DNA of 64,000 nt from the NCBI GenBank assembly GCA_964106915.2, contig OZ066918.1; one strand, 5' to 3'. The position numbers and the translations under genes were made by a program. Position 1 is the first letter of the stretch; every line of letters begins with the position of its first letter. This DNA is from Podarcis gaigeae (lineage: Eukaryota). Positions 1 to 64,000 of this stretch are shown piece after piece. Under the pieces are notes generated by a model. It worked only from the letters and a program-made list of their open reading frames with translations, ran no database searches and was not told the origin of the DNA.

Positions 1-774
1 AGTTTGGGGATGCCTGTATTTACAGAGATCTGAAACACGAATGTTATTTCCCTCATCAAATTTGGTGGTGACCCCAGCATATGGAAGGTTGGGAAGTCCT
101 GCTGTGATTGTAGAAATCCTTATCTGGTGCAATGAATTAAGACCCGTTTCTTTCTCACAGTGTTGTGTACAAGCGTGCAATACATTCAGGCTAGCACATT
201 TCTCTGGAAACAAGTCCCCATTTTAACTTGGTGAGACTTATTTTTGAGAACACATGCATAGAATTTCAGGGTTGAAAGTAGCTTTATTTCTGTGAGCTGA
301 AAATTTCTAGTTCATTGTGGAGAAAGACGGAAACGCTTTCCCTCCTCCGCATGATGATTCATGGGCTGTATTGTCCTCGCCAAACTCTTGCAGCCGGTTA
401 AAGTATTTTCCAAAAAGGGGGAGGTGTGGCTTCTGCTGGTACCGGAATGGTCTATGGTTGCAATGTCCTTGCATAAAATAACGCTGCTAAGCCTATAGGT
501 AGGCTATACTAGGTAGCAACAGGGAAGGAAGGACAGACAAGGGTTTTAGAAAGTGGCTATAATTCATTCAAGTTAAAGATGCAGAAATGCAGCCTTTCCA
601 TGTATATATTGAAAACTCAGGCTAAATCTGAAATACAACTGAATGAAAAATAAACAGGATTGAAGCATAAAATAAATTACACTTCCTGTGGGGCCAGTTC
701 CTACTGGATATTCTCACGGGGCTAAGGTATTGCCAGTAGGCAGATGACCTCTTGGTTCCATCATCTAATGCCAG

Positions 775-915
775 TGAGGCAGTGGAAGTGGTAAATTAGT
801 GTCTGGCATGAATTCAGGAGCAGATAGGAGTTTATAAGCTGAAACTTATTTCAGACAAGATGGAAGTACTGTTAGTCAAGAACGCTGCTGAGGTGATTCA
901 ACCTATTCTGGATAG
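775..915 (+). mobile_element. Degenerate L2 LINE ORF2 fragment (end of RT domain)
   Basis: Decayed coding resembling the L2 motif ..KLKLNPDKTEVLL (aagctgaaacttatttcagacaagatggaagtactgttagtc); contains stops; boundaries approximate. Confidence 0.5.
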
Positions 916-916
916 A

Positions 917-1360
917 TTCTCACTAACCTGTTAGAATTATTTGAGAGTGTCAACAAGCTTATTGATAGAGGTGATCCAGTCCGCATTCTGTCCTTAGACT
1001 GTCAAAAAGATTTCGACACAGGAAGCAGAGAGCATTGAGACTTCTCTCAATGGAAGATGTAGAAAGAAGAGTCCCCCAGGATTGGTATTGGGACCTGTGC
1101 TTTTTAACTTGTTTGTAAAAGATTTAGAGTCAGAGGTGAGTGGTGAGGTAGCCATCTTTGCTGACAATGCCAAATTGTTTCAGGGTGGTTAAAGCAAAAT
1201 GGGATTACGAAGAGCTCTAAAAGGATCTCTCCAACCAAATGAGTGGGAAGTAAAATGGTAAATGCAATTCAATGTCCACAAATACGATTCACATATGGAC
1301 AAAAACACACACACACAAAAACCTCCAAATTTCACAGATACACTCCTGGAGTCTGAATAG
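917..1360 (+). mobile_element. Degenerate CR1 LINE reverse-transcriptase fragment
   Basis: Readable, frameshifted CR1 RT motifs: LTNLLELFESVNK..DRGDPV..LDCQKDFD, then VPQ..VLGPVLFNLFVKDLE..VAIFADNAKLF, WQMQFN-like; internal deletion near 1020-1040. Confidence 0.8.
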
Positions 1361-2715
1361 GAGTAACTTGGCTTTGGTCATCCATTCTTTGGAGTCTTTT
1401 ATTTGGTTGTACCACAGCATTCTCATTTAAAATCTGTCAGGCTTCCTTTTTGTGTCTCTTTCACTGGAAATTTTGATAGCGACCTAATTCTGCTGCCACT
1501 TTCTATGGGAAATCCCTTTTATATTCCTGCTGCTGTTCTAGATTTTTGCGTTTAAGTTTTGGCTGGATTATGTTCTTTGTTGCCTTTGGAAAGTTTTTTA
1601 GTTGTACTTTAATTGAACATACTGCAGTTTTATGATTATACTGTACACCACTCTGGGTACTCAGTCCTGTTTTCAAAAAGCATTGAACTTGACAGCCAGA
1701 GAGAATTGAAGTTTGCTATGAGGAGGAAACTGATAGGTTTTGCAGATCTTCTTGCCACTGGCTAAAAAGATCACTTTCCTCTATAAATAAATGAACATGT
1801 GTGTGATATGTTAATAAAGTTAACATCTACTCTGCAAGCTTTTTTGTCTGTGGCCACACCATCTTTCTCCTGAATATTTTCCCCAAATCATACCTGTAGC
1901 TAGCAACATACAGCTTTGTTCCTTCTGTGTCATTTTGCAGACTTTGCTGGCAAAACACAGTGAATTCATTATAGGAGCTATTATTAGTAGCAGATTTTAG
2001 CAAATACTCTGAAACTGGGAGTGGGGTAAAAATATTATGTATAGCTTCTTGGTCTATGTATCTATGTATGTAATACACAGAGAATGTCTGGCACAAATCC
2101 CAGTGATCAGTTGTGTTGTGCATTCTGCACGGTTGAAGGGATATTACTGACTAGTGGTATGAGGGATTGCCTCCTATTGAACAGATCTGACAGCTTCCAA
2201 TCTATTACACAAGTTGTAATGTATGTACTCACCCAATCAAACCTCCCAAAAATTCTGAACCAGTACTAAGTGTTCTTTAGGCAGTTATGGAGGAGAGGTG
2301 TTCTGAACAAGGAACATCCATTATGTTGTTTGAAGCTATTGTGTTCTGGAATCTTCTTAATTTCTCTAAAATGGAAAACATTACGTTCATTCTTAATCAA
2401 TGTAGAACTTTTCAAGTGCAAATAATGAATGTCAGATATCCCAGATATTTAAGTGGGATGGACTTGAGCTAAGAGAGCTTTCTCCTGGGTGAGGCTAGGC
2501 AGATGGGGTTTGTTTTCACATTTTGGAAGTGACTGATCACCGTGTTTTTGGAAGGAATGTTTTTCCAGGCTAGATTGGCCAATGACCCTGAATTCTTTTT
2601 GTAGCTAGGGGCATGGTTCATCTGTGTGAGTCTTAGTTCTGTTTTTCTAAACCTTTTCAGGCCATTGTACACACCACTGCTCTTCACTTGAGTTATGATG
2701 TAATCCTTCTGGATA

Positions 2716-2851
2716 NNNNNNNNNNNNNNNNNNNNNNNNNNNNNNNNNNNNNNNNNNNNNNNNNNNNNNNNNNNNNNNNNNNNNNNNNNNNNNNNNNNNN
2801 NNNNNNNNNNNNNNNNNNNNNNNNNNNNNNNNNNNNNNNNNNNNNNNNNNN
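2716..2851. other. Assembly gap (136 N)
   Basis: Run of N. Confidence 1.
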
Positions 2852-2962
2852 GCCCTTGGCGCTCTCTCATTTTTCTGTATGAGGTTGGGTGGACCAGGTG
2901 GCTACCCCACTAGTTATCCAACAACACATATCTGATTCTACAATGAGAGATGATTCAATGAA

Positions 2963-3380
2963 TATTTATTTATTTATTTATTTATTCATTCATACATTCA
3001 TACATACATACATACATACATACATACCCTGTCCATCTGGCTGGGTTTCCCCAGTCACTCTGGGTGGCTTAAAGCGTATATAAAAATGGTAAAACATCAG
3101 GCACCAAAAACCTCCCTAAACAGGGCTGCCTTCAGTTGTCTTCGAAAAGTCAGATAGTTGTTTATTTCCTTGACATCTGATGGGAGGGTGTTCCACATGG
3201 CGGGTGCCACTACTGAGATGGCCCTCTGCCTGGTTCCTTGTAACCTCACTTCTCGCCTGGACCTCAGTGTGTGGGCTGAACAATGGGGGTGGAGACGATT
3301 CTTCAGGTATACTGGACCGAGGCCATTTAGGGCTTTAAAGGTCAGCACCAACACTTTGAATTGTGCTCGGAAATGTACTG
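2963..3380 (-). mobile_element. L2 LINE 3' end with simple-repeat tail
   Basis: Minus ORF 3097..3354 (LVLTFKALNGLGPVYL..TLRS..AISVVAPAMWNTLP..FRRQLKAALF) is the typical L2 ORF2 C-terminus; followed by L2-type 3'UTR and (TAAA)/(TATG) tail at 2963-3027. Confidence 0.85.
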
Positions 3381-4402
3381 GGACCCATCTTTCAGGATGG
3401 GTGAATTAGTGTAAGCAGAAGGGCAAGCCAGTCAGCTTATCTCTTCTAATGTATATAGACAAACAAGCAGAATGGATAGGGCATTCTGCTAGAGCTTGCT
3501 TAAGCAAAGTGATTTTTACACATTGAATGCATGTGAATTTGGACTTTGTTCTGCAGATTTGTTTTAAAAACCAATTAATAAAGGAAAAGTGGTGGCAGCA
3601 GGGCATGAAGTTAGCCTGGTGCTGTGGCCCTCAAACTTTGATGCCTTTCAATGAAAGGAGTAAGATAGTCATATGAAGTACAGCAAAGAATATTATTCTG
3701 CTCAATCACAACCAATGATGCAGGAGCCAGAGTGAACCTCATATTGTCTTGGCAGCATGCAGAGAGCACTTTACATAATACTCTGCAGATGTTATTGCAG
3801 AATAGTTGTAATAACGGATTGTGCTCAACTCCTGCACAAAGAAAGGAATAAATACAGGGCAGGGGCAGCTCCATGAATACATTGCTTCATTCTGGTTTTT
3901 GAAAGTGAAGTCTCTTAAGAAATGTATACATTATACAGGGTTATCCATCTGGCCGAGAGAGGTGTTTTTGCTTTATAGTACAACAATCTTGATTCCTTCT
4001 ATGTAGCTCTTGGCTAAGCATTTTCCCCCCTTCAGGTCTAGACAATTTGCTTAAGATGGAGTCTAAGGCACCTGCCTCAATGTTTCTTCCTTGAGAGCCC
4101 TTTTTTAGCTGGAGGGAGTGCTCTTGTAGTCAGATATCTCAGATTGTGGCAAAGGCACAGCCACCACTAGATCATAGGTGTCGAGTCTATGGCATGGATG
4201 CTAAAGTGATACAGGTAACTGGAGTTTGGGGCACACTTATGCAGGAGTTGAAGAGGATCAGCGACGTTCCTGGCTATGACATAGTCTGTACTATATTTCT
4301 GTCTGCCACTCCCATGTGCATTGCTGGCTGTGCCCTATTTCGGTAGGATAGAACCAAAATAGTGCCAGTACAGAAGGAGCTGCTTATATATTGTAGTGTA
4401 GC

Positions 4403-4403
<1 letters not shown>

Positions 4404-4447
<44 letters not shown>
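4404..4447. repeat. (AC)n microsatellite
   Basis: Perfect dinucleotide run. Confidence 0.95.
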
Positions 4448-4449
<2 letters not shown>

Positions 4450-6095
4450 CACCTACCCACCCTTGAATTTGACTTGTGGCATAACTGCCAAAAAGGCTAA
4501 CTAGCACAGCACATGTTTCAAAATACAGCATCTCATCATACAAAAAAACCTGAAGGTTGTGTCATCAGTGTCCGAGTACACACAAATCCATGGCAGGTAG
4601 AAACCCAAAAGATGCAACTTCAGCACATTCTTAAGCTCCTTGAAAATGGAAACTTTGTTTGTCCCAAAGTGTTTTTTAAAAATGGTGGGTGGAATTTCAC
4701 AGCTTCAGTAAGGGTGCTTGTTTAAATTATGCAGCAGCAGGCTCTGGATCCATAAATACTCCATGCACATGTTTTGTATGCCTTTTGTACCTGGAAGGCC
4801 TAACCTGTAAGAAAAATAAGTGCTGAACACAATGCGTATCTAGTTTGACTGGATTCTCGTGCTTTGCTATGTGCATAAGATCAGTTTGGGTCTCATGGGA
4901 CTTATTTTTTCCTAATGGTTTACAGGATTTCAGCCATAAAGTTCAAATTATATTATCAACTACTGCCTTGAATACTTTATTTTTAACCTAATTTGAAGGA
5001 AACTGGTGATGTGTGTTAATCAGTTTCACACACAGTTGCTCCCAATTTCCCAACATCTTATTGCAAGTGTTTTGACTTTCACCCCCATTTCATAAAGGAA
5101 GGTTGGCTTACTTCTTGTATGTGGATATTTTATTGGTTTACCTCCCAATCCAAACCATATTTGACCCAATTTTTCCAGCAGGTTCATAGCATTATGTGTT
5201 GTTAAATCCGGCACTCTCCTTTCCTTGATATTTCATATATTTAATAGTGTCTTTTTTGGTGCATTTGAGTAAGAAACCTGACTTCAGCATGGTATGTTTA
5301 CAACCTTCCATGCTGCAGTTGTCATGCAAGCTAGACCTGCTGGATTTCCTTCTTTCAGACCACAATTAAAAGTGCAGGAGCCTTGTCCTCTTCACCTGGT
5401 CACTCCTGACAACTGAATAGGAGTGAACAAACAAAGTGCCAGGTAGGATTGCATAGCATTTACTGCTCTGTGAAAGTAGCCTTGACATCCCAGGGTGATG
5501 AAAGTACTGATAATCATTTCACGCCTTGAAGGTAACTTGCATCTATCTACAGAATCACTTTGGATCTAAGCAATGACTTGAGTGAGGCTGTGTACACACT
5601 CCCAATATATTCTGAATCCAGTGCACTCCCACTGCTGGTTTGTGAAGCCACATACACACAGCATTAGTCACAAACCACATCTATCCTGTAGTTCCTTGAG
5701 AAATACTGCATTTTGATGCATTTGCCCCCAAACCAGTGTTGATCTGATTTGAAAATGTAAGCCATACGAAAACATCCATGCCCCCTCTCTGCCCACTGGT
5801 GTGGACAGTCAGTGGATTATTTGGAAGCACAAACAACTGTGTACAACAGCATGCAAATGCTATTTTAAACAGAACAGGGGGGAAACAACCTCACTGTGTT
5901 TTAAGTTGGTAATTATACAGAGCCAGACATTGAGCTTAATGGCTAGATGTGAGTTGGCAAGGAAAACAAGTTATCTCTGCCTGATCCTTGCAGAATAACA
6001 ATAACACTTCTGATAAAGAAATTAAAGGAAGAGCTAATGGAGCCAGTGCCAGCCCAAGGTCATTCATTCATTCATTCACATGTGTGTATGATATA

Positions 6096-6311
6096 CAGTG
6101 GTACCTGGGTTTACAACCATAATCCGTTCCAGAGGTCCAGTTGTAAACCAAAACAGGTTGTAACCCAAGGTGCGCTTTTGCCAATGGGGCCTCCCCCCCA
6201 AAAATTGGTTGTAATAATAAAAAAAATGGGTTGTAATCCAAAAAAAGGGACACACACTTCCGGGTGTGACGTGGTTGTAATCCAAAACGGTTGCAAACCA
6301 AGGTACTACTG
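6096..6311. mobile_element. Tc1/mariner-type MITE (CAGTGGTACCT TIR), internal type A
   Basis: TA|CAGTGGTACCTGGGTTTACAACC ... GGTTGCAAACCAAGGTACTACTG|TA: inverted termini, TA target duplication, repeated internal GGTTGTAA motifs. Confidence 0.85.
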
Positions 6312-9300
6312 TACTACCCAACTCTGTCTCCTGGCGGCCATGTGGACCTTCAAACTGCTTGGGCCAACACTTTTAAAACTTGGCACACCATTTTAACATT
6401 AGTTCCTGCTTTCCATCTATTTGCAAATTGCACCTGAATTAAATCACTTCACCCAGCAGAGCTAACCCTGAGTGGAGCACAATAGAATATGATTGTGTAG
6501 GTTTTTGTTTGTTTGTTCCTGTCGATGTGGAAGTTGGTATAGATGCTAAAGTAGATCTTCTTTGTTTTTGTTTTGTTTTTCCTAGACCACCCCCCCCCCC
6601 ACTGGACCACCACCAAATATAGACTGTATAGGAAGGCAGGATATTGGCGAGGAAAACTGTTGACAAGGGGTTGTGAAAGGATCAGGGAAGAGGGATGAAA
6701 GAAACTGGCAATTAGCAGTGGGAAGGGGGGATAAAGGTACAAGTTGATTGTGAAAGGAGAATGGGAGAAGAAATTACAGCAGATGGGTAACGATACTTTG
6801 AGAAGTATGTGAGGTTAGGAAAGAAAAATATGAAAGGCAAAGACTTCTCCACTTAGAGCTTCTGGATCAGCAAATCCTGCCTAAAATAGGAAGGCTGAGT
6901 CACCATACCTCCACAGCAAATATCTGAACTCATCGTAGCTTGAGGAAACCTGAGGTATGGAACTCCTTGTCACAATGCAAGCACTGTGGCAAAGTATTTA
7001 GCAATTTCCAAAAATGGATTAGATATCTGTAGGAAATAACAGCACTTGCCTGCTGGTTATGCTAAACTCTGCTTCCATATACCACCATTTTGTGACTAGT
7101 CGGCCTCAGTAATTCTCAAACTTCTTAAGCTGGCCCTGGGGGTAGAAAGTTCAAGAACCCCCTGCTGTACTTGGGTGTGGAATGGCTTGGTTTGGCTCAA
7201 CTGTTTTAAGCTATATGCAGAGTTGAAAATAGTATTTAGGTCTTTTCCAACTTTTCTGTTTTGTGAAATAGTAGGGCACAAAACCAAAGTTCAGGGTGAA
7301 ATGAAATGCTTCAAAGGTCATGGTTTTTACTAGAGTGTTAACTTTATAGTGCAGTTCTTTTCACTCAGGCTAACGTTTGCTTCTGAAGAAGAATTCATAG
7401 GACCGTTTCCATCTAATTAGGATCAGATGTGTATCAGCTTCTGGTCTGTTTACTTCTGCGTCATAATTACAATTGCATGTTCAACTCCAACATGCCTCCT
7501 ATTCTGCCCTACCATTAACTATTCCTCATTTTCAGCAGTAGGCCTTTTTGAAATGAGTTGGTGGTGTTGGTTTTCTTTTTAAATAATATTATTATTATTT
7601 ACAGCAGCTGGCTGCTGTGGGTAAACGTCATGTCGGGAGAATCTCCCTCTTGCTGTGTAAAAGTGTAACTAAATTCCCTGACCAGGAATACTGTGAAGAA
7701 AAGTTTTCCAAATCTCTCTTGGAAATGGAAATCTCTGCCTCTTGATGAAATGATGCTAGTAATGGCTCTGGTGTCATCGGTGCTGCTCTGTTTTTATTTT
7801 TGATTCACTTTTGGAACATTTAGGGGAACAGGAGAGAGGATCCTTCTCATTTGACCATTTTGCAATGTCTTTTGTTAGAATTGGCTTGGATTCTTTTAAG
7901 AGTATTTAACTTAGATATGTATGCATGCCTTCACTTTTGGAGTAGAGCACTTTCACATGCAGAATTAGATTATAGAGTATGAGCTTTGAATGTTATCCTC
8001 CTATTATTTGCACAGTAAAATATGGGACCCTTCTGTGCATGGTTGGGGCAAATTTGGGAAGCCTAGTATTGTGCCCTGTTGAAAACTGGTGAGGCCATCA
8101 CAGTTGAGATTCAAATGAAATGCAAGTGGAAAATGGGAATTAAAGGTGCATGTAAGCAGATTAATCTAGATAACTAAAGCAGTGAGACAAACCATAGATT
8201 ACAAGGCATACTCACCAATGCACTATATTTTATGCCATGCAGTAGGCTCTGGTCCACATTTATGCCTGAGGAATGCTGAACCAGAGCAATATCAAATATC
8301 AGCTGGTGAATCCATGCCAGAGAATTCTTATGCTGAAATAGCAGTTTTCCTCTGAGTAAATGCAGGGTGCTTTTTTGCTTGCCACTTCCAACAGCTACAA
8401 CCTCTTGTCTTCCTCCACAAGCTTTCAATTAAATCTTATATATGTTTGCCCTACTGTATTCAATGGGGCCCCACTTCTTTGCCAGCAAACTACAAGTGGT
8501 GGATATAGTATGTTTCCCTTACAAAACGATTTACTTTCCCCATTCTCACTTTCCTTTCAGCAACACTGTCACTATAGCCATAAGCAACTGTTTTTGCCTG
8601 TTTCCCCTATCCAAGTTAACTCGTGTAAAGACTACAGGGTTCATCTTGAGTCTTGTTTTACTACCAGGACTGAGTCCTGGAATATGTGGGGAATGAGCAT
8701 GTACAGAGTGCTCTTCTTTCTCCACTGTACAACTGCAGTCTCCTATCTCCATGCATATTTTAAATTCAAAGCAGGGTATCTGGGTTGGTGTTTAGCCCTG
8801 GGAGTTTGGTATAAATGCTCTGGCCCATGATGCACGCGCGCGCGCACACACACACACATCTGCTCCTGGTTTTCCCTCTCTACTTCCCTCATTTTGGTTG
8901 CCCAGCTCCAAAAACCAAGAGCTATTTTCCCCACCCTCTCTTTAAAAGCACCTTTCAATGCTTCAAAAATATGAACATTTTATCTAGTTCATAAACCAAG
9001 GGTATGGGTAGAAGGCTCAGGTCTTGCTCCAACTTATCCTCCCCGCCATCTCTCACTCTTGCAAACTTCAGCTGACTCTTCTCAGCCTCTGTGCCTTGGG
9101 AGAGGCAAAGAGAAGTAGCCAATAGTAAAAGCATCTAATTTGCACTTAACACCTGGGCTTTGCGAAGGACCATTAACCACTTCATTTAAAAGGTTATGTT
9201 TTAAGCGAGTCTCTTTGCTCGCCTCAGTGAGAATTTATATATTTACAAGTTCATTAATTGTTATGTTTAACATCATCCATATGCTAAAGAATATCAATAG

Positions 9301-9514
9301 GAAAGGAATTATCCAACTTTGCAGAGTGTTAATTTCCACCCAAAAGGGAGCTTATTATGAAGTAGAATTCACAAAGACATTTTGTTTTTATTTAAAAGTG
9401 AAAGCAAAGCGCACAGCCTTGGCTAAGTCTGGTTAATAGTCTCTGTCCTATGCAGTTCTGTATTGGCTTAGATCCTAACTAGTTATCCATGATCAGAAGG
9501 ACTATTTTCATTTA

Positions 9515-10119
9515 CAGTGGTAAAAAAGGTAAAGGTAAAGGTACCCCTGCCCGTACGGGCCAGTCTTGACAGACTCTGGGGTTGTGCGCCCATCTCACTT
9601 AAGAGGCCAGGGGCCAGCGCTGTCTGGAGACACTTCCGGGTCACGTGGCCAGCGTAACAAAGCTGCATCTGGCGAGCCAGAGCTGCACACGGAAACGCCG
9701 TTTACCTTCCCGCTGGTAAGCGGTCCCTATTTATCTACTTGCACCCGGAGGTGCTTTCAAACTGCTAGGTTGGCAGGCACTGGGACCGAGCAGCGGGAGC
9801 GCACCCCGCCGCAGGGATTCGAACCGCCGACCTTTCAATCAGCAAGTCCTAGGCGCTGAGGCTTTAACCCACAGCGCCACCTGCGTCCCACAGTGGTACC
9901 TCGGGTTAAATACGCTTCAGGTTACAGACTCCGCTAACCCAGAAATTGTGCTTCAGGTTAAGAACTTTGCTTCAGGATGAGAACAGAAATCATGCTCCGG
10001 CGGTGCGGCAGCAGCGGGAGGAGGCCCCATTAGCTAAAGTGGTGCTTCAGGTTAAGAACAGTTTCAGGTTAAGAACGGACCTCCGGAATGAATTAAGTAC
10101 TTAACCTGAGGTACCACTG
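9515..10119. mobile_element. Tc1/mariner-type MITE, internal type B, left TIR interrupted by a SINE
   Basis: TA|CAGTGGTA at 9513-9522, body resumes CAGTGGTACCTCGGGTTAA at 9891, ends TTAACCTGAGGTACCACTG|TA at 10119; repeated CTTCAGGTTAAGAAC; closely similar to 15453-15670. Confidence 0.85.
9523..9889 (-). mobile_element. Sauria SINE (tRNA-derived, Bov-B-associated type), full length
   Basis: Reverse complement starts GGGACGCAGGTGGCGCTGTGGGTTAAA with B-box GGTTCGAATCC and ends in (ACCTTT)n; 9-bp TSD ACAGTGGTA at 9514-9522 and 9890-9898. Confidence 0.92.
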
Positions 10120-11487
10120 TACAGGGGGAACTGGAATCCAGTGGAGATCTGCCCCTCCCTGCTGCCCTGCCCCTCATGCTGCTCCAAGGGTCCACCTAAC
10201 CATAAGCGCTGCAGGGAGAAGGGGACAGAAGCAAAAACTTCCACTGGAAGCAGCATCCTGTTAGTGGAACTTTGCCCACAGACACTTGCAGCAGCAGAAC
10301 CTTAGTTATGATGTGACCCACAGTGTGTTAGGGGCAATGTCTTTTGGCAGCACTGTGAGAAGAAACCAATTCTAATTGCAACTTTAGTATTTGAATTTCC
10401 AGTTTGACACTCCCACTTAGAATTGAATAGTCCAGGGGAGTTCCATGGCATTTGGGCACAATTATCTGGGGCTACAAAAGCTATTCAAAGTGTGTGGAGT
10501 CATTTTAATAAAGGAAATTTGTGCAACCTGTCTGATTTTTACCAGGAAAACAGAACATTTTTGTGCCTACATTGGCAATTAGGTGATTTTATTTCCACCA
10601 GCAATATGCCGACTTCTATACAAAAATTGCAGTTCCTGCTTCATGGAAAAGCCGAGCAAAAAGTTTCCCTTCCCCCCTTTCAAGACTCATCTCCTCCTGC
10701 TATATACTTATAAAATGTTTGGTATCGAGCCCCAACTCGGAACCCTTTAATGCTGGAAAGCACAGCAAGGGAAGCCTTGGGCAGGGCAGGAGGAAGACAG
10801 AAAATGACATTTTAATTTCTTCCCCACCACCACATACACCTCTGTTAGTCCTGCTGTGCTCCCCATCCTGCTATGGAGGTTCTTATTCCAGGGTGGCTGG
10901 AGTCTTGAACAGGAGTACAACTCTTAGACTGCATTCTGACAGCACTTTACTCTGTTTTCCTGGTGTTTCCTTCCCTGATCATTTACATGCTCATTTACAC
11001 TTCTGGAAATCTAGCATAAGTTTAGCAGTCTGTGTTAATTGCTTCCAGGGAAAAAAAACCAATTTTTCCAATCCCATTAACCCAGGTAAACACAGGAGTT
11101 TTGTGCTGTAATTTTCCTGTAGTTTGCATGGATCACGCCATGTGACAAAATTGGGGTGGAATTCCAGCATACAGTTCTTTTCCTCCATTATCATGGGCGA
11201 ATGACAGGGGAACAGAAACATGCATGTCCGCCATTGTATCACACCACACGCAGCAGTGTGAATGAAATTTAGCAAGACATAGTGTTATATTGATCAAAAA
11301 GCCACAATTCCATAATGATACAGTAAAAGGAATACAGTGTAAAAGGAACTTCAGAAACGGGTGCATTATAATATAGTGCTAGCATTATAACCAGGATGAC
11401 TAACACACTGGTTTTGAAGAATTTAAAATTGTTAGGGGACGGTGATTCTGCAGTGAATTAACTCTTATTCTTTCCTTACCCTCACAG

Positions 11488-11601
11488 GTTGGTGGTTTGT
11501 AAGTACCTCGGAAGAGCAGGGCTGGGTCCCTGCCACTTACCTGGAATCCCAAAGTGGAATTAGAGATGATTCTGAAATTAACATGTCCAAAGGTGGGGAA
11601 G
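11488..11601 (+). CDS. SH3PXD2A: SH3PXD2A (Tks5) internal exon, C-terminal half of first SH3 domain
   Basis: cag|GTTGG..GAAG|gtaag; 114 nt, phase 1-1; (G)[37 protein letters not shown] matches Tks5. Confidence 0.96.
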
Positions 11602-11800
11602 GTAAGAAACAGCTGTAATTGATCTGGGTGAGGAATTATAATTAAAACCCACCTTTACCCTATATACCCTGTAGGAATAAGCATAGCTATCTCAAAGACA
11701 GGGACAAAGGCTAGAAGGTTACCTATTGACAGTTATTTATGCCAGTTGAGGGGAAGAATAAATGCTTTCCTAGGCTACCTTGATCTGGTAGGAAAAGAGG

Positions 11801-11880
11801 TTATTTATTTATTTATTTATTTATTCCCCCGCCCATCTGTTTGGGTTTCTCCAGCCACTCTGGACGGCTTACAGCATATC
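11801..11880 (-). mobile_element. Short L2 3' tail remnant
   Basis: (TTTA)n then ccccgcccatctg..ccagccactctgg, same tail as 3020-3070; similar remnants at ~13940-14075 and ~47540-47610. Confidence 0.6.
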
Positions 11881-13186
11881 ATAGAAGTAACACTTGTATG
11901 GGTTGTGGCATTATTCTAAAGCATAATAAAATATTTTCTAAAAATGCTGATTCTTTTGTGTTTATAATGATGCTGGGTTTCTAGAAATTGTGGTCTCGAC
12001 ACGTGTGGTTTGTATACAATAACGCACCCATGTTCTTCCATAAGAGATTTAACACAGCTATTTGAGTTGTTTTTTTCAGCTTATCTTGAATCTTTCATAG
12101 ACCACAGTGGGGGAGAGGAGTTTATATAATCTATGAAATTGTTTTCATAATATATATTTTTCCTGATGTATGCGAATAGTATATTATATAGTTGATATTA
12201 TTCTGGTTTTGTCCCAGTTTGCAAGTCTTTTTGTCTAAGATGCTATCAGAATCTGCGTACAGCAAAAGGTGTTGCCATTAACTGCCCTATTTTGCTTAGT
12301 GCTGACCAAGTCTATCCTCTCCCATCACAGTATTTTGTTCCCCTTTTAGTGTTAACTTTTTGTCATATTCCATTATATGTACATCTTTATCCAACTCATA
12401 AATAACTGCACAGAGGATGCTGTCCCAAAACAGAGTTGTGCATGACATTAAGGCTCCCTTCAGCCTTAGTGCAGAGGAATGGTAGGGTGTAGGTTGCATC
12501 AGAGGAAAAGTTCATATCCACAAATGGGAGATACAGTTGGGGTGCACTTGTAGCATCTTTACTCAGGACAGACATGGGGAACCCATTGCCCTACTGATGT
12601 TTTTGGATATATTTTATCATTGGCTATGCTGGCTGGGGCTGATGGGAGCAGGCCAATGGTGTAATTGGTGTACATCGGATTGTAGAGGCCTCTTTAAAGG
12701 TTCCATCCTGCATGGTACAGATTTGGACCTCCCCTCTGCTCGTACAGAGTCATCTAAGGAGCAGGCTCCAACTTTGGCAAAGGCTCTGAATGTTCCTGTG
12801 CCACAAAGATGTCATAAAAAAATGCTCCAAACACCCTGCATTCTAAGCAAAGGTGCTGTGATATTATTGATGTCTATTTCTTAAGACTTCCCAAAATTCT
12901 GGATACATACAACCCAGTACTGTTATTATTTAGTATGATTTTATGTCCACTAAACGAAGAACCATGAGAAAGCCTGTTTGTGCCTGGGCCTCAGGTAGTT
13001 TCTTATTTTATCACTTCTTGTAAACTAATCCGAATGTATTATTACATCTCATCCTCGCTAACACAAGACTAGTCCTTATTGTTACCATATTTTACGTTGA
13101 GTTTGGTTCCCACCTCACCCACCCACCCATCACATTTTATTTTTCTTTCTTTCCTTTTTTATGTTCTCATCCATTTTCCAAAATAG

Positions 13187-13270
13187 TTTCTAAGAGACGC
13201 AAGGCACACCTGAGACGCCTGGACCGGCGATGGACACTGGGAGGGATGGTCAACAGGCAGCAGAGTCGAG
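13187..13270 (+). CDS. SH3PXD2A: SH3PXD2A 84-nt symmetric (cassette-type) exon, basic linker between SH3 A and B
   Basis: tag|TTTCT..CGAG|gtgaat; phase 1-1; (V)SKRRKAHLRRLDRRWTLGGMVNRQQSR, the recognisable Tks5 insert; long polypyrimidine tract upstream. Confidence 0.93.
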
Positions 13271-15149
13271 GTGAATAACTTCTGGGACATGGTCCTTTGA
13301 AGGATGTACATGCTGGTGGCTGCTGCTGCTTCTCTTGCCATTCAACATTGCTACAGATTGCTGGCGGGTGTATTGCATTTTATTGGGTCTTGTCTTCTCT
13401 GCGGTAGAAACAAGCCTGCTTGCAGCAAAATTAGATGGCATTTAGGTGTGCTACCTGCTGAGCATGTTCAGATGGGAGCCAATAGCAAAAATCAGCTCTG
13501 CAGACACTATATGCTTTCACAAGCAACTCTTCACATCTTTTAATCTGTGCACCACTTCTGAAGGTCCTTAAGGTGACCGAAAAAGGGAAGGCAGGAAAAG
13601 GACAATTTGATCAGTTTTTGTATTTGATGTGACCATGGGGAGGGAAGGGAATGTACCTAAAACCTAAAGTAAGTAGGCTGATAGTGTGAGCCAAGAAATT
13701 AAGTTCATAGTTGAGAATGGTTGTGCAAATGAATGTTTTAGAAATCTGTTTAAAGAGGGTGTTGACTGTAGCCCCTAATAGTGTCTTGAAGGTTGAGGAT
13801 TAGGTTGGTGGATAAAGTTAAATCATGAAATTAAATTCTTCCTCCCCCCGCCAATGCCATATCCCACCCTCGCTCCTGCCCCCCACTGCAGAGCTCAGAG
13901 TTGGTAGCCAACCCTGATCCATTGACCGGTATGTAGCATAGTAGTAATAATAGTAATAGTAACAATATTTATTAGTACCCCTCTTGTCTGACTGGGTTGC
14001 CGCAGCCACTCTGGGCAGCTTCCAACAGAATGTAAAAATACAATGAAACATCAAATATTAAAAGCTTCCCATGAAGAGTGGGGGCAGAATCTGAGCACCG
14101 CAAATAATGCTACATGCTTCCTGTTGCATACTACCAGAACAGCAATATACTTATACCAAATGACACAGGAGGCTGTCACGGCATGTGTCAGTGGTTCTGC
14201 TGCATATAAATACAACGGGACGATAACACCAAGCTGGGCATTTCATGCATGTGAAAGTAGTTGTGTACTCTTTATATGGCATAGCACACATGTAGGGGAA
14301 CATACTGTTTCCTACACAGAAGAGAGATCCTTGTAATGACTTTTGCCTTTCCTGACTCTAAGCCACTTCTTACTGGAAACGTTTCCAAAAACTGTAAACC
14401 TTCCTGGGAACATCTGATGCTCCTGATTTACAGCCTGTTGGGAAGAACGCTACCCTGTTCATTTGCCAGAGCTGGGCTGCACATAAAGAGAGGAGAGTGA
14501 GGCCTAGGGATGTGGTGAAATCTCCTTAATTCTTTCTGAGAATCGTGAAATTTGTAGGCCACTCCTTGGGTCTTACACTATCCCTTGGGAAGGTGGCCAT
14601 CTCAGAGACTGCACATTTTTCAGGCTTAAAGTTACTGATTTACTATCATTTGGAGCGCCAGTTCAGAACTTCTCTGAACTGGTAGTAAAAAAGGCTTCCC
14701 AAACCTGGTGCCTCCAGACATTTTGGCCTAGCAAGCTGATTGGAGTTGTAGTTCAAGGCACCGGGTTGTGAGAGACTGTTAGTGGGGATTTGTCTTATGT
14801 GAAAATGCTCTAAAACTTAACATTATTAGATTATCTCAGTTCTCAGGCATGGAGTGACTTTGTCCTGACAGAGGTTATTTGAACAAGGGGGTTCAGAGGA
14901 GGCAAAGGGAGATGGCGTGAAAGAGACTGCTGACTGAAGGGAAAGTATTTTTATGGAGAATTCTTCCGTGGTTTGGAAGATTTTGAGCTATTGCATGTTG
15001 CTTAGGAGCCTTAATTAGATAATTCCCCAGACTGCATGCCTCTGCTCCCAGTGTTTCAAAGTTGGATCAGGTCACACAGTGATGTCCCACAGCTGATACA
15101 CCGAGAGACACAAATTAAACGTTTGGGATAGCTTTCCCTGCCTCAGCCC

Positions 15150-15343
15150 TTAGGAACGTAATAAGGCATCCTATGCTGAGCAGACCATGTACCATCTACC
15201 TCAGTGTAGTCTACACTGACTGGCAGCAGCTTTCCAGGATTTCAGGCAGGGTTCTATCCTAGCCTTACTAGGGATTTCAGGGATTGAACCTGGGATCTTC
15301 TGCATGCAATGCTGATGCCCTGTCACTGAGCTGTGGCCCTTCC
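15150..15343 (-). mobile_element. Older tRNA-derived SINE remnant
   Basis: gggattgaacctggg..tgcatgca..cactgagctgtggccc is a reversed tRNA-like head with B-box; related copies at ~46385-46520 (-), ~57970-58175 (+), ~59835-59990 (-). Confidence 0.65.
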
Positions 15344-15452
15344 TGTGTCACAGAAGGCGACTGAGTCACTGGAAATTGTGTGACAGTTCTACTTGCATCT
15401 CACCTCAGTCTCAAGAAACTGAAAGGTGTATCTTGTACAGATATTATAATTA

Positions 15453-15670
15453 TAGCGGTACCTCAGGTTACAGACGCTTCAGGTTACAGACTCTGCTAAC
15501 CCAGAAATAGTACCTCGGGTTAAGAGCTTTGCTTCAGGATGAGAACAGAAATTGCGCAGCGGCGGCAGCAGCAGGCCCCACTAGCTAAAGTTGTACTTCA
15601 GGTTAAGAACAGTTTCAGGTTAAGAATGAACCTCCAGAACGAATTAAGTTCTTAAACCGAGGTACCACCG
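15453..15670. mobile_element. Tc1/mariner-type MITE, internal type B
   Basis: TA|tAGcGGTACCTCAGGTTA ... TTAAACCGAGGTACCACcG|TA; internal sequence co-linear with 9891-10119. Confidence 0.85.
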
Positions 15671-15672
15671 TA

Positions 15673-16265
15673 TTAGAATTTATATACCGCCCTATACCCG
15701 GAGGCCTCTGGGCAGTTCCCAAAACAAAATATAAAACCACAAAATATATAATCAAAATAAGAGCAACCCAATACCCCCCCCCAAAAAACCACACATTTTA
15801 AAAGGGCATAGGATGTCAATCAAATCAACCCAAGGCCTGGTTAAAAAGGAATGTTTCTGCCTGGCACGTAAAGGTGTATAATGAAGGCGGCAGGCAAACT
15901 TCCCTGGGGAGAGCATTCCACAGGTGGGGAGCCACCTCCGAGACCAGCTCTGTCAGCTCAGCCAGGGAGACTACTGGGCAGCAAGGTGGGCGGTAAACCT
16001 CCAGAATCCCTAATCTGTCCCAATTGCCCAGTGCCAGGAACACACACTCTAGATTCCTGCCCCCCAACTGGACAGAGAGCCTGGAGAGAGAGAATCTCTA
16101 TAGACCACAGCAACTCCCCCTCCCCAATCCTCAAATCTGGCCTGATGCTGCACTGAGTACCCAGGTGGGCACAACTGGGTGAGATTGATTCCACCCTGTT
16201 CACCCCCCCAAGTTTCAGTGATACATGCCAGATCAGCCTCCTCATCCATAATCAGATCATGGATC
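15673..16265 (-). mobile_element. L2 LINE derivative: endonuclease region joined to ORF2 C-terminus and 3' tail
   Basis: Minus frames give IMDEEADLACITETW..CPPGYSVQHQAR..GGGVAVVYRD and LECVFL..GILEVYRPP (APE-like endonuclease), running straight into VAPHLWNALP..TFLFNQA (L2 C-terminus). Confidence 0.85.
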
Positions 16266-17018
16266 AGATCAGGGAAGAGGGGAGAGAGTCATTTGCTTCC
16301 TTTCTAAGGCAATTCCAATCCACACTTCACAAGTAAGTACGCAAAGCGGGAACACAACTGTCCTCTCATTTTTCATATGTGGATATCAAAAAAAAATGCA
16401 CACAAAAATACGTGTTAGAAGAAATGTGTACAAAACTGCATATGAACGCTTGTGCAGTTTTTAAAATTGGAAAAAAAAATGAGAAAAGGAAAAAAACAGA
16501 AAACATCCATCCCTTGAGCTTGTAGATAACTATTTTCATTTGCCATTCAGTTCAGATATGTGGAAACACAAGGAGTTTCAACCAAGTTTTACTCAAGAGT
16601 AGAACCATTGAAATAAATGAACATGGCTAAGTTTTGCCAATTAATTCCAATGGGTCTACTCTCAGTAAAACTTAGCTGATTACCATGCAAGCCGCTTTTC
16701 TCAAAGAGTTACCTTTGCTGGTAAAACATCCTTCAAGAAAGGGCTGTTTTTAATTGCTTCTCTTGCACTGAGAAAACCACCACCAAGACATTTGTATCAA
16801 GCAAATTGAGAGATCTTCCTCCATGTTTCTGGAAGGCTCAAAAGTTGTTAATCCCATTCAATGAGAAATTGCTTGATCCCTGCATAAGAAGTTGTGTTGA
16901 AGCAGCTGCCACAGGGACCAACTTGCAGAAGCCACATGGCAGCTGTTTTGTGAGTGCACAACGTCTCAGACATGCAGATTTAAGAAGGAGAAAATTGAAC
17001 TTGGCTAACTTTGGCACA

Positions 17019-17382
17019 GGGACGCAGGTGGCGCTGTGGGTTAAAGCCTCAGTGCCTAGGATTTGCCGATTGAAAGGTCGGCGGTTCGAATCCCTGCGGC
17101 GGGGTGCGCTCCCGCTGCTCGGTCCCAGCGCCTGCCAACCTAGCAGTTCGAAAGCACCTCCGGGTGCAAGTAGATAAATAGGAACCGCTTACCAGCGGGA
17201 AGGTAAACGGCGTTTCCATGTGCGGCTCTGGCTCGCCAGATGCAGCTTTGTCACGCTGGCCACGTGACCCGGAAGTGTCTCCGGACAGCGCTGGCCCCTG
17301 GCCTCTTGAGTGAGATGGGCGCACAACCCCAGAGTCTGTCAAGACTGGCCCGTACGGGCAGGGGTACCTTTACCTTTACCTT
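17019..17382 (+). mobile_element. Sauria SINE, full length
   Basis: GGGACGCAGGTGGCGCTG..(ACCTTT)n; 13-bp TSD TAACTTTGGCACA at 17006-17018 and 17383-17395. Confidence 0.93.
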
Positions 17383-18088
17383 TAACTTTGGCACAATCCC
17401 TGGAACACCATCTGGAGGGAGTAGTAATCTTGTAGGTTTCAACGGTATTATACAGCAGTAGTGTGTCAGAGTAAGTAATCCGTAGGTGGCATAGTTGTGC
17501 GTGTTTGTGTCTTCTAACAACCAGAGATCTTTCTAACACAAAGGATGGTTGGACTTTAACATTAATTGAAGTGAGGAAACTGACCTCGCTTGCAATGGTT
17601 TGCGCACTGTCTTGAAATAGCTTTATTTTCCACAGCTGCTTCTAAAAAAGATGATTAACCTAGAAATATAGTATGCAATGTTTAAAAACAGGGGCAAGAA
17701 ATATCACATGGGAGAGAATATTGATTGTGATAGTCCACTAACTTATTTCATTTGAAATAAGTGATCTCTTTTGCCTTCACACCAAAATATCAAACAAGAA
17801 ATGGCTCACAAAACTTAAGAGACCACATATTGTCCACTTTAGGTTTTTCTGAAAACTGAATTGTATACTATCTTACTTGGACCCCTTTTAAACCCTCCTT
17901 GGTCAGCTGGATACAACACTAGTCATTCTTCTGAATGATAACATTTCATTGCTGTTTCCCATAAATGCCGACTTGCATACATTTGATATTGTAATTTTTT
18001 CTACGGTTAGCCTCAGCTGAAGACTGTCGCAAATTGCTTTTGGGGTTACAAGCGGACCCATGCTCAAAGGAGTGCCAGCTTAATTTAT

Positions 18089-18092
<4 letters not shown>

Positions 18093-18133
<41 letters not shown>
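18093..18133. repeat. (TG)n microsatellite
   Basis: Perfect dinucleotide run with degenerate extension to ~18160. Confidence 0.95.
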
Positions 18134-18135
<2 letters not shown>

Positions 18136-21100
18136 ATTTGTGTGTATGTGTGCGTTTGTGGTCTCCCTTTTTCCACCACTGTAAGGAAACCAAATGAGTA
18201 TAATTTGGGAAATGCTATAATATTTTGCTGCGAAAGCACTCTGCAAAGGGAAACTTTAATGATAGCTTCCTGTTGCAGCACAGAAGGCTTAAAAATAGCA
18301 CAGCAAAACAAATCTATAACCAGGGCTCTAATATCTGTAGGGGTTTAATCTGACAACACTCTTTTTCTCCTTCTTCTGCCTTACTTTTCTCATCTTAAAT
18401 GAACAAATAAAATATTTCAGAAAGACCCATGTTCAACTTTGGATGGCTTTACACCCCCAAAAAACCCCAACAACAAATAATAGCAACCCTTTGGAAAGTA
18501 GAGTCTGTAATGGGTAAAGCTTCAGCTGCTTGACGTTTGCAAATTTGGCTTCAAAACTGAGCCTTATTAGAAATGTCTGAATCTTTTGCAGAACCTGTAA
18601 ATGCAGCAGTCCCCCTTTGACATTTGTCAGCTGGGTGTGTTCATTACATAGAATTAAACATCATAACTTGAGCATTTCCTGGGTGAAAGAGATGCACGGA
18701 TTGTGTTTCATACATTCCAGGGACAGGAAGCACAAGGCATTAATACTTCTACTGCTTCTTCATTGGTGGTGTTTCCAAAGTTTTCATTCATTTTATGCAA
18801 TACTTACACTCTCATTTGCCTCAATAAAAGCAGAGGTGCTATTTCTTGGAACTGTTGCAGCAGGAGCCTTTTAAAGAAAGAAGAAAGAAAGAAGCTTTAA
18901 TGTGCAAGATGCACAAAGCAGAGCTTTGATTGCGTAGTGATGTCACCCCCTTTATGACTCTTAAATCATAAATATGTGGGTTTAGATGTTAGTTTATTGT
19001 CTCATTATATTAGTCACAGTGGGATACTTTTTCAGCATGTTTTGGCTATGAGGGGGTGTAGCTGAGGTTTCTGAAGTCACTTGCTAGCCTGTGCTTATTG
19101 CATTATCTAAAGTCAAGTGCAAATCTCATTGAAATCCTTTGCCTAGCAGTTTAATATTTTCACCTCCAAAGCCTTAAAATAATATGGCTGTTAACGAGTC
19201 CCCTTAGGTGGGCTCTGAGCAGTTGAAGACATGTAGAAAGATAAGGAATTGTTGCATGATTCTGAAACTGAGTTAACAAACAGAAAGATATGGCTGCATA
19301 CTGTTTTCCCAGCAACTCAAAATAGGCCCATACCATAGTATGGTGGTAGCTGCTTGCACATGGATTTGGCAGGCACCATTCCATGGTGCAGCTGCCATAA
19401 CAATGCAGGAAATGATAGGGCAAAGTACCTGCACAGATCAGTTTCATCCACAGACACTGCACTACTATAACATATATGGGCTTAAAATATAGACCTTTTC
19501 TAATGGCATATTTACACTTTCAACCAATAAAACACTTTTAACTGTCACGGCTTCTTCTAAAATACATGTGAGTGGGCACCTAGACACTCTCTGGGTGACC
19601 TGCCAAGCCCCAGAGGGCCCCATCCACTTTTGTTGCTGATCAGCCATTCACCTTTCCTGCAGTCTCAAGGTGATCAAGGGGACAGGGTTAAAGAGAGGTG
19701 TGTGTTTGTGTTTAAGAGTGAGATGGAGTAAAGGCTGTGCTGTTTTCCTAGAAAAAGGTGCTGGAGCTTGCCACGAACACCTCCCTTGTTCTTAGAATGG
19801 CAATGGGACCCATCTGAGTTAAGCCCTGAGTAAAGGCAAAGCTGGTTCTGCCCACCCCAGGGTCTGGTCCTTTCCTCTGCCACCTATTGCCCTTGTGGTT
19901 AAAAAGCTTTTTCCCCATTGCACTGAAGAATCTTAGGAAATATAGTTCTATTAGGGTGTGACAACGATCTTAGACAGTTTCTATCCCCCTACCGTTTCCA
20001 CAAAAGAGGGCATAACTACCCCAGTTCAGCTCTGTGGTTCAGCTGTCCCTTAAAAGTCTGAGTTCTTGGTGATGACTGCGTCTCCCCACAAAGGAATGCA
20101 ATTTCTCCTATTGTGTGATGTAGTTTGTTTGCTTTTTGTTTTTGATGGCTCAGCATGTCCTAAGTGTGATAAAGAGTCCAAAAGCAGTACTGTAATCCTA
20201 ATGAAACAAGGCTGTGGTTTTGTTGGAGTGTGTTGCAGTCGTGTCCCTTGCCAACATCTCCAGAAAACAAAAAATGAAGTATGGATCTCTCTGCAGAGGC
20301 TTTCAAGTTTTCTCAGTGCCAGTTGAGCCACAAGCTAATGCAGATAACAGCATATTCAGATTGAATGTCATCGGCATCCAGAGCAGGGAGCAAAAATGGC
20401 CCTGTTGAATTGCTGTTATCTCCTCTGCCTGCCTTCTTAAATGTGTGTGTAAAACTTCATAGCTGGCCAATAAGATTTTTAGAACTCCTCAAGCTATATC
20501 CAGTCCTTAAGTTGAACTGATGATACCACACTATAATTCAGACCTACTGCTGTGCAAGTTAGGGAGGAATTTCAGCCATTCAGTTGTACTGATTGGAAAT
20601 CAATTATACACGTGTCAGTGTGTTTCCACACAGGCTGCTGTTGATGCAACTGAACTCCAACCCAGATAGTTACCATAATGTGTGAACTGCCCTGGGATCT
20701 TGGGAATTCTGGCAAACAACCTTATCTTATATTATATTCTGGACACCAGCCTTCAATTAACTGATAAAGTGGGATCAGTCTGCACCAGATAGCAGGGAAC
20801 CTTTTTCTTTCTGTTTAAAAGTACTGCTCTTACCTTTTGTCTCCACCCCTTCTATCTGTATTGACTTCCTGGGGATCTGAAACTCTGCCTACATCTAGCA
20901 TCCTTTCTCCCCTCCCCTCTGTTTCTGCAATTCCAAGTGTATAGTTAGGCTGACAGCATAAATGGCTATCTTATCTGCCAATAAAATCATTGCATTTGCA
21001 TGAGAAGCATTTTCACCACTATCTTGGTTAAAGTGGTATGTCTGTGATGAGAATCCTGGACTAATATACTGCAGTCACTATATTGCTTTGGATAAACTCC

Positions 21101-21784
21101 CCTTGCTCCTGAACATCAAATAGCAGGATATGGGTATTCAGACTCCCATGTGAGGTTTGGTAGGGAGACTTCAACAGAATGGCACAAGCAACTACCCAGT
21201 GATAAGCAATGCAACCCCATCTCTTCCATTCTGTGAACAATTTAAACATTTACTTACTTATTTTGAAACAGAATATTTTCCTACTGTAATCCTCAAGCAC
21301 AAGAGAGTTCATGCATTGTGGAAAATAGCAACAAGACTCCCTATCACTTCCCCAAACACACATAAAGAAATAGCACATCATTTTGTGATCATTTAGTCTC
21401 TGGATTCTGTATGCTGCTCACATGATAGCTGTCTGTGGGGCTGCCATTCAGATTAAAAAAACCCACCACCCTGCTATGTCCCAGTCTGGAAAATAAACAA
21501 ATGAAAGATTATGAAACTGGTACTGGACAGGAGAGTAGTGTGAATGTTACACCAACTGTAAAATTAGAGGAGGAGTTGACTTTAGTGTGGAAAAGTCATT
21601 GATTGGTGAGTCTTTTACATGATCTGTTACCCAAGAGGTCTTCCAAATTCACTGGAATGTCAATTTGAAGCTTTGCTTATGTAATTAGCTAGCATCTTAA
21701 TATGCAGATGAGAGTCTCTGGGTACTTTGGAGGCATTTTCTTCTCCTGACTCTAGTTTGGAAGGAGGTGGTTGTGGTTTGAGTT

Positions 21785-21895
21785 GGGGAGCTTGTGGCCC
21801 TGCAGATGTTGTTGGACTACAACTCCCATCAGTGAGTGTTAGCTGGGGCTGATGAGAGTTGGGACTCTAATCACATCTGGAGTGCCCCCAACTGC
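21785..21895. mobile_element. Short palindromic MITE-like repeat (GGACTACAACTCCCATCA family)
   Basis: cagatgttgttggactacaactcccatcag..ctgatgagagttgggact..catctgg inverted arrangement; related copies near 14700, 27720, 28410-28620, 29600, 31400, 63200. Confidence 0.6.
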
Positions 21896-22630
21896 GACCT
21901 AGTGTAGAGTTGGGTAAAGTTCATAGCAAGTGCACAGTTAGCTAAAATGCTTTGTGATTCCATGGCTTTGCAAAGACTTAATAACCTGTGGTGGGTGGAT
22001 AAAACAGGACTTCTAGCACTGAATTAACGATGTTGATTTTTTAAGAAGATACTTAGAAAGTGACACTTGCCTTTCTCTTGGGAGCACTGAGGTTTGGAGT
22101 GGAGTTAGGGGAGGTACAATATGATCTAATCATGAAAAAAAACAAATACTGGCAGCTTGGTGCTGCAAACTTGTATTATTTCTAGGAGTGTGAAGATGAT
22201 AGGTCAGTCCATTCCTTCGAGCTGGAGTAGTATTGGTCCCACTCCAGCTTCAGCATTCAGATTCCAGTAATGCAATGTTTAACATAACCATGTGTGTGCT
22301 AAATGGAGCCAGCTGGAGCAAGTTCCTCCAGTGATGCTTTGCTACTCTGGCAGAGAGCTTGATTTTTGTCAATACCATATGTAGGAGATGGGGGAGACCC
22401 CTCCTCAGGGACCCTGTCTCATTTGTTGGCATTGACGGCGCAGGGCGGTGGCGAGGAGCTGATACAGGCATGCTTAGCTAATAGGTACAGGGCCTCACAA
22501 GCAAGACTCCACCTCTGCAATGCTGCCACATTTTAATTGCTGCGAAATCATTTTGAATAGCAATCAGGAAAGAGCAACAGCTGGGGCCAGTTTTGATCTT
22601 AACTGATGTTGCCCTCTCTTTCTTTGCTAG

Positions 22631-22748
22631 AAGAGAAATATGTCACAATACAGTCATACACCAGCCAGGGGAAGGATGAAATCGGGTTTGACAAAGGAGT
22701 CACTGTGGAGGTCATTCAGAAGAACCTGGAAGGATGGTGGTACATAAG
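22631..22748 (+). CDS. SH3PXD2A: SH3PXD2A internal exon, N-terminal part of second SH3 domain
   Basis: tag|AAGAG..ATAAG|gtaaag; 118 nt; (E)[38 protein letters not shown](R). Confidence 0.96.
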
Positions 22749-25318
22749 GTAAAGGTTTAATTAAATCATTCTGGTGTTGGCAGGCCTTTTGCTTACTAGC
22801 CTTGTGAACACAGCATCTCACAAGTTGCTTGTATCTAAGAAAGGACCTCAGCATATTGAAAACAAAAATGCTGGTCAAGTTGTACAAAGCTACTTAAAAT
22901 TATATTGAATATGTAGTTAAAAATAATGAAGTACAATATATAGAAACGGGTGCGGGGAGGAAAAAGGCTTCTGGGGGATATGTGTGTCCTTCAAGTTGGA
23001 AAAAAATCCAAATCTTCTCTCGTGGGTGGTTGTTCTCTTCATTAATGATTGAGGTGAGCAGCTAGGGTCTCCCAGTTTGCAATCCTATGGACATTTTCCT
23101 TTGAGTAAGACCTACTGAGCACTGTGGGACAAGTTGCATGGGATTAATGTCGGCAGGTGTGATGTTTGATAACTTTGGAAAGGTGTTACCGTTGTGTGTG
23201 TGCGTCACTGCAACACAAGTTATATGACAGCAACAGCTCAAATACTTGTTAATATGTGTTGGTCAATGAATGACCTTGTTTTGCTTTTGTGTTTGTTTAT
23301 TTGCAAAAATAGCTGATAGACTATTTTAGAAGAAATGTTTTAGGGGAGTCATGAGGAAGCAGTGGTGTGTTAGGTCTCTGTGGTGCTACACTTTGGCCTG
23401 TAAAGCAGGTATCCCTTTAACCGCTGGGGGCAGGGGGGCAGGGAGCAGTCTAATTTTCTCTTCTGGTGCCCTTAAACGGCTAATTTCAAGCATAAACTGG
23501 ATTTTCTTTTTTTTTTAAAAAAACCTGGCGCAGCTCCAGAAACATTAAATGCCACGTAAGCAGTATGTCTTTGCAGTGCTCAGCATAATAGACTCCTGTT
23601 GCTTGCTGATAGGAGAGGGATGAAAGATGCAATGTGTATAAAGCCATTCAAGTTTAACTGCTGCAGTCAGATAAATATTGGAAGCAAATCCTACTGAATT
23701 TAATGGGGCTCCCTTTCATGTAAGAGGGCAAAGGATTGTCGTAATTGAAAGAATGGTTGGACAAAGGTACAGGTTTCCTAAAAAAGGTGTGGAATTCTGC
23801 TCCTTGTGTGGCTTTATAAACAAGTGTCAAAGGGAGGGTACAAACCTGTGGATCCTGACACATTATAAGGAGTTCTTTTGGGTAACTCTGGTGATCCCAC
23901 CCCACCCTGGGATACTATGAACCTACCCCTTATTGCTCACTTCCTTTTGCATGTGGAACATATATTTTTCATAGGTTGTTATTTGCTTTGTAGTCTGGCC
24001 ATCTTTAAGGCACTGGAGCTATGAATAATGGAACGACACAGAGTTCTATGTGTTCTATAAACATGTTCGCTGTTAACTCTCCCATCAATAACAAATGAAA
24101 GCCGATAGAAGATTTCCAACGTGATGAGCAGGGAATAGCTGGCCCATTGTCAGCTCTGCATTCTTCCCTTTTTAAATCATCCATGGGACTTTAATCCAAA
24201 GCCAAGGGTTCAGGAGCAGAGTGCACAGTTCTTTGCAGAAGGAGGAACAATATCACAAACTCCCCCTGATGTTATTGCTGAACTCCCTTTTTGTTTTTAA
24301 AATATTTTTTTCTGGTCACTGCCAGCCTTCCTTTTATCTTTAGGTCTGCAGGGGCCTAGAATCTCTTGCAGTCTTCAGTATTTTCATTGAAGAGGGAGAC
24401 CAAAGCCTCTAATTTTTAGCAGTGTTTACATTTTGTGCAAATGGGGAAGGCATAAATGAAAGCAGGCTACAGCCCCTGCCCCTGGCTCAGCTTCCCTGCC
24501 TCCTGGTGTTGACTGTTTGGGATTATTTTGTAGTTGGATGAAGGCACCTTGCATGCCAGAGACTCTTCTCATTCTGCACATGCAGAGAAAAGCTATCTTT
24601 GCTGATGCATGCTCACGGAGATTCAGTCTAGGCTGAAGCCAAACTAGAAGGCTAGGAAGCTAGGCTAAAGCCAAACTAGAAGGCTAGGAAAAAGCCTAGG
24701 AAGTATTCATCCTTATGTAGCAGAGGAAGCTTGGGGAGCATCTGGTCCCACCCCTACTGTGCACGGCAAGACTATCTCCGTTGTGCATGTTTAGATGGGA
24801 TCCACTACAATGCTATGGTTAACAGACCTGATTTTCCTAGACAGTGGATAGCTGACCAGAAGCTGCAGACTTCATTGCCAATATATCTACCTAAGGCATG
24901 GCAGCCTTCCATGGAAGAGTGTGGTTTTGGTCCACAATAACAAGAGTCCTTGCATATGAAACAGGGATTTCCTAATTTGCTTTCTCTTCCTCCTCTATGG
25001 GACGCAGGTGGCGCTGTGGGTAAAAGCCTCAGCGCCTAGGGCTTGCCGATCGAAAGGTCGGCGGTTCAAATCCCTGCGGCGGGGTGCGCTCCCGTCGTTC
25101 GGTCCCAGCGCCTGCCAACCTAGCAGTTCGAAAGCACCCCCGGGTGCAAGTAGATAAATAGGGACCGCTTACTAGCGGGAAGGTAAACGGTGTTTCCGTG
25201 TGCGGCTCTGGCTCGCCAGAGCAGCGATGTCACGCTGGCCACGTGACCCGGAAGTGTCTCTGGACAGCATTGGCCCCCGGCCTCTTGAGTGAGATGGGCG
25301 CACAACCCTAGAGTCTGG

Positions 25319-26119
25319 CAGTGGCGTAGCGTGGGTTGTCAGCACCCGGGGCAAGGCAAGTGATTTGCGCCCCCTAACCCGTGGATTTGCCCTAACCCCA
25401 GAAGTTGCGCCCCCCCTGCACCCCCCACGCTACGCCACTGTGGAGTCGTCCGCCATCCTGAGCCAGCGGACCGACCGATCGCTCGCCCGCCCGGAGCCGC
25501 TGCGGCCGGAGAGCTGCGGCCGATCGCGCTGCGCCCTCTGCCCGCCGCCGGCTCTAGGCCAAACCCCGGGCCCGACTCGGGAAGCAAATACCGCGCATGA
25601 GAGGAAAAGACGCGCAAACCCCCGGCGCAGGCAAAGCGCTTGTTGACACGGGAGGGGAGGGGGGGAGAGGAAACGCTGCTGGTGCCGCTGCTCCTCGGCA
25701 GCGGCTCCTCCTCTTAGCCCGCCCTGCTTACATTTGCGCCAATCCCCGCCCACTAAAGCCTTTGCGCCTCCCAATGGGAAGCCTTGCCGGGCGGCGGCCT
25801 CTGCTGCCTGAGAGTTCTAAAGCCACGCCCACTTTCCCAGAGACTGGCTGTTCTGAGGGATCCAGGGCAGGGCCGGCGTGCGCGCGCGCTTCTTGCTGCC
25901 CGGGCGCTTGCTCTAATCCCGCCTTCCCTGGGAGGGAGGGACGGCGGTGGCCGCGAGCGTCCGGGGTGGGGCACGCGCTGGCTCTCCCTGGCGCCCCCGC
26001 GCCTGGCGTTCTATCAGCGCCACCAGGACCAGATAGGGGCAGAGAGCTCCGAGTGCGCCCCCAAAAATGTTGCGCCCGGTGCGGCTGGCACCCCTTGCAC
26101 CCCCCACGCTACGCCACTG
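25319..26119. mobile_element. Composite non-autonomous hAT element with GC-rich cargo
   Basis: 17-bp TIRs CAGTGGCGTAGCGTGGG / CCCACGCTACGCCACTG; exact 8-bp TSD GAGTCTGG at 25311-25318 and 26120-26127; extra internal right TIR ending at 25440. Confidence 0.9.
25441..26050 (-). promoter_or_regulatory. CpG-island promoter/first-exon-like cargo inside the hAT element
   Basis: Very CpG-dense relative to flanks; GC boxes at 25718-25724, 25744-25753, 25823-25830; CCAAT at 25739 and 25771; minus-strand GC-rich leader ending cagg-ATG-G (ATG at 25456-25454). Confidence 0.65.
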
Positions 26120-27975
26120 GAGTCTGGCAAGACTGGCCCGTACGGGCAGGGGTACCTTTACCTTTACCTTACCTCCTCTGTTATGAATCGAGTTGAAGGC
26201 AAGAATGAATGAAAGATAAGATATAGTGCTTAGGCTGGTTCTGAACTGTGATTAAGAATGTCATGCTTGTATCAGCAGCATCAGAACAGCCGATGCAGTC
26301 CACTTGAAAAATGCCCCCATCTAAATCCATAGGATGTAGGTGCATGTTGGTGCACATACTTGGGCTCTCTGACTCTCGGGGGGCCCTAATAATGAAGGCG
26401 ATGGGGAAATGCACTGAAAAGTGTAGGGTGACCGAATGATTAATGGAAAGATTTATAAACAACGCTGCAAGCAAATCAGAATAAATGCTCAAGAAACCAA
26501 AGTGGGACTATTATAGCTATCAGAACTTTTGCCACACAAAAAATGCTTGCAAGAATGCATAATCATAATGACATATGTGTCACAAGCATAAGATAAGCAC
26601 TAATAATTAGGTAATAAGTTCCACGTTAAAGTCTTTAATGTTCACCTCCTTAAATAATAGTTTCCAAAATACATGAATCTGTACTGATTCTTACTTCCCC
26701 CTCCCCTGCTTTTCCCTTCCTGGTTTCCTTCCCTTTGGAGTAATTCCAGTATTCTGGAGCTGGAAAGCAGATGTTAACAGGGAAGAAAACGCTCAGACAA
26801 ATGGAGGCCTCTCCCCCCCCCCTTTTCTCCCACCCCCCAGTGTTGTTACAGTTTGGGTGCTAACGTTTCATTCAGCATTTAAAAAACTTTTTTGGAATTG
26901 CAGTGTAGCTGCTTCTATATATTACCACCTTCTTGTTGCATTCCACTCTCCAGTGCATCCGAATGTTGTCCTCCCTCCCCTGCTCCATTTTCCTTTACAG
27001 TATTATGAATGTTGAGAAGGTTCACAAGTGGTTACTGTTCTAACCCTAAACTCTTAAATTGAACTGTTGTCTTCCACAGCTATGGGAAACTGTGCAAGCA
27101 AATAGCCTGTCAGATAATGTGCTTAATGCAGGGACGCCAACTCATGGGGGACGAGAATTAGGGGGCGTCTGCTTCTCCTGCTGCTGCTGTGCAAGGGAAG
27201 AAGGTTCGAAGCACATACACACACACCCAGCTAGTGGTGGCAGGAGGAGGAGGAGGAGTGGCCTGCCATTGAAGCTGCTTGCTAGAGGGGCAAAAGGGGA
27301 AGGAAGAAAATTTCAGAAGAGTAGGTTATATTTCTGCAACTAAGCCCATGGCATTTGTAACTCCATCTGGTTTTAAGTCCTTGTGAGCTTTGATTCAAAG
27401 TAAACTTTATTATTGGGTTAGCTCCCCCAATGCTGGGGGTGCTTCCAGATGGGCATCAGTGTTCCCTTTGCATGCTTTCCCCCCCTCTTTCAATGTCCAC
27501 GTGGAATTGTTGGCATAAAAGTGCCACCCCCACCCCCCATTTTTCCCTTTCCAGGAAATATCTCCAAGTCTAAAAACCCCATCTCTACCTACCCATTTAG
27601 TGATATCTCAATGACCTCTTTGCAATGACTATCTGGCTATCTGGAAGCATCCAGGATCCAGTGACTATTGGGTTTTGTATTTCCAAAGTAGGATTCCTGG
27701 AGCACACTTACCAGTTGCTAGGCAGCTAGGGCTGATGGGATTTGGAGTTTAACCATAGCTAGAGGACCACAGGCTTATCATCTCTGCTTCATTTCAGTAT
27801 TGCAGCACTGACCGGCAACTGTGTGGTTATAGTCACTTTCCATTAGTAGGGTTTTTTTGCATGCATTTTAAGGTGTGCATGGGGATTCTAATTCTATTCC
27901 TGTACATCATCCTGCAACACCATGTCAGATTTTGAGGCACAGAAAACTGAATATATTTGCGTTTTCTATTTCTAG

Positions 27976-28310
27976 GTATTTAGGCAAAGAGGGCTGGGCC
28001 CCAGCCTCGTACCTGAAAAAAGCAAAAGATGACCTTCCATCAAGGAAAAAGAACTTGACGGGGCCAGTGGAAATTATAGGAAACATCATGGAGATCAGCA
28101 ACCTGTTGAATAAGAAATCCTCTAGTGACAAGGAAACCCAGTCAGAAATTGAAACAGCAGAATCCCACATCACCAAGAAGGAGATAAGCTTGCCCATCTT
28201 ATGCAATGATTCTAATGGCAATGCCATGATGACTCAAGACAAACAGATTTCAAAATTGGCACAGGGTTCTCCAGCCATAGCACGGATTGCGCCACAAAGA
28301 GCTCAAATAA
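27976..28310 (+). CDS. SH3PXD2A: SH3PXD2A internal exon, end of second SH3 domain plus linker
   Basis: tag|GTATT..AATAA|gtaag; 335 nt; (R)YLGKEGWAPASYLKKAKDDLP..GPVEIIGNIMEISNLLNKK..IARIAPQRAQI; phases fit neighbouring exons. Confidence 0.96.
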
Positions 28311-29961
28311 GTAAGGCCATAGTAGACTCCTAGCTACTTATTTACTGCTGGGGCAGGTTGGAAGGGTCAACAACTTCTGATGGATTGAGGAAAATACTAG
28401 TTGAGAGCAGCTTCCTCAGCCCGGTTCTTCAGATGTTTAGGGGACTACATCTCCCATCAGCCCCAGCCAGCATGGCCCAGTGATCAAGGGTGATGGGTGG
28501 TGCTTTTGCCTTGGGCCCTCAAAAGTTGTTGGACTCCAACTCCCAGCATCCACGGTCATCTTGCCAAATGGTCAGGGATGATGGGAAATGTCATCCAACA
28601 ACATATGGGGACCCCAGCTCATTCTTAAATATAGAAAATGGGTGAATTTAAAGTTATATGATTATACCAATTAAGCCATTAAAAACTATGATTGAAACGA
28701 GAGGTTTGTGAAAATGGAGTTGGCACCAGAAATATACAGAGGAGGGAGGATAGATGAATGCATATGATAGCAAGTCTTGCAGGGCAGAGTGGAATATTAA
28801 TAAGGAGTGCAGGCTACACCTGGCTAGGCCCCTTGGCTGATGTTTGTCTGCAAAAAGTCTGACAACCACCAGTCTGTGATTGATTGCTATGATCCTGAAT
28901 GTGACATGATTCCTGCATAGACTCATCTTTTGGGAAGACATCTGATGCCCCCTTCTGGTGAATTGCTCCTAAAAGTCTAGATTTCTATACAGTATTAGCA
29001 CAAGGGTTTTTCAGTTGTTCACATCTAGAGTGATTGAACAGACATAAAGAGGGGGCATGGAATCATGGCAGCAAGCTCTGCTTCAGTACAGTCACTTGAA
29101 GGTCAGAACAGAGCCCACAGAAGTATAATCCTGTCAGGGTTCCAAAAGCCATGGAGAGAGTCATCTGTATTTACAGCTCTGTTTTCATAGGCTCCATACA
29201 GTTCTTACTTGAAGGTGTGCAGAATGGAGACAGGGACCATATGGTCATCTTGTTCCCCTCTCTGCATGCAAAGATCACATGAAAGGAGCTCCATTGTTGT
29301 GAATAGCCATGCCATGTTTCTGGGCATCATAGAAAACAAGACAAAATTCCCATACTATGTTGGCTTAACTCCAAAAACCCACTGGTTTTATTTTGACTTC
29401 TTTGCACCTTGCCCCCACCATCAGTTCCATCCAACATAATTTGGCAAGATTAAAAGAATCATCTGTTTTAATTATTACTCTCCCGTGTCTCAGATAAAGC
29501 AGATCAGTTCTGGCTTCAGCACATAGTAACCCTTTTGGGGTGGGGGCAGGTGAAGACCTTTTCATTTGTCTAGACCTCTTAGAGCTTGTAGACAGGCCTT
29601 TGCCAACCTGGTGCCCTCCAGTTGTTTTGGACCCCAACTCCCATCAGCCCCAGCCAGCACAGGTTGTAATCTAAAACATCTGGCGCTTGTGGGAGTCTTG
29701 GAGAGTTGTCAGTCCTGTTTTTATGCTGACTTTGCTGCTCTGTTGGTTTTCATAAGTATGTTATTTGTATTTTGTTTAAAAACATAAGGTGCCCAGGAAG
29801 GCTTTGCGCCTTAAAAATTGTTATTAAATTATTGTAACAAATAAATTATTTTATTTTTCTTGGACACGTTAATTTTTATTTTAATTGCTGGCAGAACATT
29901 GAAGCTTGGATGTGCATGTGCCTGTTCTGGTTAAATATGGAATATTTTTTTCTTTCACTAG

Positions 29962-30011
29962 GTTCTCCAAATCTAAGAACCAGACCTCCCCCAAGAAGAG
30001 AATCTAGTTTG
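29962..30011 (+). CDS. SH3PXD2A: SH3PXD2A 50-nt exon (proline-rich)
   Basis: tag|GTTCT..GTTTG|gtgagt; (S)SPNLRTRPPPRRESSL. Confidence 0.94.
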
Positions 30012-30188
30012 GTGAGTGCTAATTTCTTTTATACTTCCAATTGCACTTGCAAATATTTAACTTTGCACAAATGCAACACCTCTTAATCTGTTGCACTCAG
30101 GTCCAAGTGGAACAGGAAGAAAGAAAGTGGGAAGAATTACCCTCTTTTGTTTTCCCAGTTGTGCACATACTACTTTTATATTGTCTTT

Positions 30189-30515
30189 GGCCACATTCAC
30201 ACCATACAGTTAAAGCACTATGATACCATTTTAAATGGTCATTGCTTCTCCCAAAAAATCATGGGAAGTGTAGTTTAATAAGGGTACTGAGAGTTATTAG
30301 GAGGCTCCTATTCCCTTCACAGAACTACTGTTTCCAGAGTTTCCTGGGAAGAATGATAGATTGTTAAACCACTCTCAGAATTGTAGCTCTTTGAGGGGAT
30401 CTCCAAAAACTCTCAGCACCCTTAAAAACTTCAGTTCCCAAGATTCTTGGGGGGAAAGCAGTGGCTCTTAAAAAGTGATATCCAAGTACCTTAAATATAT
30501 GTTGTGGATGTAGCC
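30189..30515. mobile_element. Fold-back MITE (PIF/Harbinger-like termini)
   Basis: GGCCACATTCACACCATA ... TATGTTGTGGATGTAGCC termini, TTT on both sides, internal halves imperfectly complementary. Confidence 0.6.
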
Positions 30516-31687
30516 TTTCTAACTTGTCAAAAATTGTTTGGAGCTATTAGTGATCCATGAGCTACAGCTGTATTACAGAACTGAGTTTTATTCCATCCCC
30601 CACATACTCCTGTCTCTTCATTTTGAGTTGTACCATACATAGGTTATAGTGTGAATATGTACGTGCAAGCTTCCACTTCTTTAATGTACTAGACCAAGTT
30701 TGTCCTTAAAATACCTATTTTCCTGCCACACCCACCTCTATCAAATGCAGGCCTGGATTTGCTCATTCCAGTGGCATGCCATTTTGTAAAGCATTTAATC
30801 TAGAGAAATATAAACTGTCCAATGAAGAAAGGCTCTTCATCCTGTTTCCCTCATCTGCCCTTTTTTCCCTTCACAAAAAAGGTGGGAGAAGAAATATACA
30901 CTGTCAAAATGGTTTCAGCAATAGTTAAAAGGTTGGGTTGAATATAGATTTTTTCATTGTGTGTATTTGAATGTTTTCTCTGCGTTCTACCTCCCTCAGG
31001 TCTTATAATCTTGCTTGAGTGATTATAACTATTACTGAGGTGAACCATCAGTGTTGCCCTTAATGTAAAAAAAACAAACCCCAAAACCTAGCCACCTCTG
31101 CTGTAGGATTTCTACTATGAAGCAATTTCCACTTAATATTTTTAAGTTGTTCAAGGCTTGTGAGTTTTAAGCTCCTATGCATCCATCCACATTATCCAGT
31201 CATTTAAAAACGGGGAATGGAGATGGCAGCACAGCAGGTCTTCCTGCTTCAAGGGTTTTCGTCTTCTTCCCATTCCGTAGGAAGTGGAAATCTCACTAAT
31301 GTATTTGAATTGAGGAAGTTTAAAACTGACTGAGAGCTGCATCACTGGACTGGTAACACCCATTCTCCTTGATTGGCCACCAGGTTTAAGGGATAGCTGG
31401 ACTACAGTCCCCATTATCCTTGGCGATTGGCCATGTCACTGGATCTGATGGAAATTGTAGTCCAGCAATATCTGGAGGGCCACATCCTAGCTACCCCTTG
31501 ATGCAATGGCTTATGAGCTTTTAATATCTGGGCTGACATTTATTCATCTCACTTCCTTGCTTAAAATGCAAGCAGCTTTCTTAAAATAAAATAAAATAAA
31601 ATAAAATAAAACCTTAATTTTCCCTCCTTCCCTCTGCACCCTATTGCCACTTTTAACTACTCTCCTTATTGCTTTTTCTCACTGCAG

Positions 31688-31807
31688 GGCTTCCAGCTGC
31701 CTAAACCTCCTGAGCCACCATCAGTGGAAGTTGAATACTACACCATTGCAGAGTTCCAGTCTTGTATCTCTGATGGGATCAGCTTTCATGGGGGACAAAA
31801 GGCGGAG
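31688..31807 (+). CDS. SH3PXD2A: SH3PXD2A exon, start of third SH3 domain
   Basis: cag|GGC..GAG|gtaagc; 120 nt, phase 0-0; [40 protein letters not shown]. Confidence 0.96.
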
Positions 31808-31954
31808 GTAAGCCTAGAAAGGGAAACAAGCTAATGAGTGATGGGTAGCTGCTAAACCTTAGGCAGAAATGTGACGGTAGCATAGATAAAAAATAATGTG
31901 CTATTATTTTGTCTTTTTCCTCCCAAATTAATCTCTATGTTAATCCCTCTCTAG

Positions 31955-33841
31955 GTTATTGACAAGAATTCTGGTGGCTGGTGGTATGTGCAGATTGGTG
32001 AAAAGGAAGGCTGGGCTCCAGCATCATACATTGACAAAAGGAAGAAGCCAAATTTAAACAGGCGAACAAGTACTTTGACCAGACCCAAAGTTCCTCCCCC
32101 AGCACCTCCCAATAAATCAAAAGACTCTGAAGAAGGAACAGTTGCTGGAACCATATCTTCAGGAGATGCCCAGGACAAGCAAAAGTATGAGGAGCCAGAG
32201 TATGATGTGCCTGCCTTTGGTGCTGACTCTGAGTCTGAGCTGAGCCAAGGGGAAGATGGCAGCTTAGAGAGAGGCATGTTCCATCTACTCAAGCCTTCCC
32301 CTGTGTCAACCCTCCAAAGGGCAAAATTCCGAGTTGGAGAGTCATCTGAAGATGTAGCACATGAAGAGGAGACCATCTATGAAAATGAAGGCTTCAGGCC
32401 ATACATCGAAGATGCTTTGTCAAGCAAAGAATCTAGTGGGGACTCTGATTCTCAAAGAAGTTCATCACTGTCTCTGATCCAAAGAAATTCTCCGTGTTCT
32501 GTTTCTCCCAAGTCTTCCCTCCTGAAGCCCAAAAGCGACAAGAGCATTCAGCCAAACCTTGGGAAGCCGCACTACCCCCGGAATGAGGAGACAAAGCCAA
32601 GGTCCGCTTCAGACGTTGGTTTAAGTAGCATGCCCAAAACTGGGCTAAAGAGGGATACTGGGGAGGCAGTGTCTAGCAGGGCAAAACCAATGGTGAGACC
32701 AAAACCTTTCCTGAACAAAGCAGACTCCCAAAGCCAAGAAAGGATGGACATCAGCACTTTACGTCACCAGCTGAGACCAACTGGACAGCTGAGAGGCGGA
32801 CTTAAAGGTTCAAGAAGTGAAGAGTCTGAAAGTCCACCTCGGACAGCTTCTGGAAACCCAGAAGAGTCATTCAGAAGAAGCTCTGCAGATCTCATTCCCA
32901 CTCATTCCCATGCCATATTCTACTCCAGCCAGCCAAACAAGGCAGAGAATGAAAACAACTCCTCAAAATGTATCTATGTAACTACTGATTCTTACCAGAA
33001 AGTTCAAGATTCTGAGATCAGCTTCCCAGCGGGGATAACAGTGGAAGTTCTAGAAAAGCAAACAAGTGGGTGGTGGTATTTGAGATATGGAGACACAGAA
33101 GGCTGGGCTCCTTCTCACTATCTGGTACTGTCTGATAACCAGCAACGGGAAACCGCTTCGAATGAGGCTAACATCTCAGTGGCCAAGAACAGAAGGAATG
33201 AAAACAAATCCAACAGTTTGGAGAAGATAGAGAAGAAGGTCCAAGCACTCAACACCATCAACCAGAGCAAGAGAGCAACGCCTCCCATTCCCAGCAAACC
33301 ACCTGGTGGCTTTTCTAAAACATCTGGGTCTGTCAAATTGCGGAATGGGGTTAGGCAACTAGCAGTGAGGCCACAGTCAGTGTTTGTCTCCCCACCACCC
33401 AAGGATAATAACTTGCCTTGTTCCCTGCGTAGGAATGAGTCTCTTACTGCCACAGACCACCTGAGGGCAGTACGCCGCAACTCTTCTTTCAATGCTGCCC
33501 AACCTCAGACTAGTGATTCTAAGATAAAGCACACTGATCGGCTGGGTTCTGAGGGGTCTGAGACAAGTTCCTACGTACCTTCTGAGCGCAATGGAATCCC
33601 AGTGTCCACAGTCAGGCCCAAGCCCATTGAAAAATCCCAGTTCATTCACAATAACCTTAAGGATATCTACATCTCCATTGCAGATTATGAGGGGGACGAA
33701 GAAACTGCTGGATTTCAGGAAGGTGTCTGCATGGAGGTCCTGGAAAGGAACCCAAATGGTTGGTGGTACTGTCAGATCATGGATGGAGGAAAACCTTTTA
33801 AAGGCTGGGTGCCCTCGAATTATTTGGAGAAAAAGAATTAG
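31955..33841 (+). CDS. SH3PXD2A: SH3PXD2A terminal coding exon (end of SH3 C, SH3 D, SH3 E)
   Basis: tag|GTTATT; VIDKNSGGWWYVQIGEKEGWAPASY.., Src-site motifs YEEPEYDVP and ETIYENEGF, two further SH3 domains, ends GWVPSNYLEKKN-TAG; 628 codons plus stop. Confidence 0.98.
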   Translation, partial: VIDKNSGGWWYVQIGEKEGWAPASYIDKRKKPNLNRRTSTLTRPKVPPPAPPNKSKDSEEGTVAGTISSGDAQDKQKYEEPEYDVPAFGADSESELSQGEDGSLERGMFHLLKPSPVSTLQRAKFRVGESSEDVAHEEETIYENEGFRPYIEDALSSKESSGDSDSQRSSSLSLIQRNSPCSVSPKSSLLKPKSDKSIQPNLGKPHYPRNEETKPRSASDVGLSSMPKTGLKRDTGEAVSSRAKPMVRPKPFLNKADSQSQERMDISTLRHQLRPTGQLRGGLKGSRSEESESPPRTASGNPEESFRRSSADLIPTHSHAIFYSSQPNKAENENNSSKCIYVTTDSYQKVQDSEISFPAGITVEVLEKQTSGWWYLRYGDTEGWAPSHYLVLSDNQQRETASNEANISVAKNRRNENKSNSLEKIEKKVQALNTINQSKRATPPIPSKPPGGFSKTSGSVKLRNGVRQLAVRPQSVFVSPPPKDNNLPCSLRRNESLTATDHLRAVRRNSSFNAAQPQTSDSKIKHTDRLGSEGSETSSYVPSERNGIPVSTVRPKPIEKSQFIHNNLKDIYISIADYEGDEETAGFQEGVCMEVLERNPNGWWYCQIMDGGKPFKGWVPSNYLEKKN

Positions 33842-36800
33842 AGTCTTTAAATTCCATTATTTATACTTTTATACTGTGTACATACGGAAGGAAGGGAGGA
33901 AATACAATGATTTTATTCCCTTTTTATTCTATCTAATATACAAGGGACTGTTGATCTGACCTTTGCTGCCGTCTTTGAGGGTGTTTGAAGGAATTGGCTT
34001 GTTCAGCAAATATCAAGGAAAAAGGCAGCTGGAACTAATGGCATTCTCTTTCTGTTTTGGTGAAGACTTTCATAATTTTGAGTGCAACGTGGTTCACTAT
34101 TCCACCATCCTGGTTGTCATAAAAGGAAACCAAATGCGTGCCTTTCACAGTATAGTTTGGACCTGTGCATCGACTTGCAAATGGTGGGGAGTTTGGTGCC
34201 AACCTGGACATGTTAAAAAAACCTGCTTGTTCATTTCTTCCACATGGAGTGTGCGAAAGTGTTTCCAAGCTGTGGATGAGTCTCCACCACCAGCAAGATA
34301 TCTTTCAGTCAGCAGAGCAAGTGGGGAAACTCAAGAAATCCAGTGTTGGCCCTCAGCTATCACATTCTTGTCTCCAGATTGAAGGCTTGGAGCTTTTTCA
34401 CTGTGCATTGCTAGTACCTGACATTAAGTGCATATTGTCAGTTTCCCCCAATGGCACCGGTCATGCTTCTGTCCTGTGGTGATCTCTGTGTCAACTGTTT
34501 GGGGAAGGGGTCAAGTTTGTTTTACTATTATTATTGGAATTAGATGTGTAGTCAAACTTTAATGTGGTTCCTAGGTGTTTGTATGCACACTAAAAATTAT
34601 GTGTTTGCAACACACCTCTTGTGCAAACTTATTGATCTCAAAATTTAATGTTTTATTTTGAGGTTCTTCTGAACAACCAATACTGAAAGTACTTTGAAAG
34701 GGTTTGTCACATACTTTGCTATCCAGAGCCTCATATTGGACTATGAAGCAGCAAAGTTTCATCTGAATGCAGGGAATATCAGTTGTCTGTAGCTTAAACA
34801 GGGAATCTGCTGTTCCACAAAGCCCCATTTGCTGGCTCATGGACCATCATGGGTTTGGCTCCTTGGCCATCCATAAGCCTTTGCTAAACGGAAAGGGATT
34901 TCTCAAGAACTCTTCCCTTCCTCTTCAGGTCAGAATTACCAGGCTTGCTTCCACCAGTGCTTCTGCACAACTCCTTAAGCTGTGCATGCACTCTGCTCCC
35001 ATCCCAAAGCCCCATAAGGCTTCAGCTCTTGTGGCCGCACAGTGGCCTCCTGTGGCTTGAAAACCACGCCAATGAGTCATGTAGCACAGTGGTGATGGCT
35101 TCTCCAGAGCCATCTGCATGGCTCCACCTGCCAAAGTAGGTGACTTGGCCCTGAGTGGAGGGGATTTGCTTCCACATAATGGGCCTTTGTTTTGCAGGGG
35201 CTTTCCATTGTTTCCTATGAAGGAAATAATTTATTCATGTTCACAGGGATTGGATCTCTCTATTGTGCATGATGTAAAAACATTTCCTTGCCAGTAGAAG
35301 AGAGTAAGAAGTTATTTTTCTGTAAGGAGTAAGGGATACCTTGAAGCCACTGCACCACAGCCAGTTGCCCACTCCAGGTGCTACTTGAGGTGCAGGAGTG
35401 TCTATATGTAAACATGGAGCTTCTACGTGTCCATGCTCTTCCGCATGCCCTTCATTGATAGAGGAGTGATACCCCGTGTGCATCCTCATGTGGAAATGAG
35501 GCGGACAGTGCCAGTGCAGGAATTGTGCATGCATGTCAGAACGCTCACAGTGCTTAAGATCAAGAATACCGGGAGTAACAAATTTAAAATAAAAACAAAG
35601 CAAGGAGACCCATACAGTTTGTATTTAAGTGTTGTTTCCAGATATGAATGCCCATTCTCAGCCAGGAGAGAAGCATCTGTGTTTACAAAGTTGGGGCAGG
35701 GAAGAGAGAAAAAAGCCATGCATTTTACTGTCTGCACAATTGTTTTTAATTTGTATATTTGCGGGATGATTTTTATTTTTGAACCATCTGTGTCCTAAAC
35801 TTTTTATTTCCCCCTTTTTAAGAGCAAGCAGTAGGAATCCCTCTTCCGTTGTATTCACTTGAACATTACTCTGTGTTGGGAGAGAAGCACCTGATACTTT
35901 CAAAACCTGCAAAGCAATTGAATGAGAACACTATTGAGTGGAGAATATACCTGTTCAAGCACCTGCTCACCTGCACACATGGACAGTCTCTCCATTTCTG
36001 TTTCTACCCCCACCATTGATATTTATAAGCATGAAACTTCAAAGATAGAACATTTGTGGGAGAGCATGGAAAAAATGAAAAGCCACTGGGGGAAAAAGGC
36101 TTGGGTGCAAAGTGTATCCCCCTCCCCGTGGCCTCAAACACCAGCCCTTAAATAAACTTTATAATTGTAAAAAAGGAAACACCGGAAGGCCTTTGCTTAA
36201 GAATACCGACTCTCAGATGAGAGTTTGATGTCTCTGTCCTGAGGCCCAGCATTTTGTGTGTCAAGAGAAGAAAACCAGCTGTGTCTGTGTTACTGTGCAA
36301 GAATAAATAATATAAATAACTCTTTCATCTTCCAGCAACACTTCATGCCTTCCACTAGGTGAAAGAGAAAAGAATGGAAAGATTTGAACGAACTGAATGG
36401 ATGCATTTCTTCCAAAGGATTCAAAATCAAATATAATGGGGAGATGTTTGGTCTTTGGGAAACATTACATAATTCTCACTTGATTCATCTCTCTTTCTCT
36501 TTAAACAAAAATATGGTGTTACGCGTCTTGAATCAATGAGAAATGTTGGGGGAGGGGTTGATTTCTGCAGCTCATGTGCCAATTGTCCTTTCAGTTTGAT
36601 CTGTTGAGACACCATTAAAGTTTGGCTGCCACCACCTTCCATACTATTGTTTATATTGGATAAATAAGCATGGAAGAAGGGTTGGCTTGTGTGAAACAGG
36701 AAGGGATGGAGAGGCCTGTGACGCGCTCAGTGGAAGAGCCCATGGGGAGAAGGTCATGATCTACACTGCAAAGTAAAAGGTGTAGGTGTTTTTCCTGAGC

Positions 36801-49570: not shown

Positions 49571-50632
49571 GGGGCTTGAACACAAAGTTAATTACTCTAG
49601 CTCCCCACCTGAACAGCACGTGAATGAAGTCCACTGTTGAACATGTGCATTTCTGGATTAGGACCCATCTATTCAGAACCTAATGGCATTTAATTTACTA
49701 GGTAAGAGTGTGCAGTATTTGAAACATGAATGAAAAATTAAATGAGCCTCATTTACTCATCTGTTATTATAGTAAATGGGAATTTGAATGAAAATTAAAG
49801 TTCTTACTCCGTTTTCAGCTGCATTGCTTTAGAGGCATTGCTTTTGCATTGAAGAAGTCTATGCACAGTTCAGAGAAATGTCACAGTAAGGGGGAAAGAG
49901 AGAGACCAGTGAAAGCTGTGTTCAGTTCACAGAGCATCTAGCCTGTGCCTCAGCATGCTTCTAAGAACCTATAAAATGGGGACCCATTCAGTGGGTCTAA
50001 TGCCCTGGGGAGGTAGTAGATTGCATACCAACTGGATAGAAAACATCCAAGTTAAAAGAGAAAACTGCCTGGGGTCTTCCACTGTAAGCAATGGGAAAAC
50101 AAATAGAAAATTAAACAAAAGAAACATTAAAAGTGACAATGAACCAGAAAACAAAACTATTCCTCACACACCCCTAGGTGTTTAGAAATGTGTGCCATGT
50201 AATTTTACTAGCCACAATTGTTTGTAAAATAAGAAGTGTGCTCCCCACAGAAGTGATGCCAAAGGGATATTATTAAATGCATTTTCTATAAAACATCTCT
50301 TCTAGAGGCAATATTTTTTCTCATGCAGAATAGCAGCATCAACTATACACAGCATTTTAATTATGAATTCATCATTTGAAGACATGGTGCTAGTTTCTAT
50401 GGCATAGTGTCCTAAAATATGAAGCCCTGGGCTGAAGTTTCCCAAAGCACCTTCTCATATTAAAATACATTCTAGGGAAATATGAAAACTGACTGGCAAA
50501 ATCTGCCGAGCCTAGGAGATGTTTGTGTTGTTACAGTACTTTAAGCCTTTGGCTATCCTACCCCACTATGTCTCTATTTTTAAAGAATTGCTTTCTCCCC
50601 CTCACCCCATCCTTCTCATATATCAATATGCC

Positions 50633-50686
<54 letters not shown>
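50633..50686. repeat. (AAT)n microsatellite
   Basis: Perfect trinucleotide run. Confidence 0.95.
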
Positions 50687-51487
50687 TAAAATACGTTAAT
50701 TCATCTTTTGATATCTCCATTGCTATTGTGGATGCAACAATGCAGAGCTTCACCTCTGATTTTAGATACTATGTGAAAGCAAGATATATAGCCACAAATA
50801 CCTTGTTCCAAAGCCACATATATTCACTTATCTGCTCATGTGGGGCTTCTGTCCCTACACTCTGCCTCAATCAGCTGAGTAGAGGCAGCAAATATTTTAC
50901 TGGGAAGGAAATACACATGCAGACCTACTTCCTCTCTTCAGATAACGGAGGGAACTATTCAGGGAAGAGGAGCTCCTTGATCACAAAGAATCAGAACCAG
51001 ATCAAGGAGAATGTGTCTTGCATGAAATCTCCAGACAATGCCGGTCCTGTCTCTTTCCTATGTTACTGCATATTATGTCTTGCCCCAACTGCTGAAACAA
51101 ATGTTATCTCTCTCTTTTTATACTGTAGCTGTGGAGGAGACTGGATTTGATGGGAACCTTGCAGAATGAATGCAGCCTGTTTCTAGCCATGATTGTGCAA
51201 AAAGACTTAACTCCAAAGTAAGTGGGCATATGACTACAGCCTTAGTTTATAATTTTCTTATCTACTTATGGCCATTGGGCAGCTGTGGGGAACCTTCAAA
51301 TGTTGCTGTGCCGTCATTCTGATCTTCCCTGACCCAGACTGGTCATGGTGGCTGTGGGTGATGGAAATTAAGCAACTTCTAAAGGGCCAAAGGTTCCCTT
51401 CTCTGCTATAGGACATGAAAGGTAGTACCAGATGTTCTCTTCACACAACTTATACTGGAATAGATGCAATGAACTCAACGGAAGACA

Positions 51488-51488
51488 A

Positions 51489-51550
<62 letters not shown>
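51488..51550. repeat. Compound (AC)n(AG)n microsatellite
   Basis: Adjacent dinucleotide runs. Confidence 0.95.
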
Positions 51551-51553
<3 letters not shown>

Positions 51554-54552
51554 GTCTTGTCAGATCCTGGTTCAAATGATCTTATGGTGCCACAGTAGGA
51601 AAGGGCTCCTGCCTTGAGGGGCATAAATTAACTTTCCATGTCCTACTTCCAAAGGCAGAGATAAATCATACGGTTGTCCCATCTACATCTGGTTCTCCTT
51701 ATGTCATGGCTATGGAGTTTGAGGCTTTGTGCTCATTTTTTAAAAATGCTTTGCAAGTGGTTGACACTGCAGAGGGCCAGATGCAAGTTACTAGTGGAAT
51801 GGGAAGCTCTTTAGGGATTTGAGTGCAGTTAAGAGAGCACAGATGAGCACCTCGAGGTGGCAAGACAAAAAGCAAGACACAATGATTTTTGGTTGGGGGG
51901 GTTGGGAAAAAATGCTAATTTATGTGGGCCAAGACTAGTATGAGGAAACTCTTAGGAACTATAGCTTCTATTTTTGGTTTGTGACTAGGTGAGTCAGTTT
52001 TCCTTTATGCAAGGGACTGCTACAATCCACCTGCATTGTTTTTTATCCTGAAGTGCCTGTAACCTATCACATGGTACAATATCCATTGCCTTGATAAGGG
52101 TCAACTTAGATTGACAACCAACAGCAAAGTGCTTGCTGGCTCCCAGCCAGTGAGGAGTTGGCTGTGTGCAAATATTCAAAGTGGCATTTGCAGTAACATT
52201 CCAGCAGTTGGATCCAGTTAATGCAATGGCGGCCCATGACCAAGCCAGCATGGGCAGTGGGCCAAACCAGGCAGGCTTTTCTTTTGAACACCACATGCTC
52301 AGGTGGTCATGTGTCCAAACATAGGCAATTTTAAATGAGGCCTTTTCTGCACATCCAGCAACAAGGACACTAAATTTCAAGAGGTGCCATTGCTTAGTAT
52401 TGCACATCACAATATCTTTACAGATCATGAGTCCTAGGGGCAAGTTGACTAGGAATGCCTGGATGGGGGGAAACCAGTTATCTATATTCTCTGGAGCACA
52501 CCTGCATGAGGCAGGTGTCGATGAGGTGGTTCAGCAGCCACTGTGCTGATCCCCGTAAACTTGTGCCTCTCCAGGTGATGCTGTACTACAATTTCCCCAT
52601 CCTTATTGTAAACTGTGGATTAGCTAGGTCCAGCACAGGCTGAAGCACCCGCAAGTGCTCAGACAGCAAGTACTAGAAGAATCAGTCCAGTCCAGGAATA
52701 TTACCATGCTGGGTATACTTCAAACAAGAGTCTCCTAACTTTTTCCTTACAGGCAGCGGCTGCTAGGTGTTGCAGGGAACTGGGTCTTTTAGAAATGCTG
52801 TGCCCCAATCCTCTGTATTAAAGGGCTTTCTGCCTTCCCGATATGAGTTGGCCATCATTATATTTACAGCCTCAATGCTATACAGGCAACTCTCCATTTG
52901 CACAGGGGTTGCATCCCACAGTGAAAAACGGTGCGCACACAACATGGGAATTGCCTGTACATTTAGCCTGGCGTGACTCTGATGAGGGCAAAACTGTCCA
53001 CTAAGTTGGTGAAGCGAAACACTTTTCATTGAGGGAAATGAAAATCTCAGACATCAGTAATCTGCTGTCCCTTTCCAAATGCTTTCTTAATCTACCTCTT
53101 TCCTTACCTAACTGTTTCTGGTGTTCATATTAGGGAGCTGAGGCTGATGAACTGGGCTGTGGGTTTCTCCCAGCTGGGGTATTTGGTGGCATTTCAGAAG
53201 TAGTTAGCCCACTTGGTGCCAGGTGACGATAAGCTGCAGTCCCGGATGCATGTGGGATTTGTCAAATGGAGCACAGAAGATAGTGGAGCTGCTGAAGAAT
53301 GAGGCCTTGTTATTTGTCCATCGCAGCACAATCAGCTGCAGCAAGGCATGGAGGGAAACGCCAAGAATTCAGTCAAGCCAGGTAGATTCACAGTGCTGGG
53401 AGCAAAAAAAGGCCAAAACAATTGTCCTTCACATGTTGGGAAGAATACTTTAAAAATCCTTCATAAAACCAAATAAACATTTTTTTAAAAACTAAGACAA
53501 ACTGCTTCAGGTCTCTCTTTTTTCATGATAACAAAATAGATGCAGCTCTGTGTCACACATTCAGCTTGGCCAAAGGTTATTAAATTACCGATGCTTTTAC
53601 GTTCCTTAAAAGCAGAGACAGATGTTCAGTGTCCTGATAAAAGGCCTTGTGTGCCTTCTTCCTTATGGCTTCTAAAATGCACTCCATCATTTGCAGAAAA
53701 CAGGTGTGAAGGCACCCCTTTGGCCATTGAAAAAGCCGTCTGGTGCAATGCTTTAAAAAGAAGGAGGAAACCAGTGGGTTTGGGAAAGCAGCAGGGGGAA
53801 ATGCTCATAAAGGATGCAGTGTCATGCTGTAGCACTATCAGCAGCTGCTTCCAGGGGTGGGGAGAACAGACTGGGGTGGAAAGGAAGAGAGCATTTATAG
53901 AAAGTAGAACTTGAAGGCTGTCAGTTAACAGTGAGACTCCTGTATGCAGCACAGTACAAGAAGCACCCAAAGATCACCTTCCTTAGCACCAGCATACGCC
54001 ACATTCCCTTGGGATCCAGCTGCCACTGATGTGCATTTGTGGCAGAGGCAGTTCCTTCCCATCGGAATAGACACTTGCAAGATATATTTCTATGGGGGGA
54101 GGCTATGCCTCTTGCTCTGGCAAGTGGTTCCAGTGCTCACATGGCTTGTTCTTTTTCTACTCCACTTAAACGTCCAAAATGTTGAATTCATTCACATAAT
54201 GAAACTGCTAACATACCCAAGAAAATCTGATTATTCTGCATCATTTGATCCTTGCAGGAAGGTGGGTGAGTGGAGCCAGAACTAGGGAAAGAGGAGGAAT
54301 GCAATTCAACCTTTCTTGACAGATGCACATCAGATTGTTGTCAGTAGCTCTCTGCTAGATGCCAAGGAAGGAAGGAAATGTTTAGACCTCAAATTTCTGG
54401 GATTTGCCCACATGTAGCAACATTCAGAGTTAGTTGCACAGGGAAGGATGGGAATTTTGGCAAGCTGGACAGCCCCTCCCCACCCTGTTCTGTTGAGTTG
54501 TCATGAGAGAGCATGTCCCCTGCTGCCCCTACCCTTTTCCCGCCATCCTGCT

Positions 54553-54794
54553 CTAGGTGCTGCGATAGGTCTTGATGATGTCCTTGATGGCACGTCTGCA
54601 GATAGGACAACAGGCATTGGCCATCTTCTTGAGTTTGAGCCCGCAGGTGTAGCACAGACACATATGTCCACAGGAGTAAATCACAGTATCCACCATGTTC
54701 TCATAGCAGATGGTGCACTCGTCATTCCAGGACCCTGAGATGGAAGGGGAAAGGGGGGACTCTGGCATGCTGACGGGAGAGTTTGGAGCTGTAC
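54553..54794 (-). CDS. NEURL1: NEURL1 (neuralized E3 ubiquitin ligase 1) terminal coding exon, RING finger
   Basis: Minus: ttgcag|GTACAGCT..; (G)[74 protein letters not shown]; C3HC4 RING; known tail-to-tail synteny with SH3PXD2A. Confidence 0.96.
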
Positions 54795-55869
54795 CTGCAA
54801 TACAAGAAATGCTGTCACTCTTTTATATGTCTTCATCTCTACCCAGGGACAAGATTGCTGGTCCAACACATCATATTCTAGAGGTTAAGACAATGAGAGA
54901 GAGAACATCAGCCCACACACCCCTTTTGTAACTCCAAGATGCATCTGTCTGACCACTATCAGGATGGCCAATACTGTGCCAGATGGACCATTCATGGATT
55001 CCAATGTGTCACTCAATGTACTCAATTTCCTGCAGAGGTCAAGATTATCCCTCCCCCCCCCCTGCAGTTTCTACTAAAATGTGATAGCCAGCCATGACTC
55101 CAGAATGTGGTATCCTCCCCCTATTGCTAGTAGATTTCCCTAGCTCCTGTAGTCTTTTCATCCATCCACCTCTCCGTCAGTGTCAAATATATTCCAAAGT
55201 CACCGATGGCTTGGATCTTGGAAGCAAAACCCATTTGTGCCAAAGAAAGAGGTGTAAACAAATTAGTGCAATATAGTCTAGTCTCAGAGTCTGGGGGCTC
55301 GTTGGGCATGTAAATTGGATTTGAATGTGTAACCTGCACACAAACATGCAATAGCAGAAGTGTTACTTTTCTCCCATAAGAGGATTTGGTTCTCTGTCCG
55401 TGTCTGTAAGAACAGAAGTACAAAACTGCATCTCCAGACAGCTGTCTCATTGGTCTGTTGGGGTGGAGGGTATCTCTTCAAAGTGATGAACGCTGGGCAT
55501 TGATAAATTTCTAGAGAACAATAATTTGCCACAAGGCCACTTCTAAAACCCTACATCCATTATCTGTGTGAAAGTATGATGCTGCGCCTGCAGAGGAGTA
55601 GAAACAGGTTCCAGACCTGCCTCTGGCCTTGGGCATGCGGCCCAGCCCTACTTATAGATGTCAATGTGCTTGGTGTAATTGTCTGCAAGGAAGAAGCAGC
55701 TGCACATTTATAGGGGTTCACACGATCCAAACACCTGCTTGCCAGTGTCCCGAGTGCACGCAAGCCTAAGCACAAGCTTAGTGTAAGTCAGACCTTGTTT
55801 ATGTGCGAGGGATAAACAACGGCAGGCAGTGTGTCTGATCATTGGGGTCCACTCATCAAAATTCAAGTA

Positions 55870-56155
55870 CAAACATAAGCAAAGCCTCCTGGATCAGTCC
55901 AGTATCCTGTTCTCACAGTGCCTGTGGGAAACCTGCAAGTAGGACCCGAGAACAAGGTCACCCTTCCTTCCTGCAGTTTCCCGCAACTGGTATTCAGAAA
56001 CATTACTGCTGCCAACTGTGGAGGAAGAACCAACAGGGCTTGCATCTAGACTTGTGTCTCAACTAAAGGATCCACGACAGATGGCCATCCAACCTCTCCA
56101 AGGAAGGAGTGTCCACCACCACCTGAGAGAATCCATTCCACTGTTGAACAGCTTT
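55870..56155 (-). mobile_element. Degenerate CR1 3' fragments
   Basis: aacataag..ctggatcag..tccagtatcctgtt and gacagatggccatccaacctct..ggaaggag..ccaccacc..ttccactgttgaacagct are typical of reversed CR1 3' regions. Confidence 0.55.
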
Positions 56156-56412
56156 CTCGGAAGCTTACAATATTATATTAAAACAGAATATCACCAATAT
56201 AGCACCATTATAAAATCTAAAAATCACTTTTAAAACAAAGAAAAGAGGAGAGGAATTTTGCAATGACAAATGAGCAGAGATTGAAGCCTGCCCCAAAGTG
56301 CAGCTCCTGCACTTCTTGGGGCAGGAAAGGAAAATGAATTTAGGAAGGGCTCTTACAAGATGCGGTAATTGAGGTTGGAAGGGGTATAGTTTGGTGCTGT
56401 AGAAGTACTTAC

Positions 56413-56559
56413 CACTGACTGAGCTGCCAAGTGGGCCAGATCCACATGTACTCAGAATGGGATCAGAAATGCCACTGCAGAGGACGGAGGGAGTGTTTGG
56501 AGATGAGGTGGGTGAGCTTGGTGCAGAGGGGCCCAGTCGCTCAGCCAGGAGAGTAGAAC
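56413..56559 (-). CDS. NEURL1: NEURL1 penultimate coding exon (Ser/Pro-rich linker)
   Basis: Minus: ctgcag|GTTCT..CAGTG|gtaagt; 147 nt, phase 1-1; (G)STLLAERLGPSAPSSPTSSPNTPSVLCSGISDPILSTCGSGPLGSSVS; in frame with the terminal exon. Confidence 0.93.
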
Positions 56560-56607
56560 CTGCAGAAGGAAGTGAAATGCTGGTATAGTTTCAGTTTTTT
56601 ACTGAGA

Positions 56608-56910
56608 GGTAGTGTGACATTGTGATCAGAGAGGCCCAGGTTCAAATCCCTGCCACAACAACAGTGGCGTAGCGTGGGTTGTCAGCACCCGGGGCAAGGC
56701 AAGTAATTTGCACCCCCTAACCCATGGATTTGCGCCCCTTAACCCTAACCCCCAGATTTTGCGCCCGGTGCGGCCGGCCCCCCCGCACCCCCCACGCTAC
56801 GCCACCGCACAACAACTCACTGGTTGTTTCTGGAGCAGTCACTCTCTCTCCCAGCCTATCCTATCTCACAGGGTTATTATTAGGAGAAAGTGGGAGAAAG
56901 AGAACCATCT
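56608..56910 (+). mobile_element. Old tRNA-derived SINE remnant (MIR/Squam3-like) hosting a hAT MITE
   Basis: B-box-like ccaggttcaaatccc at ~56637-56650; continues after the insert with ctcactgg..cagtcactctctctcccagccta..ctcacagggtt. Confidence 0.55.
56662..56807. mobile_element. Short hAT MITE (146 bp), same family as 25319-26119
   Basis: CAGTGGCGTAGCGTGGG ... CCCACGCTACGCCACcG; exact 8-bp TSD CACAACAA at 56654-56661 and 56808-56815. Confidence 0.92.
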
Positions 56911-57416
56911 ATAGGTCATCAACCTTTTTGGACTAGTGGCAACACTTTGAATGTTTAAAGAGTGCTGGGAGCGCCGGTCATAAAATGGTTACTCTAGGGA
57001 GGGAATGTAGCATAATATAAAATTCGAGAGACAACCAGCCCTGACAACCTTATGCTTACCATGGGAAAACAGCTATGTCCTGCTGGCCATGGCAATGGAA
57101 ATTACACAATACTTTAGACGCACACAGAAAGAGAGAGAGAAACCCACACTGAGGCTGTCGCTGTCTAACAGCAACAGGGGGCATTCATCAGTATCAGGAA
57201 AAAATACACAAGGTCACCACACTACACTGACTCTCATTTCACAAAAATTGCTCAGAAAGTATTTGCACTTTTTATCTCACAACTTTCTTTCTGGGAGGGC
57301 AAGAGACTTAGCTATTCTTTTCCTGAAAGCTCAGAGTATTGGTCACCTGCCCAGGGGCACCACTGAAAGCCTTCCTGGGCACCATGGAACCTGTGGGCAC
57401 ACGGTTGGCAACCCTG
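56910..57416. mobile_element. Possible old hAT (Charlie-like) MITE
   Basis: Left ggtcatcaaccttttt and right ggttggcaaccctg resemble decayed CAGGGGT..CAAC termini; no clean TSD. Confidence 0.35.
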
Positions 57417-58289
57417 ACCTACACAGAGAAAGAAGTGGGTTATAAATAAACCAACACATTATACATGTAAAATAGTAAGATTTGACATTGACATTAGCTA
57501 GTTAAGCAATTCTGGGCAAGAGCCTGGAATCCTAACTAGGGATTTGAACTGCTGGCACCATTATTATTTGGTAAGATACCCACCCATGCTGCTTTGCACA
57601 GCTCCTTTTTTGGCTAGCAGGAAGCCCCAGTGGCTGGGACGAGGCGGCTGGTGGAACTACAAGTATTGAGATGTGTGTTATTCTAGATATCTGAGCTGTG
57701 GAGTGAGAAATAACTGTCATACCCAAGGCTCAGAAGACCAGAGGTTTGCGTCAAAACACCCTGTGAACAGTATCTGCATTCTGTTTGCTCTAAACACATC
57801 AATCACACATTGTGCTTCTGTTGCCCAGCACTCACTTATTTCTGTTTACATGGAAACAATCGCCATGACACAAGCCTCACGTAATTGCATACTTAAAAAA
57901 AGAAAAAAAGTCAAATGAACAGAATGAGCATGGCATCAGGTGTGACGAAGAAACAGAGTGACAAAGAGAGAAGGCTCCAAAGCACAGTGGCAGAGTGTAT
58001 GTTCTGTGCGCAGAAAGACTCAAATTCAGTCCCTGGTATCTGCAGTTTAAAAGGATCAGGTAAAAGGTAACGCGAAGAAGGTCTCTGTCAGTGACCCTGC
58101 AACACCATTGACAGGCAGACTAAATAGGCAATGCTGGACCAGATGCACAGGTATAAGGCAGCTTCCTATGTTCCTAAAGAACAGTTTTGGCCTCCGTCTC
58201 AGCAAGGAGGTGCACAGGCTAATGTCCTTGCAACAGGAGCTTAGCCATCTAAGAAGTGAGTGTTAAACTGGACCATAAGAGGCATCATG

Positions 58290-58700
58290 GGGTAAATTTA
58301 TACCAGGTGCAGATGACCTTCTCTACAGAACCCCTGGGAGTTAAGATCATCTGAGGGTTCCTCTTAGTTGTTCCAGAGGTTTATGGGGTGTGTAGCAGCC
58401 CAAGAGAAGACATTCTCAGTGGCCACCCCTAAACTGTGGACCTCTGCCCCCACAGAGCCATATCTGCTGTCTTCATTATACAACTTTTGGTGAATGCTGA
58501 AGATGCACCTCAGGCTTACATCTCAGGCTTTTGACGCCTGAGATGTATATTTTTAGGACCCACCTTGTTTCTGTGATTGCAAGTTGATTTACACTGTTTC
58601 TAACATTGTGTCTTAATTGTAGCCCACCCTGGGACTTTAGGGTGAAAGGCAGGAAATTAATATTACCAATACTATTACTACTACTAATAATAATAATAAT
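58290..58700 (+). mobile_element. Degenerate L2 3' end
   Basis: ttaagatcatctg..cattctcagtggccacccctaaactgtgga (LRSS..FSVATPKLW) then an L2-type 3' tail and (TAC/TAA)n. Confidence 0.65.
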
Positions 58701-59383
58701 ACAACACTATGGTGGAACAAATCCCATACTCTTTCAAATTCTCCTTTTTACATTCATTTTAAAGGAAAAGAGGCATCTCAAAAGTCTGGGCTTGGCAATC
58801 CTAACAGAGAACTGAAAGCAGCAGTCCCAAATCCATTCCTGAACCCTATTTTATAGGCCAGGGGAGGCAACGGGGTCCAAGCTGTATTCCAACATTTGTT
58901 CTTTGGAAACAAACCTTATGACAATATTAGGCTTTATGGTAACTGTTTCAGCTCTTTGCCATTGCTGGTTTAGCAATCTGCTATGTTGATTTTGCCATTT
59001 TTAAGGGGATATAAATGGCAATAAAATAAGTAATGCTTCCCATGTAACACTGCAAAATGCCAAGGTCATTGAGGACAACGTTCTGAGGAAAGGCAGCTGT
59101 TTCTAATGGACCGTTACTCAATGTCAGATTTTGGCTAATCATGGCAGAATCCTTGGCTATTTTGTTCTGGCAGCCAATGCAGCTCTGCTCTGTGTGTGTG
59201 TGTATGTGTGTGTACTGATTAGCATTAAGTTCAGTAAAGTGGGTGGGCAGGATGGGCAGAGAGAAAGGGGGAAGCAATAGCTTCTGGCTCAAATGCTGAG
59301 CAGGCTGACCATTCCCAACCAAGTTCACAGGCAGATTTTGTTTTCATTGTAAGGCAACTGTGTATCTCCATTAGAAAATACTA

Positions 59384-59634
59384 CAGTGGTACCTCTGGAT
59401 GCGAACGGGATCCGTTCCAGAGCCCCGTTCGCATCCTGAAGCGAAAGCAACCCATGTCTGCGTGTGCTCAGATCGCGATTTGCCACTTCCGCGCATGCGC
59501 GTGACGTCATTTTGAGCGTCTGTGCATGAGTGAGCGGTGAAACCCGGAAGTAACACACTCGTTACTTCCGGGTCACTGTGGAGCGTAACCTGAAAATGCT
59601 CGACCTGAAGCACATTTAACCTGAGGTATGACTG
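59384..59634. mobile_element. Tc1/mariner-type MITE, internal type C
   Basis: TA|CAGTGGTACCTC ... GAGGTATGACTG|TA; CpG-rich interior. Confidence 0.8.
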
Positions 59635-61818
59635 TACTTCCATGAATCCTGTATTGCTCCAATTGGAAAAAAAACAAACTGTTTATATGTAATGGAACAG
59701 TGTTGTTTTAACCAGGCTCTTCAGTGCATTGAAGGTCTTTGGCATGTGCACGAGAGGCCCATCAATGCAGTACTTTCTTGAAGGTGCCTAGAGCAAAATG
59801 TGGAAGCCACTCTGACTGCCACAATTCATAATGTGCAACACAGGAAGCCACTGGCCCATATGGTTCAGCATTGTTGACACTGAGTGGCAGTTCTCCAGGG
59901 TCTCAGACAAAGATATTTTCCAGAGCTACCTACAGATGCCAGGGATTGAACCAGAGACTTCTTGCATGAAAAGTAGGTGCCCTACTACGAAAACAATGGG
60001 ACAGTATGGTCAACTCAGGGCCATCTGTGGTGCTGCAGTTCCTTCTTTTCTCTGTGCATCCCGCTTACTGCTTCCAGGAAACTTGAGGCTTTCTTAGACG
60101 TTTTAGAGTTTCTTCTCAACCACCACTATTATCAGTGTCATGGGATGGTCTGCTGCAGCCCTGTGCGTAACCCTGTGTAAACAGGCCTGTTTGCACCAGT
60201 GACTGCTATCTGAATGTTCTTGGAGGCAGCCTACCCCACACCCATTCCTCCAATCTGTTCAAATGAAGGGAATTGCATTGTATATTGTAAACACCCTAGC
60301 AAGAGAACAGATCTCATATACACACAACAAAGAGAGAGACATTAAACAGCAGCCAAGAAGTATACAAAACAAAAGGCTTCCTCTCATATTTTTGACCTAA
60401 ATGAAGCTCCATACGCAGGGAGCAGCATGGGTTATATGTCCGTGCATCAGAGAAATACCAATTTGTCTATCTTGTGGCGACGGCAGCAGCAGGAATGCTG
60501 GGCAGCTTCACACAGTGGAATCAAGGAGCCTCCATTTTAAGTCCCCATAATGTTCCCAATGTACTGTAGCTTCAGGGCATTCTGGGAAATTAAAATGGCA
60601 GCCCATTTCCCCTAAAAGGGGGGGAAATTCTAGCAAATTAACATGGTGATTCCCAGATCCAGGACGGGCCTCAGTGGTGGGTTTTGTCAGATTGCTAGGG
60701 CAAACCACGCCCACATTCCCCAAAGGAAACTGCTGATTCTGCCCCCACACCCACTCTAGCATGGAGGGTAGCAGGGCTTCAATCTTTTACCTCTCATTGT
60801 GGTCCTGATCTAGCATTCATGAAAAAAATGGTGTTCAGTGGCAGCTGTGATTGCCACTGCTGCCAGGAACATACTTCCTAGACTCTGCTGAGATTCAGTT
60901 AGAGATGTACTGTACTCATTCATACACATGCAGTCAAAGTGCTTGTTGACATTTTCAAATATTTTATATACACAAAGAGCTGGAACCCATGCTCCAGGCT
61001 GATTGCTCAGAGAGATCTTAAGCTGCCAAGATGGCAGAACTTATGATGTCCAAGAAGGTGCAAGTAATATTTTTAGAGCACTGAGGCCTCTGTGCTCTCA
61101 GTCCAAACAGGTATGTTTCTTCTCCAGGGTGGAACTCTGGGAGGAAACATGGAAAACACACACACCAGATCTGCAAGCTTGAATAAGAACTTGGCTATGC
61201 ACAGTACAAGGTGGCTAGCCTCTCAAGTCCACTGTCACAAAAACTCTCCACGCAGCCCTCCATCCTTGGATTAGCTTTGCGCTTTGAGAAAGTTAATAAG
61301 GGATGAATGAATGGCTAAAAGCATGAAGTTTGGACAATGATTTTTTCAATGCAAAAGATGTAAACCTGCTGACAGCACAAGGAAGGGGCTAGATTGGTTG
61401 CTGAGACAGCATTCAATCCACTGGTACAGTGGCAAGGCCAGGTTCACTGGGATGCACTGTGTGAGCTATCTTTATCTGATTATGATTAGCATTAATGTAT
61501 GAATAACCTTTCACATAAGTCTCAAAAGTGGGGATAAAACATTGCCCTGCAGAATCCCATAGCATAACTGTCAGGTGGCTAACAAGCACTTTCCCAATGC
61601 TCAGTCCCATAGGTAAAATCAGAACACAACTTGTTCTTAATATATTCCCTCTTCTCTTGTATCCTTTTGGGCAATAATGCCTTCATGATGAGCTTATCCA
61701 TGCTTACGCATGCTTACTTAGGCGCTTGTCAAGAGCGCCTGCCTGCCCATGAGGTATGCTGAGGCAGCTGCTTCAGGTGGCCAAAGTTTATGAATAAACG
61801 TAGTTTAAATGGCCATTC

Positions 61819-62179
61819 GGGAAGCAGGTGGCGCTGTGGGTTAAAGCCTCAGCGCCTAGGACTTGCCGATCGAAAGGTCAGCGGTTCGAATCCCTGCGGC
61901 GGGGTGCGCTCCCGCTGCTCGGTCCCAGCGCCTGCCAACCTAGCAGTTCGAAAGCACCTCCAGGTGCAAGTAGATAAATAGGGACCACTTACCAGCGGGA
62001 AGGTAAACGGCGTTTCCGTGTGCGGCTCTGGCTCGCCAGAGCTGTGATGTCACGCTGGCCACGTGACCCGGAAGTGTCTTCGGACAGCGCTGGCCCCTGG
62101 CTTCTTGAGTGAGATGGGCGCACAACCCCAGAGTCTGTCAAGACTGGCCCGTATGGGCAGGGGTACCTTTACCTTTACC
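61819..62179 (+). mobile_element. Sauria SINE, full length
   Basis: GGGAAGCAGGTGGCGCTG..(ACCTTT)n; 15-bp TSD TTTAAATGGCCATTC at 61804-61818 and 62180-62194. Confidence 0.93.
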
Positions 62180-63194
62180 TTTAAATGGCCATTCTCCTTC
62201 ACTGCTGTTGTGGCAACAGCCTCTAATGTCTAGGCATCAACACTTGCAGCAAACGTCAGCTCATACTCATTTCGCTTTCTTGGCTTTATGGGTTGCAGAC
62301 AGATATGTACAAATGTCTGCCTGAATAGCATTTCCTGCCAGACTCACTCAACTTGGACATTTTTGCCTACAGACAATATTCAACTAAATCAAAGTGCTAG
62401 TGCACAGATTAGCTCAAGCACAATGGGACTTCCCTTTCTTCTCACCCCACATACACCTTATGCAATCCATGAATCTCCTCTTGAGGTTGAGAGAGTCCCC
62501 AGAACAGATAAAGGGGGGCATGGGAGGAGTAGAGGGGGGTGACATTCTGTTGTGCAAGAAGAAATCCTTGCACTAATAGAACATCCACCTTAGGTCAAAA
62601 CAAACCCAAGGAGGTTAAGATAGCCAGTAGATCAGGATAGACTAGCACTTTGCTCAGAGTTATTTTACTCCCACTAATTCACTAACAGCACATCAAAAAG
62701 TTTGCTGCTTTAAAAATTACTGCAGATTTTGCTGGATGCATCAACTTGGTTGTTACCAGGAAATTTAGTTCATTTTGTCACTTGCACGTATGCAGAAAAA
62801 TCTAACCCATTCCAGCATTTGTGCAAGAAATGGGGAAGCTTTGGCTGCCATGAACAGGCACATCAAAATTCAGAGAGGATGATAAACTATCTTGTTTCCA
62901 ATTTATTCAATATACCCAGGCAAAGGCATAAGGAGCTAATATATAATTATTACTAACATCCCATTTCAGCCAGAGCTGTTTTATTATTCTGATGAAGAAG
63001 ATGATTAATTTGCAGTCTCACAGAAGGAGAGAACATAAAGTTTATGCCTGGTGTGTAAGTCCCTTGACTATAACTTCATATCATTTTTGTTTGTCAAACT
63101 CAATCTGTTAATTTTCTCTTCATTTCTAATTTTTTCAACCTTAAGTTCAGTTCTTAACATTACCACATAAGTGGAATATATACTTTTTAAATAC

Positions 63195-63320
63195 AGTTTG
63201 GCCTTCCAGCAGTTTTCGGACTACAATTCCCATCATCCCTGACCACTAGTCCTGTTAGCTAGGGATGATTGGAGTTGTAGTCCAAAAACAGCTGGAGGGG
63301 CACGTTTGGCCACGACTGAC
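63195..63320. mobile_element. Short palindromic MITE-like repeat, well-preserved copy
   Basis: ccagcagttttcggactacaattcccatcatccct ... agggatgattggagttgtagtccaaaaacagctgg, long inverted arms. Confidence 0.7.
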
Positions 63321-64000
63321 TTAGAATATGCATCCTCATCAGAGGCAAATAGTTGTTAAATGCAACTGATGGTCCCATATTTATAGCTGGATTGAGGCCA
63401 TTATTCTAAGAGGACAGATTATCTAGGGGGAAAGAACAACTAGACACCAAAACAATCAGGAGCAGAAGCAAGAAAGGGAGAGAGTGGCAAAGAAAAATGA
63501 CACTCTGAAACCTCTGGAACAGATAAACTATAAAGATGTTGCAGGGATTGAGTCCTAATACGATTATTGCCCTGCCATCTGGGGATTAGCAATCTGTGGC
63601 CTCTAGCTCCCAGCACCCTCAGCCAGAATGGCCAATTGTCAGGAGGGCCACAGGTTGTTAATCCCCGCTTTAGTTATTTCAAACTACTGACTACTGCCAC
63701 TGACTACGAATGTTTCCACGGGTCATTCCTAAACTCATTTCTGAATAGAAAAAGCATAGTTCTCCAATCAATTTAGAAGCAGCAACTCTTTTACATTCTA
63801 TCCTTTACTAGCAATATTTACAAGTGACATTCCAGATGAAAAGGCATTCTTAGCATAATTTAAGAAAACACATTCAGAAGGAAATAGAAAGCCAGCCCTA
63901 AGCCTCTTCACACTGCATGTTTCTCCTCAAGGAAGGCTCCCCATCTTCACAGAAATTGTAAAGGGGCAGATTCCAATTTGCACTAATTTCACTTTTAAAT

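What the first reader, a model, noticed from the sequence alone, without database searches (positions are those of the whole stretch)
25319..26119. Composite hAT transposon with three TIRs carrying a promoter/first-exon-like cargo (Pack-hAT candidate)
Seen: 801 bp bounded by perfect 17-bp TIRs and an exact 8-bp TSD (GAGTCTGG), so it moved as one unit. It consists of a complete 122-bp MITE (25319-25440, with its own right TIR), ~600 bp of CpG-dense non-MITE DNA, and a second right end (~26055-26119). The plain 146-bp family member at 56662-56807 lacks the cargo. The inner MITE has no matching TSD (left GAGTCTGG, right TGGAGTCG). On the minus strand the cargo reads promoter motifs, then a GC-rich leader, then cagg-ATG-GCG-GAC-GAC-TCC-A (MADDS), cut exactly at the inner TIR. 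Known: 8-bp TSDs mark hAT elements, and gene-fragment capture by TIR elements is well known in plants (Pack-MULEs) but sparsely described in vertebrates. Inference: a lizard hAT MITE family captures and disperses the 5' end of a host gene, skipping an internal end during excision. Alternative: the cargo is the promoter and start of the parental autonomous element's transposase. I cannot identify the donor gene.
Basis: partly seen in the sequence, partly recalled or inferred. Interest (0 to 1): 0.85.

Follow-up and report, generated by a model that had tools for sequence, protein, structure and literature searches.

The report
Three-ended lizard transposon carrying promoter-like DNA
In a wall lizard, a small cut-and-paste transposon joined to the end of a second one has jumped as one piece into an intron of the SH3PXD2A gene, carrying about 600 bases that look like the promoter and start codon of another, still unidentified gene, a kind of gene-fragment capture well known in plants but hardly surveyed in reptiles.

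Summary
Observation confirmed: three perfect 17-bp TIRs and one exact 8-bp TSD around an 801-bp unit. It sits inside a young SINE in an SH3PXD2A intron of a Podarcis lizard. Sister SINEs show the empty target, and the orthologous skink and horned-lizard introns lack the cargo, so the cargo came from elsewhere. The outer right end is not a re-copy of the inner one, and the inner one lacks a 13-bp subterminal block. Best reading (0.7): a MITE landed in a host-type CpG-island 5' end already joined to another family member's right end, and the outer ends moved together, like maize Ac-cargo-fAc composite insertions. Host origin is therefore inferred, and an autonomous element's own promoter remains a rival (0.15). 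Pack-hATs are known in animals, but lizards were effectively unsurveyed. The scan noted similar Pack-hATs elsewhere in this genome (PKD2, ATP1B3, CENPW; unchecked by me). New variant of a known kind; interest 0.55.

The parts
25311..25318 (.). left 8-bp target-site duplication
   Evidence: single copy of this target in three sister SINEs
25319..25440 (+). complete inner MITE, 122 bp, left TIR 25319-25335 and inner right TIR 25424-25440; 115 of 122 aligned bases match the sibling MITE, with deletions of about 10 and 13 bp
25424..25440 (-). internal right TIR, bypassed; its subterminal region lacks the 13-bp block present at 26076-26088 and 56765-56777
25441..26056 (-). cargo, about 616 bp: CpG-island-like, four GC boxes, two CCAAT, NRF1-like site, GC-rich leader, ATG at 25456; no splice donor; no match in the orthologous introns of two other lizards
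25441..25456 (-). putative first 16 coding bases, cut cleanly at the inner TIR; the frame stops inside the TIR (8-residue ORF)
26057..26119 (+). solo outer right end, about 63 bp, with intact subterminal block and TIR 26103-26119; differs from the inner right end at several positions
26120..26127 (.). right 8-bp target-site duplication
24999..25318 (+). 5' part of the host SINE (Sauria/Squam1 type by my recall) into which the unit inserted; SINE's own left TSD at 24989-24996
26120..26170 (+). 3' tail of the same host SINE; SINE's own right TSD at 26172-26179
56662..56807 (+). cargo-free sibling MITE, 146 bp, own 8-bp TSD, one mismatch in the right TIR, in a NEURL1 intron
22750..27960 (+). SH3PXD2A intron that hosts the unit (approximate limits from tblastn); the cargo faces antisense to the host gene

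Best explanation
A non-autonomous hAT composite built from two different family members. Step 1 (inferred): a family right end became joined to a CpG-island 5' end of host type; this junction near 26056 falls inside the element and is a deletion or repair junction. Step 2 (inferred from the clean cut at the inner TIR): a 122-bp MITE inserted 16 nt after the start codon, either in the native gene or, slightly more likely because it would be harmless there, in an earlier Pack-hAT copy of that 5' end. Step 3 (shown by the single TSD): transposase paired the MITE's left end with the distant intact right end, passing over the MITE's own right end, which lacks a subterminal block, and pasted the 801-bp unit into a young SINE in an SH3PXD2A intron. 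The result is an orphan CpG-island promoter-like segment facing antisense to SH3PXD2A, without coding potential; whether it is transcribed is untested.
For: One exact 8-bp TSD around the whole unit, none around the inner MITE. Empty target visible in three sister SINEs, and the host SINE's private last base is present in both TSD copies. Skink intron is 1191 bp shorter between anchors, about SINE + unit + TSD, and neither skink nor horned lizard matches the cargo. Outer right end matches the MITE for about 63 bp and differs from the inner one. The 13-bp block missing from the inner end is present in both other lizard right ends, and the invertebrate MITE ends carry similar sequence at that position in a loose alignment. 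Same anatomy as maize whole-Ac + host DNA + fAc composite insertions with one 8-bp TSD and the neighbouring-element model for Pack elements. Cargo has vertebrate housekeeping-promoter anatomy (my knowledge).
Against: No donor locus, no second copy of the cargo and no transposase were found. Young SINEs in the window have CpG obs/exp 0.76-0.83, so CpG richness alone does not prove host origin. Motif enrichments are weak. The five-residue start could not be assigned to a gene. The 13-bp deletion may have happened after the composite formed, or may mark a shorter subfamily that is mobile by itself.
Confidence: 0.7

Rival explanations
1. The cargo is the promoter and first codons of the family's own autonomous element (possibly itself using a promoter taken from the host); a MITE inserted into the transposase gene and the 5' part then moved as a three-ended derivative.
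For: The cargo reads inward from a terminal end towards an ATG about 660 bp in, as a transposase gene would. Unchecked scan notes mention a near-intact autonomous hAT and a hAT transposase behind a CpG-island promoter in this genome.
Against: The outer end keeps only about 63 bp of family sequence. A 70% GC island with CCAAT/GC boxes and a long GC-rich leader is typical of host genes (my knowledge). Other unchecked notes name real host exons as cargo of hAT elements in this genome.
Confidence: 0.15
2. One MITE, template switching: a replication fork or gap-repair strand copied the MITE, switched to a host promoter and switched back, re-copying the right end (FoSTeST or gap filling, Tan et al. 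2021), then transposed.
For: This is the published model for multicopy animal Pack-TIRs. A 5-base stretch is shared between the inner junction and the TSD, offset by two bases.
Against: The two right ends differ by a 13-bp deletion and several substitutions and indels, while TIRs and TSD are perfect; a re-copied end should be near-identical. The inner junction falls exactly at the TIR tip.
Confidence: 0.07
3. The cargo is neither a gene promoter nor host DNA, only the GC-rich interior of a longer non-autonomous hAT family; the ATG is chance.
For: One Kozak ATG in 610 bp is what shuffles give (1 vs 1.35); young repeats here are CpG-rich; orphan hAT families with unrelated interiors exist in Anolis.
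Against: No palindromic or tandem structure in the cargo beyond short chance matches; all four GC boxes lie on one strand, three of them clustered with the two CCAAT boxes upstream of the leader.
Confidence: 0.06
4. Assembly artefact.
Against: A perfect TSD that duplicates a private SINE base, nested inside an intact SINE with its own TSD, is not what mis-assembly makes.
Confidence: 0.02

Closest known systems
Maize Ac/fAc composite insertions and macrotransposons (Zhang 2014 PMC4270019; Su 2020 bioRxiv 10.1101/2020.08.10.245175; PMC9910405)
   Same: hAT superfamily; whole element + captured host DNA + a solo 3' end; one 8-bp TSD; internal repair junction; carries regulatory DNA.
   Different: Those are 10-28 kb, recovered in selected maize alleles, with an autonomous Ac inside; this is 0.8 kb, natural, non-autonomous, in a vertebrate, and its donor is unknown.
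Animal Pack-TIRs, especially multicopy frog Pack-hAT-N8_XT with CAPSL 5' UTR (Tan 2021, PMC8277862)
   Same: Non-TE-like DNA between hAT ends, moved with a TSD; multicopy ones favour GC-rich cargo.
   Different: Published cases are two-ended with TIR-free parents; the pipeline says it may miss end-bypass cases; only 4 of 370 are multicopy; the lizard row has 0 Pack-TIRs and 0 annotated hATs. Here there are three ends and parent and copy number are untested.
Plant Pack-TYPE elements formed from neighbouring insertions (Catoni 2019 PMC6379663; Gisby 2022 PMC8903248, includes maize Pack-hAT)
   Same: Outer ends of two elements mobilise the DNA between them after deletion or mutation of internal ends; here one internal end is gone and the other is damaged.
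   Different: Plant CACTA/PIF/hAT; cargo defined by coding matches; here the cargo is mostly promoter and leader.
Anolis hobo_AC elements (Novick 2010, PMC3014272)
   Same: Lizard hATs that take up genomic DNA and recombine between elements.
   Different: Different TIR (no listed Anolis TIR matches); cargo there is old TE debris, not promoters or first exons.

Membership tests
hAT superfamily (non-autonomous) | 8-bp TSD | tested here: met
   sibling MITE and related invertebrate MITEs also 8 bp
hAT superfamily (non-autonomous) | short TIRs (10-25 bp) | tested here: met
   17 bp; range from PMC3942097
hAT superfamily (non-autonomous) | partner transposase with hAT DDE and dimerisation domains (fixes Ac/Buster/Tip subgroup) | tested here: inconclusive
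   no transposase remnant in long ORFs of the window or via motif scans; Tip-group assignment is recall only
Pack-TIR / Pack-TYPE | internal non-TE sequence between ends of one family | tested here: met
   cargo absent from the sibling MITE and from orthologous introns; non-TE status only against this window, no repeat library
Pack-TIR / Pack-TYPE | identifiable TE-free parental host locus | not testable with these tools
Pack-TIR / Pack-TYPE | transposed after capture (TSD around the whole unit) | tested here: met
Pack-TIR / Pack-TYPE | multiple copies with distinct TSDs | not testable with these tools
   one copy in 64 kb
Macrotransposon / composite insertion | outer ends from two separate elements | tested here: met
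   inner and outer right ends differ
Macrotransposon / composite insertion | donor site with both elements flanking the captured DNA | not testable with these tools
   donor unknown
Internal-deletion derivative of an autonomous hAT | interior homologous to the autonomous parent upstream of the transposase | not testable with these tools
   no autonomous copy could be fetched

The most novel reading that the evidence does not exclude
Podarcis has a young hAT family that captures CpG-island promoters and first exons by pairing ends of neighbouring copies, at a scale like rice Pack-MULEs. If the roughly seven scan notes of such elements in about 8-12 Mb are real and representative, that extrapolates to several hundred to about a thousand per genome (genome size about 1.5 Gb from memory), against a median of 4 Pack-TIRs per animal genome published. 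This unit would be an intermediate that still shows its discarded internal end.
Probability: 0.35. Interest if true: 0.8.

Novelty: new variant of a known kind. Interest (0 to 1): 0.55.

Why it matters
Animal TIR elements are thought to capture host DNA rarely and mostly by passive gap filling into dead elements; capture followed by transposition was seen in four reference-genome cases, and lizards were a blind spot. A three-ended unit keeps the record of how capture by end pairing happens, so far traced mainly in maize and Arabidopsis. If the cargo is a host promoter, such units scatter orphan CpG islands and possible antisense start sites into introns, in a genus with several related genomes where presence and absence can be scored.

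Tried and rejected
So donor, copy number, read support and expression are untested. Orthologous Podarcis site: SH3PXD2A spans 245 kb in P. raffonei and NEURL1 231 kb in a gecko, so no DNA was returned; short isoforms are not on record; no Podarcis NEURL1 id surfaced. TIR hits in viral and bacterial collections are unpaired chance matches. Three degenerate hAT-transposase motif scans gave nothing. Pfam on 54 long ORFs outside the unit: no hit. TIR 12-mer in the literature: no paper. Rejected: cargo native to this intron; chance TSD; a 10-bp TSD reading (breaks TIR symmetry; sibling TSD is 8 bp); second insertion into the MITE's right TSD (junction does not repeat the TSD). I could not name a gene from the five-residue start and do not guess one.

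Full report
Observation. The anatomy is as described. The 17-bp TIR occurs perfectly at 25319, 25424-25440 and 26103-26119, and at both ends of a 146-bp sibling at 56662-56807 (one mismatch); shuffles give none. The 801-bp unit is flanked by an exact 8-bp duplication, the inner 122-bp MITE is not, and the sibling has its own 8-bp duplication. A generic scan for perfect 11-bp TIR pairs with 8-bp TSDs returns only this unit.

Setting. The window is from a wall lizard: the long last exon of SH3PXD2A is 99% identical to Podarcis muralis. The unit lies in the intron between the exons near 22630-22749 and 27950-28312; NEURL1 ends on the other strand near 54556. The unit interrupts a young SINE with three intact sisters in the window. 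The sisters carry the target once; the host SINE has a private base at the last target position and both duplicated copies carry it, which is direct evidence of a true insertion after the SINE arrived. The SINE keeps its own duplication at 24989-24996 and 26172-26179 and differs from its sisters' consensus at 16 of 309 positions (sisters 7-11), so the unit is young. In a skink the same intron is 1191 bp shorter between flanking anchors (2197 versus 1006), close to SINE plus unit plus TSD, and neither skink nor horned lizard matches the cargo. The cargo is therefore foreign to this locus.

The ends. The inner MITE matches the sibling at 115 of 122 aligned bases but has two deletions, about 10 bp in a short internal repeat and 13 bp just inside the right TIR. 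The outer right end matches the sibling over about 63 bp (26057-26119), keeps that 13-bp block (26076-26088) and differs from the inner end at several other positions. So the two right ends come from different copies; the outer one is not a re-copy of the inner one. The same end type turned up in eukaryotic contigs of marine metagenomes, which I read as invertebrate host DNA: 158-161-bp MITEs with up to 31 of 33 terminal bases identical and 8-bp TSDs. Their right ends have similar sequence where the inner lizard end has its deletion, though that alignment is loose. I infer that the block helps transposase binding and that its loss favoured use of the outer end; the order of events is not shown. 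Superfamily assignment rests on TSD and TIR length; no transposase was found.

The cargo. About 616 bp, GC 0.70, CpG obs/exp 0.88, rising to 1.02 in the leader part. On the minus strand it has four GC boxes (1.2 expected, P about 0.04), two CCAAT boxes, an NRF1-like site and an ATG at 25456 in strong context overlapping a YY1-like site; only the GC boxes exceed shuffles. There are two short upstream ORFs, no splice donor, and the main frame stops after eight codons inside the TIR; the first downstream AATAAA on that strand is at 23301. This looks like a vertebrate housekeeping 5' end (my knowledge), but young SINEs here are nearly as CpG-rich (0.76-0.83), so host origin is an inference. The donor gene is not identified.

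Mechanism. Shown: one transposition of the whole unit; two distinct right ends; a junction exactly at a TIR tip on one side of the cargo and inside an element on the other. Inferred: the tip junction is a MITE insertion 16 nt after the ATG, the other is a deletion or repair junction, and transposase paired the outermost ends. This can have happened at the native gene, through two neighbouring insertions or reversed-ends re-replication as in maize, or in an earlier Pack-hAT copy of the same 5' end, where a MITE insertion would cost nothing; I lean slightly to the latter. Together 0.7. Rivals: the autonomous element's own promoter 0.15; template switching on one MITE 0.07; featureless TE interior 0.06; artefact 0.02.

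Comparison. It works like maize Ac + host DNA + fAc composite insertions, which have the same three ends and one 8-bp TSD, and fits the neighbouring-element model for plant Pack elements. In animals, 370 Pack-TIRs are catalogued, 208 of them hAT, only four multicopy, one a frog hAT with a 5' UTR; that pipeline states it may miss end-bypass cases and its lizard row has no Pack-TIR and no annotated hAT. Anolis hobo elements take up genomic DNA but have other TIRs and TE-debris cargo. A search for 'Pack-TIR' found three papers, none on reptiles. Membership in Pack-TIRs is likely but the defining parental-locus test is open.

Earlier scan notes (leads only, not checked by me): other hAT elements in this genome are said to carry PKD2, ATP1B3 and CENPW 5' ends or unnamed CpG islands; a follow-up on the PKD2 case reports many copies and one end derived from a small transposon already in the donor intron. 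Two notes on autonomous hATs keep rival 1 alive. I could not see whether any of these share this TIR.

Verdict. A real, young, three-ended hAT composite carrying foreign promoter-like DNA; a new variant of a known kind. Interest 0.55; 0.8 if the genome-wide, promoter-biased Pack-hAT system holds (probability 0.35).

Noticed in passing
L005:1898-2055, L006:511-671, L007/L008: MITEs of 158-161 bp in eukaryotic metagenome contigs (invertebrate-like, IQSEC-type exon nearby) share up to 31 of the first 33 bases with the lizard left end and have 8-bp TSDs; a widespread or horizontally moved hAT end type.
   Followed up: partly
window 56600-56900: The sibling MITE also sits inside what looks like an older tRNA-derived SINE (recall only), in a NEURL1 intron; its right TIR has one substitution at the second base.
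   Followed up: no
window 56708-56760 and 25365-25405: The MITE interior has a roughly 22-bp repeat unit containing a telomere-like CCCTAA motif; probably the variable-repeat MITE family noted elsewhere in this scan.
   Followed up: partly
window 25441-25448 versus 25311-25318: Five bases just outside the inner TIR equal the first five of the TSD, offset by two; probably chance, unexplained.
   Followed up: partly
window 9525-9889, 17019-17385, 24999-26170, 61819-62184: Four young SINE copies, 92-97% alike, CpG obs/exp about 0.8; they are the only other CpG-rich spots in the window.
   Followed up: partly
window 9892-10121 and 15454-15672: A 230-bp direct repeat pair at 85% identity, unclassified.
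   Followed up: no
window 2716-2851: A 136-base N run; left untouched.
   Followed up: no
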